A stretch of 64,000 nt of DNA from an uncultured delta proteobacterium (GTDB taxonomy: Bacteria; Desulfobacterota; Binatia; UBA9968). The translations under genes were made by a program, and so were the position numbers. Of this stretch, positions 1 through 64,000 are shown piece after piece (positions within the stretch are counted from its first letter, which is position 1; every line of letters begins with the position of its first letter). The notes beneath the pieces are model-generated. The model ran no database searches. It saw nothing but the letters and a program-made list of their open reading frames with translations, and was not told the origin of the DNA. The stretch covers positions 448,001 through 512,000 of the forward strand of contig CAVUZH010000019.1 of the NCBI GenBank assembly GCA_963745835.1, given 5' to 3'.

Positions 1-917
1 TCAGCGATCTCTATTGCCGCACTGCCACAGCCCACGGAGTCAAGGTTCAGAGGTTGGAAGTCGACTACGGCGCCGGCGTCTCGGCTGGCGCGATTGAGGA
101 ATGCCTGCGCCTAGACAAAGAGCACCAAACCAAAGCAGTCCTCTTCGTCCAAACTGAGACATCGACGGGAGTTACGAGCAGCGTTGCAGCTGTTCGCGAT
201 GCCCTTGATCGTGTGGGCCACCCCGCCCTGCTGCTGGCCGATGTGGTTAGCTCGCTCGGATGCACGGACTTGCGCTTCGACGAATGGCGACTGGACGTCG
301 CCCTCACTGCGGCGCAAAAAGGGCTTATGCTGCCGCCCGGCATGGCGATTCTCGCCGTCAGCGAGAAAGCGCTTCAGGCGAACCGATCGGCCAAATGTGC
401 GCGCTCGTTTTGGGACTGGCAAGCGGTGCTAGAGAGTAACGCCAACGGCAACTTTCCATACACACCGGCGACCTCCTTACTTCTGGGCCTAAGCGAAAGT
501 CTCAAAATGCTCTTCGAAGAGGGCCTCGAGAATGTTTTCCGCCGCCATGCACGGCTGGCCGAAGCCTGCCGCAGAGCCATTGAAGCGACAGGTCTTAGAC
601 TCTTCGCACAGAGCGCCGCGGAATATTCCAATACGTTAACGGCCGTTCGGATGCCCGAGGGGCTCGACTCCGATGCGTTCATCGATCACACGCTGAAACT
701 CGTCGATCTTCCCCTCGGCAAGGGGCTCGGCAAAGTAAAAGGAAAACTTTTTCGCATCGGTCATCTCGGCAGCCTCAATGAGCTTGAACTCTTGGGCATC
801 TTGGCTGGGCTTGAAATGGCGCTGAAGAGCTTCGGTGTCAAAATCGCGCTGGGTGCCGGACTCGCAGCAGCTGAGAGATATCTTCTGGAAGACGCCGTAC
901 GGCGATCGCCGTTATGA
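1..917 (+). CDS. Class V PLP aminotransferase (serine/alanine-glyoxylate aminotransferase-like), 5' part outside window or frameshifted
   Basis: Motifs VQTETSTGV, DVVSSLG, AQKGLMLPPG (PLP Lys), FPYTP, FRIGHLG. Confidence 0.85.
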   Translation, partial: SDLYCRTATAHGVKVQRLEVDYGAGVSAGAIEECLRLDKEHQTKAVLFVQTETSTGVTSSVAAVRDALDRVGHPALLLADVVSSLGCTDLRFDEWRLDVALTAAQKGLMLPPGMAILAVSEKALQANRSAKCARSFWDWQAVLESNANGNFPYTPATSLLLGLSESLKMLFEEGLENVFRRHARLAEACRRAIEATGLRLFAQSAAEYSNTLTAVRMPEGLDSDAFIDHTLKLVDLPLGKGLGKVKGKLFRIGHLGSLNELELLGILAGLEMALKSFGVKIALGAGLAAAERYLLEDAVRRSPL

Positions 918-1723
918 AGATCGATCCGGACAAGTGCGTTGCCTGCGGGAACTGCCTACCGGTCTGTCCGATGGGGGCCATCTACATCGATCCGATGATA
1001 AACCGCGCGCGCATCAACACCGACGAGTGCGTCGAATGTTTTGCTTGCTACCGCGGCATGTCGAAAGAACACTTGAACCCCATGTTTGTGCGAGCGATTC
1101 GCAAAACGGCGCAATTCTTCCGCTTTCGCTTCGATCCGGAGCCGGACATCTGCCCAACCGATGCCATCGTTCCGGAAGAGTTGAGCTGGCCGCGGTTAGT
1201 CCGGCGGGCTTTTTCCGATCCCCAGGTACCCCACGAATCCACCGGCATTCACGGACGCGGTACGGCCGAAGTTAAGACCAACGACGTCACCGCTCGGGTG
1301 AAGGAAGGCGAAGCGGGCTTTGTCGTCGAGTTTGGCCGTCCGGGAATCGGCGCATGCTTTCGCGATATCGAACGGATCACGAAAGTTTTGGCCGAACTCG
1401 GGGTTGAATTCGAAACTAGCAATCCCGTGACGTCGCTGATGAGCGATCCCTCTCGCGGGCTCATCCGGCCGGAGATTCTAGACGAGAAGGTTTTATCCGC
1501 AATCGTGGAGATCAAGACAAGGTTGGAAGACGTGCCATTGGTCCTAAAAAGAATCAAACAGCTATCCCGCGAGCTGGCCACCGTCGTCAGCCTCGGCGTT
1601 TCGACCCGCTGCGGCGCAGCGGGTGAAGAACCGTTGCGGAAAATTTTGGAGCGGGAAGGCTATCCGACCTATCGTGGGAAAACCAATCTAGGCCTCGGCG
1701 CACGCACGGCCGCGCAAGCGTAG
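914..1723 (+). CDS. 4Fe-4S ferredoxin-domain protein with uncharacterised C-terminal domain
   Basis: CVACGNCLPVCP and CVECFAC...CP motifs; GRGTAEVKTNDVT segment; ATGA overlap with upstream gene. Confidence 0.8.
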   Translation: MKIDPDKCVACGNCLPVCPMGAIYIDPMINRARINTDECVECFACYRGMSKEHLNPMFVRAIRKTAQFFRFRFDPEPDICPTDAIVPEELSWPRLVRRAFSDPQVPHESTGIHGRGTAEVKTNDVTARVKEGEAGFVVEFGRPGIGACFRDIERITKVLAELGVEFETSNPVTSLMSDPSRGLIRPEILDEKVLSAIVEIKTRLEDVPLVLKRIKQLSRELATVVSLGVSTRCGAAGEEPLRKILEREGYPTYRGKTNLGLGARTAAQA

Positions 1724-1728
1724 AGCAA

Positions 1729-2433
1729 ATGACGAACACGCTGCACCGCTACAGCGAACACTATGCATTTGAAAATCCGTCGAACCCGATGCCGGTTCGC
1801 GACGATTTCATCGTATTCGCGATGGCGAGCCGAGGTATCAATGATGACAATCTGATCGAAAAATACCGAGCGTTTCTACGCCTTTCATTAAAGCACAATC
1901 CCGTGAACCTCGGCGATGCCACTAAGGGCGGCGTCCTGCGCCCGCGCCGGGACCTAAACCCGAACGCGCACTGGAAGCGCGATCACCGACCCAATCCGGA
2001 TGAAGTGATTGCGGGCATCGAGGGTCACACCACGGTGGCGGCGGTCTTCGACAATTTCGAAAACATGAAGGCCTTCGTTGATGATGTCCGAAACGCGAAC
2101 CTTGGTATTTCAGTGAACATTAGCGCTCCCATCGAGGAAGCGGAGCGTTGCTGCCGCGAAACCGGAATCACCCGTCACAGTGTCGAGTACTCGTTGGGCT
2201 TTTGCGGACGAGTGGACAAGTTGCCGGACGCCACCGTGCTCGAGCTTACGACGATGTGCGGGCACGGCATGATTTCAGCGCATTTTGCGAAAAAAATGAT
2301 CGACTGGGTGAAGGAGAATCGGCGCAGCCCGGCGGCGGTGGCTTGCACAATGGCGCGCTTTTGCAGCTGCGGAGTATTCAATTTGAGCAGAGCTCAAAGC
2401 ATTCTGAACGAGGCACGTACCAAGAATCGGTAG
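1729..2433 (+). CDS. Conserved hypothetical protein with Cys/His motifs (possible metal or Fe-S binding)
   Basis: 234 aa ORF 5 bp after the Fe-S gene; TLHR N-terminus, MCGHGM and FCSCGVFN motifs. Confidence 0.75.
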   Translation: MTNTLHRYSEHYAFENPSNPMPVRDDFIVFAMASRGINDDNLIEKYRAFLRLSLKHNPVNLGDATKGGVLRPRRDLNPNAHWKRDHRPNPDEVIAGIEGHTTVAAVFDNFENMKAFVDDVRNANLGISVNISAPIEEAERCCRETGITRHSVEYSLGFCGRVDKLPDATVLELTTMCGHGMISAHFAKKMIDWVKENRRSPAAVACTMARFCSCGVFNLSRAQSILNEARTKNR

Positions 2434-2471
2434 GCTTCGTCCTGCCGAAGATGGCGAAAAGGAGAAGTGAG

Positions 2472-3452
2472 ATGAAGCGGACGTTGATCACTATGCTTCT
2501 CATGACCTTGCTCAGTATTATGTGGGCTCAAGGGTCCCGGGCGCAGGCACCAACGTTGCGCTTAGGTCACGTCGGCTTTCCGGGCTCGCTCTTCGCCTTG
2601 ACGGCTGATGAATATGCGACTCGAGTCAACGGTGCGCTCAAGGGTAAATTAGAGGTCAAGGTATTTCACTCGAGCCAGCTCGGCAGCGACGAACAGATGA
2701 TGCGAGGTATCAAGGTTGGCGCGCCGGAGATGGTAGCGCCCTCAACGGTCATGAGCACCGTAGATGCGAAATTCGGCGTCTTTGAGATGCCCTATCTCAT
2801 TGTCAGCCGAGCTCACATGAAGAAGGTGGCCGAGAACAAACAGGTGCAGGACCATCTCTTCGCTGGGCTGCCGACAAAGGGAATCCGGGTGCTGGGAGTC
2901 TGGGAGAATGGCTTTCGCCATATCACAAATAATGTGCGGCCGATCATAAAGCCAGAGGATCTGAAAGGGATCAAGTTGAGAGTGCCCGGCGGAGTCTGGC
3001 GAGTAAAGATGTTTAAAGACTATGGCGCGAATCCGTCACCCATGCCGTTGGCAGAAGTTTATTCGGCACTGCAGTCCGGCGTCATGGATGCGCAGGAAAA
3101 CCCGTTCCCACAAATCGCCTCCGCTAAATTTTTTGAAGTGCAAAAATTTCTTTCATTGACCGGCCATGTCTACACACCCGCTTACCTGGTGATCGGCGAA
3201 GACGTGTGGGCCAAGCTTCCTAAAGATGTCCAGAGCACGCTGTCCAAAATTGCCTGGGACATGGGGGACTTTGCCCGCTCCGAGGGCGAGCGGCTGGATA
3301 GAGAGTTAATGGGAAAACTCGCCCCGCCGATGAAAGCTAACGACGTCGACAAAGAAGCGTTCATTAAGCGATCGGCGGCAATCTATGAAGAATTTGGTAA
3401 GGAAGTGCCCGGCGGCATCGATCTCATCAAGCTCGTCCAGTCGCTTAGGTAA
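2472..3452 (+). CDS. dctP: TRAP transporter substrate-binding protein DctP
   Basis: Signal peptide from ATG 2472; ENGFRHITN, DLKGIKLRVP, EVYSALQSGVMDAQENP. Confidence 0.9.
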   Translation: MKRTLITMLLMTLLSIMWAQGSRAQAPTLRLGHVGFPGSLFALTADEYATRVNGALKGKLEVKVFHSSQLGSDEQMMRGIKVGAPEMVAPSTVMSTVDAKFGVFEMPYLIVSRAHMKKVAENKQVQDHLFAGLPTKGIRVLGVWENGFRHITNNVRPIIKPEDLKGIKLRVPGGVWRVKMFKDYGANPSPMPLAEVYSALQSGVMDAQENPFPQIASAKFFEVQKFLSLTGHVYTPAYLVIGEDVWAKLPKDVQSTLSKIAWDMGDFARSEGERLDRELMGKLAPPMKANDVDKEAFIKRSAAIYEEFGKEVPGGIDLIKLVQSLR

Positions 3453-3512
3453 CGCGGCGGCAGTTCGAATGGAATGGAGTTCATCTAAATTTGAAATTCG
3501 AGCAGAGCAACT

Positions 3513-4025
3513 ATGAGAATCCTCAACCGCTTTATTGGCCTTCTCGACTGGTGGTCGATGCTCCTGCTGGTCTTGATGGTCGTGCTGGTTTTTCTGGGGG
3601 TTTTCTTTCGTTACATCCTCGGCGCGTCTCTTGCTTGGTACGATGAGTTCGCATCCTATCTGCTGGTCTGGCTGACCTTCTACGGAGCGGTCTCGGCTTC
3701 TTACCGTGGCCGCCATATCGGATTTGACTTGGTGGTAAATCGGTTCACCCCGAGCCCCGGAAGGGCGGCCAGGGTTGTCGCCGAACTCTTCGTCTTGGGA
3801 TTCCAAGTTGTGCTTTTGTACTATGGCTGGATCCTCACGCAGAAGATGGGCAACGAGACTGCGGTTTCGCTTCCATGGATCAAAATGGCCTGGGTCTACA
3901 GCGTGCTGCCAATTGCCGGTGGGCTCATGCTCCTGATCAGTCTTGAACGCCTCGGTCATCTTCTCTTCGGCAAGGGGAATGGGAAAGGAGCTGAAGCGGC
4001 GTGGAGTGGCTCATCCTCGGAGTAA
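3513..4025 (+). CDS. dctQ: TRAP small permease DctQ
   Basis: 4 TM segments, VFFRY, WLTFYGA, HIGFD; between dctP and dctM. Confidence 0.88.
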   Translation: MRILNRFIGLLDWWSMLLLVLMVVLVFLGVFFRYILGASLAWYDEFASYLLVWLTFYGAVSASYRGRHIGFDLVVNRFTPSPGRAARVVAELFVLGFQVVLLYYGWILTQKMGNETAVSLPWIKMAWVYSVLPIAGGLMLLISLERLGHLLFGKGNGKGAEAAWSGSSSE

Positions 4026-5278
4026 TCATTTTCCTTACGGTCATTAACGTCCCGATCGCGTTCGGCCTTTCGATCACCACCATCCTATTTCTTCTCTGGA
4101 ACGGAACCGCGTCGCTCAGCGTTGTCCCCCTGAATCTTTTTTCCGGGGCGTCCAGTTTCCCGCTACTCGCGATCCCGCTCTTCATCTTGGCCGGGGGTCT
4201 GATGGAGACTTCGGGCATCTCGTTGCGGCTGGTAAACCTAGCCAATAGTTTCGTTGGGTTTATCCGCGGCGGACTTGCGATGGTTACTGTGGTGGCGACG
4301 ATGATACAGAGCGAGATCTCGGGATCATCGGTCGCTGACGCGGCTGCGATCGGAAATGTTGTTATCCCCGCCATGGAGAAGCGGGGTTACCCCAAGGCGC
4401 TGAGCGCGGCCATTGTTTCCAACGCGGCCTCGGCGGCCATTCTCATTCCCCCCTCCATCCCTATGATCATCTATGCGTGGATGGCTGAGGTGTCAGTAGC
4501 CAAGCTCTTTTTTGCCGGTTTTCTCCCGGGCTTTATCGCTTGCGCAAGCATGATGGGACTCAGCTATTATTATGCGCGCAAACTAAATTTACCGGTGGAG
4601 CAGAAGTTCTCTTTGAATGAGGTCGGAAAGTCTACTGTCCGCGCCTTCTGGGCACTCTTCATTCCGATTGTGATCTGGGGCGGGATCTTTCTCGGCATCG
4701 CCACTGCCACCGAGGTTGCAGCGCTGGCTGTAATCGCAGCCTTAATCATTGGCGCCTTACTCTACCGCGAGCTCCCGGTGCGCGAGATCATCCGCATCTT
4801 ACATGATTCAACGGGACAGACGGCCGTGGTCATGTTGATCGTGGCGTCGTCTGCCGTCCTTGGGTGGTTTTTGACCAGTGAACAGATTCCGCAGAAGTTC
4901 GCTCGGATGATGCTTGAGACGACGTCAAATAAATACCTGATCCTGTTCTTTTTGAACATCTTTTTCTTCGTTGCCGGGATGTTTCTCCACTCGGCGGCGG
5001 CGATTATTCTGATTGTTCCGATCGTGATGCCGCTGATTCGCCAAATCGGCGTCGATCCGATCCATTTCGGTATTATCGTAACGATCAATCTCGGCGTCGG
5101 TCAGCAAACCCCGCCCGTTGCCACTGTCCTGTTTACCACAGCGGCGATCGCGCGCTTGCCCTTCTGGGAAGTCTTCAAAGCGGGTTGGCCGTTCACGCTC
5201 GTTCTCGCGTTTGTTACTCTGCTCGTCACCTATGTTCCGTGGATCAGCCTCGGCTTAGTCAACCTGGTTGACTGGTAG
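4001..5278 (+). CDS. dctM: TRAP large permease DctM
   Basis: LLAIPLFILAG, SGSSVADAAA, IPPSIPMIIY, GQQTPPV. Confidence 0.92.
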   Translation: MEWLILGVIIFLTVINVPIAFGLSITTILFLLWNGTASLSVVPLNLFSGASSFPLLAIPLFILAGGLMETSGISLRLVNLANSFVGFIRGGLAMVTVVATMIQSEISGSSVADAAAIGNVVIPAMEKRGYPKALSAAIVSNAASAAILIPPSIPMIIYAWMAEVSVAKLFFAGFLPGFIACASMMGLSYYYARKLNLPVEQKFSLNEVGKSTVRAFWALFIPIVIWGGIFLGIATATEVAALAVIAALIIGALLYRELPVREIIRILHDSTGQTAVVMLIVASSAVLGWFLTSEQIPQKFARMMLETTSNKYLILFFLNIFFFVAGMFLHSAAAIILIVPIVMPLIRQIGVDPIHFGIIVTINLGVGQQTPPVATVLFTTAAIARLPFWEVFKAGWPFTLVLAFVTLLVTYVPWISLGLVNLVDW

Positions 5279-5421
5279 GCTGCCAGCTTTGGGTTATCGA
5301 ATTCAATTGCGCCTTTCTCACTTCGGATGAACTTGGCTCCGAGGATTTGGTGCCATCGTAACTAGTCGAGCGAAGTACCCATTCGCAACGCCTTTTTTCC
5401 TTGACGCAATAGATTAGTTGC

Positions 5422-6762
5422 TTAAGACGTGGCAACTTTCGTGGCCAGCCACTGCGCCGTCCGCAGGAGCCGCGCATCGCCGTAGCGCGGACCGACGAGT
5501 TGAACAGCAAGAGGGAGACCGTTAGCGCTTTGCAAGAGCGGCAGGCTGATGGCAGGCATGCCGCATAATGTCCACAAGGTACAGAAGGATGGATCGCCGG
5601 TGGCCGTGAGTCCTTTCGGAGCCGGGCCCGGGGCGGCTGGTGTCAAAATCGCATCGTAACGCTGCTGGAACAGTTCGAGAAAACTTTCGTGAATGGGAGC
5701 GATTCTGGCCAGCGCTCGTTGGTAATCGAATGCCGTCACTTGCTGTCCCTGCTCGATCTGTTTCCGCAGTCTTTCCGAGAGCTGTGGGCTCGCTATCGTG
5801 TATTCATGTTCCAAGTTTAGCGACATTTCGGCGCTCATAATGATCTGGTGTAATTCCCACGCCTCGATGGCTGAGGGAAACAGTTCGACCTCTTCCACCT
5901 GCCCATCCAAATGCGCGGCCAATTCAGCAAAGCCTTCCTTGGTATCACTGTCGGCGCGCTCCCACATCGGGGTTTTCACCAGCGCGAACATCGGCGCGAG
6001 TGGCGGCTCTTGGCGCGTAACCGTCTGGAAAGGAATACTCGCGCGCGGCCGTGTGTCGGGATCGGCTTCGTCGTAGCCGACGAGCTGTTCGCAGAGCAAT
6101 GCAATGTCGTCGACAGTGCGCGCGAATAGCCCAACGTGATCAAGCGTGCGCGACAAGGGCGATACACGATGGCGCGAAATAAGCCCGTGGGTCGGCTTGA
6201 AACCAACGATGCCGCAATACGCAGCCGGGCGAATCGTGGAGCCGTTGGTCTGGCTGCCGAGCGCGAGAGGAACCATGCTTGAGCCCACGGCCGCGGCAGA
6301 TCCACTGGAAGAACCGCCGGGGGTATGCTCCGGGTTATGCGGGTTGCGCGTCTTTCCGGGCGAGAAGTAAGCGAATTCCGTGGTAACGGTTTTGCCCATG
6401 ATCACGGCACCGGTTGCACGCAACCGTGATACGGCCGCGGCATCGCGCGACGGTGTGCGTCCGGCGTGAATCACTGAGCCATTTTCAGTCGGCATGTCGG
6501 CGGTATCGAAAATATCTTTGATGCCGACAGGAATGCCGTGCAGCGCGCCGATTGCCTGGCCCGATAAACGCAACTGATCCAGAGCACGCGCTTGCGCCAG
6601 CGCATAGTCGGGGTCGAGAAAGGTCCAGGCCTCGACTTGCGGGTCCACTTCGCGTATGCGCGCTAGACAAGCCTCGACCAGCTGTTCCGAGCTGATGATG
6701 CCATCACGGATTAATCGGGCAGCCTCCGAAGCCGAGAGCAAGTGAAGGTCGGTTAGTTCCAT
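5422..6762 (-). CDS. Amidase-signature family amidase
   Basis: GIKD, PGGSSSGSAAAV, GSQTNGSTIRPA. Confidence 0.9.
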   Translation of the reverse strand: MELTDLHLLSASEAARLIRDGIISSEQLVEACLARIREVDPQVEAWTFLDPDYALAQARALDQLRLSGQAIGALHGIPVGIKDIFDTADMPTENGSVIHAGRTPSRDAAAVSRLRATGAVIMGKTVTTEFAYFSPGKTRNPHNPEHTPGGSSSGSAAAVGSSMVPLALGSQTNGSTIRPAAYCGIVGFKPTHGLISRHRVSPLSRTLDHVGLFARTVDDIALLCEQLVGYDEADPDTRPRASIPFQTVTRQEPPLAPMFALVKTPMWERADSDTKEGFAELAAHLDGQVEEVELFPSAIEAWELHQIIMSAEMSLNLEHEYTIASPQLSERLRKQIEQGQQVTAFDYQRALARIAPIHESFLELFQQRYDAILTPAAPGPAPKGLTATGDPSFCTLWTLCGMPAISLPLLQSANGLPLAVQLVGPRYGDARLLRTAQWLATKVATS

Positions 6763-6781
6763 CCTATATTTCTTAGCGATC

Positions 6782-6907
6782 GTGCAGGTACAAATGACGA
6801 GCCAGACAAGGCCCGAGGAAGAAGCCGACCGGAAGCGTACAGGGCTAGTACGCTGAGGATCGGCGACGACCGAGAACGCCGTATGGCGAAGTCAGTTGCA
6901 CCTGCAC
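6782..6907. repeat. ~126 bp palindromic (MITE/REP-like) element
   Basis: 17 bp terminal IR gtgcaggtacaaatgac / gtcagttgcacctgcac (2 mismatches); central hairpin gcgtac-agggcta-gtacgc. Confidence 0.7.
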
Positions 6908-8949
6908 TAACCATACAGGAATTCGGGCAGCCACAACGTCATGCCCGGCCAGACGTACATGCATACCAGACACAGAAGGACAATCAGCATGTACGGCATC
7001 ATGCCGGCAAAGATCTGGTTGAGAGTAACGTGCTTCGGTGCAACCCCCTTCAGATAGAAGGCTGACATCGCCACGGGGGGCGACAAAAAGGCCGCTTGCA
7101 AATTAACCGCTACCATGGTGCCGAACAAAATCGGATCGACGTTAAAATGGCCGAGCAGCGGTATGAAAATCGGACAGAAGATAACGATGATCTCAGTCCA
7201 TTCGAGCGGCCAGCCAAGTAGAAATATGATCAATTGCGCCATGATCAAAAAACCGACGGGAGAGAGGTTCATCCCCAGAACCCAGCGTTCGATGAGCGCC
7301 TGTCCGCCATGTAGCGCAAAGACACCGGAGAAAAGCGCCGAGCCAATGAAGAGCCAGCAGACCATAGCCGTGGTCTTCGCGGTGAGGAAAACCGATTCTT
7401 TGAGATTTTGCCAGAGCTCCTTGGACCTTCCGAGCCCCCAAAACCAGGGAACTAGCGTTCCCGCGAATACGCCTCCAAGAGACCCTGATACGAGCACAGT
7501 CACTACGCCGCCGCGCTGCCAGCTGAGGACCACCCCAATAATCGCTCCGACCAGACTCCAGGACCAGACCTGGCGCGGGTATTTGGCCATCACCGCGAGA
7601 TAGAGGGCGCCGAGCGCCCCCACTGCAGCCGATTCGGTGGCCGTAGTGATGCCGAACAAAATCACTGCGAGCACCACCACCGTCAGCACACCCAGCGGCA
7701 CTACCGAGACGACCAGTTCCTTCAATATCTCGAGCTGCTCGCCATCCATACGCCAGTAGTAGATGGCAAGAAGAAGCGTCGAAAAAGCCGCCATTCCCCA
7801 GAACACGAGATAGAAGTATTCCGGAGTTTTGCGGATGGCCGATGCGCCTGGCGGTTCGGCCAGTGAGCCCATTTCCTGAGGCGGCCCGTCCGGGAGCAGA
7901 GGCGATTCGGAGAACTCCGACGTGGTTGGTGACCCTCCGAGCTCTTGCAATTTCTCCTGCGGCGCTTCCTGCGGCCTCTCCTCCAGAGCAGCTGGCGGCA
8001 AGCTCAGCGGCTGTGCAGCCCCGTTCTCCGGAGCGACGGCGGCACTGGGGGCGTTATAGATAACGACATACCACCAGGCGGTAGCAAACATTCCGATCGT
8101 AAGTACTGCCGGGACCATCAGCGTCAAGAAGTTTTTGACGATCAGCCCATAGGTTATCCGATGACCGTCGGGTGACGTCGCGCCGTGCAACAATTTCGGT
8201 CGAAGCATGGCGCCGAGGACACCGGTAACGATCCGTCGGGCCGGACCACGTTCGAGCCGTCGGAGCCATTCCGGCGTCGCGATCCGATACTGTTCCGGCG
8301 GCAACTTAGGCGCGATCTTCGGATTGATGATTGCCCAGCCGAGAATGAAGACGAGATAGAGGAACGTTAGGAAAAACCCCGGCAGCATTGCGGCCGCATA
8401 GAGCTTCACGATCGACTCTCCGGCCACAGCCGCATAGACAATAAGCATCACGGAGGGCGGAATCAAAATACCCAGCGTGCCGCCCGCCGTGATTGCACCC
8501 GACGCGAGCCGTACGTCGTAACCGGCATTCAGCATCGGACGCATCGCGATCACTCCCATCAGAACCACCACTGCGCCGACGATGCCCGAGGCGATTCCCC
8601 AAAAGGCGCACACCAGCAAGGTGGTCACGGCGAGCGACGCGGGCACTCGCCGAAAGGCAAGCTGGACGCTATGAAACATTCGGTCGACCAGCGCGGCGCG
8701 CTCCATGATGTAGCCCATGAAGACGAAGAGCGGCACAGACAGCAAAGTATCATTGGTCATCACACCATACGTGCGCTGCACCATGAGATCGAAGACCTGA
8801 TTGTCGTACCAATGCTGTGAAGGAGTCCAAAAAGCGAGAAACCCAAAGAGCATTCCCAGCCCCATCAAGGTGAAGGCGGTCGGAAAGCCCATCATGATCG
8901 CGATCACGATGAGCCCAAGCATGGTCAACCCGAGCGCTGGATCACTCAC
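6907..8949 (-). CDS. dctM: TRAP large permease DctM with long internal insertion
   Basis: GTG at 8949 overlapping the dctQ stop; GGTLGILIPPSVMLI, TATESAAVGA, QAAFLSPP. Confidence 0.88.
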   Translation of the reverse strand: MSDPALGLTMLGLIVIAIMMGFPTAFTLMGLGMLFGFLAFWTPSQHWYDNQVFDLMVQRTYGVMTNDTLLSVPLFVFMGYIMERAALVDRMFHSVQLAFRRVPASLAVTTLLVCAFWGIASGIVGAVVVLMGVIAMRPMLNAGYDVRLASGAITAGGTLGILIPPSVMLIVYAAVAGESIVKLYAAAMLPGFFLTFLYLVFILGWAIINPKIAPKLPPEQYRIATPEWLRRLERGPARRIVTGVLGAMLRPKLLHGATSPDGHRITYGLIVKNFLTLMVPAVLTIGMFATAWWYVVIYNAPSAAVAPENGAAQPLSLPPAALEERPQEAPQEKLQELGGSPTTSEFSESPLLPDGPPQEMGSLAEPPGASAIRKTPEYFYLVFWGMAAFSTLLLAIYYWRMDGEQLEILKELVVSVVPLGVLTVVVLAVILFGITTATESAAVGALGALYLAVMAKYPRQVWSWSLVGAIIGVVLSWQRGGVVTVLVSGSLGGVFAGTLVPWFWGLGRSKELWQNLKESVFLTAKTTAMVCWLFIGSALFSGVFALHGGQALIERWVLGMNLSPVGFLIMAQLIIFLLGWPLEWTEIIVIFCPIFIPLLGHFNVDPILFGTMVAVNLQAAFLSPPVAMSAFYLKGVAPKHVTLNQIFAGMMPYMLIVLLCLVCMYVWPGMTLWLPEFLYG

Positions 8950-9631
8950 CGTTGCCTTCCCTTTTTTGATCCACCAGGGTGCGCTGGCGCGCGGCTTCAT
9001 CCAGCGCGTGTGCCGAGCCGGCCGCAGCGCGGCGCGACTCTTCGTCGACAAACTCGCTGTGAGCGAGCTGTCCGCCGACTACGTCTATCTCCTCGACATC
9101 TTCCAGCCGTGCCGGCCAGGTGCCGGTGCGCAAGCACAGGATGCAACGCGCGATCTCTGCGACACCCTGGAGCATCACCAGCGCGCCGGCGATCGGGATC
9201 ACGGACTTGAAGTGATAAACCGGCGGACCCTCCGCGGTCACAGTCGAGTGCTCTCCGATCTGCCACGACTCGACGGCGTAACCGTACCCGGCATAGATAA
9301 GTGCCAGGATGCCCGGGACAAAGAAAAGCATATACAGTGCTAAGTCCAGCGCCGCCTGCATCTTCGGCGACAGCCGGGCATATATGAAGTCGGCGCGCAC
9401 GTGCCCACTGAGCGACAAGGTGTAAGCGCCGCACATCATGAACAGCGTGCCATAAAGCATGTTGTTGAAGTCGAAGATCCAGGCCGTGGGAGCATTCAGG
9501 ATGTAGCGCTTGAAGACCTCCACCGAGACAACGAGTGTGAGCGCGACGATCAGCCAGGCAAAAGCCTTGCCCGACCAGTAGCTGAGTTGATCGATGGCTC
9601 GGAATAGTCGGTAGGCATTCACGGTGTACAA
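8942..9631 (-). CDS. dctQ: TRAP small permease DctQ
   Basis: EVFKRY, APTAW, HVRAD motifs; TM pattern; start may be GTG 9622. Confidence 0.88.
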   Translation of the reverse strand: MYTVNAYRLFRAIDQLSYWSGKAFAWLIVALTLVVSVEVFKRYILNAPTAWIFDFNNMLYGTLFMMCGAYTLSLSGHVRADFIYARLSPKMQAALDLALYMLFFVPGILALIYAGYGYAVESWQIGEHSTVTAEGPPVYHFKSVIPIAGALVMLQGVAEIARCILCLRTGTWPARLEDVEEIDVVGGQLAHSEFVDEESRRAAAGSAHALDEAARQRTLVDQKREGNGE

Positions 9632-9693
9632 AACACCAGGGATCAGCCCGAGATTGATGGCTGATGGAGAAGCTGGATCCGATCCACGGAAGA

Positions 9694-10872
9694 TTAGCTC
9701 TTTTTGCTTCCTTCCGGTGCGGTTTTGCCGGCCGCTTTGGCGAAATAGTGATTGTAGGCCATGCGGCGACCAACGTTAGTGTCCAAATCCCACTTCACCG
9801 CCCGCTCAGCAAAGAGCCGCTGTGACGCAGTAATCTCCTTGAACATTGGATTTTCGGTGGCCTTCTTATCGGCTGCGGCGTCGTATGCCTGGAGTTGCCT
9901 CTGCAGCACGGAGTCCGGCGTCCTGTAGAATCTGACTTTGTCTTTGGCCTGCATCTCGACATAATCTTTTGAGTAGCGATCGATCGCTTTCCACGACATA
10001 TCCTGCGAAGCGGCTTCCACCGTAGATTCGATAAGCGCCTTCATCTTCGCCGGCAGCGCATCGAACTTCGTCTTGTTGAACAGAATTTCAAACTGCTCAG
10101 CGTTCTGGTGGAAGCTCTGCAACATGCAAACTTTGGAAACGTCAGGGAAGCCAAGGAGACGGTCCGAGGACGCATTGTTGAACTCGGCGGCATCGAGCAG
10201 TCCCCGGTCCATCGCCGGCACGATCTCGCCGCCCGGCAGCGCGTTCACCGCTGCGCCCAACCCCGTGAACACGTCAATCGAGAGGCCGACGGTGCGGAAT
10301 TTGAGTCCCTTGATGTCGTCGGCCCTGGTGATCGGCTTCTTGAACCAGCCAAGCGGCTGGGTCGGCATCGGGCCGTACAAGAAAGAGACCACGTTGGCGC
10401 CGATGGACTTGTAGAGCTTTTCGAGCAAGTCCTTGCCGCCACCGTACTTGTGCCAGGCAAGCATCATGTTGGCATCCATCCCGTAGCTCGGACCCGAGCC
10501 CCAAAGCGCCAGAGCCGTCTGCTTGCCATAATGGTACACGACCACGCCATGGCCGCCGTCGAGTGTGCCTTTCGACACCGCATCGAGAAGCTGGAAGGCC
10601 GGCACTACAGCGCCCGCAGGCAACACCTCAATCTTCAAATCGCCGCCGGTCGTGTCGTTGACCTTCTTGGCGAAGTCGAGAGCGAACTCGTGGAAAATGT
10701 CTTTTTGCGGCCACGTGCTCTGCCAGCGCATTGTGATCGGCCCCGTTTGGCCTCGGGCAATCATCGGGAAGCCGAGCGCCGCAGCGCCACCCGCCGCAAA
10801 CGCCGCTTTGAGAACGTTTCGGCGTGAAATCTTCTTGGCATCTTGATCTTCTAGCTTCTCTTGATTAGCCAT
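9694..10872 (-). CDS. dctP: TRAP substrate-binding protein, TakP/monocarboxylate-2-oxoacid-like, Tat signal
   Basis: SRRNVLK Tat motif; WQSTWP, QPLGWF, GGEIVPAMDRGLLDAAEF. Confidence 0.88.
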   Translation of the reverse strand: MANQEKLEDQDAKKISRRNVLKAAFAAGGAAALGFPMIARGQTGPITMRWQSTWPQKDIFHEFALDFAKKVNDTTGGDLKIEVLPAGAVVPAFQLLDAVSKGTLDGGHGVVVYHYGKQTALALWGSGPSYGMDANMMLAWHKYGGGKDLLEKLYKSIGANVVSFLYGPMPTQPLGWFKKPITRADDIKGLKFRTVGLSIDVFTGLGAAVNALPGGEIVPAMDRGLLDAAEFNNASSDRLLGFPDVSKVCMLQSFHQNAEQFEILFNKTKFDALPAKMKALIESTVEAASQDMSWKAIDRYSKDYVEMQAKDKVRFYRTPDSVLQRQLQAYDAAADKKATENPMFKEITASQRLFAERAVKWDLDTNVGRRMAYNHYFAKAAGKTAPEGSKKS

Positions 10873-11149
10873 GGTCTCTCCTTTCAGATAAGCACGACAA
10901 GCGAACTTCGCGTTCACGGTTTATATTACAGGTTCCGGACTTACGTCAATGGTGCGTCCAACCTGCACAACTCACGGCGATTGAGAAGTGATAATCCTTA
11001 TGGCTGTCTCACTGAAGTCGTGTCGCTTAGAATATCGATTGCTGATCTCAGCTCATTGCATTGGCCAAGTTCTTTGGTCTCGCTCATTGACACTGTATTC
11101 CAGTCTCCGCTACGCTTCCAAGGGATCGCCGGGAGACAGATACAGCCAG

Positions 11150-12586
11150 ATGAATAACAACAATCTCGTCCGCCAGCTATGCGCCATCGTTGGCGAGCGT
11201 TATGTGCTGGTCGAAAAGGAAGACGTCATCGTCTACGAACAAGACGGCTCAATCTTCCAGGTCATGCCGGAGATCGTTGTCCTGCCTGCCAATGCCGAAC
11301 AGGTTGCCGCGGTGGTGAAAACGGCTAAACAAGCCGCTGTGCCGGTCGTACCCCGTGGTTCGGGCACGGGTTTGGCCGGCGGTGCCGTGCCGGCCGAGGG
11401 CGGCATCGTGCTATCTCTGGCGCGCTTGGATCGCATATTGAGAATCGATCTCGAGAACGGCCTTGCTGTCGTCGAACCCGGCGTTATCAATCTCGACCTC
11501 ACTAAAGCAGTCGCCAATGACGGGTTCTTCTATGCGCCCGATCCTAGCAGCCAAGCCGCATGCTCCATCGGCGGTAATGTCGCCAACAATTCCGGAGGGC
11601 CGCATACCCTCGCCTACGGGGTGACAACCAATCACGTTCTTGGTCTCGAAATCGTTTTGGACGATGGTCAGGTTGTCTGGCTCGGTGGCGAAGTGCCGGA
11701 CACGCCCGGCTATGATCTTCGCGGCGTGTTTGTCGGGTCGGAAGGAACCATGGGTGTGGTGACCAAGGTCATTGTAAAACTCATGCACAATCGCGAGTCG
11801 GTGCGCACCCTTCTTGCCATCTACGATCGGATGGATGACGCCACTCGAGCGGTGGTTGAAATCACCGGGGCCGGAATCATTCCCGCCGCGTTAGAGATGA
11901 TGGACCGCACGACCATTGAAGCCGTCGAATCCGGGGCGCCAGTAGGCTTTCCCCGCGATGCCGAAGCGGTGCTGCTGGTTGAAATCGAAGGCTTGCGCGA
12001 GCAAACCGAGCGTTCCGTGAAATTGGCGTATGCGATTTGCGAGCAGAGCGGCGCGCGGGAGGTCAGGTTGGCACGGGACGAAACCGAACGGCAACGTCTT
12101 TGGAAAGGCAGAAAAGGGGCTTTCGGCGCCATGGGTTCGTTAGCGCCCAATTACTATGTCAACGACGGCGTTGTCCCGCGCAGTCAATTGCCGGAAATCA
12201 TGAGGCGAGTAGCTGCCATCAGCAAACATTACAATCTACGCATTGCTAATGTATTTCACGCCGGCGACGGCAATCTGCATCCCAATATTCTTTTCGACAT
12301 GCGTGTGCCGGGAGAGCTCGATCGAGTCATCGAAGCGGGCGCGGCAATATTGAACGCATGCGTAGAGCTCGGCGGCAGTATCACCGGCGAGCATGGTGTG
12401 GGCATTGAAAAGAAAGCCTACATCGGTTTGCTATTCAGTGATGCGGATCTCGGGGCGATGACGCGAGTCCGCACGGCGCTGGACCCGGACGGCCGGTTTA
12501 ATCCCGCAAAGCTATTTCCAACGCCGGCTGGTTGCGGCGAAGTGCGGCGCCAGCCGGCGCAAATCCCGGCGGGGCTTTGGATTTAG
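11150..12586 (+). CDS. glcD: Glycolate oxidase FAD subunit GlcD
   Basis: PRGSGTGLAGG, APDPSSQ, GSEGT, HAGDGNLHP, GEHGVG. Confidence 0.88.
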   Translation: MNNNNLVRQLCAIVGERYVLVEKEDVIVYEQDGSIFQVMPEIVVLPANAEQVAAVVKTAKQAAVPVVPRGSGTGLAGGAVPAEGGIVLSLARLDRILRIDLENGLAVVEPGVINLDLTKAVANDGFFYAPDPSSQAACSIGGNVANNSGGPHTLAYGVTTNHVLGLEIVLDDGQVVWLGGEVPDTPGYDLRGVFVGSEGTMGVVTKVIVKLMHNRESVRTLLAIYDRMDDATRAVVEITGAGIIPAALEMMDRTTIEAVESGAPVGFPRDAEAVLLVEIEGLREQTERSVKLAYAICEQSGAREVRLARDETERQRLWKGRKGAFGAMGSLAPNYYVNDGVVPRSQLPEIMRRVAAISKHYNLRIANVFHAGDGNLHPNILFDMRVPGELDRVIEAGAAILNACVELGGSITGEHGVGIEKKAYIGLLFSDADLGAMTRVRTALDPDGRFNPAKLFPTPAGCGEVRRQPAQIPAGLWI

Positions 12587-12608
12587 GAACAAACGTTTAG
12601 AGTTTGTC

Positions 12609-13923
12609 TTGGAAGACAGTCTGCACAATCCGCGACATGGCGATCAACCCAAGATCGCTACGCTCGATATTCCGGAACTCTATCAATGCGTGCACTGCGG
12701 CTTGTGTCTAAACCAGTGCCCGACCTACCGCGCGCTGCGTCTCGAGCCGGAATCGCCACGCGGCAGGATTCACCTGGTAAAAGCGGCTGCGGACGGCCGT
12801 ATCGAGCTCAACGAGCGCTTCAAGGAGCATCTCTATCTCTGCTTGTTGTGCCGTGCTTGTGAAACCGCCTGTCCGTCCGGAGTTCAATACGGCCATATAG
12901 CCGAAACCGCCCGGGCGGTAATCGGCCCGCCGGGATCGAAGCTCGGACGGGTTATCCTGAATCTGGCTTTCACCCAGCTACTTCCTTTTCCCGGACGTCT
13001 AAAAATCCTGTTCGGCGTGTTGCGTCTCTATCAACGAACCGGCTTGCAGAGGCTGGTTCAGCCGTTATTGCCGCGCAAGATTCGCGCAGATGGATGCAAT
13101 GCTGCCGGCCATCCCGCAACGTTTTCAAGCAAACGTTCAGGCTCTTTCTGCGATCGGCCCACGGCGCGCCCGAGTCGCGTTTCTAAACGGCTGCGTGATG
13201 CCGTTGCTCTTTGGCGACATCAATGACGCCACCGTGCGCGTGCTGCAACGCAACGGCTGCGAGGTTGTTTTCCCAAAGGGGCAGACCTGCTGTGGCGCTC
13301 TCAACACCCACAATGGCGAGACGAGCAGCGCGAAAGCAATGGCCCGGCGCAACATCGACGCATTTTTAACTGCCGGCGTCGACGCCATCATCGTCAATGC
13401 CGCCGGCTGCGGCGCCGCGATGAAGGAATATGCCCATTTGCTCGGAGATGATCCTGATTACGCGGATAAGGCACAGAGGTTCAGTTCTTTAGTCAAGGAT
13501 GCCGCTGAATTCCTTGCGCAGATTGGACTGGCTGGCAAACTCGGCGAATTGCGGATGACCGTTACCTATCAGGATCCCTGCCATCTGGCGCATGGTCAGC
13601 GCGTGCGCATTCAGCCCCGGCAATTATTACAGGCGATCCCGGGTTTGAAACTGGTCGAGATGGATGGCTCTGAACGCTGTTGCGGCAGTGCCGGGATTTA
13701 CAATATTACTCACGCTGAAATGTCACAGCAGCTTCTCCAAGAGAAAATGCCGGCAATCGCTGCCACCGGTTCCGAAGCGGTGGTCGCGCCCAATCCAGGC
13801 TGTATGCTGCAGCTTCGTTATGGCGCACAGAAGTATGGGCCGAATGTGAAAGTCTACCATTTGATGGATCTCCTCGATCGCGCTTATACGAGCGGCGAAT
13901 CTTCGCCAGCCAATGAAGATTGA
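12609..13923 (+). CDS. glcF: Glycolate oxidase Fe-S subunit GlcF, frameshifted near 13085 (ORFs 12609-13226 and 13090-13923)
   Basis: CVHCGLCLNQCP and CLLCRACETACP, then two CCG domains (QTCCGA, DPCHL, CCGSAG) in the next frame. Confidence 0.85.
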
Positions 13924-15220
13924 CCCGGACCGGCTCGCCAGCCGGTTAGAAGCCGAACTGGGCGGCGCCGCGGTAAAGAGGCAGCCGGAATTGCTTGCCG
14001 CCCGCGCCATCGACGGAGTTTATCCGTGCGTCATATGTTGGCCGGGTAATGCCGAGGAAGTCAGCGCCGCGTTACGGATTTGCAGCGAGACGGATGCAGC
14101 CGTAACTCCCTGGGGAGGAGGCACGGCCGTTAACATCGGCAACTTACCCGAGCGCGCCGAAGTCATCATCGACGTGTCCAAGCTTAATCACGTGGTCGAA
14201 CATGATCACGCAAACTTGACCGCCACCGTGCAGAGCGGCATTACCTTGGCAGCAATGCAACAGATTACTGCAGGAGCTCGGCAGTTCGTGCCATTCGATG
14301 TGCCCAACCCACAACGCTCCACAGTCGGCGGCATCGTCGCAGCCGATCTAAACGGAGTGCGCCGCGTCTGCTACGGCAGCGTGCGTGATTTGGTGATTGG
14401 TATGAAGGTAGTCCTGCCTACGGGTGAGCATATCAAGGCCGGCGGCAAGGTCGTCAAAAACGTCGCCGGCTACGACATGTGTAAACTTTTCGTTGGATCT
14501 TTAGGAACGCTTGGGATTATCACGGAGCTGACACTCAGACTGACGCCGCTTCCGGAAGCGGAAGCGACCTTGGTCGTTTCCGGAAGTTTACTCGAACTTT
14601 CCGAGTTCGCCGGCGAGATCCTGGATTCAGTTTTGTTGCCGAGCGCGATTGTGCTGTGGAAAAGTGAAACAAACTCGAGCGGCGAAGCGTCGCAATCGGG
14701 CTGGCACTTGGCTGTTCGCGCCGGAGGCTTTGCCGAACACGTCGATCGTCACCTTCGGGATTTCCAATTGACGGCTGAACGATTGGGCCTGAGCATGGCG
14801 GTTTATAGTAATACGGCTCATGAAGAACTATGGGCGGGTATTTGCGATTGCCCGCTTCTCGGCCACGAGCTGGTGTTTCGTGTAACGGTGCCACGATCAG
14901 CGGTTGCTGATTTGCTGCACGGCGTTCAGGAGTGGGATACGACGGATGATAGTCCGGGGATTGTCGCGGATATGGCCGCAGGCGCGATCTGGATAGGGTC
15001 GAACCAAACCAAGTTAGCCGCCGCGCGCTTCGCACAGCTCCGATCCAAGGCGGCCCAACACAACGGGCATGTTGTGCTGGTTGTTGCGCCGGCTGATCTG
15101 AAGCGGAATTTGGATATCTGGGGACCGGCTCCGCCGGCGTTTTTGCTAATGCGCAGGATTAAACAGCAATTCGATCCCCAGCGGTTGATGAATCCCGGCC
15201 GCTTTGTCGGACGTTTATAA
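13913..15220 (+). CDS. glcE: Glycolate oxidase subunit GlcE
   Basis: GGKVVKNVAGYDMCKLFVGSLGTLG; FDPQRLMNPGRF C-terminus. Confidence 0.85.
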   Translation: MKIDPDRLASRLEAELGGAAVKRQPELLAARAIDGVYPCVICWPGNAEEVSAALRICSETDAAVTPWGGGTAVNIGNLPERAEVIIDVSKLNHVVEHDHANLTATVQSGITLAAMQQITAGARQFVPFDVPNPQRSTVGGIVAADLNGVRRVCYGSVRDLVIGMKVVLPTGEHIKAGGKVVKNVAGYDMCKLFVGSLGTLGIITELTLRLTPLPEAEATLVVSGSLLELSEFAGEILDSVLLPSAIVLWKSETNSSGEASQSGWHLAVRAGGFAEHVDRHLRDFQLTAERLGLSMAVYSNTAHEELWAGICDCPLLGHELVFRVTVPRSAVADLLHGVQEWDTTDDSPGIVADMAAGAIWIGSNQTKLAAARFAQLRSKAAQHNGHVVLVVAPADLKRNLDIWGPAPPAFLLMRRIKQQFDPQRLMNPGRFVGRL

Positions 15221-15230
15221 GCGTAGAGTA

Positions 15231-15749
15231 TCACCGGAAGATCCACACCACCCAATTGCTAATCAAATTATCCAGACCGTACGCCCCGCTGCCCCGGACT
15301 GCGAAGTATGCCGCCGCGGCTAGCAAAACTAGATTATCGCGGATTCCCACTTCATGAGCATGGAACGCTTGTCGCTCAAACTTTTGGAAGTATCCCAGCG
15401 CCTTGTCATCTGTTATGGAGTTCTTAACCGTCGGCGCCATGGTCGGCAACACCTTCAGCCAATAGTAGTGCACACTGAATGTTGGGATTAAAAATACCAA
15501 CAGCATCGTCGATGAAATGGGCGTCTGAAAGCCGGCCGCAACACCAAGACCGCCGCACACCATTAGCACGGTGGCAATCAACCCGAACAGTTTCGCTTGC
15601 TTCGCAAACAGAATGCTTGCGGTATTTACCGGGTTTGGCCAACGGCGGACGTTGCTCCAGCCGCTGATTAAAAAGCGCCAGCCCAAAATCACTCGCAATA
15701 ACGCTTCAACGAGGCCCACCAGGGTCGAATGTTCCAAGCTTTCCTCCAC
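15231..15749 (-). CDS. DoxX family membrane protein
   Basis: LLRVILG, LIPTFSVHYYW, GSGAYGLD pattern. Confidence 0.75.
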   Translation of the reverse strand: MEESLEHSTLVGLVEALLRVILGWRFLISGWSNVRRWPNPVNTASILFAKQAKLFGLIATVLMVCGGLGVAAGFQTPISSTMLLVFLIPTFSVHYYWLKVLPTMAPTVKNSITDDKALGYFQKFERQAFHAHEVGIRDNLVLLAAAAYFAVRGSGAYGLDNLISNWVVWIFR

Positions 15750-16009
15750 GAAATGGTGAAATTCGGTCGCACTATATGTAGCGGTCGAGTAGCGGTCAAA
15801 TCTAGCGCATGGCTTCCGCCGCCTTAAGCAAGGAGAGCTCTAGGTCGAGGGAAGATGCCGAGAATTGACCCATCAAGACTCAAAATGTCTGCCGGCTTCT
15901 CGGATAGCAATTGTTTCTTAGCTGGATTTTCTTTATTATGCGTTGGTTAAAGCTCCCACGTCGGTGGCACGTGGGTTGCTCAGTCGGGCTCACTATAAGG
16001 AGGGCGGCA

Positions 16010-17248
16010 ATGAAGCAAGCGCAACGATGGTTCCTCTCACTGGTCTTGTCTTGGATAGCGTTCTTGCCGGCTCATGCGAGAGCTCAATCCGTTCCGAGCG
16101 AAATCGATAATAATCCGTTTCCACTTCTTGCCGGACTCGAGCAACCCGTCGAGTTCTGGACCAAAATTTTTACCGAGTACAGCATATCCCAACTGGTGTT
16201 TTTTGATCCATTGGAGATGTCCAGGATATATGAAGTGTTGGAGGTCGGCGAAGAGAATCGCTCCAACGAATACGTCGACGGTGAAAAAGCGCGGATTGCG
16301 GCGGCACACGAAGTCAGCATCGAACGAGTGAAGGCACAGCGGGGAGTCAAAGAGCGAACCGCCGCGGGACTGAAACGTTCTAACCGTTACATCGGGCAAA
16401 TGCAGCAAATCTTCCGGGAGCGCGGCTTGCCGGTTGAATTGACTTACTTGCCTCTGATCGAATCGTCGTTCAACAGCAGCGCGCGTTCCCATGCAGGCGC
16501 TTTGGGCATGTGGCAGTTTATGCCCGCTACCGGCAGACAGTATATGCGGGTCAGTCGTACCATCGATGAACGAAGAGACCCCATTGAATCGACCCGCGCG
16601 GCGGCGTCATTTCTCAAGCAAGCCTATGAGTTGCTGGGCAATTGGCCATTGGCCATCACGGCTTACAACTTCGGGCCCGCCGGCATGGCACGGGCAGTGG
16701 CTGAAGTCGGCTCGGACAACTTGGTGGATATAATCCAGAAATATAACGGGCCGTATTTTGGTTATCCGCCGAAAAATTTCTACGCCGAGTTTCTTGTCGC
16801 CATGGATATCGGCAAAAACCCTGAACGATACTTTCCCGGCCTCGATTTAGATCCGCCGGTTGCCATTCAGGAAGTGGAGTTAAGATCTAACTCATCGCTA
16901 GCCGCGGTTATGAGCTCCACCGGCCTTAAACGAGATGAGTTTTTGGAGTGGAACCCGGCCCTGGCAAATGGTCCAAAGATTATTCCCGCAGGTTACCGCG
17001 TAAAGTTGCCGGTCCAAAAACAAATGGCAGCTATAGTCGAGACGCATGAGGTGAGCGAGATGCGTGAGAAACCCGCGCGCCAACAAGCACAATCCAGCGT
17101 GGTGCGGCATCGCGTAAAACGCGGTGAGACGCTTATGCAGATCGCTCAACGTTACGGCACGTCAGCCGAGCGTATCCTCAGGATCAACGGTCTAAGCAAA
17201 GCTAGCCTACTTCGCGCCGGATCGACAGTGCTGGTGCCCAGACTCTAA
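16010..17248 (+). CDS. Lytic transglycosylase with LysM domain (MltD-like)
   Basis: LPLIESSF, GMWQFMPATG, AYNFG; C-terminal LysM HRVKRGETL. Confidence 0.88.
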   Translation: MKQAQRWFLSLVLSWIAFLPAHARAQSVPSEIDNNPFPLLAGLEQPVEFWTKIFTEYSISQLVFFDPLEMSRIYEVLEVGEENRSNEYVDGEKARIAAAHEVSIERVKAQRGVKERTAAGLKRSNRYIGQMQQIFRERGLPVELTYLPLIESSFNSSARSHAGALGMWQFMPATGRQYMRVSRTIDERRDPIESTRAAASFLKQAYELLGNWPLAITAYNFGPAGMARAVAEVGSDNLVDIIQKYNGPYFGYPPKNFYAEFLVAMDIGKNPERYFPGLDLDPPVAIQEVELRSNSSLAAVMSSTGLKRDEFLEWNPALANGPKIIPAGYRVKLPVQKQMAAIVETHEVSEMREKPARQQAQSSVVRHRVKRGETLMQIAQRYGTSAERILRINGLSKASLLRAGSTVLVPRL

Positions 17249-17273
17249 CGCGCCTTCCCTCCGAAAACCGCCC

Positions 17274-17316
17274 CAAGATCGAAACGATACCCATCGTTTC
17301 GATCTTGTCGTTTTTG
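17274..17316 (+). terminator. Rho-independent terminator
   Basis: Perfect 15 bp stem caagatcgaaacgat/atcgtttcgatcttg followed by a T-rich tract, after the transglycosylase stop. Confidence 0.75.
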
Positions 17317-17526
17317 CTCTGCTTACGATCGGACATTATGCTCTCCGGCATTCTGCAGGCACGTCGCCAGCCATGCTGTTCTCCTTGACTGGGAGAACAG
17401 GGAGCGGAGTTTCGACTATGATCAGAGCGCAAACCCAGGAGCTGACAATTTGCTACTACTAGAATGTTGATCTATGAGGATGAATTGTCAGGATTGCTTG
17501 TCTGGGCACTTTAGTCGGGACTAGAA

Positions 17527-17952
17527 TTGTCGTACTTCACTGAAACGCTAGAACGCCTTGTTACTGCTCGAGGGCAGAGCCGGTCAGCCAAGAGCGTGGA
17601 AGTCTTCGGTTGGTTAATACTTCTTGAAGGCTCGTTGGTCGTGCTGTTCCCGCATTTCGTCGCACGAATATTAAACTTGCCGCCACTGGTTGAACAGGCG
17701 GCGAATTATTTCCGCCTCGTCGGCCTATTAGTCAGCGGGGTGGGTATGCTTTACATTGCCAGCGGTCGGTTGAATGCCGCGGGGTTTGTTTTCGCGTCGT
17801 TGCTAGACCGGCCGCTTGTGCCGTTCGCCATGCTTATCTTGTGGTATCTCGAAATTATCCCCGGACCCCTAGCACTTATTTTTTCAATCCAGGATCTCGG
17901 CAGCTTTCTATGGACATTGTCCACTTGGCAAGGTGAATTTAAGCAACACTGA
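17527..17952 (+). CDS. Hypothetical membrane protein
   Basis: 141 aa, about 4 hydrophobic segments. Confidence 0.65.
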   Translation: MSYFTETLERLVTARGQSRSAKSVEVFGWLILLEGSLVVLFPHFVARILNLPPLVEQAANYFRLVGLLVSGVGMLYIASGRLNAAGFVFASLLDRPLVPFAMLILWYLEIIPGPLALIFSIQDLGSFLWTLSTWQGEFKQH

Positions 17953-18730
17953 AGCTCATGTTTTCACTATTGTTGACGACTCGAAATCCAAAACTTTGAC
18001 TGTGGCGAGATCTATGCGGCAGCGCATATCGGCGCTTTTAGACCCAGACAAAGTTAGACGCTATCTGTTCCGAGGAGCAGATAAGAAAACTATATACGGC
18101 ATCGTAGTAGGAACGCTTGCGGAGACGGGCGAGCATCAAAAAATTGTCTTTGACAAGGTGGAAAGGGCTCTACGTCTGATTGAATTCTATGAAGTCAGAC
18201 AATTTCTACAGATACAACGACATATAAACTCGATTTTCATATTTGGCGACCCGACTGCCCGCGGTCGTTGGCACCAGGAACTCCAGATGTGCGAGTTAAA
18301 CGAAGAGTTCGTACGCGATGAAGGCACGTCGGTCGCACAAATCGCCTCTGTTATTATACATGAGGCAACTCACGCCCGATTAATGCGTTACGGTTTTGGA
18401 TACGAGGAACCTAAACGACTCCGCATTGAGCATATCTGCTTCAGCGCTCAGCGCGCATTTGCGCGACGGCTGCCTAATGCTGATGAACTTCTGACGGAGA
18501 TAGAAGAGACGAAGTCATACTACGGCGAAGCATATTTTAGCGATGCCGGGCGGCGCAACGCGAACTTAGAGGGTCTACGTACTTTAGGTGTTCCTAAGCT
18601 CGTTTGGCTCCTTGCGAAGCTTACATCCCGGCCATCGCGAACTAACTCAAGAGCGAAAACTAGTTCCATTAATGTAATTGATTTCGAGGGCACGAGTGTC
18701 AAAAAAGACGCAGAAGGAGTAGCGCAATGA
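17933..18730 (+). CDS. Hypothetical protein with HEXXH zincin motif
   Basis: IIHEATHARL with downstream Glu (RIEH); start uncertain. Confidence 0.6.
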   Translation: MNLSNTEAHVFTIVDDSKSKTLTVARSMRQRISALLDPDKVRRYLFRGADKKTIYGIVVGTLAETGEHQKIVFDKVERALRLIEFYEVRQFLQIQRHINSIFIFGDPTARGRWHQELQMCELNEEFVRDEGTSVAQIASVIIHEATHARLMRYGFGYEEPKRLRIEHICFSAQRAFARRLPNADELLTEIEETKSYYGEAYFSDAGRRNANLEGLRTLGVPKLVWLLAKLTSRPSRTNSRAKTSSINVIDFEGTSVKKDAEGVAQ

Positions 18731-19641
18731 GTAATCCTATGATTGGTTTTATCGGCCTAGGCATCATGGGCAAGCCCATGGCTCGCAATCTAATTAAGGC
18801 AGGCTATCCGCTGATCGTGCACAATCGTAGTCGCGCAGCAGTGGACGAACTGACAAGGGAAGGCGCACAGGCCGCGACAGATGCAAAGGAAGTCGCCGGG
18901 CGCACGGAAATTATCATCACCATGCTACCCGATTCAGCCGATGTTGATCTCGTTTGTGCCGGCGAGAACGGGATTTTCTCGGCATTGAAATCGGGAACCC
19001 TGCTCATCGATATGTCGACCATCTCACCTGCTGTCGCCCGCAAACTTGCAGGTGAGGCGCAAAGGCGAGGCTGCGATATGCTCGATGCGCCGGTGAGTGG
19101 CGGCGAAGCTGGTGCAATCAGCGCGAGCTTATCGATCATGATCGGCGGCGAGGCCTCCGCCGTCGAGCGAGCCATGCCGATATTTGAATCGCTAGGAAAG
19201 AACATCGTTCATGTCGGCCGTGCCGGCGCAGGCCAGGTGACCAAGGCAGCTAATCAAATGGTTGTCGGAACGACTATCGCAATCGTCAGCGAAGCTTTGG
19301 TACTGGCCGCCAAGGCCGGCGTGGATCCGGCGAAGGTGCGGCAAGCGCTCCTAGGCGGCTTCGCCCAATCGAAAATACTCGAGGCTCACGGTCAGAAAAT
19401 GCTCCAGCATAATTTCAAGCCGGGCTTTCGCATCCGGCTGCACGAGAAAGACATGAAGATCGCACTGGGAGCGGGATTCGAGTATGGCGTACCGCTGATG
19501 GTCACTGGCCAAGTCGCGCAAATGATGAGCGCCATGAAAGCGATGGGCAACGGCGATCTGGATCACTCGGCGCTGGTAAAGCTTGTCGAGCAAATGGCGA
19601 ATACCGAGTTAGCTCACAACGAATCAGATTCGGCTAGATAG
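18727..19641 (+). CDS. glxR: 2-hydroxy-3-oxopropionate (tartronate semialdehyde) reductase
   Basis: IGFIGLGIMGKPMA, DAPVSGGE, GAGQVTKAANQ, FKPGFRI..H.KD. Confidence 0.82.
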   Translation: MSNPMIGFIGLGIMGKPMARNLIKAGYPLIVHNRSRAAVDELTREGAQAATDAKEVAGRTEIIITMLPDSADVDLVCAGENGIFSALKSGTLLIDMSTISPAVARKLAGEAQRRGCDMLDAPVSGGEAGAISASLSIMIGGEASAVERAMPIFESLGKNIVHVGRAGAGQVTKAANQMVVGTTIAIVSEALVLAAKAGVDPAKVRQALLGGFAQSKILEAHGQKMLQHNFKPGFRIRLHEKDMKIALGAGFEYGVPLMVTGQVAQMMSAMKAMGNGDLDHSALVKLVEQMANTELAHNESDSAR

Positions 19642-19658
19642 CCGATTATGGAGGGTCT

Positions 19659-19898
19659 ATGTCAGAGTCCGCGAATTTCTTGATGCTGGAGTTTCTTTCC
19701 TGGATCTCAAGTCGGCGGCGAACATACGCCGAGGCTATGAATGCATGGCAGACCACCTGTCCACGGCATACGATATGGGAGGATGCTATCATCGGCGGCT
19801 TGGTTCAAATGAGCCGCGCCGAGACAGTTGACGAGCCCGAAGTGACGCTCACGCCTCGCGGTAAAGCCTATCTTAACGGAGATACCCCAAGGCAGTGA
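19659..19898 (+). CDS. Small hypothetical protein (possibly winged-helix-like)
   Basis: RBS ggagg; TYAEAMNAWQTTCPRH..WEDA and LTPRG pattern. Confidence 0.65.
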   Translation: MSESANFLMLEFLSWISSRRRTYAEAMNAWQTTCPRHTIWEDAIIGGLVQMSRAETVDEPEVTLTPRGKAYLNGDTPRQ

Positions 19899-20111
19899 CC
19901 CTGCGATCCGGTATCTTTTTTATTCAATGGCACCAGTACCGGTTTAACCGAGTGGTTCAACTGGTTTGCGGCTGCCCTGTATGGAGGAAAGCGTCACGAA
20001 TGAGCAAAAGACTTGAGTGGATAGGCATCGCGTCTATGAATTCTTTTTTGATAATGGCTACCGCGCTGTAGTAACTAAGTTGTCGACTAATGCGTTACCC
20101 GGAGGAAAATA

Positions 20112-21110
20112 ATGGCTATTAAGACGATGCTTCCGATTATTTACCTTCTCTGCATCTGCACTGCCGCGGCCGCTCAGTCTCCCAAAGCAACCGTATTGGT
20201 CGACCTTGATCCCAACAGCTCAGCGCAGACGGTAATTGTCGAGAGCGTCGCCGCAGATCCGCAAGGGCTACTCTACGTCTGTGATCGGGTAACCGGGAAT
20301 GTACTGCGGATCGATCCGAAAAACCCAACCCCAGTCATCGTCGGTCTTGTCGAAATGCGACAGAAGGACGGAAAACCTGTAAGAGCCGACAGTTCCGGAC
20401 TCGTTTTCAACGAAGCAGGCGATCTTTATCTGACAAGCGGCGGGTTTCGAGAGATCTTGCGGATTAGGAAAACGGACTTGAATCCAGGAAAACCCGGCGT
20501 TGCCGAAACCTTCGCCACCGGCACAGAAGGAGCCAACGGTATCGCATTCGACAAGAAGGGCAATCTTTATGTCTCCGGAGGCCGTAACGGCAAGATCTAT
20601 CGCATAGGTCCCGGCGGAGGAGCGGCTGAGGACTGGGCGCAAATCGAGCTCCATACCCGCACGTTGGCTGACGGCAAGACCCAGCAGGCGATTCCGGCAA
20701 ATGGACTCGTCTTTGACGGCCAAGGAATGGTTCTCTACGTTGCCGATACCGCGCGCGGAGCGATTTGGAAGGTAGCGGTCAATCCCGACGGCAAAGCCGG
20801 CAAGCCCACCCTGATGGCGCAAAGCACGCTATTGGAGGGAGCCGACGGGCCGGCGTTCGATCCCAAGGGGAATCTCTGGGTCGCTGCCAACGAACGTAAC
20901 GCTATCGTCGAGGTCACACCGGATGGCAAAGTCAGGGACGTGCTGAAAAACGACAGCAAAGGGCCACTCGAATTTCCAACTTCGGTCATCTTCGTCGGCA
21001 ACATCGCGTATGTCAGTAATTTCGACACGGCGCGTCGTGACAACCTCGCCGCGGACGGCAAAACATCTCTCGATGGAATCGGTGCATCGATTATTCAGAT
21101 CATGCAGTAG
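20112..21110 (+). CDS. Secreted SMP-30/gluconolactonase-type beta-propeller
   Basis: Signal peptide; ANGIAFD, ANGLVFD, ADGPAFD repeats. Confidence 0.8.
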   Translation: MAIKTMLPIIYLLCICTAAAAQSPKATVLVDLDPNSSAQTVIVESVAADPQGLLYVCDRVTGNVLRIDPKNPTPVIVGLVEMRQKDGKPVRADSSGLVFNEAGDLYLTSGGFREILRIRKTDLNPGKPGVAETFATGTEGANGIAFDKKGNLYVSGGRNGKIYRIGPGGGAAEDWAQIELHTRTLADGKTQQAIPANGLVFDGQGMVLYVADTARGAIWKVAVNPDGKAGKPTLMAQSTLLEGADGPAFDPKGNLWVAANERNAIVEVTPDGKVRDVLKNDSKGPLEFPTSVIFVGNIAYVSNFDTARRDNLAADGKTSLDGIGASIIQIMQ

Positions 21111-21471
21111 GATTTAGTGCTGATCAATAGCTTCCGGCTCACAAAGCTTGCTCCGCGATCACTCGCATACCAAGCCGGAACTTGCGCAGCGGCCCGAACC
21201 ATTTCGTCTCAGGCTTCCGCATTTACCAGCGAGCGGAGCACTTGATGCGGCTAGCGAGTTTCTTCGCCGCCTTCATGAAATTTCGATTTTCCTTTAGCAC
21301 TCCGGAACACACCAGCGGCTGGCTCGGAAACCGTTTCTTGAGCTTTAATAAGATAACGTACGCCGATTGTTTCCTTAGTTTCTGTGGCCATACTGCTCTT
21401 ATTTTTCTTGTCTTGTCCCTCCACATCTGTTAGTCCGGCTTTCGTCACACACGGAGTCACCTGGAGGTGCC

Positions 21472-22503
21472 ATGAAGAAGATAATCTTCTGGTTCTTGGT
21501 GTTTCTCGTCTGGGTTCCCGACGGCAGAGCGCAAGCACCCTACTTTGAGGGCAAAACCATACGAATCGTGGTCGGCTATCCGGCCGGCAGCGCCCATGAT
21601 CAGTGGGGCAGGCTGATCGCTCCCTACCTGACCAAGTTCATTCCGGGAAATCCGAACGCCATAATACAGAATATGGCCGGAGCCGGTTCAATGGTGGCTG
21701 CGAACTATATATACGGCGTCGCCAAGCCCGACGGGTTGAGTCTTGGAATCGTCAACGCGGCACTCTATTTCGACCAGCTGTTGGCCCGCAAAGAGGTCCA
21801 GTTCGATTGGCCAAAGTTTGCCTGGATTGGCAGCTCGACGCCGACCAATGCGATGCTTTACATGTGGGCCAGTACTCCTTACAAGACAATTCACGATGTT
21901 CGCACGGCCGCCGTGCCGCCTAAGTGCGGCGCCACCGGAACCGGCAACACGGGCTACTACCTGCCCAAACTGCTTGAAGAGGCCATCGGCGCAAAATTTA
22001 ACATCGTGATGGGTTATCAGGGTGGCGCTGACATTGACTTGGCGGCGGAGAAAGGCGAGGTTCACTGCCGCGCGTTTACGACCACGGTCTTTTTTGCGCG
22101 CGAGCCGTTCCATACCTGGAGAAAAAACGGACTGGTTCGCGTCCTGGTTCAAGCCGGCAAAAAGCGCGAGGAACGTCTGCCTGACGTGCCGACGTTCAAT
22201 GAGTTGATGGATCAGTATCAGACCTCTGAGTCGAACCGCCGTCTAGCCACAGTAATGCTTGGCTCGGGCGGCTTTGGCAGCGCACCGACATTGTCATCTC
22301 CTGGTGTCCATGAGGAACAACTTAAGACTCTACGCGCCGCCTACGCTAAGGCGATAAATCATCCGGATCTTATCGGCGAAGCGAGAAAGAAAGGCCTTGA
22401 GCCGGAGCTGATCAGCGGCGAGGAGCTGCAGGTTTTAGCCAAAGAAGTGATTGTGCAACCGTCCGAAGTAATCGCCCGGATAAAGAAACTCATCGGCGAC
22501 TGA
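21472..22503 (+). CDS. Bug/TctC-type tripartite tricarboxylate transporter substrate-binding protein
   Basis: IVVGYPAG, QNMAGAGS, KPDGL, YQGG, LPDVPT. Confidence 0.85.
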   Translation: MKKIIFWFLVFLVWVPDGRAQAPYFEGKTIRIVVGYPAGSAHDQWGRLIAPYLTKFIPGNPNAIIQNMAGAGSMVAANYIYGVAKPDGLSLGIVNAALYFDQLLARKEVQFDWPKFAWIGSSTPTNAMLYMWASTPYKTIHDVRTAAVPPKCGATGTGNTGYYLPKLLEEAIGAKFNIVMGYQGGADIDLAAEKGEVHCRAFTTTVFFAREPFHTWRKNGLVRVLVQAGKKREERLPDVPTFNELMDQYQTSESNRRLATVMLGSGGFGSAPTLSSPGVHEEQLKTLRAAYAKAINHPDLIGEARKKGLEPELISGEELQVLAKEVIVQPSEVIARIKKLIGD

Positions 22504-22763
22504 AATTTCAGCGAAGAGTGGAGTGTGGCGTCTTGGAATACCTAAAGTCGGATCAGAACATGACTCCATTACTTCACCACGTTAGTGCTCAAACATTCCT
22601 TGAGCGATAGGGCCACCAGAAGCAGCTGACCTTTGCGGTGAGTCTGGACGTAGCCTGTTCAAAGGGTTTCAAATACAAGAGGCCGAGGAAAAACCAGGAT
22701 GAAAGCGAAAATTTCCGTTTTCAGCTTTCAAATTTCATACTTTGTCACAAGATGAGAGGAACT

Positions 22764-23303
22764 ATGAGCCGATTACCAGTTATTGACCGCGAAGCGCTGA
22801 CGCCGGACGATCAAGCGGTCTGGGACCGCATTGCCGCTGTTCGTACGGGAGTCCGTGGACCCTTTGGAGTATTGATGCACGTCCCAGCACTCGCCGACCG
22901 CGTCGCAGCTCTGGAAGACTACTTTCGTTTTAACGCAGCGCTGCCGGCAGTCGATCGTGAGCTCGTGATCATGGCTACGGCGCGCGAAATGAACGCGCGT
23001 TACCCGTGGGCGCGGCACGAGGCCAGAGGACGCGAGGTGGGCACAAGAACCGAGGCGATCGAAGCGGTGCGCCTTAACGGCACGTTGGAGCGATTGACAG
23101 CGCGCGAGCGTCTACTGGTTGAGATCGTTCGCGCCCTGCTGCGCACGCACGCATTGCCGGAGGCGTTGTATACGCAAGCGCTGACCGAACTCGGGCGGCA
23201 ACAACTGATCGAAACAATCGCGCTCGCAGGCCATTACAGCCTGATCGGCTTAACGGTGAATGCATTCGATGTCGCGCCCCCGGAGAACAGTTCGACATTC
23301 TAA
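22764..23303 (+). CDS. Carboxymuconolactone decarboxylase/AhpD-like protein
   Basis: RGPF..LMH.P, RELVIM..AR, YPWARH, LAGHYS; RBS gagg. Confidence 0.75.
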   Translation: MSRLPVIDREALTPDDQAVWDRIAAVRTGVRGPFGVLMHVPALADRVAALEDYFRFNAALPAVDRELVIMATAREMNARYPWARHEARGREVGTRTEAIEAVRLNGTLERLTARERLLVEIVRALLRTHALPEALYTQALTELGRQQLIETIALAGHYSLIGLTVNAFDVAPPENSSTF

Positions 23304-23355
23304 AGCACCGGACTCTTGCGCCGCCGGCAAATCAGAGCAACAACGGGAAGCAAAT

Positions 23356-25585
23356 ATGAGCTTCAAAATCATTGGTCAATCGACACCGCGCACAGATAAC
23401 ACCGGCAAAGTAACCGGCGAAGCGCGCTACACTTCGGATGTGCTGTTACCCGGCACGCTCTGGGCCAAGACCTTGCGCAGTCCGTTCTCTCACGCGCGCA
23501 TCAAGGGCATTGACATTTCACGCGCCCTAAAAGCGCCAGGCGTGCGCGCGGTGCTTACCGGAAGCGATGTGCACGGGATTCTGTATGGGCGGCGGTACCG
23601 CGATATTTCCGTTCTCGCCCAAGACCGCGTTCGATTCATGGGTGAGCGCGTCGCGGCGGTGGCCGCGGAAACGCTGGAGCAAGCCGAAAATAGCCTTGGA
23701 GTTTATTCAGATCGATTACGAAGAACTGCCTACGGTATTCGATCCGGAGTCGGCGCTTCAAGAAGGGGCGCCGCTCATCCATCCCGATGTTGCCAGTTAT
23801 AAGGGACTTCCAAAACCGTTAGATCACCCAACCAATCGCTTCGTTCACAACGTGTTCACGCGCGGCGATGTCGAAGCCGGATTCGCGCAAGCTGATTTGA
23901 TCGTCGACAATACTTTCACCGTTCCCCGCGTGCATCAGTCTTTTCTCGAGCCGCACTGTTGTCTGGTTTGGATTGACGACAAGGATCGGGTGCAGATGTG
24001 GTCGCCCAACAAGGTGCCGCACGGCTTGAAAGAAAGCATGTCGCAGGCGTTCGGCATTCCCAGGGAAAAAATCCGCGTGAACCCTGTGGCGATCGGCGGC
24101 GACTTCGGCGGCAAGGGGGCGCCCATTGACGAGCCGATCTGTTATTTGCTCGCGCTGCGCAGCGGGCGACCAGTCAAAATGGTGATGGAATACCGCGAAG
24201 AGTTTTTTGCCGGCGCGCCGAGGCATGCGGCGATCATGAAATTGAAGACCGGCGTCACGCGCGATGGTACAATCGTCGCTCATCAAATGGATGCCTATCT
24301 CGACGCCGGAGCGTACGGCGGATTCAGACCGGGCGCGATCGTCGGCGGCATCGCTCATGCAGGTGGCTGCTACCGCGCCGAGCACGCGCGTATCGCGGTC
24401 TCACGCGTTTACACCAACAACCTTCCCGGCGGACAGATGCGCGCGCCCGGAGAGCCGCAAGGTTTCTTCGCCGCCGAATCTCACATGGACTGCGTCGCTC
24501 GCAAAGTCGGCATGGACCCGTACGAGTTCCGCATGAAAAATCTTATGGAAGAGGGCGACATCACCTTGACCGGCGGTCACTACCAAGCGATCAAAGCCAA
24601 GGAAACGCTTAAGGCGGCGGCGAACGCGGCGGGATATTCGACAGGTAAAGGAAAATACATCGGGCGCGGCGTCGCAATGGGCTATCGCGGGCCGGGCGGC
24701 GGTACTACATCACTGAAGGTCGAACTCGGCGCCGATGGTTCGATCACGATTCATACATCTTTTTTCGAACAAGGCACCGGGACGTATACGACACTCAGGC
24801 AGACGGTTGCTGAAGAGCTTGGCTGTGATCCCGACGCGGTTCAGATAAAAACGCTCGATACCGATGCCGGCGTCTCTTCCGATACCGGACTCGGCGGCAG
24901 CCGCGGCACACGCGTTGCCAGCGGCGCCGCATTCCAAGCCGCGCGTGCCGCTAAAGAACAATTGCTAGGACTTGCCGAGACGATGCTCGGTTGGACCAAG
25001 AGTGACACAGTGCTCAGCGGTAAAAAGATCGTCAACAGAAAGACCAAGAAGCAACAATCTTGGGGCGAGCTGTTGGCGCAAGCCGGCCGCTCGATCACGG
25101 GAGAATCGGTTAATAAAGACGACGATCATTCTCCCGTGACCGCGTTCGCCGCTCAGGTGGCGGAAGTTGCGGTTGATCCTGAGACCGGCGAAGTCACCTT
25201 GCGACGACTGACAACGGCGCACGACACCGGCGTGATCATCAATCCTGTGGGTCATCAGGGACAGATCGACGGCGGCGTCGTTCAGGGGATTGGTTATGGG
25301 TTGATCGAATATCTTCCGGTGCAGGACGGACGTGTCGAGGTGGTCAACTTCGGCGAGTATAAAATTCCCACCGTTAAAGACATCCCGGCGCTGAAGACCG
25401 TGATCGTTGCCAGCGGCGAAGGCGTCGGCCCATACAAAGTCAAAGGCATCGGCGAAAATCCGATCAGCCCGGCTGCTCCTGCGATCGCCAATGCAATCGA
25501 AGACGCGGTGGGTGTGAGGATCAAGGATCTACCGATCACCGCGGAGAAAGTTTACGCGGCGCTGCGGCTCCAAGTTAAGGGTTAG
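23356..25585 (+). CDS. Xanthine dehydrogenase-family molybdopterin subunit, frameshifted near 23690
   Basis: KVTGEARY, LRSPFSHA, IGGDFGGK, MRAPG, EQGTG, GQIDGG..QG, KGIGE. Confidence 0.88.
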
Positions 25586-25672
25586 CATAGTTGTCACCTG
25601 CGACCCAGTTCGGCCAGCTGAGGCGTATAGAAGCCCGGCGGCATCCATGGCACTTAGGTGTTCGACATCAGC

Positions 25673-25777
25673 CAACAACTGATCGAGACAGTCGCGCTCG
25701 CGGGCCACTGTAGCTTGATTGGATTGGCCGTGAACCCTTTCAATGTCGCGCCGCCGGAAACAGTTCGACATTTCTGA
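25673..25777 (+). pseudogene. Degenerate copy of the 3' end of the CMD gene (23199-23303)
   Basis: Translates QQLIETVALAGHCSLIGLAVNPFNVAPPE versus QQLIETIALAGHYSLIGLTVNAFDVAPPE. Confidence 0.8.
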
Positions 25778-26002
25778 TTAGCGCGGTAGGTTTAAGAAGT
25801 GCGAGACACTTGCGTTGTCACGCTTCAACTGCCAGGCATGGACGGCTTGGTCATCTAGTTGGTTGACACAATTTCCGATAGTCGAGTACTCTTCCAAAAA
25901 TGTCTTCTAGCTGTTCAATCGATCTCGGTCAGCTTCTTAGGTCGGCCGCGGCGACTAGCTTACGCGAGAAATCTCGGGTTCTTTCTAGCTGGCAATTGAG
26001 CT

Positions 26003-27022
26003 ATGAAAACTGACGATCTTCGCATCGTCAAAACCCGGCCACTGCTCGCGCCAGCCATACTCGCCGAGGAGATCCCTCTTACCGACACCGCGGCAGCACG
26101 AGTACACGAAACGCGCCGAGCCATCGAGGCGATTCTCGACGGCAAGGATGCGCGGCTCCTGGTTGTCGTCGGTCCTTGCTCCGTGCACGATACCAAGGCC
26201 GCGCTCGAGTATGCAACCAAACTCAAACCGGTTGCCGATGCATTATCCCCTGCGCTTCTCCTTGTCATGCGGGTCTACTTCGAAAAGCCGCGAACGGTTG
26301 TTGGCTGGAAGGGACTCATCAATGACCCGGACCTGAACGAATCGTATCATATCAACAAGGGCTTGCGCCTAGCCCGGCAATTGCTCGCCGATATTTTGAA
26401 TGTAGGAATCCCTGCTGGGACCGAGTTTCTCGATACCACCTTTGGCCAGTTCTATGCCGATCTCATCAGCTGGGGTGCGATCGGAGCGCGCACGGCGGAG
26501 AGCCAGATACATCGAGAGCTGGCATCGGGTTTGTCGATGCCTGTGGGAATCAAGAATCGCACAGACGGTAACGTCCAGATTGCCGTGGACGCAATACAAA
26601 CTGCGCGCAGCCGGCATTTGTTTCCGTCACTTACCAAAGAAGGCGCGCCCGCGATCTTGGAAACTACCGGCAATCCCTACGCCCATCTCGTGCTCCGTGG
26701 GGGCAGTGAGACCGGACCCAACTTCAATGCCGCTTCCATCGAGAGCGCTGTCCGAATGCTTCGCGCCGCGGGTCTTCCCGAGGTCGTTATGATCGATTGC
26801 AGCCACGGTAACAGCGAAAAGGATGCGGCGCGGCAGATCGATGTGGCGAACGCTATCATGGAGAACCTGAGGGGTTCACCCATTCGAGCGCTGATGATTG
26901 AGAGCCATCTCGTCGCCGGTCGTCAAAATGCGCCCGTAACCTACGGTCAGAGTATCACCGATGCATGTCTAGGATTCGAGGAAACGAAAGAGTTATTATA
27001 CCGTCTTGCAGACGCCGTTTAG
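26003..27022 (+). CDS. aroG: DAHP synthase, class I alpha (AroF/G/H type)
   Basis: GPCSVHD, RVYFEKPRT..GWKG, AIGART.ESQ, DCSHGNS, SITDAC. Confidence 0.92.
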   Translation: MKTDDLRIVKTRPLLAPAILAEEIPLTDTAAARVHETRRAIEAILDGKDARLLVVVGPCSVHDTKAALEYATKLKPVADALSPALLLVMRVYFEKPRTVVGWKGLINDPDLNESYHINKGLRLARQLLADILNVGIPAGTEFLDTTFGQFYADLISWGAIGARTAESQIHRELASGLSMPVGIKNRTDGNVQIAVDAIQTARSRHLFPSLTKEGAPAILETTGNPYAHLVLRGGSETGPNFNAASIESAVRMLRAAGLPEVVMIDCSHGNSEKDAARQIDVANAIMENLRGSPIRALMIESHLVAGRQNAPVTYGQSITDACLGFEETKELLYRLADAV

Positions 27023-27096
27023 CGACCACTATCATGGAGCTCACCCTCCCCTAAGCGGACTTTTCGAACCTCTACTTTCCGGCTCTTTGTCGATCG

Positions 27097-27741
27097 TTGA
27101 AGACCAACTCACTGTTGATACTCGCCTGCATCGCAGCCAGCATTTGGGGATGGCGGCAGGAGCCGGCGTTTGCCGAACAAAATCTTATCTTCAGTTTGCG
27201 CAATTTCGAAAACGGCCGAGTCTGGACGCTGGTGGTGGCCTTGTTTGTTCACGCCAACGTCTTTCATCTGGTCGGCAACATGCTTTTCCTATTTGTCTTT
27301 GGAAATACCCTGGAAAAGAGCGTCGGCTCAGACAAACTCCTGGCGATATTTTTCACCGGCGGCTTTCTAAGTTTTATCGTATCCCTGGCCTTTTTGCCCC
27401 GGGGCACCGGAATGCTGGGGGCCTCGGCCGCAATTTTCGCGTTGGCTGGAAGCGTCATGCTCATAAGACCGCTGAAATTCTCCTGGCTCTTTCTCGCGCC
27501 GCAGGGACTGATCGCGATTATCTACTTCATCTACAACGTCGTCCTGGTCTATCAAAAGAGTCGGATCCCCGGATACGACCCGCAAGTCGCTTACGTCGCG
27601 CACATCATCGGTTTCATCACCGGAATCCCATTTGGAATCGCTCTGAGCAATCGTTGGAAACAAAATTTCCTGATCACACTGCTGTTGTTAGGATTCTACC
27701 TAATCCTTGTGAGCGGCGTCGCGAGATCGTTGTTTCGCTAG
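27097..27741 (+). CDS. Rhomboid intramembrane serine protease
   Basis: HLVGNM, GASAAI, AHIIG. Confidence 0.85.
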   Translation: MKTNSLLILACIAASIWGWRQEPAFAEQNLIFSLRNFENGRVWTLVVALFVHANVFHLVGNMLFLFVFGNTLEKSVGSDKLLAIFFTGGFLSFIVSLAFLPRGTGMLGASAAIFALAGSVMLIRPLKFSWLFLAPQGLIAIIYFIYNVVLVYQKSRIPGYDPQVAYVAHIIGFITGIPFGIALSNRWKQNFLITLLLLGFYLILVSGVARSLFR

Positions 27742-27988
27742 ACGGACTCGGGTTGCAGACGGATAGACATAAGCACCGCCCCTCGACCTGAAATCTCTTC
27801 TCGCCCTAAAAAATTGGCTTTGCTAATGTAGGGGGTAATGATTTTGCTGGTAGTTATGCCCGCTCCAAACTTGCCACTATCACGCTGATCGAATATACCG
27901 ATAGTCGGTAGGGAAATTATCCCGGCGTGATCTGCTGTCAGCGTTCCCTTACCGGGAAACGTTCGCAGCAATTGAGAGGAGATAATCA

Positions 27989-28756
27989 TTGAACTCCAAA
28001 GCAAAATATTTTGATTGCCATTTCCATATCATCGATAAAAACTTTCCCGTCGTGCCCAATCAAGGATTCATGCCCGACGCATTTACCAGCGAAGATTATC
28101 TAGAGCGCTCGAAAGCGGTCGATCTTTGCGGCGGCGCGATCGTCTCGGGCTCGTTCCAGGCCTTCGATCAGAGCTATCTATTCCATGCTTTAAAAGTGCT
28201 GGGCCCATTTTTTGTCGGAGTCACCCAAGTGCCGCAGACCGTGTCCGATCAGGAATTACAGGAACTCAATGGCGCGGGTGTTCGCGCCGTTCGTTTCAAT
28301 GTCAAACGCGGCGGTTCGGAAGAAATTCATCATCTGGAAACCATGGCGCGGCGCGTCCATGAGCTGGTCGGCTGGCACACCGAGTTGTATGTCGATTCTA
28401 CCGAGCTTGCCGATCTTTTTGAGACTCTGGTTTCGTTGCCGGCAGTCAGCATCGACCATCTCGGTCTATCGAAAGCAGGTTTTCCGACGCTGCTAAAGCT
28501 TGCTGAAAAAGGTGTGCGGGTAAAGGCCACCGGTTTCGGACGGGTAGACTTCGACGTGCGTTCCGCGCTTAGCGATCTTTATGCGGCCAATCCACGGGTC
28601 CTCATGTTCGGCACCGACCTGCCGTCCACCCGCGCGCCCAGACCGTATCAGGATGAAGACTACACTCTGGTTCTGGAAACATTAGGCGAACAACAGGCGG
28701 CAGATGTTTTTTACAAGAACGCAATTGAGTTTTATCGACCGAAAAAGGCCCGATAG
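27989..28756 (+). CDS. Amidohydrolase_2 family (2-pyrone-4,6-dicarboxylate hydrolase-like)
   Basis: DCHFH, RAVRFN, IDHLG, FGTDLPS. Confidence 0.8.
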   Translation: MNSKAKYFDCHFHIIDKNFPVVPNQGFMPDAFTSEDYLERSKAVDLCGGAIVSGSFQAFDQSYLFHALKVLGPFFVGVTQVPQTVSDQELQELNGAGVRAVRFNVKRGGSEEIHHLETMARRVHELVGWHTELYVDSTELADLFETLVSLPAVSIDHLGLSKAGFPTLLKLAEKGVRVKATGFGRVDFDVRSALSDLYAANPRVLMFGTDLPSTRAPRPYQDEDYTLVLETLGEQQAADVFYKNAIEFYRPKKAR

Positions 28757-28936
28757 GAAGGCAGGTCTCGCAACCGCCGTAGGTTTGGCGCTTTTTCGGA
28801 TGATCGGATTTGAGCTGAGCGGAAAAGGCTCTCCGACCGAACGGCAAGAACACTGTCGAGTCACCCTGAACAGCCCATATGCTCGCGAACTGCCCAACGA
28901 AGGATCACGCATACCGTTAGTACTTGGAGTAGTAAC

Positions 28937-29752
28937 ATGGCGCAACACATTGATGGACCTCTTTATTACGAGCGGATGGGACGCTCAGGGCCGGTGATTG
29001 CTTTTATTCATCCCAATCCAATGGACCAATCTTGCTGGATTTTCCAAATGGCGCATCTCTCGACATGGTACCGGTGTATTGCCATCGACATCCCGGGCTA
29101 CGGGCGCTCGCCTAAAGCCCAGCCCGGCCTGACGATGAACGACATGGCCCAGGCCTGTTGGGAAGCCGTCGACGATGCGCTACCCGGTGAAAAAGCGGTT
29201 CTGGTTGGCTGCTCGGTCGGCTCGTCGCTCGCGCCCCACATGTACCATCTTCGTCCGGACAAAACGGCGGCACTCGTGTTGTCGGGCACCGGTTACAATC
29301 CGAGCAAGGAATTCACCAAGGGAAGGATCGCCAACTACACGGCCAATGGAATTGATTATCGCTGGGCCTACACGTTCGAAGATCTAAGCGCGGCCTTTCG
29401 TACTACCCCGCTGGCGCATTTCTTCGCGAATCTTTTCACCGAACGCAATCAACACGCCGATGTGCAGACGATCATCTACCAATTCCAAGCACTGGCGCAG
29501 CCCTACCCCGAGGAGCATCATGAGCGTATCGCCTGCCCAACGATCATTCTGACCGGCAGCGAAGACAACAGCCATCAACGCGCTTTCGCACTTCAAGCGC
29601 GCATACCGAACTGTGAGTTGAGAACATTGCCGGGCGCCGGCCACGCTTGCCAGATAGAGCAACCTTGGCTGTTCGATCGCTTTATGATTGAGTTTCTTGC
29701 CAAGCACGGGCTGTTCCCCGGAGGATCCATGCCGGCTAAAACGATCATCTGA
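28937..29752 (+). CDS. Alpha/beta hydrolase
   Basis: DIPGYGRS, GCSVG nucleophile elbow, GSED, AGH. Confidence 0.82.
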   Translation: MAQHIDGPLYYERMGRSGPVIAFIHPNPMDQSCWIFQMAHLSTWYRCIAIDIPGYGRSPKAQPGLTMNDMAQACWEAVDDALPGEKAVLVGCSVGSSLAPHMYHLRPDKTAALVLSGTGYNPSKEFTKGRIANYTANGIDYRWAYTFEDLSAAFRTTPLAHFFANLFTERNQHADVQTIIYQFQALAQPYPEEHHERIACPTIILTGSEDNSHQRAFALQARIPNCELRTLPGAGHACQIEQPWLFDRFMIEFLAKHGLFPGGSMPAKTII

Positions 29753-29763
29753 GCGGCGCAGTA

Positions 29764-30654
29764 TCATTCCAACGTGATCGTCTGCAAAAAGTCCGGGATG
29801 ATCACCTTGATGTTGCGATCCACGGACTTGACGTCCTGCTCCAAACGTTGCGCTCTTCTTCTAACAGCTACGGTCATGCCGCTCGACAATGGAACCCGCC
29901 AGTCGTCGTAGTGATGAACGACGACCGTTTTCGGACGGAGAATCTTGAGAGCCTCGGTCCAATCATAGTTGCTGTTCTCGGCGAGAATGGCGATGTCGGG
30001 CTCTAAGCCTTGGAGATTCTCTTCGATGAAGTTGCCGGTGCTTTGGTGCAGCAGCCGGAGTTTACCGAAGGTGAAGTAGTAAAGATAACTTCCACCCTCG
30101 ACGAAATGTTTTCCGAGAATGGGACCGGACAGCGGGCGGGTGATTTCCGCGGACTTGGGTTGCCGTTTTTGACCATCCCGGGTGAGTATGCCGTGCTGGC
30201 TTTTAATCACTTGCACCAAGAAGTCTTTGAAATCCAATTTCTCGCCGCCGCTAATGGTCGTCAATTGCGCTTTATCGACACCGGCGCTCAACGAGAGATT
30301 CACAGTGGTTCTGGAGCCGAGAATCTTGGCCCCGAAGCGCTTAGCGATGAACGGGATGTCACCGATATGATCAGCGTGACTGTGGCCGGCGAAGATGTAG
30401 TCGGCGCCGCTGATAACTTTAAGTACCGCCTCTTCATCGGTCTTCCATTCTTCCGAGGCGACCGCCTGCTGGCGCGTGAGGAAGGGATCGATCAGGATTT
30501 TGGTCTGACCAATCTGAATTTCCCAACCGGCAGTACCGAGCCACTTCAGGGTCACATGCTGTGTTGGGGAAGCGGAGCCGGTTTGGGATTGTGCAGCTTG
30601 GGATCCAAACGCAATCGAAGCCATGATGAGAATGACGATTAAAGCGGCTCGCAT
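29764..30654 (-). CDS. Secreted MBL-fold metallo-hydrolase
   Basis: WLGTAG, LIDPF, GHSHADH; signal peptide. Confidence 0.82.
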   Translation of the reverse strand: MRAALIVILIMASIAFGSQAAQSQTGSASPTQHVTLKWLGTAGWEIQIGQTKILIDPFLTRQQAVASEEWKTDEEAVLKVISGADYIFAGHSHADHIGDIPFIAKRFGAKILGSRTTVNLSLSAGVDKAQLTTISGGEKLDFKDFLVQVIKSQHGILTRDGQKRQPKSAEITRPLSGPILGKHFVEGGSYLYYFTFGKLRLLHQSTGNFIEENLQGLEPDIAILAENSNYDWTEALKILRPKTVVVHHYDDWRVPLSSGMTVAVRRRAQRLEQDVKSVDRNIKVIIPDFLQTITLE

Positions 30655-30854
30655 AATGATCCTCCTGGTCCGATATTCACGGTGAAAAGCTGCCGCTAAT
30701 CACTCGTGATTGCACAGCTTCTCCTAAGTACACTAGAGGCCCGACGAGAAACTTCTGCACGAAGCACACGTTTCTAACGGGTCTGGATATTACTACTGAT
30801 ATCGAGAACAATGATAGATACGACCGCTAAACGTCCGAACAAGGAAGTCAGACA

Positions 30855-32351
30855 ATGAACCAGATTGCTAACGATTCTGGCGACCAGCTATTCGCCTTCG
30901 ACAACACGTATGCCCGCGAACTCGAGGGTTTTTATGTCCCATGGCAAGCGGCGCAAGTGGCGCGGCCTCGGATGATAAAGTTCAACCATCAGCTGGCTGA
31001 TGAATTGGGACTGGATGCCGATGCTCTCGATTCGGACGCTGGCGCCAGGATCTTTGCTGGCAACGAAACACCCGAGGGAGCCGTGCCCTTGGCGCAAGCC
31101 TATGCCGGGCACCAGTTCGGCGGGTTTGTGCCTCAACTCGGCGATGGGCGAGCGCTGCTGATCGGCGAGGTGATCGATCGTTATGGGCGCCGCCGTGACA
31201 TTCAGCTCAAAGGCTCGGGTCCCACTCCGTTTTCGCGCGCAGGCGACGGTCGGGCAGCACTCGGACCCGTATTGCGCGAATATCTGATCGGCGAAGCCAT
31301 GCACGCGCTTGGCATCCCGACGACGCGAGCGCTTGCCGCAGTGGTCACAGGCGAGCCTGTTTATCGCGAGCGAGCCCTGCCCGGCGCAGTCTTGACGCGC
31401 GTTGCTGCCAGCCACGTCCGTGTCGGCACCTTCCAATTTTTCGCCGTGCGCGGTGAACAGGCCAAGGTGCGGCAACTGGCGGATTATGTGATCGATCGCC
31501 ATTATCCGGAGCTGAAGGGGCAGGCCAACCCCTTCCTGGGCTTGCTCGAGCGGGTGTGCGACAAACAAGCGGCGCTCGTTGCCGGCTGGATGCACGTGGG
31601 CTTCATCCACGGTGTGATGAACACCGACAATATGACGATCTCCGGTGAGACGATCGACTACGGCCCCTGCGCTTTTATGGATCATTACGATCCAGCCACG
31701 GTCTTCAGCTCCATCGACACTCAGGGCCGCTACGCATACGCCAATCAGCCAAGGATCGCGCAGTGGAACCTGGCGCGGCTGGCCGAAACGCTTCTGCCCG
31801 TGATCGATGAGGATACAAACCGCGCCATCGCGCGCGCCACTGAGGTGGTTAACGCTTTTTCAGGACGATACGAAACCTACTGGGTAAAAGGCATGCGCGC
31901 CAAGCTCGGACTATTCACTGAGGAAGAGGCCGATCTTAACCTTGCGACTGAGTTTCTCACGGCGATGGAGGGCAACGGCGTTGACTACACGTTAGCTTTT
32001 CGTTACCTCGCCGATGCGGCTCTAGGTGAACATGAACGACTCCGAAGCCTCTTTGCCGATCCGACCGCCTACGAGCGATGGAGTGGACACTGGCGGGCGC
32101 GGCTCTCGCGCGAAGCAGTGGCAGAGTCCGACCGTGCTCAGGCGATGCGGCGCGCCAATCCCGCGTTCATTCCCCGCAATTATCGAGTTGAGGAAGCCTT
32201 GAGTGCTGCGGTGGAGGAAGGCGATTACGCGCCGTTCGAAACGCTGCTGAAGATCCTAGCGCGGCCTTTCGACGATCAGCCGGAGTTTGCCGCCTATGCC
32301 GAACCTCCACCGGAAGGGCAAAGTCATTACCGAACCTTCTGAGGTACCTGA
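30855..32351 (+). CDS. selO: Protein adenylyltransferase SelO (YdiU); probable Sec at UGA 32340-32342, C-terminus YRTF-U-GT
   Basis: YAGHQFG..LGDGRA, QLKGSG.TPFSR.GDGRA, HGVMNTDN, IDYGPC; TGA-GGT-ACC-TGA at the end. Family call is firm; Sec recoding is inferred. Confidence 0.9.
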
Positions 32352-32353
32352 GT

Positions 32354-32377
32354 AACGCGTCCGGGGGACGCAAAGTT
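32354..32377 (+). promoter_or_regulatory. Putative bacterial SECIS hairpin
   Basis: gcgtcc-ggg-ggacgc stem-loop, G-containing apical loop starting 20 nt after the UGA; possible aac/gtt lower stem. Confidence 0.55.
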
Positions 32378-32642
32378 TTCACCCAGTTTCGCCAGTTTAG
32401 AATCAGGGAACCGGAGATTGCGCCTGCACAGGCGCTGGCTCGAGAAGTTCGGAGATTGAGAGTGCGAATCATTCGTAAAGGTTTTCATCTTTCCTATTCA
32501 AACTTAGCGACTTTGCGCCTTGGCGGGAGGAATTCCGACTCTGACTGCTTTCAGCTCTGCCGCGCTCTGGATTTATGATAACAGTTTCTTCGCATCAGAC
32601 AGGTAAGAAGATTTTTTGACGCAGGAGCCAAATCGACTCAGC

Positions 32643-33401
32643 ATGGCGCAAAAGTATTACGTCGTATGGTCAGGACGAGAGACCGGTGTATTCATGGATT
32701 GGGCGACCACCCAGCGCGCCGTGGAGCGGTATGCCGGCGCGCGCTACAAATCTTTCGCAACCCTGGCGGAAGCGGAGCAAGCGTTCCGTCGTGGCGGTTC
32801 CGCAATCACTCCGTCCAAGCCATCTAGCAAGCAAAGATGGAACACTTCAGCCAGGGAACGACGTGCCGCGCACATCGCTCACCGGTTCGATGCCACTATC
32901 TATTGTGACGGTGCATGTGATCCCAATCCCGGCAACTCCGGCTCCGGCATTGTAGTATATCGAGCGGGCAAACTCGCCGAATTGTGGTACGGCCTGTATG
33001 ACCCCATGGGAACCAACAACACGGCCGAACTGAACGCGCTCTATCATGCGTTGCGTATGGCCGAAGCAGAGCTCGAGGCTGGCAACAGCGTCGAGGTGTG
33101 CAGCGACTCAGCGTACTCCATCAACTGCATTCGCCTTTGGGCCCCCGGCTGGGAAAAGAGAGGCTGGAAGAAACCTGGCGGTGAGATCAAGAACCTGAAA
33201 ATCATCCAGGACTGTTACGCAATCTACCGCCGGATAAAAGACAAACTCACGCTCACTCATGTCGCCGGGCATGTCGGCACCGAAGGTAACGAACTCGCCG
33301 ACCGCATGGCCATGCTCGCCACGCAGCGCAAGGAAAAAGAATTGCGGCTGTATCAGGAAACGATGGATATTCCGACTCTGCTCAAGATGCGGGCGGGGTG
33401 A
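32643..33401 (+). CDS. rnhA: RNase HI with N-terminal Cauli_VI/hybrid-binding domain
   Basis: KYYVVW.GRETG; YCDGAC..NPG, TNNTAEL, SDSAY, H.G..GNE.AD. Confidence 0.88.
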   Translation: MAQKYYVVWSGRETGVFMDWATTQRAVERYAGARYKSFATLAEAEQAFRRGGSAITPSKPSSKQRWNTSARERRAAHIAHRFDATIYCDGACDPNPGNSGSGIVVYRAGKLAELWYGLYDPMGTNNTAELNALYHALRMAEAELEAGNSVEVCSDSAYSINCIRLWAPGWEKRGWKKPGGEIKNLKIIQDCYAIYRRIKDKLTLTHVAGHVGTEGNELADRMAMLATQRKEKELRLYQETMDIPTLLKMRAG

Positions 33402-33739
33402 TCAACTAAAAGGCAGTATTGGATAGTTTGCGATTGTACTTCGTTTCCTAAAACAGCTAGAGCTCGACGTTTTTAACAGTGAATGTCTCTGGCAAGTCTT
33501 CGATTCTGAAAGAGCTTTCTCTCCGAGCACCAGCGATTGTCTCATCGATTGCGCTATGGATGATGATTGCAGTGTTAAATACGCGACGCCAAAGCTCCCT
33601 CCGATATCATGTGATTCAGTGCCCTTCGCTTGCACCATGACCCTCGACTGGGTTATGTCCATTTAGGTGAGTCCGTCATTAATTTTTAAATCCGTCTGAG
33701 AGCTACGTCGCAACTTAAACCTACAAGGAGCCAAATATC

Positions 33740-34822
33740 ATGGCGATTATTGAACGAACTTATGGAAAAGAGACTAACGCCGTTATCAATGAATTGTTGA
33801 TTTCATCGGATTCGCACGTGATCGAGCCCGCCGGGCTTTGGCAAAAACAATTGCCAAAAGCTTTTCAGGATCGGGCCCCGGATTGGGGCGGGCAAAGGCC
33901 CAACGACGTCCCCGGCGGCGCCCAGGACGGTAATAAGCGCGTCTCCGAGATGGCCGCCGACGGTGTCAGCGCCGAAGTGCTCTATCCGACCCATGGCTTG
34001 AAATGCTTGAGCCTCGACGATCACGAGTTAGAGGCCGCCTGCTGCCGGGTCTATAATGACTGGCTGATCGACTATTGCAGCGCCGCGCCCGAACGGCTTA
34101 TTGGTATCGCTATGCTGTCGATGTACGACATCGATGGCGCCGTGAATGAACTGGAGCGCTGCCGCAAAGCGGGCATGCGCGGCTCGGTAATCTGGCAGGT
34201 GCCGCCGCCAGAGCTGCCGTTCTCGTCATCGCATTACGACAAGTTCTGGGCTGCCTCTCAGGATCTCGAGATGCCGGTCAACTTGCACATCTTGAGCGGC
34301 CACGGTTACAGCCGCAGCCGTTCCTTCGGCCTCGGCGATACCGCAACCGGCATGACCGCCGAGCACAATAGCGTCAACTCAAAACTGGCCCAGTCGGTCG
34401 ATAGCCTCTATGATCTGATCTATTCCGGTGTGCTCGAACGGTTCCCGAAGCTGAAGGTTGTGCTCGTCGAAAACGAGCTGGGCTGGATTCCGTTTGTCCT
34501 GGAGCAATGGGACTACTACTTCAAACGCTTTGGCGCCAAGCGAGAGGGGTTGCTCATCAAAAAACTTCCCAGCGAATACTTTCACAACCAGATCTACACG
34601 ACTTTCTTCAATGACGCCGTCGGCGGTCATATTCTCTCGTGGTGGGGTCAAGACAACTGCATGTGGTCCAACGATTTTCCGCACGGCAACACTACCTGGC
34701 CCCATTCACGCAAGGTCGTAGCCAGGGATTTAGGCGATCTGCCCTCTGGAGTGCGCGCCAAACTGGTGCGCGAAAACGTCGCGCGGCTCTACAACATTCC
34801 TGTTCCAACTGCGATCCAATAA
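33740..34822 (+). CDS. Amidohydrolase_2 family protein
   Basis: SSDSHVIEP, EVLYPT, VNLH, GWIP, WSNDFPH. Confidence 0.85.
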   Translation: MAIIERTYGKETNAVINELLISSDSHVIEPAGLWQKQLPKAFQDRAPDWGGQRPNDVPGGAQDGNKRVSEMAADGVSAEVLYPTHGLKCLSLDDHELEAACCRVYNDWLIDYCSAAPERLIGIAMLSMYDIDGAVNELERCRKAGMRGSVIWQVPPPELPFSSSHYDKFWAASQDLEMPVNLHILSGHGYSRSRSFGLGDTATGMTAEHNSVNSKLAQSVDSLYDLIYSGVLERFPKLKVVLVENELGWIPFVLEQWDYYFKRFGAKREGLLIKKLPSEYFHNQIYTTFFNDAVGGHILSWWGQDNCMWSNDFPHGNTTWPHSRKVVARDLGDLPSGVRAKLVRENVARLYNIPVPTAIQ

Positions 34823-35222
34823 CCGGCTATAGCGACAGGAACATTGCACATCAGTTGATCCCGGAGTGCGGTCGCCGTCGTACCGCACTCCGCATCGGAT
34901 GCTCGGCCATTGTTGTTCCGACGCGCTGCTGAAAATGCCGGCGGATAATTTGGCAAACATTTGCTGCCTCAAGGTTTCCATCTCTTTTGTTAACTGACCA
35001 GGTCATCAACACGCCTGCCGCATCTGCTGTGCAGACTCACTGCTTGAAAGGAAAATCGCGCGGATTGTATGTTCCTGTGAAAAAACTTAGACGATTCGCA
35101 AGAATCCGGCTCGCGCTCAAGCCTCGGGAAACCCGGCAGTGTGATGAGCCGTGTGCATGTGAATCGTTAGCAGCGATTTTCTTCCACCGAACAACCTGGA
35201 TCTTTAAGCGAACGACCATGGC

Positions 35223-36206
35223 ATGGAACTGCGCCGGCGATTTGCGTTAATAACATTTTTATTCGCCACCTCTTTGCTACTTCCGTCTTTGCCGGTTCAA
35301 GCGCCGGCGGCCGAGAAAATCTGGCGGATAGGGTTTCTATCGCCGGCAATAAGAGATTCCTTTCACGATCCCTTTTTCAAGGGACTCAGAGAACTGGGTT
35401 ATATCGAAGGCCGGAATTTCATCCTCCAGCCCCGGCTCGCTGCGGCGACTCAGAGGCGGCTTACTGAAGCAGCCATTGATTTGGCAAAACTCCGGGTCGA
35501 TGTCATCGTCGCGCGCGGAACGCAAGCCACGCTCGCGGCAAAGAAGGCGACGGCGACGATTCCAATCATCATGACCGGGAGCTCGGATCCGGTCGGCACC
35601 GGACTGGTGGCGAGTCTTGCTCAACCCGGCGCGAATGTCACTGGCATGAGCATTGTAGCGCCTGATCTGGCAGAGAAACGGCTGGAGTTGCTCAAGCGCG
35701 TCGTACCGGGATCCCGTTTCGTCGTTTTGTGGAATCCGACCAACGCGGGAAACATCAATGAGTGGGAGCAGAGCAACGCTGCAGCGAATCGATTGCGGAT
35801 AACCTTGATTTCGCGCGAGGTGCGCCAGCCCAAAGACATCTATCGAGCATTCAAATCACTGAGACCCCGGACGATCGATGCCGTCGTAACCGTCACCGAC
35901 GCGCTCTTGAGCACCGGCCGAACCGACATCGTTCACTTTGCGGCAAACAGCCGCCTTCCGGGTATCTTCCATCTCATTGATTTTGTCGAGCAAGGCGGTC
36001 TGATGAGCTATGGCCCGGACCTGCACCATTCTTTCTTTCGCGCCGCGTACTACGTCAATCGTGTTCTTAAGGGCGCCAACCCGGGCAATCTCCCTGTAGA
36101 ACAGCCGACCAAGTTCGAGTTCGCAATAAATCTTCAAACAGCGAAGCAGATCGGTGTCATGATTTCCACTGATGTGCTGGCGCTGGCGGACAGAGTAATC
36201 AAGTGA
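35223..36206 (+). CDS. ABC transporter substrate-binding protein (ABC_sub_bind type)
   Basis: LRELGYIEG, DPVGTGLVASLAQPGANVTG, GGLMSYG, LPVEQPTKFE. Confidence 0.85.
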   Translation: MELRRRFALITFLFATSLLLPSLPVQAPAAEKIWRIGFLSPAIRDSFHDPFFKGLRELGYIEGRNFILQPRLAAATQRRLTEAAIDLAKLRVDVIVARGTQATLAAKKATATIPIIMTGSSDPVGTGLVASLAQPGANVTGMSIVAPDLAEKRLELLKRVVPGSRFVVLWNPTNAGNINEWEQSNAAANRLRITLISREVRQPKDIYRAFKSLRPRTIDAVVTVTDALLSTGRTDIVHFAANSRLPGIFHLIDFVEQGGLMSYGPDLHHSFFRAAYYVNRVLKGANPGNLPVEQPTKFEFAINLQTAKQIGVMISTDVLALADRVIK

Positions 36207-36456
36207 ATCAAGCGAGTCGAAGCGCTGGATCTTAAAAACTCGCTGTAGGTCCAAAAACTAGCCAATTCCATCTGACTATAGTCGTAACAGACTGCTGAGC
36301 TTTCTTGTCCGTTGAAGAATTTCTCGACCGGTCTCAACGACCAAGAAAGGAATTCGCGAAGACATAGACACATCGGGTAGTTGCGGTTACGTCGTATTTA
36401 GCGATAACTCAATACGCAAGCGTGACGGCTACGATCCAAGTTGGAGGTATAGAGAA

Positions 36457-37662
36457 ATGCGACGAAGCACCGATCGAATTCTGACCACGCACGTTGGCAG
36501 TCTACCGCGGCCCGCCGATCTGCGCGAAATGTGGTCGAAGCAAACCAGCGCTTCGGCGGAAGACGCGCTGCAGGCGCGCTTGCGATCCGGCGTCGCGGAG
36601 GTGGTGCTCGCTCAGGAGACGGTGGGGATCGATATTCCCAACGATGGCGAATTCGGCAAGCCCATGCGCGCGGCATCTGATCGCGGCGCTTGGGGCAATT
36701 ACATCTTCAACCGTGTCTCTGGCTTCATTCCAACTCCGCCCGAAGCGGTTGCGCCGGATACGGCGGCGCCGGGAGCGCCCATGCGCATCGTCGGCGTGCG
36801 CTGGGAACAACGGGAATTTGCCGAGTTCTACGCCGACACGGGACTGGGAGCTCCAAGCACCGCTGCCAGCCGTCCAATGTGCGCGGAACCCATCGCCTAT
36901 ACCGGACATGAAGCGCTGCGCCGGGACCTCGCGAACTTACGAGCGGCGATGGACGAAGCCGGCATCGAAGAGGCATTCGTCGCGTCCATCGCTCCCGGCA
37001 GCCTGGAGATGTTCTGTCGTGGTCAGAACAGCTACTACGCCACAGCTGAGGCATTCATTGAAGCGATCGCCGCTGCTATGCGCGAAGAGTATCGCGCGAT
37101 CATAGAGGCCGGTTTCATCTTGCAACTCGATGACCCCGGGTTGCCTGGCGCTTGGGATATGTTGGACCCACGACCGAGCGTGAGCGAATACAGACGCTAT
37201 GCGATGTTGCGGGTGGAAGCCCTCAACCGTGCATTGGAAGGCATTCCGGAGGATCGAATTCGCTATCATATTTGCTGGGGTAGCTGGCATGGGCCGCATA
37301 CGACAGACATCCCCTTGCGCGACATCGCCGATGTGATGCTCAAGGTCAAAGCGCAGGCGTACTTGACCGAAGCCGGCAACGTGCGCCACGAGCACGAGTA
37401 CAAACTATGGCGGGATATCAAATTGCCGCCCGGGAAGATTCTCATTCCCGGCGTGGTGAGCCACGCAACCCCGGTCGTTGAGCATCCCGAGTTGGTGGCG
37501 GATCGTATTCTCGCCTTCGTTAACATCGTCGGCCGCGAGAATGTTATAGCCGGAACCGACTGCGGTCTCGGCGGCCGGGTGCATCCCCAGATCGCCTGGG
37601 CAAAGCTGCGCGCGCTATCCGAAGGCGCTGCGCTGGCGAGCAAAAAGCTGTGGGGCGCTTGA
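36457..37662 (+). CDS. Cobalamin-independent methionine synthase II-like protein (single barrel)
   Basis: TTHVGSLPRP, DGEF, QLDDP, HICWG, DCG. Confidence 0.87.
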   Translation: MRRSTDRILTTHVGSLPRPADLREMWSKQTSASAEDALQARLRSGVAEVVLAQETVGIDIPNDGEFGKPMRAASDRGAWGNYIFNRVSGFIPTPPEAVAPDTAAPGAPMRIVGVRWEQREFAEFYADTGLGAPSTAASRPMCAEPIAYTGHEALRRDLANLRAAMDEAGIEEAFVASIAPGSLEMFCRGQNSYYATAEAFIEAIAAAMREEYRAIIEAGFILQLDDPGLPGAWDMLDPRPSVSEYRRYAMLRVEALNRALEGIPEDRIRYHICWGSWHGPHTTDIPLRDIADVMLKVKAQAYLTEAGNVRHEHEYKLWRDIKLPPGKILIPGVVSHATPVVEHPELVADRILAFVNIVGRENVIAGTDCGLGGRVHPQIAWAKLRALSEGAALASKKLWGA

Positions 37663-38189
37663 GGCAATTTGGAAGGATATATCCTCACTTCATCAATAGG
37701 AGCTCTTGCCAGACTGCGGCGACGGGAGTCGTAGATGTCGGCTGGTAAATTCGCAGGAATGAACTGGCGTGCTAAAGCGATCCAAGACAATTGAAAATTC
37801 CCGGTCTACGCTGACCACCGATGACGAATTTCATCAAAAGCAAAATCCTATCGCAACTCCGTTGCTCAATGCGTTCGGAGTGAACTCGGGCCGACTGTCA
37901 TAGGTCGCGCCACCCGTCCGTCTCTTACTTCCATACCGCGAAATCTGAAACAGCCGACCGTCATAGGACAACCTAATGAGGGTCATAAGAAAAAAATATT
38001 GGACACCCGCCGGCACCCGAGATACTGAATAGCTTCCACATCACGCTAGACACGAGCGGACGTTTCCTTTGTCGGACTTGCTATCGAATTCTCGATAGCC
38101 GGCTCGCACGCGGCTGAGGGAGCGGGTTTCAGTTTCCGCGTCGGGCTCTAAAGCAATTCCTCTCAGCATAACCCGCAAAGGAGGTCGCT

Positions 38190-39416
38190 ATGAGAATTTG
38201 GCGATGGGTCTATGTGGGCACTCTCCTGCTCACTCTCATTGTTGGACTCGGGGTCGCAGATCCGTTGCGCGATATGGACGGAAAGGATTCCCGAGTTCTT
38301 CAATACGTTGTCGATCCGTTCTGGCCGAAACCGCTGCCCAATGATCCGGATAGCGGTAAACCCTGGGTGACGGGTGAGGTCGCCGGGAGTTGCGTCGACT
38401 CACGCGACCACATCTTCACGGTCAATCGTGGTTACAACAACGGTCTGGTCTCGCCAGAGACACTTGTCGCAGTCGCGTCCCCGCCTGTCCTCGAGTATGA
38501 TCCTCACGGCAACGTGGTGAACGCATGGGGTGAGGCGGCGGTTCTGCCGAACGGCGTCCACGGTTGCTTCGTCGATTATCAGGACAATGTCTGGATTGCC
38601 GGCAATGGCGATGGCATCGTTCAGAAGTACTCGCGCAAAGGCGAACTGCTGCTCCAGATCGGCACGAGGGGAGTCTGCGACTCGCCAACTGGTGCATGCG
38701 GCGCGCCGGGTTCTAACTCGAGCCCCACGCTCTTGAACCAGCCGGCCGATATGGCCGTGGATCCGACCAACGGCGACATCTACATCGCTGACGGCTATGG
38801 CAACCACCGTGTCGCGGTCTTTGATCGCTCCGGCGCGTTCCTCCGACAGTGGGGAAGCTCAGGCACCGGTCCGGGTCAGTTCGGGGCTGGCGGCGGTGGC
38901 CATCCGCATTGCATCGTTCTTGGCAACGACGGACTCGTCTACACCTGCGACCGTGGCCAGGATCGCATCCAGGTGTTCGACAAGTCAGGTAACCTAGTAA
39001 AGGTCATTCCCGTGATCCCCGGAACCGGCACCCCTGGTATAGGAACAGCCGGGTCGGCTTGGGATGTCGAATTTTCTCCCGACAGAAGGCAGGAGTTGAT
39101 GTTTAACGCCGATGGCGGCAACGAGGTCGTGTGGACCTTCAACCGCTTGGCTGCTCTGGCAGGCGGCGCTCTCACTGCGACGCCCGGTCAGGGAATCCTC
39201 GCCGGCTTCGGACGTCCCGGTCACAATGCGGGAGAGTTCACATTTCTGCATACCATAGCGGCGGACTCGAAAGGCAACCTGTACATCGCCGAGACGGTCG
39301 GCGGCCGCAGGATCCAGAAGTTCGTGCCACGGCGCGGCAAAGGAAACGACCTCCATGTCTTCACTCCAGCCGGCAATCCGGACCAGCTGTTGCCTCATTA
39401 CGATCCGGTGAGGTAA
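38190..39416 (+). CDS. Secreted NHL-repeat beta-propeller (PAL-like)
   Basis: DPFWPKPLP, YIADGYGNHRV, HPHC, FLH; signal peptide. Confidence 0.8.
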   Translation: MRIWRWVYVGTLLLTLIVGLGVADPLRDMDGKDSRVLQYVVDPFWPKPLPNDPDSGKPWVTGEVAGSCVDSRDHIFTVNRGYNNGLVSPETLVAVASPPVLEYDPHGNVVNAWGEAAVLPNGVHGCFVDYQDNVWIAGNGDGIVQKYSRKGELLLQIGTRGVCDSPTGACGAPGSNSSPTLLNQPADMAVDPTNGDIYIADGYGNHRVAVFDRSGAFLRQWGSSGTGPGQFGAGGGGHPHCIVLGNDGLVYTCDRGQDRIQVFDKSGNLVKVIPVIPGTGTPGIGTAGSAWDVEFSPDRRQELMFNADGGNEVVWTFNRLAALAGGALTATPGQGILAGFGRPGHNAGEFTFLHTIAADSKGNLYIAETVGGRRIQKFVPRRGKGNDLHVFTPAGNPDQLLPHYDPVR

Positions 39417-39479
39417 TCGGATCGCTTCGCCTGCCGGAAGCGAAGGCCGTTCCGGCAGGCCTCCACCTGGAGGTACGTC

Positions 39480-40871
39480 GTGATGGCATTTCGCCGCGGG
39501 ATTCTGTTTAACGCACTTGCGCTAAGCCTTTATGTTGCTGCGGGGCTATGTCCGGTTGGGATTTCGCGGCTGGCGAACGCGCACGAGTTCACGATGGAGA
39601 GCCTAATCAATGCGTTCGTCAAGATCGACTCGCGCGAGGCTCATCTAGTCTTACGGTTACCGCTCGAGATCCTCAAGTCGGTCAAGTTCCCGGTGAGTGG
39701 TCGCGAAATCGACCTCGCCGCTGCCGACTCCGCAATCCAGCAGGCGCTGACGCAGATCGGCCGCGAGATCACGATCTGGGAAGCGGGCCGGCCGCTGGTG
39801 ATATCCCGTGCCTTGGGTCGCCTGACCTTGCCATCGGACCGCTCATTCGAGAGCTACCCGGATGCCGTCGCTCACGTTGCTCGGCCGATAACATCCGGCA
39901 CGAGCATCTTTGTCGACCAGGGATACCTTGACGCCCACTTCGCGTATTCCATCAGCTCGCCGAATTCCCACTTCATGATTCAAACGGCGGTCGCGCCCGA
40001 GCTCAAAAACTATCTCAAGTTTGCGATTCGGTATCTGCCGCTCACTGATGAGGGGCGCGCGATGATGATTACGAGCCGTTCGGGTCGAGTCGCGCTCAAC
40101 CCGACGTGGTATCAGGCTGCCGCCGGATTTGCGACGCTCGGGATTGTGCACATTCTAAGCGGCATTGATCACCTGCTTTTCCTGCTATGTCTTCTCATCC
40201 CGGTGCGACGCGTTGGCGAGATCCTGCGCATCGTCACGGCGTTCACAATCGGTCACTCGATCACTTTGCTCGGCTCAGCCTACGACTTGGCTCCGGCGGG
40301 CGCGTGGTTCCCACCGTTGGTCGAGACGCTCATCGCGGCATCGATTCTGTACATGGCGATTGAGAATATTCTGAGTGTCAACCTTCGCGGGCGTTGGATG
40401 ATTGCCGCAATCTTCGGCCTGGTTCATGGCTTCGGCTTCTCCTATGGTTTGAAAGAGAACTTACAATTTGCCGGTAAACATCTTGTGGTCTCGCTTTTCT
40501 CGTTCAATGTCGGGATCGAGATTGGACAAATACTCGTCCTCATCCTCACGCTACCTCTTCTTGCGCTTCTTCTGCGGCGCGTGCTCGTCGGACCCACTGG
40601 CATGATTATCCTTTCGGCGATCGTGGCTCACACTGCCTGGCACTGGATGATCGAGAGAGGTGATGTGCTGTGGCAAGTCGAGTGGCCAGAGCTGGATCGA
40701 GCCGGCATCACCATCCTCGCTCGTTGGTTGGCGGGACTTCTGATTGCGGGGGCCGCAGTCAGGTTTTTGGCAAGACGAATGCGGATCGCACGCCGGCCCA
40801 CGCTTCCATCCCTCGAAGGGGGCGACTTGCCGGGCTCGCGGGAACGGCGTGGAGTCTCGGCGGGAATGTGA
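39480..40871 (+). CDS. HupE/UreJ family membrane protein with N-terminal soluble domain
   Basis: HILSGIDHLLF, FTIGHSITL, FGLVHGFGF, FNVGIEIGQ. Confidence 0.85.
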   Translation: MMAFRRGILFNALALSLYVAAGLCPVGISRLANAHEFTMESLINAFVKIDSREAHLVLRLPLEILKSVKFPVSGREIDLAAADSAIQQALTQIGREITIWEAGRPLVISRALGRLTLPSDRSFESYPDAVAHVARPITSGTSIFVDQGYLDAHFAYSISSPNSHFMIQTAVAPELKNYLKFAIRYLPLTDEGRAMMITSRSGRVALNPTWYQAAAGFATLGIVHILSGIDHLLFLLCLLIPVRRVGEILRIVTAFTIGHSITLLGSAYDLAPAGAWFPPLVETLIAASILYMAIENILSVNLRGRWMIAAIFGLVHGFGFSYGLKENLQFAGKHLVVSLFSFNVGIEIGQILVLILTLPLLALLLRRVLVGPTGMIILSAIVAHTAWHWMIERGDVLWQVEWPELDRAGITILARWLAGLLIAGAAVRFLARRMRIARRPTLPSLEGGDLPGSRERRGVSAGM

Positions 40872-40877
40872 TCAGAG

Positions 40878-41906
40878 CTAATTCCCCAGCAACTTCATCA
40901 TCTGTTCGACCACGTCCGGCGGCTGGGATACCACTTCTTTGGCGAGCTTGGCCAACTCTTCACCGCTGACCGCATCCACCGACCATCGCCGTTTCTTCAA
41001 CTCTTCGAGAAGAGCGGGATCCTTTAGCGACTGTTCATACGCGTCGCGCAACATTTTTATACGATCCGGCGGCACGCCCGGTGTCGCCACCATCGGTCGT
41101 CCGAAAACCGCGGGTGCGAGCAGCACCGTAGCCACTTTCCGGGTTTCCTCCGGTGTTTTCAGTTGGTCCATCAATTCATAAATGGACGGAACATCAGGAA
41201 CCAGACGATCTCTTTTTTTTCCCGTCTGTAGTATTGGCCGGACAAAGCCTTTCTTGTGCCAGGTCAGAAACGGCTCGCGCGCGAAGTAGGTGCTGATCGT
41301 CAAATTGCGGCATTGGAGCTCGCCGCGCTCGATGCCGAGATCGATCTCGCCGCCGCCGGGATAGCCGCTGACGATGTTGAACTTGATCCCCAGCCCTTCG
41401 TCCAGAAATTTCGGCATGTAATAACCCGAGGTGCTGGTACCCGTCGCGCCGCATTTGGGCGGCTGCGCGGCCTTGCGCACATCCTCAATCGATTGATACG
41501 GCGTGTCGGTCCTCATGATCAGGATGAATTCCGTTTGCTCCGGCGTGCCGATCCACGAGAATCTCGCCCAATCGAACTGCACTTCGGGACGCTTGGCCAG
41601 TTGGTCGAAGTACATCGACGGCCCGAATGTGCCCAGAGTGAGCCCGTCCGGCTTCGCCACGGAGTAAACGTAATTGGCGGCGATGATTCCGCCGGCTCCG
41701 GTCATGTTCTGCACGATGAACGTGGGATTTCCCGGAACGTACTTGCCCATGTGCTGAGCGAAGATTCTAGCCCACAGATCGTAGGCATCGCCGGCGAGAT
41801 TACCGACGATGATGCGGATGGTTTTTCCTTGATAGAAAGGCGCCTGAGCGTGAACGTTAGCTATCGACGCCAGCAGAAATAACAGCGCGCAGACGAAGCG
41901 TTTCAT
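40878..41906 (-). CDS. Bug/TctC-type substrate-binding protein
   Basis: QNMTGAGG, KPDGLT, YPGG, PDVP; clear paralogue of 21472-22503. Confidence 0.85.
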   Translation of the reverse strand: MKRFVCALLFLLASIANVHAQAPFYQGKTIRIIVGNLAGDAYDLWARIFAQHMGKYVPGNPTFIVQNMTGAGGIIAANYVYSVAKPDGLTLGTFGPSMYFDQLAKRPEVQFDWARFSWIGTPEQTEFILIMRTDTPYQSIEDVRKAAQPPKCGATGTSTSGYYMPKFLDEGLGIKFNIVSGYPGGGEIDLGIERGELQCRNLTISTYFAREPFLTWHKKGFVRPILQTGKKRDRLVPDVPSIYELMDQLKTPEETRKVATVLLAPAVFGRPMVATPGVPPDRIKMLRDAYEQSLKDPALLEELKKRRWSVDAVSGEELAKLAKEVVSQPPDVVEQMMKLLGN

Positions 41907-42130
41907 CGCACCCTCCGAACTGCCTGATTAGGCGTGAGAACCCATCTCTCTATAAAGCGGAAACGCCGCGGATCATAAGGCGGTCGGAGCGAATGTGTCA
42001 AGCGAATGCTCTGCGCATGTTCTAGCAAGGCACCGTTTTCTTTGACTTGGATGAAATCAGGGTGATAGCTTACGTCCAACGAAAGTTTCTCAGTTATCGA
42101 GAACACAAAGGCGAACAGGAGGAGGCCGTC

Positions 42131-43180
42131 GTGAAAAAAACTTTATGCGCAATGCTGGCTACGATTTGCACAGTCGCCGTATCAGCCGGTTTTCCGCCTC
42201 ACTCTGAAGCGCAGAGCAAGAAAGTCGTGGTTCAATTGGCCTGGGTCGTTGGCGGGCTTCATGCAGGGTTTTTCGTCGCCAAAGAAAAAGGCTTCTACTC
42301 CTCCAAAGGCCTGGACGTGAGCATCAACCGCGGCTTCGGCAGCGGCGACACCGCGAAAGTAGTCGCAACCGGAACCGCGCAATTTGGTGAAGTGAATGTG
42401 CCCACGGCAATCATCTCGCGTGGTAAAGAACTGCCCTTAACCGTTGTCGGTGTCATCATCGGCAAGGCTCCGGAGAGCATCCTGTCATTTGCAGACAAAG
42501 GAATCCGCAAGCCCAAAGATGTTGAGGGCAAGACTTTCGCAGAGGCATCCGGAGCTGCCATCATGGTGACCTGGCCCGCCTTCGCCAAGCTGGCGGGAAT
42601 CGACATCAGCAAAACGACCCATATTCCGGTGGAGGCTGCTGCCAAGCCCGCAGTGTTTTTCAGCGGCCAGGTCGATTGGGTTCCCGGATTTCGCCCTGGC
42701 TTTGATGAACCGTTGATAATTCGCGCCCGGAAAGAAGGGAAAAAGCTCCATTTCATTCGTTGGGAAGACTTTGGCTGGAAGGTTTACGGCAACGGTCTCG
42801 TTGCGAATAATGATCTGCTCAAGCGGGAGCCGAAAACGGTCGCTAATTTTGTCAGCGCCACCATGGAAGGCTATGCTCACGCCGTTGCGCACCCCGATGA
42901 CGCGCTCGATATCACGCTCAAGGCCAATCCTGAACTGGACCGGGAATCCGCCCGCCTTTCGCTCCTTTTCGCTATCGACGCCATGATGACGACAGCTTCG
43001 CAGGAAAAAGGCTTGGGTTACATGGAAGAGGACCGGATGGCCTTTCAGATCAAGCTCATGTCCGATCTAATGAAGATCAGTCCGCCCAAGGATGTGTACA
43101 CTAATCAATTCATTAATAAGAAATCGGTTACGGTGCCTCCCGCGCTTGCAGCAGAACTGAGCAAGTTGCAGTCGAAGTGA
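42131..43180 (+). CDS. NMT1/THI5-type ABC substrate-binding protein
   Basis: GTG after ggagg; HAGFFVAKEKGFY...GLDV, G.GS. Confidence 0.82.
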   Translation: MKKTLCAMLATICTVAVSAGFPPHSEAQSKKVVVQLAWVVGGLHAGFFVAKEKGFYSSKGLDVSINRGFGSGDTAKVVATGTAQFGEVNVPTAIISRGKELPLTVVGVIIGKAPESILSFADKGIRKPKDVEGKTFAEASGAAIMVTWPAFAKLAGIDISKTTHIPVEAAAKPAVFFSGQVDWVPGFRPGFDEPLIIRARKEGKKLHFIRWEDFGWKVYGNGLVANNDLLKREPKTVANFVSATMEGYAHAVAHPDDALDITLKANPELDRESARLSLLFAIDAMMTTASQEKGLGYMEEDRMAFQIKLMSDLMKISPPKDVYTNQFINKKSVTVPPALAAELSKLQSK

Positions 43181-43313
43181 CAACGACGATAGTTGTCATT
43201 CCAGGCATCTGGATTACAGTGCAGCGTAGCGCGACCCTTAATCCGGCAGATAAACTAGCTAACCGCGTCCGCGGATATGTTCGCAAGTATGACAGTCGAG
43301 TAAGCTGCTAAAT

Positions 43314-44402
43314 TCAGCGGCCGCCGGCAAAAATCACCGCCAGCTCTTCTGGTGCGACGACTTCGAGCTGGTCATACGTGCAGTCGCCCGGCTTTTTGTC
43401 CGTGCGCCACCTGCGAAATTGCGCCGTGTGGCGGAAGCGGTTGCCCTGCATGTGATCGTAAGCGACTTCGACAACCAGTTCGGGACGGAGTGGCTCCCAG
43501 GACAAATCCTTCCCTCCGCTCCAGCGACTCTGACCGCCGGGCATGCGACGCTCGGCATCACCGCCGGTCGCTTCCTGCTCGGCCCAACCTTTCCAGGGGT
43601 GGGCCACCAGCGCGTTCTGGCGGTATGGCGCGAGAAATTCCACGAGCTCGCGTCGCTTTTTGTCGGTGAAGCTGGCGCAAACGCCGACATGCTGCAGCGT
43701 GCCGGTATCGTCGAAGAGTCCGAGCAAGAGTGAGCCGACGGCGGTGCGCTCACCTTTTTTGTGCCAACGAAAGCCGGCAACCACACAATCGCACTCGCGC
43801 TCGTGCTTGATCTTGAGCATCAGCCGCTTGTTGGGCTCATAGGTTCCCGAAGCCGGTTTGGCAATGACGCCATCGAGACCAGCGCCCTCGAAGCGACGAA
43901 ACCAGTCCTGCGCCACCCCTAATTCGCTGGTTACGGGGGTGACGTGTATTGGCGGCGCCGCGGATGAAACCAGCGATTCGAGAATTCGGCGACGATCTCT
44001 GAACGCCATGCCGCGCACATCCCGGTCTCCCTCGGCAAGAATGTCGAACAACACGATCGATGCCGGGATCTCCTGTGAAAGAAGCTTTACCCGCGACGCA
44101 GCGGGATGAATGCGCAGTTGCAAGGCATCGAAGTCGAGCGCGCCGTTTTGGGTGATGACGATTTCACCGTCAAAAACACAGCGAGCGGGCAACTGCGTTC
44201 GGATCGGCTCGAGCAATTCCGGAAAGTAGCGGTTCAGCGATTTTTCGTCACGGCTCTGGAGCAGGATCTCGTCTCCGTCGCGAAACACCAGGGCGCGGAA
44301 TCCATCCCATTTCGGCTCGAAAATCCAGTTTACGCCTGGCGGTAATTCGCCGACCCGTTTGGCAAGCATCGGTAAGACCGGCGGGTTCACGGGAAGGTGC
44401 AT
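43314..44402 (-). CDS. ATP-dependent DNA ligase (LigC-like)
   Basis: EPKWDGFR, DGE, FD, DGVIAK, KIK, VVEVAYD, RWRTDK. Confidence 0.9.
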   Translation of the reverse strand: MHLPVNPPVLPMLAKRVGELPPGVNWIFEPKWDGFRALVFRDGDEILLQSRDEKSLNRYFPELLEPIRTQLPARCVFDGEIVITQNGALDFDALQLRIHPAASRVKLLSQEIPASIVLFDILAEGDRDVRGMAFRDRRRILESLVSSAAPPIHVTPVTSELGVAQDWFRRFEGAGLDGVIAKPASGTYEPNKRLMLKIKHERECDCVVAGFRWHKKGERTAVGSLLLGLFDDTGTLQHVGVCASFTDKKRRELVEFLAPYRQNALVAHPWKGWAEQEATGGDAERRMPGGQSRWSGGKDLSWEPLRPELVVEVAYDHMQGNRFRHTAQFRRWRTDKKPGDCTYDQLEVVAPEELAVIFAGGR

Positions 44403-44419
44403 ACTTAAATTTTATCAAC

Positions 44420-44578
44420 TGGTTCCGGGCGTTCCAAACGTTCCGCAGGTTCCATAAGCGGTTGCGTTCAAATCGTTTAAGCTGTTCAAAGCCATCGGGT
44501 TCCAGTCGTTCCATCGCTTCGCTACGTTCCAAATGTTCCAGTCGTTCCAAACCTTCAAAACGTTGCAACCATTTATTC
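44420..44578. repeat. Degenerate ~9 bp tandem repeat (cgttccaaa/cgttcaaa-like)
   Basis: More than a dozen gttcca/gttcaa-like units in an intergenic region. Confidence 0.7.
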
Positions 44579-44600
44579 AATCTCCAGCGGCACCGGCTGC

Positions 44601-45476
44601 TTAGATCGTGCGGGCGGCTATTTCGGCGAGGCGGTCCATTTGATCCAACTCGTCGGCGCAGGGCCGCAGAATGAATTCATCGACCCCCATGTCGGCCTGC
44701 CGCTTGATCGACTCTTCCACGGCGGTATCCGAAGCCGGCAAGGTACTCAGGCGCCGCGCCGCAAGGTCGGGATTGTAGCCGTAGTTTGCGTTGATATAGC
44801 GGCTCGCATGATCCCGAGCGTTGGGGCCGAGCGCATAATAGGTCGCGCCCACCCAACGCGGTTTTCCGGTGCGGCCCGCTTCTTGCCACGCGTCCTCGAT
44901 CTGGTGCCATGTCTTGAGCAGGTTTTCCGGCTCGCCACCGCCCGGAGCCATGTAACCGTCGCCCCACTTGGCAATACGCTGCACGATCGCGGGAACATAA
45001 CCGCCGATCAGCAGTTCGGGACCATCGGCGCGAGCTGGCCGCGGCCCGATGGCTCCGATTTGATCTGACATTGCCGCGCCGGACCACAGCCGGCGGAGGG
45101 TTGGCAACTGCTCTTCGGCGCGGCGGCCGCGGCGATGAAAGTCAAACCCTGTGGCAAGATAATCGTTGTCGCGCACGCCAATGCCGATGCCGAGAGTGAG
45201 CCGGCCGCCTGAAAGCACATCGATCGTCGCGGCCTGACGGGCAAGCAACGTGGTTTCACGCGTCGGCCCAATCACGACGCTCGTCATCAAACCTATACGT
45301 TGGGTCGCTCCGGCGGCCATCGCCAGGACCGTAAGCGGCTCGAGTGACTGGGAAACCACTCGATCGGTGACCACGACACTCGAAAAGGGCCCGCGGTCCG
45401 CGCGGGTGATCCATTCGAGCATCACTGCGCCGGAAGCGGAGGATACTCGACTCGGTAACCCTATGGCGATGCGCAT
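44601..45476 (-). CDS. LLM-class (luciferase-like) flavin-dependent oxidoreductase
   Basis: LARQAATIDVLSGGRLTLGIGIG, RRGRR.EE, LLIGG. Confidence 0.85.
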   Translation of the reverse strand: MRIAIGLPSRVSSASGAVMLEWITRADRGPFSSVVVTDRVVSQSLEPLTVLAMAAGATQRIGLMTSVVIGPTRETTLLARQAATIDVLSGGRLTLGIGIGVRDNDYLATGFDFHRRGRRAEEQLPTLRRLWSGAAMSDQIGAIGPRPARADGPELLIGGYVPAIVQRIAKWGDGYMAPGGGEPENLLKTWHQIEDAWQEAGRTGKPRWVGATYYALGPNARDHASRYINANYGYNPDLAARRLSTLPASDTAVEESIKRQADMGVDEFILRPCADELDQMDRLAEIAARTI

Positions 45477-45534
45477 AATTTCCTCCGTGATCTGAATATC
45501 GCTGGAAGCGGTCCGAACCCGACGCCTACTTTGA

Positions 45535-45882
45535 TCAACTCTCGGCAGCTAACAACGTTCCGAGTTTTTCCAAAACCTCATCTGTCGTTTTTCGCGGCAG
45601 TTTGCATATAAACTCCGCTTTTCGAACGCGCCAATCGAGATTTTTCACCTGATCGGCAAGAACCACTCCGGCGAGCTTTGATCCGGAAGGAATCGCCACC
45701 TCGAACGGATACCCTTTTGTCTGGCTTGTGATCGGACACAGGATCGCTAGGCCGACCTTACCGTTGTAAGCAGAAGGAGAAAGAACCAGTGCAGGACGGC
45801 GCCCCGCTTGCTCGTGCCCCGCCTGTGGATTAAGCGTGATCCAAACCACCTCGCCGCGGGCGGGAACGTATCGTCGAGCCAT
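45535..45882 (-). CDS. mazF: MazF endoribonuclease toxin
   Basis: PQAGHEQAGRRPALVLS, CPITS..KGYPFEV, DQVK.LDW..R. Confidence 0.92.
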   Translation of the reverse strand: MARRYVPARGEVVWITLNPQAGHEQAGRRPALVLSPSAYNGKVGLAILCPITSQTKGYPFEVAIPSGSKLAGVVLADQVKNLDWRVRKAEFICKLPRKTTDEVLEKLGTLLAAES

Positions 45883-46124
45883 CACCAAATCTCGCCGCCT
45901 GCAGGCCGACCAAAATCAATTTCCCGATGCAGGTTCTTTTTATTCACCTTCGCTAAGAGTTCATTGAGGGAGAATTTTCTTTGTTCGACCGGAGTGGCCA
46001 CAACCTTTCCACCGGATACCGCTAAATTTAAAACGGTTCCCTCCCTAACCTCGGCATCTTTAGCTAAGGGTTTAGGAATTCTCACAGCTAGGCTATTCCC
46101 CCATTTTTGGACTCGGACGTGCAT
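45882..46124 (-). CDS. mazE: MazE/AbrB antitoxin
   Basis: QKWGNSLAVRIP, SLNELL, G.EIW; TGATG coupling to mazF. Confidence 0.92.
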   Translation of the reverse strand: MHVRVQKWGNSLAVRIPKPLAKDAEVREGTVLNLAVSGGKVVATPVEQRKFSLNELLAKVNKKNLHREIDFGRPAGGEIW

Positions 46125-46140
46125 GACAGACCTCCCAATG

Positions 46141-46159
46141 GTTTCTACAATGAAGATAC
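46141..46159. promoter_or_regulatory. Probable MazE autoregulatory operator
   Basis: Imperfect palindrome gtttctacaatgaagatac just upstream of mazE. Confidence 0.55.
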
Positions 46160-46344
46160 AATTGTAACCTGCTTGGCGTCAAGTTTGGCTGGCGTTGCCG
46201 CTGAGGAACTATCCTTGTGCACGGTTGCGACACAATAAGGATAGTGCTCCATTGCCGTCGAGGCGCTTGGAAAGCACCCGGCAAAATAGCAAGATGGGAT
46301 GCGCCGAGACTTTTGCAGGAGACACGTAACTTGGTGGAGGCTTT

Positions 46345-47325
46345 ATGATCCCAATGATGAATACGTACGACACGATTCGCACGAGTTTGCACTTCAATAA
46401 GTTCGTGGTCGGGGAGCTGCTTTTCGTCGAATACAAGTGCCCGATTGAACAGGAAGCCGCCGGCGTGTGGACGCCGATGGATTATTTTGTTCATGTGCTG
46501 AGCGGCAAAAAAACCTGGCGCACTACTGACGGAACTTGGATAGCAGAAAAGGGCCAGACTTTGTTTTTCAAGAAAGGCGCCGCCGTTGTCTACCAGGATT
46601 TCAAGGACGATTTCTGCGTTTTGGTGTTTTTCGTTTCGGATAATTTCATCCGGGATGTTGTCAGAGAAGTTTCCGGTCAATTGAGCAGCCGGCGCGACGC
46701 CAACGCGCTTCAAAAAGCCGCGATTCTAATCAATGCCGATGTGACTTTGGCCGCCTATTTTCAATCCATGCTGGCCTATTTCACTGGGACGGCAAAGCCG
46801 GCCGAAACTTTGTTGACGCTCAAGCTCAAGGAATTGATCGTGAGCATACTTTTGGGGGGCAGGAATCCCGAGCTCGCCGGTTACTTTCAATCGCTGCTCA
46901 AAAGCGATGCCCCTGTGCTGTCGCAAATCATGGAGGCGAATTTTTCTTACAATCTGGCGCTGGAAGATTTCGCAAGATTATCCCATCGCAGCCTGTCGAC
47001 GTTCAAACGCGACTTCCGCAAGTACTACAACCAATCCCCGGGCAAGTGGCTATTGCAAAAGCGACTGGACTATTCAGCCGTGCTGTTAAAAAATCCCGCG
47101 CTCAACGTTTCGCAAGTCGCCTTGGATTGCGGCTTCGAAGACCTCTCGCATTTCAGCCGGGCGTTCAAAGAAAAATTCGGCACCTCCCCGGCGCATTACC
47201 GTAAAGAAATTCCTGGTCGTGGCGTCTCGCGGCTTAGTGAAACAGACCTCTTGCAGGCTGCTCAAAAAGATCCAGAGGCGAGGCCCGCGAAGATCGATAA
47301 GCGGAGGCGTGCTCTTGCACGTTGA
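46345..47325 (+). CDS. AraC family regulator (ExsA-like N-terminal domain)
   Basis: RSLSTFKRDF, VALDCGFEDLSHFSRAFK; C-terminal tail runs into a repeat. Confidence 0.88.
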   Translation: MIPMMNTYDTIRTSLHFNKFVVGELLFVEYKCPIEQEAAGVWTPMDYFVHVLSGKKTWRTTDGTWIAEKGQTLFFKKGAAVVYQDFKDDFCVLVFFVSDNFIRDVVREVSGQLSSRRDANALQKAAILINADVTLAAYFQSMLAYFTGTAKPAETLLTLKLKELIVSILLGGRNPELAGYFQSLLKSDAPVLSQIMEANFSYNLALEDFARLSHRSLSTFKRDFRKYYNQSPGKWLLQKRLDYSAVLLKNPALNVSQVALDCGFEDLSHFSRAFKEKFGTSPAHYRKEIPGRGVSRLSETDLLQAAQKDPEARPAKIDKRRRALAR

Positions 47326-47376
47326 CGCGCAATCGGTCGAGAGCAACGAAGCCTATGGGCTTTTTCAGCAACCTGC
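47253..47376. repeat. ~124 bp palindromic (MITE/REP-like) element
   Basis: Terminal IR gcaggctgctcaaaaag / ctttttcagcaacctgc; central hairpin cgtgc-tctt-gcacg. Confidence 0.78.
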
Positions 47377-47477
47377 TGGAAAGAGCCGCTCAGTCAAACA
47401 TCTGGCCTCTCAAACAAAGCATCTTTCTCTGCCCCGCTTTATCTTTGGCAGCAGAATAAATCTTTAAGGAGCCAATT

Positions 47478-48581
47478 ATGAACTATTCGAACGCATCCCA
47501 ATGGACCGAGGTTGCTCACAGTCTGGGCCGGGAATTCGCCGCCCGCGCTGCGGCCCACGATGAGCAGGACACATTCGTCGGCGCTAACTACGCGGCGCTG
47601 AAGGAGCGGCGGGTGTTCTCCGCGGCGATTCCACAAGAATTGGGTGGCGGCGGCGCCTCGCACCGTGGGATCTCAGACATGCTTCGCGTACTTGCCCAAT
47701 ATTGCGGCTCCACCGCGCTGGCACTCTCGATGCACCAGCATCTCATCGCCGCCACAGTTTGGAAATACCGACACGGTCAGGGCGGCGAGCCCTTGCTTAA
47801 GAAGGTCGCCGAAAGCCAGCTCGTGCTCGTCAGCACAGGCGCCGGCGATTGGCTGGAGTCCAACGGCTCGATGAACAAAACCGATGGGGGCTATGTCGTC
47901 AGCGCCCAAAAACACTTCGCCAGCCAGTCTGCGGTCGGCGACATGCTGGTCACGAGCGCGCCGTTCATGGATGAGGTCCTGCACTTTCCGGTGCCGATGA
48001 ACGCGCCGGGAGTCACAGTCCTGAACGACTGGCGCGCGCTCGGCATGAGAGGCACCGGTTCTCATACCGTCAAACTGGAGAACGTCTTCGTACCCGAAGC
48101 CGCCATCGCTCTGCGACGGCCGCGCGGCGCCTATCACCCGGTTTGGAATGTTGTGCTAACGGTGGCAATGCCGCTGATCATGTCCGTCTATGTGGGCATC
48201 GCGCAAAAGGCGGCGGAGTTATCGGTTAGCCATCTCCGACGGAAAAAAACTCGGAAACCGCAGGTGCCCTCTTTGATCGGTGCAATGAACAACGATCTGA
48301 TGGCCGCTGAGATTCAGCTGAATGACATGCTGCGCATCGCCAACAATTACGAGTTCGAAGCCATCGACAAAAACGGTCATGACATTCTCGCGCGAAAGAC
48401 CAACGTCGCCAACGCCGCCATAGGCGTTGTCACCAAAGCGATGGAAATCGTTGGCGGTGAGGGTTTGTACCGTGATTTCGGTTTGGAGCGGCTTTTCCGC
48501 GATGTTCAAGGCGCGCGCTATCATCCGTTGCCGGAAGCTGAGCAGGTAAAGTTTTCGGGAGAGTATCTCTTACGCGACTGA
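47478..48581 (+). CDS. Acyl-CoA dehydrogenase-family flavoprotein
   Basis: IPQELGGGG, KHFAS, W..LGMRGTGS, LERLFRD. Confidence 0.85.
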   Translation: MNYSNASQWTEVAHSLGREFAARAAAHDEQDTFVGANYAALKERRVFSAAIPQELGGGGASHRGISDMLRVLAQYCGSTALALSMHQHLIAATVWKYRHGQGGEPLLKKVAESQLVLVSTGAGDWLESNGSMNKTDGGYVVSAQKHFASQSAVGDMLVTSAPFMDEVLHFPVPMNAPGVTVLNDWRALGMRGTGSHTVKLENVFVPEAAIALRRPRGAYHPVWNVVLTVAMPLIMSVYVGIAQKAAELSVSHLRRKKTRKPQVPSLIGAMNNDLMAAEIQLNDMLRIANNYEFEAIDKNGHDILARKTNVANAAIGVVTKAMEIVGGEGLYRDFGLERLFRDVQGARYHPLPEAEQVKFSGEYLLRD

Positions 48582-48939
48582 CGCATGTCGCCGGGTGGCA
48601 GGCTGCCAGCGGCCTGCGCCGTGGCAGCGGAAGAGACGATAAGTCGCAGCGCGAACTTACTGATTCAATTTGCTTTGCTGGCATCAGAGCGCGGGGCATT
48701 TAGGGTCAACTTGAGCTAGCGCCTTCTCCTTCGTATTCGGTGTAAATCGGCCACCGATTCTGGTTGAAAGCGGTCGAGGTCGGAGCGGCACGCAGGAAGC
48801 AAGTCTTATAGAATTTAATTGAAAGTTTAACTCGACGTGATTTCTGTTGCGAAAGCAGGACGACATATGCATCGGAGTGGCGTCATGAGTATTTTCTCAT
48901 TGAAATTTTCGTGTCGAAATTTCAATCGACAACCTAAGC

Positions 48940-49915
48940 TCAAGGCTTTTTATAAAGTTTCTCCATAAATCCTTCACGAACCATGCGGTCCACGATAGAA
49001 TTATCGACGATTGTTTCCAACGAAGTACCTTTCTTACCCATAAATTCAAGTATGGTATAGACTGCCTCTTTTTCTAGCCGGGGCACCCGGTCCAGATAAG
49101 TAGTGGCGTCCGCATATAAGGTCTCGATTCGCTTCGGGTCATCGAGACGAGAATACTTAGCCAGTATTATCAACGCCTTACCTTTAGATGATGCAGGGCG
49201 GCCACACCCTCGACGTATGCCCGGATCATGCCTCCCACGCCTTCTCTATTTTGATTGTAGTAGTCGCGTGAGACCACAATCATATTCATCGAATATGGGA
49301 TGCCTAAGTCAATCAAGTTCAGCAGCACCTTCGCCGGAATATTTGGATCTACGACCAGATCTGAGGTCACTGTACCTTCGATGACGCGCTGTTGGAAGGC
49401 GGCTGCAACCTCACGGGTCCGCCCTCCGAACAGGCGGATTTTCACAGCGTCTTCAAACAAATATTTTCTCAGCAGGATCTTCGTTAGGTTAACCGAGAAG
49501 CCCCGAAGCGTGTGAATCCGAACGTCATTCCCGGCAAATCCTCAATTCTGTCAATCGGGGGCGGCACCCAGGGCTGAGATAAGGCCGATTGGCGTTCCGG
49601 AGACGCCAATGATTGAAGCTCTATTCACAACGCGTTGATCACAGCATTACAGCGGCTATCCACGCGTGCAGATCACCGCCAACAAAGCGGTGCACAGCAC
49701 GGGCACGGCCGGTATATATATGAGACTGGCTTGCATCGCATATTTCTCAAATGCGCCGATCTCCTTTGCCATCCACAACGCGGCAGCCATCGGGCCGATG
49801 GTGGAATAACGAATGTAATCCTCTTCGGCTCTGCCGGCAAAGCATAAGAACCGAGCAGCAGAAAGACGAGAAAAAAAACACCTACACCAAACGTAAATAG
49901 TAGTGTCTGCTTCAT
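48940..49915 (-). pseudogene. NitT/TauT-type SBP broken by several frameshifts
   Basis: Fragments 49673-49915, 49170-49460 and 48940-49173 with signal peptide and DNSIVDRMVREGF C-terminus. Confidence 0.7.
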
Positions 49916-49922
49916 GTTCTAT

Positions 49923-50996
49923 TCAGTCATCTAAATCGATGAAGAGTTCTTCAAGCGCGGGCTTTCTACGGATCAGTCCCTGACTGTTAGAATAGTCAAG
50001 AAACTTGTTTAGTATACGGGCATTCTTGCCAATTCCATGTGCCCAAGGATCATCTCCCATCATCTCTGCAATTTCCTCAACATATTCATCAAACCAGGGG
50101 AAGACAGCATTCCTCCTCACGATTGCCACCTTTTCATAGAAATCTTGCCTTAAACTCTGAAGTAGCCGATGGACTCTGCTCGCTATTTCCCTTCCGTCCC
50201 CGGGGAGCCCCTTCTTCAAAACCAGCATGTGCATTATTGGAAAGATCCGGTGTTTCAGATAATATGTTTTCTCGACCTCTTTACAATCTGGAAACAGGCA
50301 CCGGATAAGAGACCCGCTTTTTTGCGCAAGCTCAGGCTTGTGAACACACATCACTGCATCGAGACGGTCATCCAGCAGCATTTTAAACAAAGTGTCGTTT
50401 TGCCCAATAGGTTGAATGCGACCTGCAATCTCCGCGGGAAGTTCGACCCGCTCCACGCGTCCAGGGTGTTCTGCTCCTCCAGTAAACCAATGGATCTCTG
50501 CCGGATTCACCCCGAAGTCTTCCCGAAGCATTCCTCTTACCCACACTGCCGCCGTCATGCCATATTCCGGCATACCAACTCTTTTCCCTCTGAACTGCTC
50601 GCCGCTGATTGCATCGCTCTCGGCTTTTACGAAAAGTGCAGAGTGACGGAATCGCTTAGAAGGAAAAATGGGAAGCCCGACGTATTTGTCCCAGCCTTGG
50701 TCCCTCAGCATTGTGTAAGTCGATAGGGACATCTCAGCGGGATCATATGGAGCTGATTCTATGACCTGGCGAAAGATCAAGTGCGGCGGGGAGACGTAAT
50801 TCCACGTAAGTTCAATCCCATCGGACGCGTAATGTCCGTCCAGGAGTTTTCCAAAAAATGGATAGTACATACTAGCAAACTTAAGCGTAAGCACCTTAGC
50901 CTCCTCGTCTTCGTTCATCCGACTCAACCTCATTCGCGCCGATGCTTCATCCTTTAAAATTGATTTGTTGCTCCGCTTTTTACTGAATCGGAGCAA
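49923..50996 (-). CDS. 4,5-dihydroxyphthalate decarboxylase-like protein
   Basis: AEMSLS, LPIFPSKRFRHS, PEYGMTAAVWVRG.L, IFPIMH; start may be ATG 50918. Confidence 0.78.
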   Translation of the reverse strand: MLRFSKKRSNKSILKDEASARMRLSRMNEDEEAKVLTLKFASMYYPFFGKLLDGHYASDGIELTWNYVSPPHLIFRQVIESAPYDPAEMSLSTYTMLRDQGWDKYVGLPIFPSKRFRHSALFVKAESDAISGEQFRGKRVGMPEYGMTAAVWVRGMLREDFGVNPAEIHWFTGGAEHPGRVERVELPAEIAGRIQPIGQNDTLFKMLLDDRLDAVMCVHKPELAQKSGSLIRCLFPDCKEVEKTYYLKHRIFPIMHMLVLKKGLPGDGREIASRVHRLLQSLRQDFYEKVAIVRRNAVFPWFDEYVEEIAEMMGDDPWAHGIGKNARILNKFLDYSNSQGLIRRKPALEELFIDLDD

Positions 50997-50997
50997 G

Positions 50998-51462
50998 TCA
51001 ATCTAGTGTCTGGATCATCATTTCAGTTTCTACTGGTGCACCGGCGCCTAGAGACGCGACGCCTATAGCTGCCCGTGCATGCTTGCCTCGTTCACCCCAC
51101 AGTTGAACGAGAAGATCGGATTGACCGTTTATGACTTTAGGGATATCGACAAAACCGGGAGCCACGTTTACATAGCCGGTGACCTTAACGATGCGTTGAA
51201 CCAGATCAAGATCGCCTAGCGCACCTTTGATGATAGCCAGGTGATTGAGTGCACAGCAACGTGCCAACTCGTAAGCCTGCTCCAAACTTACTTCGGCGCC
51301 AACTTTTCCTTTGTACTTGAGCGGCGCGCCGTTGATCCTGCCAATATTGCCACCGATAATCATGAGGCTGCCCACTCGGACGAATCCAATGTAATTCGCA
51401 ATTGGCTGGGGAAGATTCGGCAATTCCAAGCCGAGGGCATTTAGCTTTCGCTCTATTTCCAT
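50998..51462 (-). CDS. RidA/YjgF family protein
   Basis: IVKVTGYVN, VINGQSDLL, GKHARAAIGV. Confidence 0.85.
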   Translation of the reverse strand: MEIERKLNALGLELPNLPQPIANYIGFVRVGSLMIIGGNIGRINGAPLKYKGKVGAEVSLEQAYELARCCALNHLAIIKGALGDLDLVQRIVKVTGYVNVAPGFVDIPKVINGQSDLLVQLWGERGKHARAAIGVASLGAGAPVETEMMIQTLD

Positions 51463-51503
51463 AATTTTCTCCTGTTAATTTCTGTCGATATATTGCGCCG
51501 GAT

Positions 51504-52489
51504 CTATTGACTCATCGATTTGAAGAACCCATTTCGCTCCAACTCTGAAAAGAAACTCGAATCGATGAAATCTTCGGGCTTGAAGTTTTTTACTTTAGGG
51601 TTGGTCTCGGCAAGTTGTCCCATGAGCGTTGCTAAGCCCTTGTAAGGTAGATTGGGGATACGCTCAATAAAGTTCTTTGCATAATCGTAGGCGGAATCGA
51701 GGATCTCCGGATCATTGACACGCATATATTTCGAGAAAACAGTCTGGGAAAATGCCTTATCTTTAAAGAGTCTCGCTACCCCCTCAGTGTAAGCCATTAA
51801 GATCCCTTTCACCGTCGCGGGGTCTTTGCGAATAAAAGAGCGCGTGGTTACGAGGGAGTTGATCGGAAATTCAACGCCGATCTTACCCATGTCCTGCAAA
51901 ACGATAAATCCGGCCTTTCGCGCCATGAACTCTGTCGGCGATCCGGTAACGCCGGCTTGAACGGTGTTAGCCTTCATTCCAGCGAGTATCTCTGGCTGGC
52001 CGCCCATCTGAAGTATTTTCACCTCCCGGTCCGGTTCATTCCCGACTTCTGCAGTAGGAACCGGATGATAAAGTCCGTTGAAGAACCATAGCGCGTAATA
52101 CCGACAGCCTTTCCCTTGAGATCGGTTAATTTTTTAATCGATGGATGAGCGGTCAAATAAAAATTGGGCCGATTAACAACTCCTCCGATAATGGCGAAAT
52201 CGGCACCGCTTACATTCGCCGTTACAATGGAGCCACCCACCAGCCCTGCCAAGAACTCTCCGGAAATCATTGCCTGCGAGACCGTGGTCCCGCTCGCCAC
52301 ATAGACCAAGTCGGCATTGAGGCCGTATTTTTCGAGAAGCCTGGCCTCTTTAGTTACCCAAATGCCGGATTGAACGACAGCTATGGAACTAAATGCAATT
52401 GGAACTCTTTTGAGTTGTGCCTGGACTAGAACAGGAGAAACGAGGATAGCTACGGCGATAAAGTTTTTAATAACTTTCTTGCAACACAT
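51504..52489 (-). CDS. NitT/TauT-type SBP, frameshifted near 52025
   Basis: ORFs 52019-52489 and 51504-52022 are the two halves; DLKGKAVGITRYGSSTDF; FIDSSF. Confidence 0.75.
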
Positions 52490-52499
52490 AACCGAATTC

Positions 52500-53342
52500 C
52501 TAACCGGATTTCTTCATCCGATGACGGTTTAAAAAGTCAAGGTAAATGGCGTTTGCGACTTCAGGCTTCTGCCAGAGATATCCATGATTGCAGCCATCAA
52601 CAGTTTGGAATTCGGCTACTTGAATTCCTGCCAGCAAGGCTTGGCAGGAAGCTACGTGCGAAAATGTACCTGACATATGGATATCGCCAGCGCCGCAAAT
52701 GAGCAAAGTCGGGCACTTGATTTTGTCCAGCAGTTTGCTGGTTTCGTGCTCCTGACGTGCCAGCATATGCCTCAGATAGGCGCGCGCAGGCGTTGGATAT
52801 TTCAGATTGGCGTCCCTAAGACGACCTACAGCCGTGGGATGTTCCTTAACGAATTCCGCAGGAAACATGAATTTGCTCTCATGGAAATCGCGCATGTAGT
52901 TGTCAAAGCCCTGTTCCATCATTTGAGCACAGGTTCCAAAGGGAAGGCCTCGTTCGAAGGTGTATCCCTTGACTTCACCTGGACCGGTGCTGGATAGAAT
53001 CAGACTCGCCACAGCTTCAGGGTGGTCAATCGCCAACCATTGAGCGACTCGTCCTCCCATAGAGTGGCCTAAGATGTGGGCGCGCGCGATGCCCAGTCCT
53101 TGCATTAGGTCAAAACAGTCCTCAGAAAACATTCGGGTTGAGTAATGCGCGTCGGGCTTGTCACTTTGCCCGGTGCCCCGGAAATCCCAGGTGACCACCT
53201 GAAAGTGATGGCCAAGCTCAGGGAGTTGAAAGTACTTCCAGTGCTCACCGGAATTACCGGTACCGCTCAGAAGCACAAGGGGCTCACGATCCCCATGCAG
53301 CTCATAAAAAATATTAATGTCGTTTGCGCGGAGTGTAGGCAT
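52500..53342 (-). CDS. Alpha/beta hydrolase
   Basis: DFRGTGQS, GHSMGG, catalytic His in CNHG. Confidence 0.85.
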   Translation of the reverse strand: MPTLRANDINIFYELHGDREPLVLLSGTGNSGEHWKYFQLPELGHHFQVVTWDFRGTGQSDKPDAHYSTRMFSEDCFDLMQGLGIARAHILGHSMGGRVAQWLAIDHPEAVASLILSSTGPGEVKGYTFERGLPFGTCAQMMEQGFDNYMRDFHESKFMFPAEFVKEHPTAVGRLRDANLKYPTPARAYLRHMLARQEHETSKLLDKIKCPTLLICGAGDIHMSGTFSHVASCQALLAGIQVAEFQTVDGCNHGYLWQKPEVANAIYLDFLNRHRMKKSG

Positions 53343-53444
53343 TTAAGTTTCTCCTCGTATTTAGTGGCTCAATGGTTTTTGATTGCCAGAATTGAATCAT
53401 CAAATCAAATATATTAAATCTGATGATTCCATAGATATTCATTT

Positions 53445-54331
53445 ATGCCCTCGATTCCTTCTCTTCACCTTCTCAAGGTCTTCCTGCGGGTCGTCAATGA
53501 GCGCGGTATCTCCAAAGCCGCGGCCGCCCTCAACGTAAGGCAGCCTTCGGTTTCCATGCAGATTCGTCAACTCGAAACCACCTTCGGGGTGAAATTGCTC
53601 GATCGTCTTGGGCAAGAGATCCATCCAACCCAAGCAGGAATGATGTTACGAGAATACGCGACGAAGATCCTTGACTTGGTTGATCACTTGCACGCCGACA
53701 TGGCGAATCTGCAGAACTTGAGAACCGGCCGGCTGGTAGTGGGTGGGAGTAAAGTACCAAGTGCTAGAAGATTCCTCTGGCCATTGCAACGTTTCAAAAG
53801 TTGTACGGGCAAACAGAGATTTTGATGGAAGTGGCAAGCAGCGATGCTGTGGAACAATGGGTTCTTGAGAACCACGTTGATTTTGCAATCGTCGTAGGCG
53901 ATCCCGTCGCACCTCAAATCGTGGAAGAACCGTTTTATAAGGAAGATTGGTACTGTTCTACCACCCAAACACCCCATGGAGAAAAGGAGATAGGTATCGG
54001 CTTATCAGATCTCAGAAATGCGCTTGTTTCTGCCGCACGATGGACGGGTGAAGACATATATTGAGAACTGCTTTGCAGAAAAAGGAATACCGCTCAATCG
54101 GAGGGTATCTCTCGGATCGATGGATTCAGTTAAGACTGCGATTGGTGCCGGATTAGGGGTATGGATCATGGCCAGATCGACAGTCGAAAGAGAAGTAAAA
54201 ACCGGTTTGCTATTGACAAAAGACTATGCGATCTGGAACTGAAGTATCCGGTAAACATCAACTATCATAAGGATAAGCATTTTTCCCGGCTAGCCACGGA
54301 ATTTCTTGCTGTTCTTAGAGAGTCTGTCTGA
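53445..54331 (+). pseudogene. LysR family regulator, multiple frameshifts
   Basis: HTH KAAAALNVRQPSVSMQIRQLE; substrate domain continues in ORFs 53801 and 54018. Confidence 0.78.
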
Positions 54332-54658
54332 ACGAGAATCTCACCCCGATTACCCTACAGCTCGTTGAGAAACAGAGATCGTGAAACGATCGCGATTACT
54401 TATACCCGGGATCAGGTTATACCGGGGATCAAGCGAGGGATGAGATATGCGATCTTCACTGGAAAATCGGCCTCGGTGATGATGCCGTTATCGATGAGCA
54501 GCTTTTGCCGCGTCGGTTTGCGGCTAAATTTGCAACCAACTCGAGACGGCATGAGCCACGCGGCGAAACGCTATCAGGTTGCTGATCTTATAAACGGAAT
54601 GGCCTCCGCGCGACCGGCTGTGGTACACCGGCGGAGACAAAACCTTAGGAGGCCAGCG

Positions 54659-55660
54659 ATGGAACATTTTGTTGGTATCGATTTACACAAGTACGTATCA
54701 CAATTGGCTGTGTTGAGGGAAAGCCGATCTCCTTCACAGTTACGTTTGGCGAATGATGTTGTGACGGTGGAACGGATTTTAAAGAAACTTCCCGAGGGGA
54801 GCAAGATAGCGGTAGAGGCGATGGGTTCGTGGTGGTGGATGGTTGAGCTAGTGCAAAAGACTGGCCACGAAGCGTTTTGGTCGCATCCAAGCAGACAAGG
54901 CGTTCGGTCAGCGCGATTGAAGTCCGATAAGGTCGATGCTTGGATATTGGCCAAGTTACTTAAGGCCGATCTGCTTCCCGCGGTGTAGATCCCTCCTGAA
55001 AACCAACGTCATATTCGCGAGCTTCTGACCCACCGGGCGCGCCTGGTGCGTCAACGAACCGCTGTGATCAACGAACTGCGTGCGGTTTACGCCAAGCGAA
55101 ACATCGATCCTCAAGCCAAGCTTCAGCGGGCCGAACCCCAAGTCTCGGGAGCCGAGGATCTCAGCGGCTATGCTCCGAGGATTGTGGGAGAAGATGTGGA
55201 GCTTTTGGGGTTTGTCAATGGGCAGATTGGAGGACTGGACAAGGAGTTGATGAAGATCGCTCTTGAAGATGGCTCGGCTAAGCGGCTGATGACGATCCCG
55301 GGGGTGGGAGCGGTGAGTGCGGTGGCGATGAGCTGCTGGATTGGCGAGATTGCTCGATTTTCTAATGCGAAAAAGTTGGCCAGCTACTTTGGGTAGGCGC
55401 CGCGGGTGCGCCAGAGCGCCGACACCGAACGCCATGGACATATCACCAAAGAAGGCGATCGCATGGTGCGCTCTCTGGTGATCCAAGCCGCCCTGGTGTA
55501 TACGCGAAGGGGTAAAGGCCTGAGCGTAGCATTATTTGGGGTGCTTAAAAGAAGAGGCAAGCCGATTGACCGGGTGGCGGCGGCCAACAAACTGTTGGGC
55601 GTGATTTTTCATATGCTCAAAGAATGCATCGACTATCAGGAATCCTCAGGCGTAGCGACG
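54659..55660 (+). pseudogene. IS110 recombinase (DEDD plus Transposase_20) with in-frame TAG stops
   Basis: FVGIDLHK, AVEA, KSDKVDA, LMTIPGVG, RQS; TAG at 54986-54988 and 55394-55396; 3' end approximate. Confidence 0.85.
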
Positions 55661-55664
55661 CACA

Positions 55665-55800
55665 GTGAGGCCGTACTTGTTCATGGTCGTAAGACCGAGT
55701 TGCTGATTGGGCAGCTGTGCCTCTCCAGAGGGAGAACCGCCGGATTTAAGATATGCGCTTTTAAAGGGCGCGAAGAGATGAGTGGGTCGCTACCCATACG
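55665..55800 (+). ncRNA. Putative bridge/seek RNA of the IS element
   Basis: Two guide-hairpin-guide modules matching the target (cttgttca, gttgctga) and the donor junction (taagat, agagatga); boundaries approximate. Confidence 0.72.
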
Positions 55801-55972
55801 TTGATCAGCCCGGCGATCAGAGCCGAAAAGGGGAATACCGGGAGTCATATTAAACTGAGATAGTGCGTTATAAGCGAAATACGGAGGTCTTTTTTTGAGA
55901 AATCATTGCAAAACAAAATCAAGCTGTAACCCGCTTGACTGAGCCGTTCCGTTTAGAGATGAAAAAGCCTTT

Positions 55973-56114
55973 GCGGGTTGCTCAAAAACCAAAGACGGGA
56001 CGCGCTACGAACCGTGATCGTTTCCCGTGAAAATCCACACGAGCATGACACGCTTCAGGATCCGATCTAGTGGGGCGACGCAACGAAGCTAATCGATGTT
56101 TTTCAGCGGCCCGT
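55973..56114. repeat. Palindromic element, same family as 47253-47376
   Basis: gcgggttgctcaaaaac ... gcaacgaagc ... gtttttcagcggcccgt. Confidence 0.7.
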
Positions 56115-56536
56115 TAGGCGCCTGATCGGAGACTGCCATAAAGGCGCTCGGGGGTAATGAGAACCAGATTTCTCTCTTCCTCACGCATCTGCCTGGCGAA
56201 TTCCTCGTCCGTTCCTTTGGGGGCGCGGCCCATGGCCGTGTAGAGCTCCTTCAGCCGCTTGATATGCGCTGGCGTGTCTTGCCACGGCTCGATGGAGGTC
56301 GGGCCCTCGACGGTGACATAGCGCCGCGTGTCGAGCTTGATCACTGTGATCGTCGCCCGGCCCGTTCTCTGAATGTTCTTGATTTTTACCGTCCATCCGC
56401 GCGATGCAAACCCGACCTTACCATCCAATACGGCGGTCGAGACGACGGTCGACTGCGCACGGCCGTTGGGCATGACGCTGATCGCGACGCCGGTGTGATT
56501 TTCTTGCAATAAGGGGAGCGCTTCTTTCCATTCCAT
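56114..56536 (-). CDS. Pyridoxamine 5'-phosphate oxidase-like (PPOX class) protein
   Basis: NGRAQSTVV, KIKNI.R, YVTVEG, MREEER..V.ITP. Confidence 0.75.
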   Translation of the reverse strand: MEWKEALPLLQENHTGVAISVMPNGRAQSTVVSTAVLDGKVGFASRGWTVKIKNIQRTGRATITVIKLDTRRYVTVEGPTSIEPWQDTPAHIKRLKELYTAMGRAPKGTDEEFARQMREEERNLVLITPERLYGSLRSGA

Positions 56537-56826
56537 CTAAATCGTTCCTCCGAACTTTGAAGTGTTGGGGGCCCTCAACCACGATGAACTCGGAACCTAT
56601 AACGCTGCATGCGACAATCAGTCAAGCCGGATTGCGGCTGATTTTTTGGAAGCGCTCGCTGCGGGGGTGAGACATGATAATCGTAAATTTTTTTTCCGAA
56701 CCTTACTTAGCGGGAAGTGCAGACTTGTCGAGAGACTCATCTATCCGTCATCACAGACGGTGTTGTAAACTTGTCCGTAAATCGTGAGTGGAATCGATTT
56801 GATGAAGTCGTCGTCGAACCGTACAA

Positions 56827-57822
56827 CTAATTTCCATAAAGTTTTTTGATGAAGCCGCTGTCCTCGATTTCTTTCAAGATCGACGGATCGATGAAGTCTC
56901 CGGGGTTGAGATTTTTCATCTGCGGCCGGGTTTTGGCGAGTTGATCGATGATGGTCTGAATTCCTTCGCGGTCCGGATAAGGGACCCGGCGAATCAGTCG
57001 CTGCGACATCTCGTCGTAAGCCACTTGCACCAGGGATAGATCGTCGAGCCGGGTATATTTTTTCAGCACGTTCAAGGCGACATCTTTGTTGGTTTTGAAG
57101 ACAAAGATTCCCTCGAGATAGGCCTTCATGAATCGGACGGTGACGTCGCGATTGGCCTGGATGAAGCTTTTTCGTGCGCCAAAACCGTGCATCGAATAAG
57201 CCACGCCGAGCTGGCTCAAGTCGGCGACAATGGTCGAGCCCTGCCGCTGGGCCAGTGTCGCGAAAGGCTCGGACAAAACGACGGCGTCCACCGCTTTGTT
57301 TTGTAGCGCCAGAAACTCTTCCTGCTCGCCGCCCACCTGAATAATCGCCACGTCTCTGTCGGGAACCAGGCCCCAACGCGTTAGCGCATAGCGGATTGAG
57401 AAATCGCTGGCGCCGCCCAACCGGGAAATACCGACTTTTCTTCCCTTTAGCATCTCGGGCTTTTTGATTTCCGGACTGCCGAGAATCTTGAACACGAAAG
57501 TATTGAGAGTCGCGGTGAGACCGACGAAGTCGCCGCCGCTGACATTAGCGTTGATGTTGGCGACGCCGGCGCTGGTGATGAACTGAATCTCACCGGCGAG
57601 AGCCGCCTGAACCGCGCGCGAGCTCACCGGCACAAAAAGAATTTCAGCGTCGACGCCGTGTTTCCGCGGCAGCTCGAGTTCCTTCATGATGTAAACCGGA
57701 TCGAATTGGATGCCGATTGAAGTATAGGCAGCGCGGATTTTGGGCAGGCTTTGCCCGAGCGCCTCTGCCGCGAATGCGACAACGAAAGCAAACCCGATCA
57801 GCAAGCCTTTCACTTTCAACAT
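56827..57822 (-). CDS. NitT/TauT-type ABC SBP
   Basis: Signal peptide; LKGRKVGISRLGGASDF; FIDPSILKEIEDSGF. Confidence 0.85.
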   Translation of the reverse strand: MLKVKGLLIGFAFVVAFAAEALGQSLPKIRAAYTSIGIQFDPVYIMKELELPRKHGVDAEILFVPVSSRAVQAALAGEIQFITSAGVANINANVSGGDFVGLTATLNTFVFKILGSPEIKKPEMLKGRKVGISRLGGASDFSIRYALTRWGLVPDRDVAIIQVGGEQEEFLALQNKAVDAVVLSEPFATLAQRQGSTIVADLSQLGVAYSMHGFGARKSFIQANRDVTVRFMKAYLEGIFVFKTNKDVALNVLKKYTRLDDLSLVQVAYDEMSQRLIRRVPYPDREGIQTIIDQLAKTRPQMKNLNPGDFIDPSILKEIEDSGFIKKLYGN

Positions 57823-57982
57823 GGTTCCCTCCGTAATCCGTCAAACGATCGGGTATCACCGGCGCTCGCATGCGTCAAGACAATCATCTCTTATTGAGGA
57901 TCGGGCTTCTTGTTAGTTGTTGGCTCTCCTTCGCTAGTCGGAAGATGCAGCGCCCGCAAGCGGCTGATGGATGTGCGAAGCT

Positions 57983-58405
57983 TTAAGACGATTGAGCGGC
58001 GACGCTGACCATCCAGCCGAGGCCGAAGCGGTCGGAGAGCATGCCGAAACGGGGCGACCAAAAGGTCTTGCTTAGCGGCATCTGTACCTGCCCACCTTCA
58101 GCGAGAGCGGCGAAGACCCGATCCGCCTCAGCTTCATCCGCCACCGTAAGCGATAGAGAGAACCCTTGAAAAGAGGGTGCGCCTTCACATCGGCCGTCGG
58201 AGGCCATCACCATCGTATCGCCGATGCGCAGGCAAGTGTGCATGACTTTATCCTCGGAACCGGGTGGAATCATGCCCGGCTGTGGCGGTTCAGGGCTGTC
58301 TTTGAAACGCATGAGCATCATGACCTCGACGCCGAGAGTCTTCTTGTAAAAGTCGATTGCTTCCTCGCACCTGCCAGCGAAAAATAAGTAGACTTGGACT
58401 TGCAT
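57983..58405 (-). CDS. VOC/PhnB family protein
   Basis: YLFFAGRCEEAIDFY, MASDG, TFWSPRFGMLSDRFG..WMV. Confidence 0.87.
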   Translation of the reverse strand: MQVQVYLFFAGRCEEAIDFYKKTLGVEVMMLMRFKDSPEPPQPGMIPPGSEDKVMHTCLRIGDTMVMASDGRCEGAPSFQGFSLSLTVADEAEADRVFAALAEGGQVQMPLSKTFWSPRFGMLSDRFGLGWMVSVAAQSS

Positions 58406-58467
58406 GGCATCTCCTTTCTTTTTCCTGATTGCGCATTGCAAAACTTTTCAATGTTTGATTCCTATTC

Positions 58468-58603
58468 TTGTTGTTTGAAACTCTGCCCCCGCCATCAATT
58501 CTCAGGCGCAAGCGCGAGGCGGTCTAAGAGCGAAGTCGTACAGTTTAGTATGTTGACAAAAGCCGGAAGCGGCAAAGCTATTAGGTTTTTTCAGCAACTT
58601 GTT
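58468..58603. repeat. Degenerate copy of the palindromic element
   Basis: cgtacagtttagtatg central hairpin; ttttttcagcaacttg right end. Confidence 0.55.
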
Positions 58604-58995
58604 TGCGGAGGCGCTCCTCTTGCTCCCTAAGCTCGGCGTTAATTCGGCGCCAAAATCCTCCGCTTCGAACACCTGACGAATCTCAACTTCGGTGTCGTCG
58701 AATGGGCGCGCTTTAGCCATTCGATCGCTTCGTCCTTCGATTTCACCTGCCAGATCCAAAAGCCGGCTATGAGCTCTTTACTTTCGGCAAACGGCCCGTC
58801 GATTAAGATTCTTTTATCGCCTGAGAACTTGATGCGCGTGGCCTTGGAGCTCGGATGCAGCCCCTCACCCGCGAGCAGCACGCCGGCTTTCGCCAGTTCC
58901 TCATTGAATTTGCCCATCTCGGTAAGCATCTGTTCGCTCGGTATCATCCCTGCTCCGGATTCATTGCTCGCCTTTACCAAAATCATAAAGCGCAT
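58581..58995 (-). CDS. YciI/DGPF family protein, frameshifted in its 3' part
   Basis: GEGLHPSS, DGPFAESKELIAGFW; EIRQVFEAEDFG and REQEERLRKQVAEKT* in other frames. Confidence 0.82.
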
Positions 58996-59062
58996 TTTCG
59001 TGCCTCCTTTTTTATATCAGGCCCGAACTGTTCAAGGGTATCAACCCGGATTCTATCTACTT

Positions 59063-59089
59063 GACGAAGGAGAGGTCGCCAAATGGACA
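59063..59089 (-). promoter_or_regulatory. Putative ECF sigma (ECF42-like) promoter
   Basis: TGTCCA-N17-CGTC on the minus strand upstream of the DGPF gene. Confidence 0.5.
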
Positions 59090-59188
59090 TCCCGTCCGCG
59101 AGGCAAATCAAAAATTAGATACACACGCGCGAGATCTGCCGGACGCCGTGGCCAATTCAAGACGTAATCTCCGACCTAAACGTGAATA

Positions 59189-59875
59189 TCAACGTGCCAC
59201 GGTCACAGAGTAGGATTGCGCACCCTGCGGCAGCAAAGCGGTCGTCCTCGCTACATCAGCGCGGGAAAAGATCTGGAAATGTTGGCGATCGATAAAGTCA
59301 TAATCGGCAGCAAGCCGGTAACCTGCGGATTCCATTTCCCGTCGGACCTCTTGTTTTGTCGTTCCATGGCCGAGCAAACCGGAAAAAAACCCTTCGGCGT
59401 GAAAATCCAGGATCGCCACTTTGCCGTCAGGCTTGAGGTAGCGTGCCAGTGACTGAAAGTATGCTACGCGATCTTGCATATGATGGTAGGTATCGCAGCT
59501 AAACACGAGATCCACAGGCTCAGGGAGGTTGGCGTCATCGGGTTCGGCGCGGATAGGCACGACATTCGTTACTCCTCGGGACTTCATTTCCTTCTCGATG
59601 ATCGCCAAAGCGGTGTCGTCGATTTCAACCGCATAAACTTTTCCTTGCGGTCCAACCGCTGCAGCCAGATACCAGGTGAAGTAACCGCCGCCCGCGCCCA
59701 GATCCGCCACTCGCGCTCCTGGTTGGATATCAAGCCTTTCGACGACCTGTTTAGGTTTTTGCCAAGGATCTCGGGCAGGATCATTCATCTGCCGGTATCC
59801 CCACTCGGCACAACCGGAAAGCCATACGCTTACGATCAGTAATGCGCTTAAGGACGTGTTCGAAAAGGCCTTCAT
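59189..59875 (-). CDS. Class I SAM-dependent methyltransferase, probable lipoprotein
   Basis: VADLGAGGGYF, VYAVEI, LKPDG; LSGC lipobox. Confidence 0.82.
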   Translation of the reverse strand: MKAFSNTSLSALLIVSVWLSGCAEWGYRQMNDPARDPWQKPKQVVERLDIQPGARVADLGAGGGYFTWYLAAAVGPQGKVYAVEIDDTALAIIEKEMKSRGVTNVVPIRAEPDDANLPEPVDLVFSCDTYHHMQDRVAYFQSLARYLKPDGKVAILDFHAEGFFSGLLGHGTTKQEVRREMESAGYRLAADYDFIDRQHFQIFSRADVARTTALLPQGAQSYSVTVAR

Positions 59876-60136
59876 CGTCTCTCTTTTTTGTAAGGAGTCC
59901 ACCAAGATAGACTATATCGTGCGCAAGCGGAGTTAAACTCCGGTGAAAGATTTAACTGCCAGTCTTCCCACCAGAATTAAAATGCGTTGACGCGTGGAAA
60001 ATGATCAGGGAGTTCCGAACGAGTTTATGGATCGCCGGGATTTAAGATGGAGAAACGAAAATTGGCGCGCTTCAGCGTGGTGCATTCATGCGCCATCAGC
60101 AAGCTGCTTTTAAATTCTGAAGTGGTTCATCCACGT

Positions 60137-60424
60137 TCACAAACCGGCTTTGTTCGATCTTTTGACGTCCCGATGAAAGTAGAGAACCGTGAAAAAGACT
60201 GCCGAGAAAAAGAGCGAGTTGGTGATCCCGAATACCACTAGAACTGGATCCGGAGACTGCAAGCTTGACGGCAGCATGGCGATGACAAGCTCCAGACGCC
60301 GATCAGCCAAACCATTCTGATATCTCCGGAGGACCGGCGACGGATGATTCGGAGTATCAGGGGAATATTGAAGAGCGGCATGATAATACCGCTGAGCATT
60401 CCAATGATTTGAAATTATCCGCAT
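60137..60424 (-). CDS. Possible small membrane protein
   Basis: 95 aa ORF with hydrophobic C-terminus; no recognisable motif. Confidence 0.3.
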   Translation of the reverse strand: MRIISNHWNAQRYYHAALQYSPDTPNHPSPVLRRYQNGLADRRLELVIAMLPSSLQSPDPVLVVFGITNSLFFSAVFFTVLYFHRDVKRSNKAGL

Positions 60425-60489
60425 AAGCCTTACGGATTAGAGTTTCTACAGAGCTGATGTTGCCAGCTCCTCAACGGCGAATCACGGAC

Positions 60490-61497
60490 TTACGGCTTCC
60501 AAGCCGTTTTGTTCAGCTGCTGCTCGGCCTGCAATGCGAACGTGAAATCGTAAGCTCGATTGCTGGGCACGGGTTGGCTGGCGTTTACCACTTCTCGGAT
60601 GATATCGAGGTCATTTTTCTGCGCTTCTTCATCTACGGCGCCGTTGCGCGTAAACGTGCCGATCAAGTCTTCATAAACACGGGTCGCTTGTTGTTGTGAA
60701 ACACCGGCAAATTTCATCATCGCTGCGACAGTCCCTTCCTTGTCCTGGCGCATGTAGCGCAAGGACTTCAGAGCGGCGCGAACAAAGCTGCTGATCATCT
60801 TGGGGTTTTCCTTGATGAGCTTGTCGGTGGTGGACAATGTTCCCCAGGAATTTTTCACTTCGTTGCCGAAGAAGAACATCTCCCGCATGCCCTTGTCGAG
60901 ACCGACGTAGCGCTGCTCGACGCTGAGCACCGCCGCGTCCATGGTGCCCGCCAGTAATGCCGTCAATTGATTTCCCTGGCCTACGTCTAGATAGAGCGGG
61001 TCCTTGTTTCCATCAAGCCCGTGTTTGTTGAGAATCTGCTTGAGCATGAAGGTCGCGATCGCCGCCACGCCGGTTGTGGCGATCCGTTTGCCCTTGAGAT
61101 CTTTCGGATGGGTTAGATCGGGACGGGTCAGGAGCCATTGCAGAACACGATCGTTGGTCGCCAGGACCACCTTGAGAGGCGCATTCGCACGAGCGATGCT
61201 CACCAGAGCGCTCGAACCCGCCCCGGTAAATTGAACATCCTCGCTGAGCATGGCTTGGATGCTGGTGGTCGGGGCGATATAAATCACCCGCAGGTCGATG
61301 CCCTCCTCTCTCATGTAGCCCTTCTGCTGTGCGATCGGATAGATCACCATTTGAAAACTCTTGGCGGGTATTGCCACATTGACGACCTGGAGCGACTGAG
61401 CGCCGGCCGGATCCTGGTCGAAGGACATTATCGAACAGACTACAGCGACAACGAGGCACCGGGCCAAAACCCTCGTCACATTCACCGACTTTTTCAT
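60490..61497 (-). CDS. NitT/TauT-type ABC SBP
   Basis: KGYMREEGIDL, DLKGKRIA, YDFTF. Confidence 0.85.
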   Translation of the reverse strand: MKKSVNVTRVLARCLVVAVVCSIMSFDQDPAGAQSLQVVNVAIPAKSFQMVIYPIAQQKGYMREEGIDLRVIYIAPTTSIQAMLSEDVQFTGAGSSALVSIARANAPLKVVLATNDRVLQWLLTRPDLTHPKDLKGKRIATTGVAAIATFMLKQILNKHGLDGNKDPLYLDVGQGNQLTALLAGTMDAAVLSVEQRYVGLDKGMREMFFFGNEVKNSWGTLSTTDKLIKENPKMISSFVRAALKSLRYMRQDKEGTVAAMMKFAGVSQQQATRVYEDLIGTFTRNGAVDEEAQKNDLDIIREVVNASQPVPSNRAYDFTFALQAEQQLNKTAWKP

Positions 61498-61558
61498 TGA
61501 ATACTCCCGATTGGCGCCCGCTCTCTCCGATGAGAGAGCGGGTGATAGAAAGGATGAC

Positions 61559-62674
61559 CTACGATTCTGAGACGCGACTCAATTTAGCGGATAGAGCCGC
61601 CTTGGGATTATCGAAGAAGATCTTGTCGGTGAGCGCGCGTGGAATATCTTCCCGGGCGCGCATCGCCGCCACCAGCTGGCGCTCCTCGGAAGGATCCTGA
61701 TGTCCGTAGTCCGAGCCAATCAGGAGATGATCTTCGCCGGTATATTGAGCGATATAGCTTACGTCCTCATCCGCTTCGCAGGCAACGAAGATCCGATACT
61801 CGCGAAACATGTCCTGGTCCGAGGAGAATTTCCATTTTTCGCGGAACAATCTTTTGATGATGTGCATCATGAACGGCACCCAGCCGGCGGATGCTTCGAT
61901 GAAGCCAAATTTCAGGCGCGGAAACTGCTCCGGAATCTTGTTGGCAATCAGGTCACGAAACGCGAATAGCGGCTGCACACGGCTGTGGCCGAACGTATGA
62001 TTGCGCTCGACATCGAAGAGATTCAAAAACAGCGGGCAGCCCGCGCCGGTATGGATCAATACCGGCAGATCCGTATCGCTCGCCGCCTGATAAATCGGGT
62101 TGAAGTAAGGATTGTCGAGGGTCCTGAACCCTTCGATACCGCGGAAGAAAACTCCCACAGCGCCATTATCTTTGCCCCATTTGATTTCCTTCACCGACTC
62201 TTCTACCGAATGGAGCGGCGGCACCACCACCCAACTCATGCGCCCGCCGGATTTGGCGCATGCCTGCGCGATAAACCGGTTGTAAGCGCGAGCCATCGCC
62301 ACGTCCAAGGCTGTGTCATCGGTGACGTAGATCAGAAACAATGTCGGAAATACTACCTGCTTGTCGACGCCGAGCTTGTCCATGTCCTTGAGACGGCCCG
62401 GAATATCGGTCATCTCCCGGTAAGCCAAATGGATATCGCCCCGGGATGATTCCAACTTCGACGCCGACGGGGTAATCAAACGGAAACTACCCTTGCCATT
62501 GGGCTTGGGAAAGATGTTGCCGTCGATCAGCCAGAAAGCATTACGCGGCCCGTACAATGTATCTTCCGGAGCTTTGAGCAGCACCGGCCGTCGATGGTAC
62601 ATGTCCTTGTCGAGAAAGGTCCACATCGCTTCGGACTCTGAGATATGAGTATCGGCATCGATGATACCTGGCAT
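61559..62674 (-). CDS. Amidohydrolase_2 family protein
   Basis: IIDADTH, QVVFPT, IHTG, EASAGWVP, GSDYGH; last residues probably frameshifted (NPKRLYPLN* in another frame). Confidence 0.87.
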   Translation of the reverse strand: MPGIIDADTHISESEAMWTFLDKDMYHRRPVLLKAPEDTLYGPRNAFWLIDGNIFPKPNGKGSFRLITPSASKLESSRGDIHLAYREMTDIPGRLKDMDKLGVDKQVVFPTLFLIYVTDDTALDVAMARAYNRFIAQACAKSGGRMSWVVVPPLHSVEESVKEIKWGKDNGAVGVFFRGIEGFRTLDNPYFNPIYQAASDTDLPVLIHTGAGCPLFLNLFDVERNHTFGHSRVQPLFAFRDLIANKIPEQFPRLKFGFIEASAGWVPFMMHIIKRLFREKWKFSSDQDMFREYRIFVACEADEDVSYIAQYTGEDHLLIGSDYGHQDPSEERQLVAAMRAREDIPRALTDKIFFDNPKAALSAKLSRVSES

Positions 62675-62721
62675 GAGTGACCTCCTTCTGTAATTGTCTA
62701 ATATGTAGCTGGTAAAAACTT

Positions 62722-62797
62722 TTGTTCAACCGCTACGGCCAATGTTAATCCGTTCAACCGCGCCTACGTCGCTATTCAAACGTTCAATGGTTCAACG
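62722..62797. repeat. Degenerate gttcaa tandem repeat, same type as 44420-44578
   Basis: gttcaacc, cgttcaacc, attcaaacgttcaatggttcaa. Confidence 0.6.
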
Positions 62798-62878
62798 TCA
62801 GACAGCGCGCCTATTTTTTGTCGTTGACCGTTGATTGGGGCGTACTGTGCGCCGGTTGAACTGCTGAACGGCTGTTTA

Positions 62879-63778
62879 TCATATCCGTAGCGCTCCCGGG
62901 ATAATCCACTCCGAAGCAATCTGCTGCGCGCCGTCTGGAATGTTCGGCGCAATTTGCGCAACCAGTTTTTGTAAATGCTCGAAGTCCACGGTAAGGCGAT
63001 CATCCATGCAAATTAAATATTCGTCGAGCGTCTTCGCGGCTAATTCCGGCGAGTGCCCGAAGCGGGTTTGTAAAAGGCTCAGGGTATCGTCTCTATGAGT
63101 GCGCAAATACCGGATGCCTTCGCGATGTGCCTGGACAAATCGAGAGAAGTCGTCGGCGCGCTCTCGTGATAGTGAAGCCGTCGTTTCCATGGTTATCGGC
63201 AGCGGGTCGTCAACGATATCGGACCCTTCGTTAAGCCTTACGAATCCCTCCTCCTCTGCAATCAATGCGTACGGGCGCGGCAGCCAGGCGCCTTGAACTT
63301 GGCCTCCTAACAGAAGCCGGAAAGCGTCCTGGTCGCCTTCGGTAAACTGAAGAGTCAGATCCTTACCGAGTGTTAGGCCGGCTCTTTCTTCCAACAATCG
63401 TCCAAACGGCACGCCCCGGGCAGGACCTTCCCGGCAGGTGATCGTTTCATTTTTCAGTTCGCTAATCGTCTTGATCCCCTGAGTTGTCATTAGGTAATAG
63501 CTACAGCTATTCATGACACAACCCAACAGTTGGGTCTTTTTAGTATCGAGAAAGTGCTGCAGCGACGCGCGGCCTACTACCATTGAAATATGAGCGGCGC
63601 CGCTTTCGAGTTGCTGATAGCGCGCCTCCGTGCCTTGCACATGACGCCATGAAACATCCAGTCCATATTTTTCATAGATGTCGGCATCGATGGACAGGTA
63701 GCCGGAGGGGTCGCGCGCAAACTTGCCCTCGGTTCCTTCAAGGTGTCCATACATGACATTGAGCTTTGCGAGTTCCAT
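62879..63778 (-). CDS. ABC SBP-fold (NitT/TauT-like) protein without an obvious signal peptide
   Basis: YEKYGLDV, ELKNETI, FVQAHREGIRYL. Confidence 0.72.
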   Translation of the reverse strand: MELAKLNVMYGHLEGTEGKFARDPSGYLSIDADIYEKYGLDVSWRHVQGTEARYQQLESGAAHISMVVGRASLQHFLDTKKTQLLGCVMNSCSYYLMTTQGIKTISELKNETITCREGPARGVPFGRLLEERAGLTLGKDLTLQFTEGDQDAFRLLLGGQVQGAWLPRPYALIAEEEGFVRLNEGSDIVDDPLPITMETTASLSRERADDFSRFVQAHREGIRYLRTHRDDTLSLLQTRFGHSPELAAKTLDEYLICMDDRLTVDFEHLQKLVAQIAPNIPDGAQQIASEWIIPGALRI

Positions 63779-63861
63779 GCGAGCTCTCCTGTGCCGGTGA
63801 TTTCACCTTTCTATATTACGGATGGGTGCGGCAGACAAATAAATTGCGGGCAAGCTCCATA

Positions 63862-63891
63862 TTGACAGCGCGCTTGGCGCGGGAATAGAGT
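63862..63891 (+). promoter_or_regulatory. Putative sigma70 promoter
   Basis: TTGACA-N18-TAGAGT, followed by tgcag-N9-ctgca IR and an aggagg RBS. Confidence 0.45.
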
Positions 63892-63942
63892 CGCGGATAA
63901 GCAAGTGCAGTTAAACTACCTGCAACTAAAAAGGAGGTCATC

Positions 63943-64000
63943 ATGGAGACGAAGGACGTTTTCGAGTTAGCGAAGGAAAGAAAAAAGGGACAGCGGCGCC
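63943..64000 (+). CDS. Start of a CDS running off the window
   Basis: aaggagg RBS then ATG (METKDVFELAKERKK...). Confidence 0.6.
   Translation, partial: METKDVFELAKERKKGQRR

Follow-up and report, generated by a model that had tools for sequence, protein, structure and literature searches.

The SelO gene and its in-frame TGA

The window analysed here, a stretch of 64,000 nt, contains a SelO gene with an in-frame TGA near its 3' end and a hairpin shortly after its last codon. The features of this locus are as follows:

30855-32351, + strand: coding sequence of SelO (YdiU-family protein adenylyltransferase), 498 residues if TGA 32340-32342 is Sec (ORF list; translation with TGA = U)
31668-31670, + strand: Cys272 in DYGPCAFMD, in the activation-loop region just past the D-Y-G motif; putative redox partner of Sec496
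32340-32342, + strand: in-frame TGA, predicted Sec codon (residue 496), opposite the C-terminal Cys of 6EAC and the Cys of homologues
32343-32351, + strand: Gly and Thr codons and the true stop TGA (32349-32351), kept in 19 TGA forms
32357-32371, + strand: SECIS-like hairpin with stem GCGTCC/GGACGC and loop GGG, wholly in the 3' untranslated region (sequence, fold, conservation over 19 loci)

When the first TGA is taken as a stop, the ORF (30855-32342) encodes 495 aa. Profile searches gave a match of 396.1 bits to PF02696 for this ORF (cut-off 22.8, E 2.8e-118) and of 583.9 bits to NCBIfam NF000658 for the protein (cut-off 431). Scores against NF040880 and NF045949, the E. coli and Pseudomonas equivalog groups, were below their cut-offs (422.8 versus 900 and 452.9 versus 850 bits), and the protein belongs to a distinct TFCGT-type subfamily. 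It aligns over nearly its full length with solved SelO structures (E about 1e-107) and shares with the E. coli and P. syringae proteins (6EAC, 6III, 6K20) the kinase-like fold family and the C-terminal redox position. Residues 13-497 align with P. syringae SelO (6EAC), with residue 496 opposite its C-terminal Cys, and this alignment shows no extra N-terminal targeting segment compared with bacterial SelO. LKG(S/A)G, HGVMNTDNM and D(Y/F)GP, which we take to be the catalytic motifs (Sreelatha et al. 2018), align identically in the two proteins, and the gene product is predicted to be an AMP-transferase of the YdiU family. The neighbouring genes encode a metallo-beta-lactamase-fold protein, RNase H1 and an amidohydrolase, and no functional link came from them.

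Positions 32328-32351 read tac cga acc ttc TGA ggt acc TGA, that is, Y-R-T-F-TGA-G-T-TGA, and both TGA triplets lie in the SelO frame, just as the original prediction had read them. Translated with TGA = U, the protein ends in S-H-Y-R-T-F-U-G-T and contains only two Cys residues, one of which is Cys272. The TGA was confirmed in sequence data from elsewhere, being present in contigs of four independent runs (two DNA and two RNA-library studies), and no alternative letter at 32340-32342 is listed among the contigs of those runs. The RNA-library contigs X15 and X16 span both the TGA and the hairpin and then end or diverge near 32372-32379; we do not take these ends as a transcript end, and RNA-library contigs are no proof of transcription. 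It had also been anticipated that annotation would shorten the protein by three residues. Public gene calls indeed end SelO at 495 aa, with a ...YxTF terminus in 58 of the best 120 database matches, and they systematically drop the last three residues, exactly the regulatory residue.

The downstream hairpin and the selenocysteine machinery

The hairpin (GCGTCC at 32357-32362, GGG at 32363-32365, GGACGC at 32366-32371) begins 14 nt downstream of the first TGA, with its GGG loop 20 nt from that triplet, in agreement with the structure first proposed. Bacterial SECIS elements in the bSECISearch model have a loop of 3-9 nt and a stem of 4-16 bp (PMC13188914, Fig. 2 legend), with G at the first two loop positions, a distance of 16-37 nt from the UGA and an energy of at most -7.5 kcal/mol (PMC13188914). 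The hairpin at SelO satisfies all four constraints, having a 6-bp stem, a GGG loop, a spacing of 20 nt and an energy of -8.3 kcal/mol bare or -9.8 kcal/mol with flanks, and the proposed fit to the bacterial SECIS model thus held. PMC13188914 places bacterial SECIS elements inside coding regions, whereas this hairpin lies entirely past the stop codon because Sec would be the third residue from the end.

The hairpin alone is modest evidence, which the comparison among relatives described below raises above chance. A perfect-stem hairpin within the same four constraints follows 736 of 20,000 random TGA triplets of this genome (3.7%), and the fold of the 71-nt region is no more stable than those of shuffled sequences (z 0.39). 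The exact motif occurs in 11 copies in the 7.28-Mb genome, only one of which, at SelO, stands 12-15 nt after a TGA. It matches no Rfam family, and the three matches elsewhere in 32250-32650 are chance matches with E > 1. An inverted repeat acgcaaag...ctttgcg is also present (CGCAAAGT at 32369-76 and ACTTTGCG at 32510-17); it is unconserved in relatives and was set aside as chance or lineage-specific. The possibility, raised at the outset, that the hairpin is a mere part of the CGCAAAGT/ACTTTGCG repeat could be dismissed because relatives cannot be aligned past the hairpin, whereas the hairpin itself is conserved.

The selA, selB, selC and selD check that accompanied the original prediction was positive: the window's genome, a MAG with an estimated contamination of 9.33% in which contigs C13 and C22 hold the Sec genes and C19 the window, contains a tRNA-Sec (74.2 bits; tRNA-SeC with anticodon TCA according to ARAGORN) together with selA (608.6 bits), selB (394.3 bits) and selD (383.4 bits) clustered on C22. 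The selD gene carries an in-frame TGA of its own (SVKAAG-U-AAKLGP). The region of this UGA folds differently from the SelO hairpin, and the genome therefore offers no organism-specific SECIS consensus that could support the latter. Across the order, selA was detected in 110 of 123 genomes, including 22 of the 25 genomes with a TGA form of SelO and 18 of the 20 with a Cys form; it was not found in three TGA genomes, G479 (93% complete), G503 (92%) and G519 (66%). The presence of the Sec trait was considered as a divider between TGA and Cys genomes and rejected, selA being order-wide.

Sec and Cys forms of SelO among relatives

The closest named relatives of the window SelO come from MAGs labelled Candidatus Binatia or Deltaproteobacteria. 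Within the order, 45 genomes have a readable SelO C-terminus, with TGA in 25 and Cys in 20, and TGA was also present at 12 of 80 named public MAG loci. In a phylum-wide sample of 401 genomes, SelO matches were found in 23, and the window's genome was the only one with TGA; the other 22 loci comprised 18 with a Cys C-terminus, one (L134) at a contig edge before the site and three without a C-terminal match. No second lineage with a Sec form of SelO was found in this sample.

All 58 Cys forms in the alignment have Cys in the column of residue 496, and all 77 aligned proteins have either Cys or Sec there. The two codons past the UGA are conserved: Gly-Thr-stop is retained in each of 19 distinct TGA-form loci, the stop being TGA every time, and the Gly and Thr codons are invariant at positions 1 and 2 and vary at the third (GGT/GGC/GGG; ACC/ACA/ACT). 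Many relatives combine a TGA with a hairpin at the same site, and they stand beside Cys forms that lack it. The pattern GCGYC-N5-GRCGC is found in all 19 TGA loci, with 18-19 nt from the TGA to the 5-nt loop (stem of 5 bp, GCGUC/GACGC; loop CGGGN), and in none of 61 Cys forms. Thus, codon and hairpin co-occur strictly.

The five core pairs of the stem are invariant over the 19 loci except for one change from U-A to U-G, and the outermost, sixth pair reads C-G in five loci and U-A in two and is open in 12. The stem hardly varies (four of its six pairs are constant), which leaves next to no covariation, and the observed score is equalled or exceeded in 247 of 500 shuffles, so that the structure rests on conservation and not on compensatory change. 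Identity to the 16-nt hairpin consensus is 15.7/16 in Sec forms, 9.5/16 in Cys forms of the same clade (n = 15) and 6.7/16 in outgroup Cys forms (n = 46). The same-clade Cys forms bear decayed relics of the hairpin, such as ACGAGTCAGG...GACGC. A maximum-likelihood tree of 40 SelO proteins requires seven changes between Sec and Cys, and well-supported branches force at least five of these. A second Cys at position -5 is found only in Cys forms, and in nearly every one of them (G-C-Y-x-T-F-C-G-T, giving C-x4-C).

These data bear directly on other explanations of the TGA. One is that it is an ordinary stop, so that the protein has 495 residues and no regulatory C-terminal Cys, and that the hairpin is a terminator or an mRNA-stabilising 3' structure. 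Public gene calls do end there, terminators commonly sit at G+C-rich hairpins just past genes, and 3.7% of random TGA triplets precede a qualifying hairpin. However, a consensus scan of 31900-32900 found no terminator-like site (shuffle mean 1.2), there is no T run after the stem, and the tail that follows it, AAAGTTTTC, varies in relatives; the hairpin was accordingly rejected as an intrinsic terminator. A terminator also has no reason to disappear whenever the codon is TGC, as this hairpin does over at least five label changes, and an ordinary stop leaves unexplained both the retention of Gly-Thr beyond it with third-position changes only and the otherwise invariant Cys/Sec column. We therefore regard this explanation as very improbable. 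Even less credible, to the point of being practically negligible, is an error of sequencing or assembly, or a nonsense mutation of recent origin in a decaying gene. The genome is a MAG and TGC to TGA is a one-base change, but the triplet recurs in 25 genomes of the order, in the named public MAG loci and in the contigs of all four runs, and the remaining ORF of the TGA forms is intact, with 76-97% identity to one another; this explanation is refuted as far as sequence data reach.

On the other hand, the locus might give two products, a 495-residue enzyme without the switch through UGA termination and a gated 498-residue enzyme through Sec insertion, in a ratio set by selenium supply. The short product should fold because termination costs only three residues, and recoding efficiency in E. 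coli in vivo is given as 30-40% and selenium-dependent (PMC4513850). However, some truncated by-product inevitably accompanies any selenoprotein, whether or not it has a function, and we consider a functional role of this kind rather unlikely. The reading of the TGA as a Sec codon, first put forward as probable, is supported by the Sec machinery, the Cys column and the 19 TGA loci with their hairpin. That the SelO of this soil bacterium carries Sec at the C-terminal regulatory Cys position, as the human enzyme does, is strongly supported by these comparisons.

Proposed redox switch and significance

Under the Sec reading, the UGA at 32340-32342 would be decoded as Sec, followed by Gly, Thr and termination at the next UGA. 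Decoding would be directed by the hairpin in the 3' untranslated region, with its G+C stem of 5-6 bp and G-rich loop, to which SelB with Sec-tRNA(Sec) would bind while the UGA occupies the ribosomal A site. At a distance of only 10-11 nt from the loop, the second UGA would be too close and would therefore be read as a stop. In E. coli SelO, a Cys272-Cys476 disulfide is inhibitory and regulates activity (PMC7278666). Sec496 would stand in for the C-terminal Cys that forms this disulfide with the activation-loop Cys, and with Cys272 of DYGPC as its likely partner, a selenenylsulfide would take the place of the disulfide in gating the enzyme. All 77 aligned proteins of the TFCGT-type subfamily share this Cys272. 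The column of the E. coli Cys272 is Phe in the window SelO, whose invariant Cys sits 12 residues earlier, and the choice of Cys272 as the partner of Sec496 is thus a guess. The Sec form looks ancestral in the order, with several replacements by Cys and the hairpin decaying each time. Altogether, we consider this reading very probable, the UGA being read as Sec under control of the hairpin to give a full-length SelO of 498 residues, with a selenenylsulfide gate and an ancestral Sec form as its proposed further parts. A bolder extension, which we consider less likely than not, is that an ancestral Sec SelO was traded for Cys at least five times, nearly all Cys forms gaining the Cys at -5, and that a single Sec can do in the switch what otherwise takes two Cys.

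Comparison with known SelO proteins reveals both likenesses and differences. The E. coli and P. syringae enzymes have a C-terminal Cys (...SCS), whereas the window SelO has the predicted Sec in the subfamily motif TF(C/U)GT. Human SELENOO carries Cys664-x-x-Sec667, with Sec demonstrated in human cells by labelling with 75Se (PMC3994087). The window SelO resembles the vertebrate protein in family and in having a predicted Sec near the C-terminus at a redox-active position (496 of 498), but it differs from the CxxU motif described in PMC3994087 in having no Cys at -3 (Y-R-T-F-U). SELENOO also uses a eukaryotic kink-turn SECIS, in contrast to the small bacterial-type hairpin 14 nt past the UGA here.

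Reviews continue to assign Cys to all prokaryotic SelO proteins (PMC7278666), and a bacterial Sec form has been predicted in print only since 2025, by a single computational paper. In that work, deep-Sep predicted a 'selenoprotein O-like' bacterial selenoprotein in Desulfosediminicola ganghwensis IMCC35004 (PMC12013277), which is listed in a review as PF02696 with one Sec (PMC13188914). Both this protein and the window SelO belong to PF02696, come from a Sec-utilising bacterium and have one in-frame TGA opposite the Cys of homologues, a SECIS-like hairpin close behind it and TGA homologues in other bacteria, and both are computational predictions only; the host of the deep-Sep protein belongs to a different lineage, and the two Sec forms may have a common origin or may have arisen independently. 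The available text of PMC12013277 describes neither an order-wide mosaic of Sec and Cys forms nor hairpin relics or a Cys pattern at -5. We found no paper on a SelO selenoprotein of Binatia, although the deep-Sep supplements may list such homologues.

The Binatia-like MAGs point to a second, well-populated bacterial lineage with a Sec form of SelO; it occurs widely in metagenomes of soil and rhizosphere, and Sec is carried by more than half of the genomes of the order that have a readable SelO. The evolutionary evidence from this lineage is unusually clear, with hairpin relics and a -5 Cys in Cys forms only, and the joint coming and going of codon and hairpin is comparative proof of the clearest kind. 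The mosaic of Sec and Cys forms offers naturally occurring variants, ready for use, with which to study the contribution of selenium to a regulatory redox switch. If one Sec does replace two Cys, the clade would be a matched set of Sec, Cys and Cys-Cys enzymes in which selenocysteine is regulatory and not catalytic. And if UGA termination does yield an enzyme that is three residues shorter and lacks the switch, selenium supply could directly tune AMPylation.

SelO reading frame and its C-terminal end

The SelO gene in the window was predicted to encode a selenoprotein, and the description and coordinates of its TGA and SECIS-like hairpin proved correct against the window sequence, the ORF and the family matches. 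The codons at 32328-32351 are tac cga acc ttc TGA ggt acc TGA; after the second TGA come gtaac and the hairpin GCGTCC GGG GGACGC. The features are:

30855-32342, + strand: SelO/YdiU ORF of 495 aa (PF02696, E 2.8e-118; NF000658, 583.9 bits against a cut-off of 431)
32340-32342: first TGA, residue 496 of 498 when read as Sec
32357-32371: SECIS-like hairpin, 14 nt after the first TGA

With this TGA read as Sec (U), the protein ends in ...SHYRTF-U-GT. A near-palindrome (CTGAGGTAC / GTACCTGAG, 32339-32352) covers both TGA codons; it is a consequence of conserved codons, and a role is not evident.

Coverage of 32340-32366 comes from contigs of four runs, each from a different study: two DNA runs and two RNA-library runs. 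In none of the four is another letter listed at 32340-32342. Thus, the TGA is not an assembly error. One of the RNA-library contigs differs by a synonymous C>T at 32339; these contigs are no proof of transcription.

Among the best 120 matches to the window SelO in a collection of 5.8 billion proteins, 58 end in ...xYxTF and 62 in ...xYxTFCGT, and all 39 individually inspected entries were truncated forms. Public gene calls (JGI, ENA, NCBI, Logan) therefore end Sec forms exactly at the UGA, as had been expected of annotation.

Hairpin, TGA forms among relatives and Sec machinery

According to a figure legend in a 2026 review (PMC13188914, Fig. 2), a bacterial SECIS element has a stem of 4-16 bp, a loop of 3-9 nt with G at its first two positions, a distance of 16-37 nt from the UGA and an energy of at most -7.5 kcal/mol. 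In the window hairpin the stem is 6 bp long, the loop is GGG, the spacing is 20 nt and the energy is -8.3 kcal/mol without flanks and -9.8 kcal/mol with them. A perfect-stem hairpin satisfying the same constraints follows 736 of 20,000 random TGA triplets (3.7%) in the genome of the window (G000), and the local 71-nt stretch folds no better than its shuffles (z 0.39). Across 7.28 Mb there are 11 occurrences of the specific motif, and only the one at SelO lies 12-15 nt after a TGA. The window hairpin alone exceeds chance only modestly; it is the comparative evidence that is decisive. No terminator-like site was called in 31900-32900, and no Rfam family matches the hairpin. Directly after it, ahead of the RNase H1 gene (32616-33401), the sequence resembles a sigma-70 promoter (TTTTCA, 16 nt, TAGAAT; 9 of 12; 32376-32403, +), which is a consensus match only.

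SelO was found in 21 of 61 related genomes, with the C-terminus readable at 19 loci (10 TGA, 9 TGC). The best 80 loci from named public genomes comprised 12 with TGA, 67 with TGC or TGT and one that was cut off; all 12 share at least 76% identity with the window protein, and the proteobacterial relatives in this set (60-71% identity) are Cys forms only. Most of the 12 come from MAGs labelled Candidatus Binatia or Deltaproteobacteria, with one each labelled Chloroflexota, Pseudomonadota and Candidatus Acidiferrales. After duplicate removal, 19 distinct TGA loci remained. In all 19, Gly-Thr-TGA follows the first TGA and nucleotides differ only at the two third positions, and all carry GCGYC-N5-GRCGC with 18-19 nt from the TGA to the 5-nt loop; the motif is absent from all 61 Cys forms counted. 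The anticipated relatives with TGA and a conserved hairpin at the same site thus exist. Since the 3' flanks past the hairpin are not alignable among the 19 loci, selection must act on the 15-17-nt element itself. Four of its pairs never vary and one U-A changes to U-G; at the outer pair, 5 loci have C-G, 2 have U-A and 12 have no pairing. Covariation in this nearly invariant stem does not exceed shuffle controls and is uninformative.

Across the order, 48 of 123 genomes had a SelO match, and the 45 with a readable C-terminus comprised 25 TGA and 20 Cys forms (the Cys of genome G028 being taken from the related-genome set of 19 loci). A phylum sample gave SelO matches in 23 of 401 genomes, with TGA in G000 only. 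The distant SelO of other families in this sample (loci L135-L141 and L143) were all Cys forms and end in ...GCSMLSCSS (GSSMLSCSS in L140), unlike TFCGT. Two genomes contain a further piece of SelO that matches residues 419-498 only (71-73% identity; G499:C29:435912-436151 and G500:C9:295146-295385), about 3-5 kb from the full-length gene. In two others SelO lies in two or three frames (G497:C13:143354-144815 and G503:C14:2683-4175), and the C-terminal pieces retain an in-frame TGA (two in G497); these may be assembly frameshift errors or decaying genes.

The Sec machinery called for by the original prediction was found in G000 (25 contigs, 97.1% complete, 9.33% contamination): a tRNA-Sec (RF01852, 74.2 bits; ARAGORN tRNA-SeC, anticodon TCA) and, clustered on contig C22, selA, selB and selD (608.6, 394.3 and 383.4 bits, each above its cut-off). 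The last gene of the cluster, selD (G000:C22:69235-70161, locus L018, outside the window), has an in-frame TGA at SVKAAG-U-AAKLGP and is itself a predicted selenoprotein gene; its downstream hairpin is unlike that of SelO. As selA occurs in 110 of the 123 genomes, the Sec trait is order-wide.

Proposed decoding and role of the C-terminal Sec

SelB with Sec-tRNA(Sec) would bind the hairpin while the UGA occupies the A site; Sec, Gly and Thr would be added, and translation would end at the next UGA, which lies too near the loop. The hairpin is wholly within the 3' untranslated region, as Sec is the third residue from the C-terminus.

Sec would take the place of the C-terminal Cys, which in Escherichia coli SelO is described as forming a regulatory disulfide with activation-loop Cys272 (PMC7278666) and whose vertebrate counterpart is given as Sec667 (PMC3994087). 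The E. coli Cys272 column is Phe in the window SelO subfamily. Cys272 of the window protein, in DYGPCAFMD, lies 12 residues before that column. This Cys is conserved in all 77 of 77 aligned proteins, is accompanied by only one other Cys in the window protein, and is a candidate selenenylsulfide partner of Sec.

At the fifth residue before the site (-5), truncated (Sec-type) proteins have His (54), Asn (2) or Arg (2) and never Cys (0/58), and 53 of 62 Cys-form proteins (P0048-P0121 range) have Cys (GCYxTFCGT). By locus, Cys is found in none of 19 Sec forms (CGC Arg or CAT His) versus 12 of 15 Cys forms (TGC; L026-L029, L036, L037, L043, L046, L047, L050, L059 and L062). In three well-supported Sec/Cys sister contrasts, Arg to Cys at -5 is seen in two and absent in one, and the GCSMLSCSS end of the other phylum families is a C-x4-C pair too. 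Relatedness inflates these counts, and the apparent confinement of a second Cys to Cys forms is a lead, not a result.

The 2026 review that gives the SECIS constraints also lists a 'Selenoprotein O-like protein, PF02696, 1 Sec' (PMC13188914), so a bacterial SelO-like selenoprotein is already in print, as a prediction. Our literature search, which did not extend to the supplements of that prediction, found nothing relevant linking Binatia to selenocysteine or SelO.

Sec/Cys changes on the SelO tree

We reconstructed a maximum-likelihood tree from 40 SelO proteins after deleting the site and the following two residues. On this tree the Sec/Cys label requires seven changes, at least five of them forced by well-supported branches; for example, L030 (Sec) is sister to the Cys forms L027 and L062, and the Sec form L058 to the Cys form L059. 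Several Cys forms share relic mutations, which suggests a single loss at their origin, and five to seven changes may therefore be an overcount. The Sec-type and Cys-type SelO of genus g1 are widely separated on the tree, and two family-f2 genomes are nested within family-f1 sequences.

The hairpin tracks the codon at every label change. Sec forms match 15.7 of 16 hairpin consensus positions on average, versus 9.5 (up to 13) in the Cys forms of the clade and 6.7 in outgroups, and these Cys forms keep decayed copies at the same offset, such as ACGAGTCAGG...GACGC.

In genus g1, Sec forms (G000, G001 and G004-G006; 91-97% identity with the window protein) occur alongside Cys forms (G007 and G002; 84-86%), which suggests exchange or replacement; SelO exchange within the order is thus likely. 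Because Sec forms carrying the identical hairpin element make up the deepest branches of the clade, Sec and the hairpin would most simply be ancestral in the clade, with repeated conversion to Cys.

What the first reader, a model, noticed from the sequence alone, without database searches (positions are those of the whole stretch)
54575..55970. IS110/IS1111 element inserted precisely into the terminal IR of the dispersed repeat, with an identical empty target in the window
Seen: left junction caggttgc-TGA-tcttataaacgg and right junction ccgtttagaga-TGA-aaaagcc. Removing the element restores caggttgctgaaaaagcc, an 18/18 match to the reverse complement of 47358-47375, the end of an unoccupied repeat copy. 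Known: IS621 targets REPs and IS4321/IS5075 target Tn21-type IRs. Inference: an IS-repeat targeting pair, here with a 3-nt shared core.
Basis: partly seen in the sequence, partly recalled or inferred. Interest (0 to 1): 0.8.

Follow-up and report, generated by a model that had tools for sequence, protein, structure and literature searches.

The report
RNA-guided IS1111-type element in a repeat end
A decayed copy of an RNA-guided (IS110/IS1111-family) insertion sequence sits exactly inside the end of a short dispersed repeat, and its own guide RNA spells out that target; this is a clean new example of a known mechanism.

Summary
A 1377-bp element (window 54583-55959) lies between CAGGTTGC and TGAAAAAGCC, and joining the flanks gives an 18-mer found once in the 7.28-Mb genome, at 47358-47375.

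It is an IS1111-group member of the IS110 family: DEDD and Tnp domains, 13-bp subterminal inverted repeats, and a long 3' non-coding region.

That region encodes a bridge/seekRNA. Four guides match the left target, the right target and both IS ends, each including a shared TG. Across 43 non-redundant relatives the guides change together with the flanks: 26 of 38 left-guide/flank pairs are perfect, against 7 of 1236 mismatched control pairs.

- All 15 left junctions of this IS type are at different loci, and all lie in the same repeat end.
- The window copy is dead: two TAG stops, eight missing bases and mutated guides. An intact copy lies on contig C22.
- The conserved core in the clade is TG. 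The third shared base, A, is a coincidence of this target.
- A second, unrelated IS110-family element targets the centre of the same repeat.

The closest precedent is IS1111 itself in the QMITE2 repeat of Coxiella. This is a new member of a known kind, of modest interest.

The parts
54575..54582 (+). Left target half (LT) CAGGTTGC: the outer 8 nt of the terminal inverted repeat of a diverged copy of the dispersed repeat
   Evidence: The same 8-mer class flanks all 15 left junctions.
54583..54584 (+).
   Evidence: the left junction is always ..TGA|TCT.., while right flanks start TGA, TGT, TGG or TGC in different clades.
54585..54658 (+). Left end (74 nt non-coding), including the subterminal inverted repeat TAAACGGAATGGC at 54591-54603
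   Evidence: It matches the reverse complement of 55943-55955 at 12 of 13 positions.
54659..55668 (+). Recombinase (DEDD transposase) pseudogene. In-frame TAG at 54986-54988 (W in the intact copy) and at 55394-55396 (L in the intact copy). Eight bases are missing relative to the C22 copy. The original stop is the TGA at 55666-55668.
55660..55796 (+). Bridge/seekRNA module. Closing stem P1 5' strand 55660-55665 and 55669-55672, paired with 55709-55712 and 55715-55720. RTG 55676-55683 (CTTGTTCA, mutated; CTTTTTCA in the intact copy). Hairpin 55685-55696. LTG 55699-55706 (GTTGCTGA). Hairpin 55722-55735. RDG 55747-55753 (TAAGAT-A, one base lost; TAAGATCA in the intact copy). Hairpin 55755-55771. 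LDG 55774-55781 (AGAGATGA). Hairpin 55783-55796.
55857..55900 (+). About 42 nt of the non-coding region resembling the reverse complement of the 3' coding end of an unrelated ISNCY-family element
55943..55959 (+). Right subterminal inverted repeat GCCGTTCCGTTTA (55943-55955) plus the terminal GAGA
55960..55961 (+). Right copy of the TG core
55962..56119 (.). Right target half (AAAAAGCC...) and the remainder of the diverged repeat copy that hosts the IS; the end is approximate
   Evidence: alignment to the repeat consensus; no BLAST-level hit.
47243..47377 (-). Unoccupied copy of the dispersed repeat. Its end at 47358-47375 is the exact empty target (reverse complement CAGGTTGC TG AAAAAGCC).

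Best explanation
The feature is a 1377-bp IS1111-group insertion sequence of the IS110 family. It entered by RNA-guided, recombinase-mediated insertion of a circular intermediate at a TG core. That core lies 8 nt inside the terminal inverted repeat of a roughly 130-150-bp dispersed, MITE-like repeat. The 3' non-coding region encodes a bridge/seekRNA with two guide loops.

[quoted passage not shown] What is shown here:
- the junctions and the empty site;
- family membership of the protein;
- the four guide matches;
- guide-flank covariation across relatives;
- a conserved secondary structure.

What is inferred:
- that the RNA is made and bound by the recombinase;
- that a circle forms;
- that the Ser/DEDD chemistry is that of IS621.

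The window copy is no longer autonomous, because its gene and its guides are mutated. Its ends and flanks are intact, so the intact copy on contig C22 might still move it in trans (inference).
For: - Junctions and empty site.
- Protein: PF01548 2.4e-14 and PF02371 4.6e-22. NF033542 'IS110 family RNA-guided transposase' scored 246 bits against a cut-off of 140 for the intact copy. It is homologous to the solved IS621 (8wt6, E 4.9e-14) and ISCro4 (9t56) recombinases, with GID, LEA, SDKVDA and QS aligned.
- A second full copy at C22:70270-71678 (96% identity, intact 338-aa ORF) has the same two junctions in another repeat copy.
- In the window, exact 8-mers in the non-coding region equal the left flank plus core (55699-55706) and the right end plus core (55774-55781). 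A 6-mer complements the left end. The right-target guide was found 5' of the first hairpin.
- Covariation, from 43 non-redundant loci of 45 with the RNA region. The 5 variable guide bases equal the left flank in 26 of 38 loci and match at >=4 of 5 positions in 33 of 38. Controls paired with flanks of other guide types gave 7 of 1236 perfect matches. There are 14 distinct left guides. An exact complement of >=6 nt to the right flank was found in 28 of 37 loci, against 42 of 1158 controls.
- The donor guide follows the left-end variants TCTTA, TCTCA and TCACA.
- Structure: 97.1% of 1004 cells are paired, against 36-47% when partners are slid. Ten of 28 pairs have changes on both sides, including GC to AU in the closing stem (29 GC, 7 AU).
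- All 15 left flanks differ upstream of the last 14 nt.
- Single-base specificity: all 4 insertions in this genome have GTTGC flanks, matching the guide GUUGC. Unoccupied 12-mers number 9 with GTTGC and 44 with GCTGC. By my arithmetic the hypergeometric P is about 0.002. Relatives with guide GCUGC sit in GCTGC or GCTAC flanks (L058, L059).
- The guide order and its location 3' of tnp agree with the published IS1111 seekRNA description (PMC11187229, Introduction and three Results subsections read) and with the bridge-RNA definitions (PMC11208160, passages).
Against: - No direct evidence for the RNA or the circle. Contigs of four public runs showed no end-to-end joint, and the one RNA run did not cover the non-coding region.
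- Single-sequence folding is no better than shuffles: z = +0.95, -1.23 and -0.39.
- No Rfam family matches.
- No sigma-70-like junction or internal promoter above chance.
- Twelve of 38 left-guide/flank pairs are imperfect, and 9 of 37 right guides have <6 nt of exact complement. Some of these are degenerate copies such as L007 and L066.
- Four loci (L080, L081, L093, L095) lack TG at the right junction (AGAGA|TCTCC), and their donor guide mismatches the left end at one position. I cannot explain this.
- I found no closing stem for the donor loop.
- The GL-P----S(T)G motif reads GLAPRVRQSA here, so the Ser is present and the Gly is not.
Confidence: 0.9

Rival explanations
1. The recombinase recognises the repeat end by protein-DNA contacts alone, and the short matches in the non-coding region are fortuitous.
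For: There is no direct RNA evidence. Single-sequence folds are not significant.
Against: Four separate matches lie exactly at the junction positions. There are 14 guide variants that change together with their flanks, against 7 of 1236 in controls. The recombinases remain 57-98% identical.
Confidence: 0.03
2. The copies arose by duplication or homologous recombination of a segment that already contained the IS and its flanks, not by repeated targeted insertion.
For: The repeat is abundant and could mediate recombination.
Against: The 15 left flanks share no similarity upstream of the last 14 nt. The host repeat copies differ: both end types are used, and the window copy is only about 62% like the consensus. 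An exact unoccupied site exists.
Confidence: 0.02
3. The repeat end belongs to the mobile element itself, so the true boundaries are wider and the short repeats are deletion derivatives of this IS.
For: No autonomous parent with the repeat's terminal repeats was found in this genome.
Against: Only 8-11 nt of repeat lie to the left of the IS, and the rest lies to the right. Removing the IS restores a continuous repeat end. The IS ends bear no likeness to the repeat. Related IS with other guides sit in other sequences.
Confidence: 0.02
4. The window copy is still functional, with the two TAG codons read through.
For: Both stops are TAG and are in frame.
Against: The intact sibling has TGG (W) at one position and TTG (L) at the other, so no single reading fits. 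Eight bases are also missing, which shifts the frame locally, and the guides are mutated. One caveat applies: the neighbouring LysR gene is also split by frameshifts, so some of the indels could be assembly errors.
Confidence: 0.03

Closest known systems
IS1111 in the QMITE2 repeat of Coxiella burnetii (PMC5896051, passages read)
   Same: An IS1111-group element whose copies sit almost all in one short dispersed repeat (20 of 21 there). It is inserted 10-20 bp from the end of the repeat, so a few bases of the repeat lie 5' of the IS. Unoccupied copies remain in the genome.
   Different: The host lineage, the repeat and the IS sequence all differ. Here the guide RNA and its match to the repeat end are worked out. 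Here the repeat also hosts a second IS110-family element.
IS1111-family seekRNA elements ISEc11, ISKpn4/ISPst6, ISPa11 (PMC11187229; Introduction and the Results subsections on family features, target finding, programmability and targets read)
   Same: The long non-coding region lies 3' of tnp and there are subterminal inverted repeats. The guide complementary to the top strand lies 5' of the guide for the bottom strand. Natural retargeting by guide replacement occurs between relatives. The targets are repeats (REP, attC) or short linear sites.
   Different: On plasmids the closest matches are <=42% identical at the protein level, and all 4676 matching records are <60%. Terminal extensions here are 6 and 4 nt around the TG, against the 7 and 3 reported. 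The motif ends SA, not SG or TG. No experiment has been done here.
IS621 bridge RNA system (PMC11208160, passages; solved structures 8wt6 and others)
   Same: A DEDD plus Ser recombinase. Two RNA loops each pair with both strands of the target or donor and include a 2-nt core. The target is a dispersed repeat (REP).
   Different: IS621 is in the IS110 group: its RNA is in the left end, its guide order is LTG then RTG, and its core is CT. Here the RNA is in the right end, the order is RTG then LTG, and the core is TG.
[quoted passage not shown]
   Same: An IS1111-group element that targets the terminal inverted repeat of another mobile element.
   Different: The target there is an autonomous transposon's inverted repeat on plasmids. 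Here it is a short, non-coding chromosomal repeat. I did not read that paper.
ISPpu9 and ISPpu10 in REP sequences of Pseudomonas putida KT2440 (PMC12288879, abstract and outline only)
   Same: Two different IS110-family elements in one genome that use the same repeat family as landing sites.
   Different: The elements and the repeat are different. Details of that paper beyond the abstract were not read.

Membership tests
IS110 family (DEDD recombinase IS) | N-terminal RuvC-like DEDD domain (PF01548) plus C-terminal domain (PF02371) | tested here: met
   2.4e-14 and 4.6e-22, both above the curated cut-offs, on the window copy read through its two TAG codons.
IS110 family (DEDD recombinase IS) | NCBIfam NF033542 'IS110 family RNA-guided transposase' above its cut-off | tested here: met
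   246.3 bits against a cut-off of 140 for the intact C22 copy; 218 bits for the window copy.
IS110 family (DEDD recombinase IS) | Catalytic D, E, D, D and Ser positions conserved relative to IS621 | tested here: met
   The alignment to 8wt6 pairs GID, LEA, SDKVDA and QS with IS621's GID, IEA, TDTVDA and ES. That these are the catalytic residues is recalled, not taken from a call.
IS110 family (DEDD recombinase IS) | No target duplication beyond the short shared core | tested here: met
   only TG(A) is shared between the two junctions, and the empty site holds it once.
IS1111 group | Subterminal inverted repeats (11-13 bp per PMC11187229; 7-17 bp per PMC11208160) | tested here: met
   54591-54603 against the reverse complement of 55943-55955, 12 of 13 positions.
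IS1111 group | Longer non-coding region downstream of tnp | tested here: met
   about 291 nt 3' (55669-55959) against 74 nt 5'.
IS1111 group | Transposase of 330-350 aa | tested here: met
   338 aa counted from MEHF. An upstream in-frame ATG would give 358 aa.
IS1111 group | GL-P----S(T)G motif | tested here: inconclusive
   the sequence is GLAPRVRQSA, with Ser present and Ala in place of Gly. The paper mentions TA as an occasional variant.
IS1111 group | Terminal extensions of 7 bp (left) and 3 bp (right) beyond the inverted repeats | tested here: not met
   6 nt (ATCTTA) and 4 nt (GAGA) around the TG core, or 8 and 4 if the core is counted on the left.
Bridge RNA / seekRNA-guided recombination | RNA guides matching both strands of the target and including the core | tested here: met
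Bridge RNA / seekRNA-guided recombination | Guides for the donor (IS ends) | tested here: met
   AGAGATGA equals the right end plus core. TAAGATCA complements the core plus the left end and follows the left-end variants.
Bridge RNA / seekRNA-guided recombination | Guides covary with the insertion site across relatives | tested here: met
   with the counts given in the For line.
Bridge RNA / seekRNA-guided recombination | Conserved secondary structure that places the guides in loops | tested here: met
   for the closing stem and four hairpins. A closing stem for the donor loop was not found.
Bridge RNA / seekRNA-guided recombination | The RNA is expressed and bound by the recombinase; a circular intermediate exists | not testable with these tools
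   One search used assembled contigs only, which are not informative for this.
MITE (the target repeat) | Short, non-coding, many copies, terminal inverted repeats | tested here: met
   94 copies of >=100 nt, about 127-148 bp long, with ends CAGGCTGCTGAAAAAG / CTTTTT(G/C)AGCAGCCTG.
MITE (the target repeat) | Target-site duplication and an autonomous parent element | tested here: inconclusive
   The flanking CTAG/TAA is palindromic and cannot be told apart from an extension of the inverted repeat. No parent was found among 11 candidate pairs of ends.

The most novel reading that the evidence does not exclude
The repeat may act as a shared 'safe harbour' that co-evolves with at least two unrelated RNA-guided IS. 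Single-base guide variants (GUUGC or GCUGC) would partition the repeat-end variants between IS lineages. The two roughly 500-bp internal IS fragments that sit exactly between the two target halves (L002, L003) would then be products of guide-directed recombination at internal pseudo-cores, which would be a built-in decay or truncation pathway of bridge-recombinase elements.
Probability: 0.15. Interest if true: 0.5.

Novelty: new member of a known kind. Interest (0 to 1): 0.3.

Why it matters
The locus gives a fully readable natural example of an IS1111-type bridge/seekRNA. All four guides can be read, and it comes from an uncultured soil lineage. The clade carries 14 natural left-guide variants, including a one-base switch that tracks a one-base variant of the target.

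Such series are useful for understanding the specificity rules of bridge recombinases and as a source of new orthologues. For annotating this genome, the result explains one repeat-associated insertion, marks it as a dead copy, and points to the live copy on contig C22. It does not change what is known about the mechanism.

Tried and rejected
- Rfam: no family at E<=1 over the IS or over the empty repeat.
- Single-sequence RNA folds of the non-coding region: not better than shuffles, and not used as evidence.
- My first idea that the GCGC...GCGC hairpin loop holds the right-target guide was dropped. Loci with the same right flank have different loops. The real guide lies 5' of the first hairpin.
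- RNAalifold's pairing of UGAUU with GAUCA, and of CUGCG with CGCCG, was set aside in favour of the long-range closing stem. That stem has a GC to AU double change.
- Promoter and terminator scan: nothing above chance. I also saw no sigma-70-like hybrid promoter across the abutted ends by eye.
- Read laying, end-to-end joint and RNA cover: no end-to-end joint was found, and the RNA-run contigs covered parts of tnp only.
- Read laying, the skipping contig in X9: one contig skips the C22 copy precisely (1385 nt skipped, 3 shared letters). It has only 21 letters on one side and probably comes from another empty repeat copy, so I do not count it as excision.
- BLAST of the window's right flank against the genome: no hit. 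Only the consensus alignment shows that it is a diverged repeat.
- Search for an autonomous parent of the repeat: none found.
- A third IS110-family element (contigs C15 and C5) is not in the repeat.
- The 42-nt piece of the non-coding region that hits many related genomes is not an RNA module of this IS family alone. In three other places of this genome it is the reverse complement of the 3' coding end of an ISNCY-family transposase gene.
- Literature: 'Binatia' with 'IS110' returned 0 papers. 'IS1111' with 'miniature inverted-repeat' returned 5 papers. I ran no other search for this particular IS or repeat, so I make no claim that it is absent from print or from ISfinder.
- Supplementary files were stated closed and I did not ask for them. 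The target logos in the supplements of PMC11187229 and Supplementary Table 5 of PMC11208160 may already list relatives or targets of this clade.
Full report
**What is there.**
The left junction reads CAGGTTGC (54575-54582), TGA (54583-54585), then TCTTATAAACGG. The right junction reads CCGTTTAGAGA (ending 55959), TGA (55960-55962), then AAAAGCC.

Abutting the flanks gives an 18-mer whose reverse complement is window 47358-47375. That 18-mer occurs once in the 7,276,699-bp genome. The element is 1377 bp if one copy of the shared bases is counted with it.

**The gene.**
One reading frame runs from ATG 54659 and is interrupted by TAG at codons 110 and 246. Read through, it carries PF01548 and PF02371.

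A BLAST of the region against the whole genome found three other pieces:
- a second full copy at C22:70270-71678, 96% identical, with an intact 338-aa frame that has W and L at the two TAG positions;
- two roughly 500-bp internal pieces, at C22:64763-65267 and C3:491052-491541.

Relative to the C22 copy, the window copy has about 47 substitutions and 8 missing bases. It is therefore a pseudogene. One caveat applies: the LysR gene just upstream (53445-54330) is also split into three frames, so some indels could be assembly errors. The two nonsense substitutions cannot be explained that way.

The intact protein has these matches:
- It scores 246 bits on NF033542, 'IS110 family RNA-guided transposase', against a cut-off of 140.
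- It aligns with the solved IS621 and ISCro4 recombinases.
- Its nearest matches on plasmids are <=42% identical.
- It has many uncharacterised relatives in soil metagenomes: 2359 proteins at E<=1e-20 among the 8000 candidates scored.

**IS1111-group features.**
- 13-bp subterminal inverted repeats, matching at 12 of 13 positions (54591-54603 and 55943-55955).
- A 74-nt left end against a roughly 291-nt non-coding region 3' of the true stop at 55666-55668.
- A 338-aa recombinase.

These fit the published definition (PMC11187229; PMC11208160). Two details differ. The terminal extensions are 6 and 4 nt, not 7 and 3. The Ser motif reads SA, not SG or TG.

**The guide RNA.**
In the 3' non-coding region I found an 8-mer identical to the left flank plus shared bases (GTTGCTGA, 55699-55706). 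I also found an 8-mer identical to the right end plus shared bases (AGAGATGA, 55774-55781), and TAAGAT, which is complementary to the start of the left end.

To test whether these matches mean anything, I collected relatives:
- one near-full-length copy and several fragments from related genomes;
- 23 loci from species genomes;
- 80 loci from metagenomes at 57-98% protein identity. Of 408 pattern matches, 122 were relatives, and the best 80 were kept.

Aligning their junctions and non-coding regions shows a constant scaffold with four variable segments, in this order:
1. a segment complementary to the right flank, including TG. It is CUUUUUCA in the intact copy;
2. a hairpin;
3. a segment identical to the left flank plus TG;
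4. a long hairpin;
5. a segment complementary to TG plus the left end. It is UAAGAUCA in the intact copy;
6. a hairpin;
7. a segment identical to the right end plus TG;
8. a final hairpin.

In the terms of PMC11208160 these four segments are RTG, LTG, RDG and LDG. The order is reversed relative to IS621, as PMC11187229 reports for IS1111-type seekRNAs.

**Covariation.**
Of 45 loci with the RNA region, 43 are non-redundant. Among the 38 that have a left flank:
- the five variable guide bases equal the flank in 26 loci;
- they match at four or five positions in 33 loci;
- guides paired with flanks of loci carrying another guide match perfectly in 7 of 1236 pairs.

There are 14 distinct left guides. 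Among the 37 loci with a right flank, 28 have an exact complement of 6 nt or more in the guide window, against 42 of 1158 control pairs. The left-end guide follows the left-end variants TCTTA, TCTCA and TCACA.

A structure with a closing stem around the target loop and four hairpins is kept in 97.1% of 1004 cells. When the partners are slid, only 36-47% remain paired. Ten of 28 pairs have changes on both sides, including a GC to AU change in the closing stem.

Results against the model:
- single-sequence folds are unremarkable;
- Rfam has no match;
- 12 of 38 left-guide pairs are imperfect;
- four loci (L080, L081, L093, L095) lack TG at the right junction and mismatch the donor guide at one position, which I cannot explain;
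- I found no closing stem for the donor loop.

**The core.**
The left junction is always ...TGA followed by TCT. The right flank begins TGA only in this IS type. In other clades it begins TGT, TGG or TGC. The conserved shared core is therefore TG. The A is the first base of the left end, and it happens to be the next base of this target too.

**Same target everywhere.**
For this IS type (left end TCTTATAAACGG) I have 15 left junctions:
- four from this genome: the window, C22, L002 and L003;
- eleven from other sources: L035, L051, L057-L059, L061, L062, L110, L111, L121 and L134.

All end in the (C)AGG(C/T)TGC class of motif. In 14 of them TGA follows. L002 lacks the TGA. No two share similarity further upstream. 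Eleven of 11 right junctions begin TGAAA, and 10 of 11 begin TGAAAAA. Loose ends in public contigs add two further left flanks that join at the same place.

**Single-base specificity.**
The guide in both copies of this genome is GUUGC, and all four insertions here have GTTGC flanks. Yet unoccupied sites number 9 for GTTGCTGAAAAA against 44 for GCTGCTGAAAAA. By my arithmetic the hypergeometric P is about 0.002, assuming independent insertions. Only two perfect 13-mers (GTTGCTGAAAAAG) remain unoccupied, and one of them is the site at 47358. Relatives with guide GCUGC (L058, L059) sit in GCTGC or GCTAC flanks, and L057 and L062, with GUUGC, sit in GTTGC.

**The window copy's RNA is damaged.**
- The right-target guide reads CUUGUUCA, with G at 55679 where the C22 copy has T.
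- One base of the conserved GAUCAUGCGC is missing (after 55752).
- The closing stem has GGCC where relatives have GCCC or GUCC.

**The target repeat.**
The repeat is about 127-148 bp long, with 94 copies of >=100 nt. Its ends are CAGGCTGCTGAAAAAG and the matching inverted sequence. One side often has a second outer copy of that end. The repeat is usually flanked by CTAG or TAA.

The IS is found in both kinds of end. The window IS sits in a diverged copy. I found no autonomous parent, and Rfam has no match. Whether the repeat is a true MITE or a REP-like element is left open.

**Comparison and verdict.**
IS1111 itself inserts 10-20 bp from the end of the QMITE2 repeat in Coxiella, in 20 of 21 copies (PMC5896051). 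The family also has other repeat targets:
- ISPa11 and IS621 use REP elements;
- ISKpn4 uses attC sites;
- IS4321/IS5075 use Tn21 inverted repeats.

The RNA-guided mechanism was published in 2024. It is a new member of a known kind, with a well-resolved guide RNA and a useful natural series of guide variants.

**Limits.**
- There is no evidence here for the RNA, the circle or current activity.
- All read evidence comes from assembled contigs.

Noticed in passing
G000 C3:1197689-1198843 (-), C14:273703-274857 (+), C16:90030-90971 (-), outside the window: A second, unrelated IS110-family element (about 1.45 kb, 415-aa ORF) has three copies that are about 99% identical inside. Each sits in the centre of a different copy of the same dispersed repeat, at GTACGC-CT-C(A/C)GCTC with core CT. 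Its long 5' non-coding region contains GTACGC and AGCTGAG (the complement of CTCAGCT), in the IS110 guide order. The repeat is therefore a landing site for two RNA-guided IS at two positions.
   Followed up: partly
L002 = G000 C22:64763-65263 and L003 = G000 C3:491052-491541: Two roughly 500-bp internal fragments of the IS (positions about 490-990 and about 411-902) lack both ends and the RNA module, yet sit between CAGGTTGC / TAGGTTGCTGA and TGAAAAAC..., which are the two target halves. Only one of the four junctions shows the TGA overlap. A public contig joins the L002 left flank to an intact left end. Their origin is unexplained.
   Followed up: partly
window 55857-55900; L137 = G000 C13:759741-761858: About 42 nt of the IS non-coding region resembles the reverse complement of the 3' coding end of a 1518-bp ISNCY-family element. 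That element has a 459-aa ORF (NF033594, 336 bits) and three copies at 99.7-99.9% identity. The piece also hits many related genomes on its own.
   Followed up: partly
window 53445-54330: A LysR-type regulator gene is split over three reading frames, with the HTH_1 domain followed by two LysR_substrate pieces. It is either a pseudogene or a sign of indel errors in the assembly.
   Followed up: no
loci L063-L075, L076/L078/L083, L081/L093 and others (metagenome contigs): Sister clades of the IS also sit in recurring sequences: AAAGTAGCC-TG-TCCCCTTT (12 loci), CACCCCCGAA-TG-TTTTTATCGGGGG (a palindrome) and GATTGAAYTGAAT-TG-A. This suggests that each clade targets its own dispersed repeat.
   Followed up: no
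L014 = G002:C185: A left-end fragment and a piece of the non-coding region of a related IS lie in inverted orientation within 300 bp, with the left junction reading CAGCTTGC-TTG-TCTTATCGACGG. It may be a rearranged relic.
   Followed up: no
G000 C15:11693-12664 and C5:169422-170246: A third IS110-family element (1574 bp, two copies at 99.9% identity) has flanks unrelated to the repeat.
   Followed up: partly

What the first reader, a model, noticed from the sequence alone, without database searches (positions are those of the whole stretch)
55665..55800. Readable bridge RNA: four guide segments match both target and donor
Seen, loop 1: cttgttca (55676-83; 7/8 to ctttttca, reverse complement of TGAaaaag), hairpin ggtc-gtaa-gacc, gttgctga (55699-706; 8/8 to left target plus core), closed by gaggc/gcctc. 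Loop 2: taagat (55747-52; reverse complement of atctta at the left end), hairpin gcgctttt/aaagggcgc, agagatga (55774-81; 8/8 to right end plus core). Both loops share a guide-tg-hairpin-ga-guide-ntggg layout. This matches the known bispecific bridge/seekRNA architecture and predicts the element's specificity. It is a candidate programmable recombinase once the ORF is repaired.
Basis: partly seen in the sequence, partly recalled or inferred. Interest (0 to 1): 0.85.

Follow-up and report, generated by a model that had tools for sequence, protein, structure and literature searches.

The report
Decayed IS1111-type bridge RNA gene

Summary
All four short segments lie at the stated coordinates and match the element's own flanks and ends; none of 20,000 shuffles of the non-coding region gave all four.

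The element (window 54585-55959, 2-bp TG core on each side) is an IS110-family insertion sequence of the IS1111 type. It has subterminal inverted repeats, a short left end, and a long non-coding region 3' of a DEDD/Ser recombinase gene.

The RNA (about 55652-55793) has a target loop and a donor loop. Its helices are supported by compensatory changes in 39 homologues.

In 84 related loci the two target guides change together with the flanking DNA across about 17 target classes, and 0 of 100,000 permutations reach the observed match.

Corrections:
- The core is TG, not TGA.
- The proposed gaggc/gcctc closing stem is not conserved.
- The window copy is a pseudogene: two TAG stops, 8 missing bases, and 3 lesions in the RNA itself.
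- An intact copy with four perfect 8/8 guides lies on contig C22 of the same genome.

It is a new member of a known kind. No expression data could be obtained.

The parts
54578..54582 (+). Left target half (LT) gttgc, outside the element
   Evidence: Identical to variable positions 1-5 of the left target guide at 55699-703. The same 5-mer flanks the C22 copy.
54583..54584 (+). Core TG, left copy
   Evidence: TG stands at the left junction in all 39 loci that have a left flank.
54585..55959 (+). Body of the insertion sequence (1375 bp); decayed copy
   Evidence: 96% identical to the C22 copy, with identity ending at the shared target on both sides. Compared with C22 it has 47 substitutions and 8 missing bases.
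54591..54603 (+). Left subterminal inverted repeat TAAACGGAATGGC
   Evidence: Reverse complement of 55943-55955 with 1 mismatch. The TAAACGG/CCGTTTA pair lies about 1370 bp apart in most relatives of >=53% identity.
54659..55668 (+). Recombinase pseudogene (DEDD RuvC-like domain plus Transposase_20/Ser domain)
   Evidence: In-frame TAG stops at 54986-88 and 55394-96, where C22 has TGG and TTG. Bases are missing after 54885, 54895, 54906, 55525 (two), 55537 and 55642. The ancestral stop TGA 55666-68 is out of frame here, so the open frame runs on to 55804. The intact C22 protein P0001 hits PF01548, PF02371 and NF033542.
55652..55793 (+). Bridge/seekRNA core, from the 5' to the 3' strand of enclosing helix P0; conserved sequence continues to about 55815
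   Evidence: Covariance model R1 scores this copy at 164.2 bits and the C22 copy at 174.5 bits. Of 38 pairs, 98.4% of cells are paired and 13 pairs show changes on both sides, against a shuffled mean of 6.6.
55676..55683 (+). Right target guide (RTG) cttGttca; reverse complement of TG+aaaaag at 7/8
   Evidence: C22 and 17 other loci have ctttttca. The G at 55679 is unique to this copy. This segment covaries with the right flank.
55684..55697 (+). Hairpin P2 inside the target loop (TGGTC gtaa GACCG)
   Evidence: Five pairs, 97.9% of cells paired.
55699..55706 (+). Left target guide (LTG) gttgc+TG+a
   Evidence: 8/8 to 54578-85. The five variable positions equal the left flank in 32 of 39 loci.
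55722..55735 (+). Hairpin P3 between the two loops
   Evidence: Four of 5 pairs change on both sides.
55747..55753 (+). Right donor guide (RDG) taagat-a; complementary to TG+atctta of the left end; one C lost
   Evidence: The C of GATCA is present in 38 of 39 aligned sequences and missing here. C22 has taagatca, 8/8.
55754..55772 (+). Hairpin P5 inside the donor loop
   Evidence: Five pairs, 99% of cells paired.
55774..55781 (+). Left donor guide (LDG) agaga+TG+a
   Evidence: 8/8 to 55955-62. The five end-specific bases equal the right end in 64 of 65 loci, including one compensatory class ATGGA/ATGGA.
55935..55940 (+). -35-like hexamer TTGACT of a junction promoter
   Evidence: TTGACA or TTGACT stands at the same distance (17-nt spacer, then GA|TG) in 59 of 64 loci. 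The -10 GATGAT exists only when the right end is joined to the left end. This is inferred, not shown.
55943..55955 (+). Right subterminal inverted repeat GCCGTTCCGTTTA
   Evidence: partner of 54591-54603.
55960..55961 (+). Core TG, right copy
55962..55967 (+). Right target half (RT) aaaaag, outside the element
   Evidence: Matches the reverse complement of the RTG.
47359..47373 (-). Unoccupied perfect target site ggttgcTGaaaaagc, at one end of a roughly 125-bp dispersed palindromic repeat
   Evidence: The only exact match in the genome. Its right side is homologous to the right flank of the C22 copy.

Best explanation
Window 54585-55959 is a decayed copy of an IS110-family insertion sequence of the IS1111 type.

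The following mechanism is inferred by homology with IS621, ISEc11 and related elements; it is not shown here. The RNA binds the DEDD/Ser recombinase and presents two internal loops.
- Loop 1 reads the target. Its 5' segment pairs with the top strand of TG+right flank. Its 3' segment pairs with the bottom strand of left flank+TG.
- Loop 2 reads the circularised element in the same way. Its 5' segment pairs with TG+left end; its 3' segment pairs with right end+TG.
- The recombinase then exchanges strands at the TG core and inserts the element without a target duplication.

The natural target, GTTGC-TG-AAAAAG, is one end of a roughly 125-bp palindromic repeat present in many copies in this genome.

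The window copy is dead on its own: two nonsense codons, frameshifts, one broken stem pair, one guide substitution and one guide deletion. Its ends and flanks are still those read by the intact sister copy on contig C22, so it could in principle be moved in trans.
For: SHOWN HERE
1. All four guide matches are present. The sister copy, which has different flanking genes, sits in the same 18-bp target and has four 8/8 matches.
2. Protein family. P0001 hits PF01548 (E 4.9e-18) and PF02371 (E 5e-24). It hits NF033542 'IS110 family RNA-guided transposase' at 246.3 bits against a cut-off of 140. It hits the IS621 transposase 8wt6 (E 4.9e-14) and ISCro4 9t56, with the D, E, D, D and Ser motifs aligned.
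3. IS1111-type anatomy. The subterminal repeats are 13 bp. The left end is 74 nt before the ATG, against 291 nt after the ancestral stop. The recombinase is 338 aa.
4. Guide-flank covariation. 84 loci were examined and 52 had the RNA by a regular-expression anchor.
   - Left guide 5/5 in 32 of 39 loci with a left flank.
   - Right guide >=5/6 in 37 of 43 loci with a right flank.
   - 17 distinct guide pairs: cognate mean 9.8 of 11, against 3.5 for 272 non-cognate pairs.
   - 0 of 100,000 permutations reached the observed sum.
   - A second clade at 43-48% protein identity adds about 7 more target classes that obey the same rule.
5. Donor side. The LDG equals the right end in 64 of 65 loci, with one compensatory class. 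The RDG follows left-end changes (tcTTa/taAga versus tcTCa/gaGa; tcACa/gtGa).
6. RNA structure. 13 of 38 pairs change on both sides (shuffled mean 6.6, 0 of 500 shuffles as high; slid controls 5 or fewer). Helix P0 has 5 of 8 such pairs and P3 has 4 of 5.
7. The model finds the RNA directly after the ORF in 25 of 37 further sources, and only at the two full copies in the host genome.

FROM PAPERS
- Siddiquee 2024 (PMC11187229, sections 6, 9 and 12 read): IS1111 features and guide order.
- Durrant 2024 (PMC11208160, passages): a bridge RNA is predicted in the right end of 93% of IS1111 elements.
Against: - No expression, processing or binding data.
- The single-sequence fold is not better than shuffles (z -0.80).
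- No Rfam family matches.
- The promoter/terminator scan of 54500-56050 found nothing above the shuffles.
- Related elements share guides and targets by descent, so loci are not independent. The weight rests on the number of different target classes, not on the locus counts.
- Exceptions exist. L088's left guide matches 2/5. 7 of 39 left and 6 of 43 right matches are imperfect. The RTG register is shifted by one base in some classes. The right-junction core is TC or AG in two classes.
- The catalytic motif reads GL-P----SA rather than the usual SG/TG.
- Most of the donor guides cannot covary because the ends are nearly invariant.
Confidence: 0.9

Rival explanations
1. Only loop 1 works as a guide (a seekRNA in the narrow sense). 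The element's ends are recognised by the protein through the subterminal inverted repeats, and loop 2 is scaffold whose resemblance to the ends has some other cause.
For: The LDG and the right end are invariant in all but one class, so they can hardly covary. Beyond the invariant GATCA, the RDG matches the left end by only 0-3 further bases in several classes (L076, L079, L083). Siddiquee 2024 reports that short seekRNAs of 74-96 nt carrying the target matches are the predominant species, and that a 58-nt form sufficed for ISEc21 (PMC11187229, sections 9 and 12).
Against: The one class whose right end changed (ATGGA) changed its LDG identically. RDG changes track left-end changes in the L017, L088 and L122 classes. 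Loop 2 repeats the layout of loop 1 base for base. In IS621 both loops are shown to guide (PMC11208160, abstract and passages).
Confidence: 0.07
2. The conserved region acts as DNA, for example as recombinase binding sites or an internal copy of end and target sequences, and not as RNA.
For: No transcript was observed here. The sequence overlaps the end of the ORF.
Against: Compensatory changes keep Watson-Crick and G-U pairs in five helices. G-U pairs make sense only in RNA. The family's RNA has been purified with its recombinase in relatives (PMC11187229, abstract and section 9).
Confidence: 0.02
3. The matches are chance in a GC-rich non-coding tail.
For: 8-mers such as GTTGCTGA occur 7 times in the window.
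Against: 0 of 20,000 shuffles give all four matches. There is covariation across about 17 target classes.
Confidence: 0.01

Closest known systems
IS1111-group elements with a seekRNA (ISEc11, ISPa11, ISKpn4, ISPst6; Siddiquee et al. 2024, PMC11187229)
   Same: - Subterminal inverted repeats.
- Long non-coding region downstream of tnp.
- Recombinase of 330-350 aa (338 here; ISEc11 is 339).
- The segment complementary to the top strand lies 5' of the one complementary to the bottom strand.
- Insertion at a TG in a specific, repeated target.
- RNA length between the outer helix strands is about 145 nt, against 'long seekRNA' forms of 148-172 nt (table seen in PMC13604230).
- A junction promoter is expected (the ISEc11 Pjunc paper was seen only as a reference title).
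   Different: - Protein identity to anything named in the plasmid collection is at most 42%.
- The motif is GL-P----SA instead of S(T)G.
- The outer helix of the RNA uses the last codons of tnp.
- Placement of the recombinase on the IS1111 branch was not tested.
IS621 bridge RNA and recombinase (Durrant 2024, PMC11208160; Hiraizumi 2024, PMC11208158; PDB 8wt6)
   Same: - A two-loop bispecific RNA with the target loop 5' of the donor loop.
- Each loop has two guides around a hairpin.
- A 2-nt core.
- DEDD plus Ser active-site motifs aligned.
- A REP-like target.
   Different: - The RNA is 3' of the gene instead of 5'.
- The order of guides within each loop is reversed.
- The core is TG, not CT.
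- The inverted repeats are long.
- Extra product-junction complementarity lies next to LTG/LDG here, whereas the IS621 handshake guides lie next to RTG/RDG.

Membership tests
IS110 family (DEDD recombinases) | N-terminal DEDD RuvC-like domain plus C-terminal Transposase_20 domain | tested here: met
   PF01548 E 4.9e-18 and PF02371 E 5e-24 on P0001. NF033542 scores 246.3 bits against a cut-off of 140.
IS110 family (DEDD recombinases) | Catalytic D, E, D, D and Ser (IS621 D11, E60, D102, D105, S241; numbering from PMC11208158) | tested here: met
   The motifs GIDLHK (D8), LEAMG (E53), KSDKVDA (D91, D94) and RQSA (S254) align with GIDTAK, IEATG, KTDTVDA and ESG of 8wt6. The correspondence was judged at motif level, not by structure.
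IS1111 group | Subterminal inverted repeats of 7-17 bp | tested here: met
   13 bp with 1 mismatch, 54591-603 against 55943-55. The second clade has a perfect 14-bp repeat, TAAGCACGTTGGCC.
IS1111 group | Short left end, long right end, with the non-coding RNA region downstream of tnp | tested here: met
   74 nt before the ATG and 291 nt after the ancestral stop. Model R1 hits directly after the ORF.
IS1111 group | Recombinase of 330-350 aa with a GL-P----S(T)G motif | tested here: inconclusive
   The length is 338 aa, which meets the range. The motif is GLAPRVRQSA, so Ser is followed by Ala. Siddiquee notes occasional TA, but SA is not mentioned in the section read.
IS1111 group | Recombinase branches with IS1111 in a phylogeny | not tested
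The plasmid hits are labelled only 'IS110 family'.
seekRNA / bridge RNA | [quoted passage not shown] | tested here: met
   RTG 55676-83 lies 5' and LTG 55699-706 lies 3'.
seekRNA / bridge RNA | Guides covary with the target across orthologues | tested here: met
   (0 of 100,000 permutations; about 17 target classes).
seekRNA / bridge RNA | A second loop complementary to the joined ends of the element | tested here: met
   RDG and LDG are both 8/8 in C22. The LDG equals the right end in 64 of 65 loci, with a compensatory class.
seekRNA / bridge RNA | The RNA is made, binds the recombinase and is needed for transposition | not testable with these tools
No experiment was possible.
Rfam families | Match to a curated covariance model | tested here: not met
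   No hit at E<=1 in 53500-57000. No hit at gathering score in the whole window.

The most novel reading that the evidence does not exclude
IS1111-type bridge RNAs may carry a mirror image of the IS621 'handshake'.

The base or bases just 3' of the core in the LEFT guides are complementary to the product junctions. The LTG is always followed by AT, which are the first bases of the left end. The base after the LDG's AGAGATG equals the first target base right of the core in 14 of 20 right-flank groups (15 after correcting one false hit), and all four bases are used.

Three other observations fit with this: the reversed guide order; an enclosing helix P0 that ties both loops to the 3' end of the tnp message; and junctions where the left core is TG but the right core is TC or AG. 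Together they would mean that this branch exchanges strands with the opposite polarity or order to IS621, and that the position after the LDG must be programmed together with the target.
Probability: 0.3. Interest if true: 0.55.

Novelty: new member of a known kind. Interest (0 to 1): 0.4.

Why it matters
It shows that a bridge RNA can be read correctly from raw sequence, and that the reading can be checked purely by comparison.

Practically, the family offers one conserved RNA scaffold that has been naturally retargeted to about 17 different sites. It comes with an intact recombinase gene (C22 copy) and a known empty target in the same genome. That is a ready-made data set for the rules of guide programming in the less-studied IS1111 branch: guide length, register, tolerance of core mismatches, and the position after the LDG.

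For the genome itself, it explains a pseudogene, a dispersed repeat used as a landing pad, and likely sites of future insertions.

Tried and rejected
- translated one base out of frame. It was redone correctly.
- The single-sequence fold gave z -0.80, which is no evidence either way. The structure argument rests on the alignment instead.
- Rfam gave no hit.
- The promoter/terminator scan of the integrated copy found 1 promoter-like and 2 terminator-like sites, no more than in the shuffles. I therefore name no internal promoter for the RNA.
The G at 55670 that makes it is unique to this copy (consensus C, 37 of 39).
- The local hairpin TGGGT/ACCCA has 1 of 5 pairs changed on both sides. It is less supported than the long-range helix P0, which has 5 of 8. 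I prefer P0 but cannot exclude alternation.
- A further helix, CGCCGG/CCGGCG (55738-43/55810-15), has 2 of 6 such pairs. It would be a pseudoknot with P0 or an alternative to the 3-bp CCG/TGG closure, which never varies.
- The genome-contig scan gave only one near-complete close relative (L024, no left flank). The search of 61 related genomes gave two (G003, and G045 partial). The metagenome scan supplied the data.
- The plasmid collection gave no relative above 42% identity and no label that would settle IS1111 versus IS110 placement.
- One search returned nothing because of my own faulty pattern. It was corrected. In one search the row for L076 uses a false right end; one search gives the true one.
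- L088's left guide fits its flank only with a 1-nt shift (2/5 without it). I left it as a miss.
- Loci dropped before the counts: those without the anchor motif (32 of 84; 3 of 27) and those whose contig ends before a flank.
- Supplementary files were not opened. Durrant's Supplementary Table 5 and Siddiquee's Supplementary Figs 2, 6 and 7 could show whether a close relative or a P0-like helix has already been described.

Full report
**1. What is in the sequence**

Their partners are there too. gttgcTGA stands at 54578-85, directly before tcttataaacgg. agagaTGA stands at 55955-62, followed by aaaag.

I shuffled the 164-nt region 55652-55815 20,000 times. The four matches appeared singly in 61, 38, 487 and 494 shuffles. 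Two or more appeared in 17 shuffles and all four in none.

**2. The element**

Between the two TG dinucleotides lies a 1375-bp element. Its features:
- A 74-nt leader.
- A gene that translates as an IS110-family recombinase, interrupted by two TAG codons (54986-88 and 55394-96).
- A 291-nt tail.
- 13-bp subterminal inverted repeats (54591-603 and 55943-55).

The host genome (7.28 Mb, 25 contigs) holds a second full copy on contig C22. It is 96% identical and lies in a different gene neighbourhood. There are also two internal fragments of about 500 bp.

The C22 gene is open and encodes 338 aa from MEHFVG (P0001). P0001 matches:
- PF01548 and PF02371.
- NF033542 'IS110 family RNA-guided transposase', 246 bits against a cut-off of 140.
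- The IS621 and ISCro4 transposases in the PDB, with the D, E, D, D and Ser motifs aligned.

Compared with C22, the window copy has 47 substitutions and lacks 8 bases, 6 of them C. The lesions comprise two nonsense changes (TGG to TAG, TTG to TAG), two locally compensated frameshift patches, and a frameshift at 55642 that hides the ancestral stop at 55666-68.

In the RNA region the window copy differs from C22 at four places:
- G at 55670 breaks a stem pair.
- G at 55679 lies in the right target guide.
- One change lies in a hairpin loop (55690).
- A C is lost after 55752, inside the right donor guide. That C is present in 38 of 39 homologues.

In the C22 copy all four guides are 8/8.

**3. 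The target**

Both copies sit in CAGGTTGC-TG-AAAAAGCC, and the flanks differ beyond that.

The 15-mer spanning the empty site occurs exactly once more in the genome, at window 47359-73 on the minus strand. There it forms one tip of a roughly 125-bp palindromic repeat (gcaggYtgctgaaaaag ... ctttttgagcagcctgc). A 131-nt query of that repeat gives 40 scored matches out of 116 candidates.

The right flank of the C22 copy is a clear copy of this repeat. The right flank of the window copy resembles it only weakly.

That IS110-family elements land in REP-like repeats is known. I saw this only as reference titles and in abstracts listed.

**4. Do guides follow targets?**

Relatives were collected as follows:
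- A same-genus genome gave a 76%-identical element, L017.
- The species-genome collection gave one at 95%, L024.
- A metagenome scan gave 80 loci at 43-98% identity.

L017 already shows natural retargeting. Its flanks are tagcc|TG|atctca... and ...agaga|TG|tccccttt. Its guides are aaggggac (reverse complement gtcccctt) and tagcctga. This also fixes the core as TG, not TGA.

Of the 84 loci examined, 52 carried the RNA by an anchor motif.
- Left guide: the five variable positions equal the left flank in 32 of 39 loci that have one.
- Right guide: it fits at >=5 of 6 positions in 37 of 43.
- Among 17 distinct guide pairs, the cognate score averages 9.8 of 11. For 272 non-cognate combinations it averages 3.5. 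The high non-cognate values come from near-identical classes.
- No permutation out of 100,000 reaches the observed sum.

Loci are related, so the real weight lies in the number of different targets:
- GTTGC or GCTGC|AAAAAG
- TAGCC|TCCCCT
- CAGAA|TCCCCT
- CCGAA|TTTTWA
- GCCGA|GGCC
- GGCAA|GGCC
- TTAAT|CGTCCT
- TGAAT|(C)TCCT
- ACCTA|AAAAAG
- the poorly fitting L088

A covariance model built from 39 distinct RNAs found the RNA directly after the ORF in 25 of 37 further sources. These include a clade at 43-48% protein identity. Of the 12 sources without a hit, several end before the RNA would start; the others are distant (22-35% identity). That clade adds about 7 more classes that follow the same rule. 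One of them lies in a conserved ABC-transporter binding-protein gene.

In the host genome the model hits only the two full copies, so there are no orphan RNA genes.

**5. Donor side**

The LDG (AGAGA+TG) equals the right end in 64 of 65 loci. The single miss is a false end call for L076. The one class whose end is ATGGA has ATGGA in the guide, which is a compensatory change.

The RDG follows the left end:
- taagatca with TGatctta.
- gagatca with TGatctc.
- gtgatca with TGatcac.
- tgacatca with TGatgtca, and acacatca with TGatgtg, in the second clade.

In several classes only GATCA pairs.

**6. RNA structure**

RNAalifold and explicit pair counts support the following helices.

| Helix | Window coordinates | Support |
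|---|---|---|
| P0, outer helix | 55652-59 / 55786-93 | 5 of 8 pairs changed on both sides |
| P1a, closes the target loop | 55660-66 / 55714-20 | helices P1a+P1b counted together: 2 of 12 pairs changed on both sides, 98.9% of cells paired |
| P1b, closes the target loop | 55669-73 / 55708-12 | as above |
| P2, hairpin in the target loop | 55684-97 | 97.9% of cells paired |
| P3, hairpin between the loops | 55722-35 | 4 of 5 pairs changed on both sides |
| Donor-loop closure, CCG/TGG | 55740-42 / 55783-85 | never varies |
| P5, hairpin in the donor loop | 55754-72 | 99% of cells paired |

Overall, 98.4% of cells are paired. 13 pairs have double changes, against a shuffled mean of 6.6 (0 of 500 shuffles as high) and at most 5 in the slid controls.

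**7. How it most likely works**

Shown here: the anatomy, the family membership of the protein, the covariation of guides with DNA, and the conserved fold.

Inferred from IS621 and the ISEc11-type elements (PMC11208160 abstract and passages; PMC11208158 passages; PMC11187229 sections 6, 9 and 12):
- The RNA binds the recombinase.
- Loop 1 pairs with both strands of the target and loop 2 with both strands of the circle junction.
- The Ser/DEDD composite sites exchange strands at TG.

A -35-like TTGAC(A/T) lies at a fixed distance from the right tip in 59 of 64 loci. With a 17-nt spacer, the -10 would be GA|TG|AT, which is complete only in the circle. This fits the junction promoters described for the family (review passage). 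It implies that tnp and the RNA are made as one transcript from the circle. That is inference.

**8. Comparison and novelty**

The element meets the tested IS1111-group features: inverted repeats, 3' RNA, protein length and guide order. Two points remain open. The motif is SA instead of S(T)G, and the phylogenetic placement was not tested.

The kind has been known since 2024. Durrant et al. predicted bridge RNAs in the right end of 93% of ISfinder IS1111 elements. I therefore rate it a new member of a known kind.

What may be new is in the details:
- The base after the LDG tracks the first target base.
- Non-TG cores occur at the right junction only.
- The register shifts by one base in some classes.
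- Helix P0 reaches into the ORF.

A search for IS1111 together with handshake found 4 papers. In the passages I read from three of them, handshake guides are treated only for IS621. I did not read the fourth, and supplements were closed.

**9. Verdict**

The copy in the window is a relic, and the working element is on C22. Confidence is 0.9 that this is a bridge/seekRNA gene of an IS1111-type element. Interest is 0.4.

Noticed in passing
window 47240-47385 (-), and at least 40 places in the genome: A roughly 125-bp dispersed palindromic repeat with inverted tips (gcaggYtgctgaaaaag ... ctttttgagcagcctgc). It serves as the landing pad of the element. A 131-nt query gave 40 scored matches out of 116 candidates. 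No Rfam family matches it.
   Followed up: partly
window 47359-47373 (-): The only exact unoccupied copy of the 15-bp target in the genome lies 7 kb from the decayed element. Seven further sites differ by one base; four of them are GGCTGC..., the variant read by the gCtgctga guide of relatives such as L024 and L048.
   Followed up: partly
L081, L083, L090, L091 and L103 (right junctions): The left junction has TG, but the right junction has TC (four loci) or AG (L103). The right target guide matches the TC. This suggests insertion into targets whose core differs from the donor's, with the donor core kept on the left.
   Followed up: partly
window 55781-55782 and the homologous position in 65 loci: The base after AGAGATG in the left donor guide equals the first target base right of the core in 14 of 20 right-flank groups, with all four bases used. 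The exceptions all have T in the target and A or G in the RNA. The left target guide is always followed by AT, the first bases of the left end.
   Followed up: partly
L098, L105, L107, L108, L110, L112, L114, L116, L121, L123: One clade inserts at ATCT-TG-TCNACGT inside a conserved protein-coding stretch. The reverse strand reads KILKGAKPADLP, which I recall as typical of ABC-transporter substrate-binding proteins. The guide carries a mismatch at the variable third-codon position.
   Followed up: no
window 55857-55896; L005, L006, L007 (G000 C14, C13, C3): A 40-bp stretch of the right non-coding region is 88% identical to part of another repeated element, present in three copies. That element carries a 459-aa ORF on the opposite strand (L006 1409-2788). 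I did not run it against Pfam; from its sequence I guess it is a DDE-type transposase.
   Followed up: partly
window 54885-55752: Six of the 8 bases that the window copy lacks relative to C22 are C, and they are not in homopolymer runs. This could be genuine decay or a systematic read or polishing error confined to this copy. It cannot be decided without reads.
   Followed up: no
G000 C13:575704-576690 (L021): A third IS110-family gene in the genome, 35% identical and with an open frame. It is not recognised by RNA model R1, so it presumably carries a different guide RNA.
   Followed up: no
G000 C22:64763-65263 (L003) and C3:491052-491541 (L004): Two internal fragments of the recombinase gene, about 500 bp each and 96-97% identical to the query, with stops and without ends or RNA. 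One lies 5 kb from the intact copy.
   Followed up: no
window 55935-55961: TTGACT, a 17-nt spacer, then GA|TG. Joined to the left end this gives a -10 of GATGAT, so the promoter would be complete only in the excised circle. It is conserved in 59 of 64 loci.
   Followed up: partly
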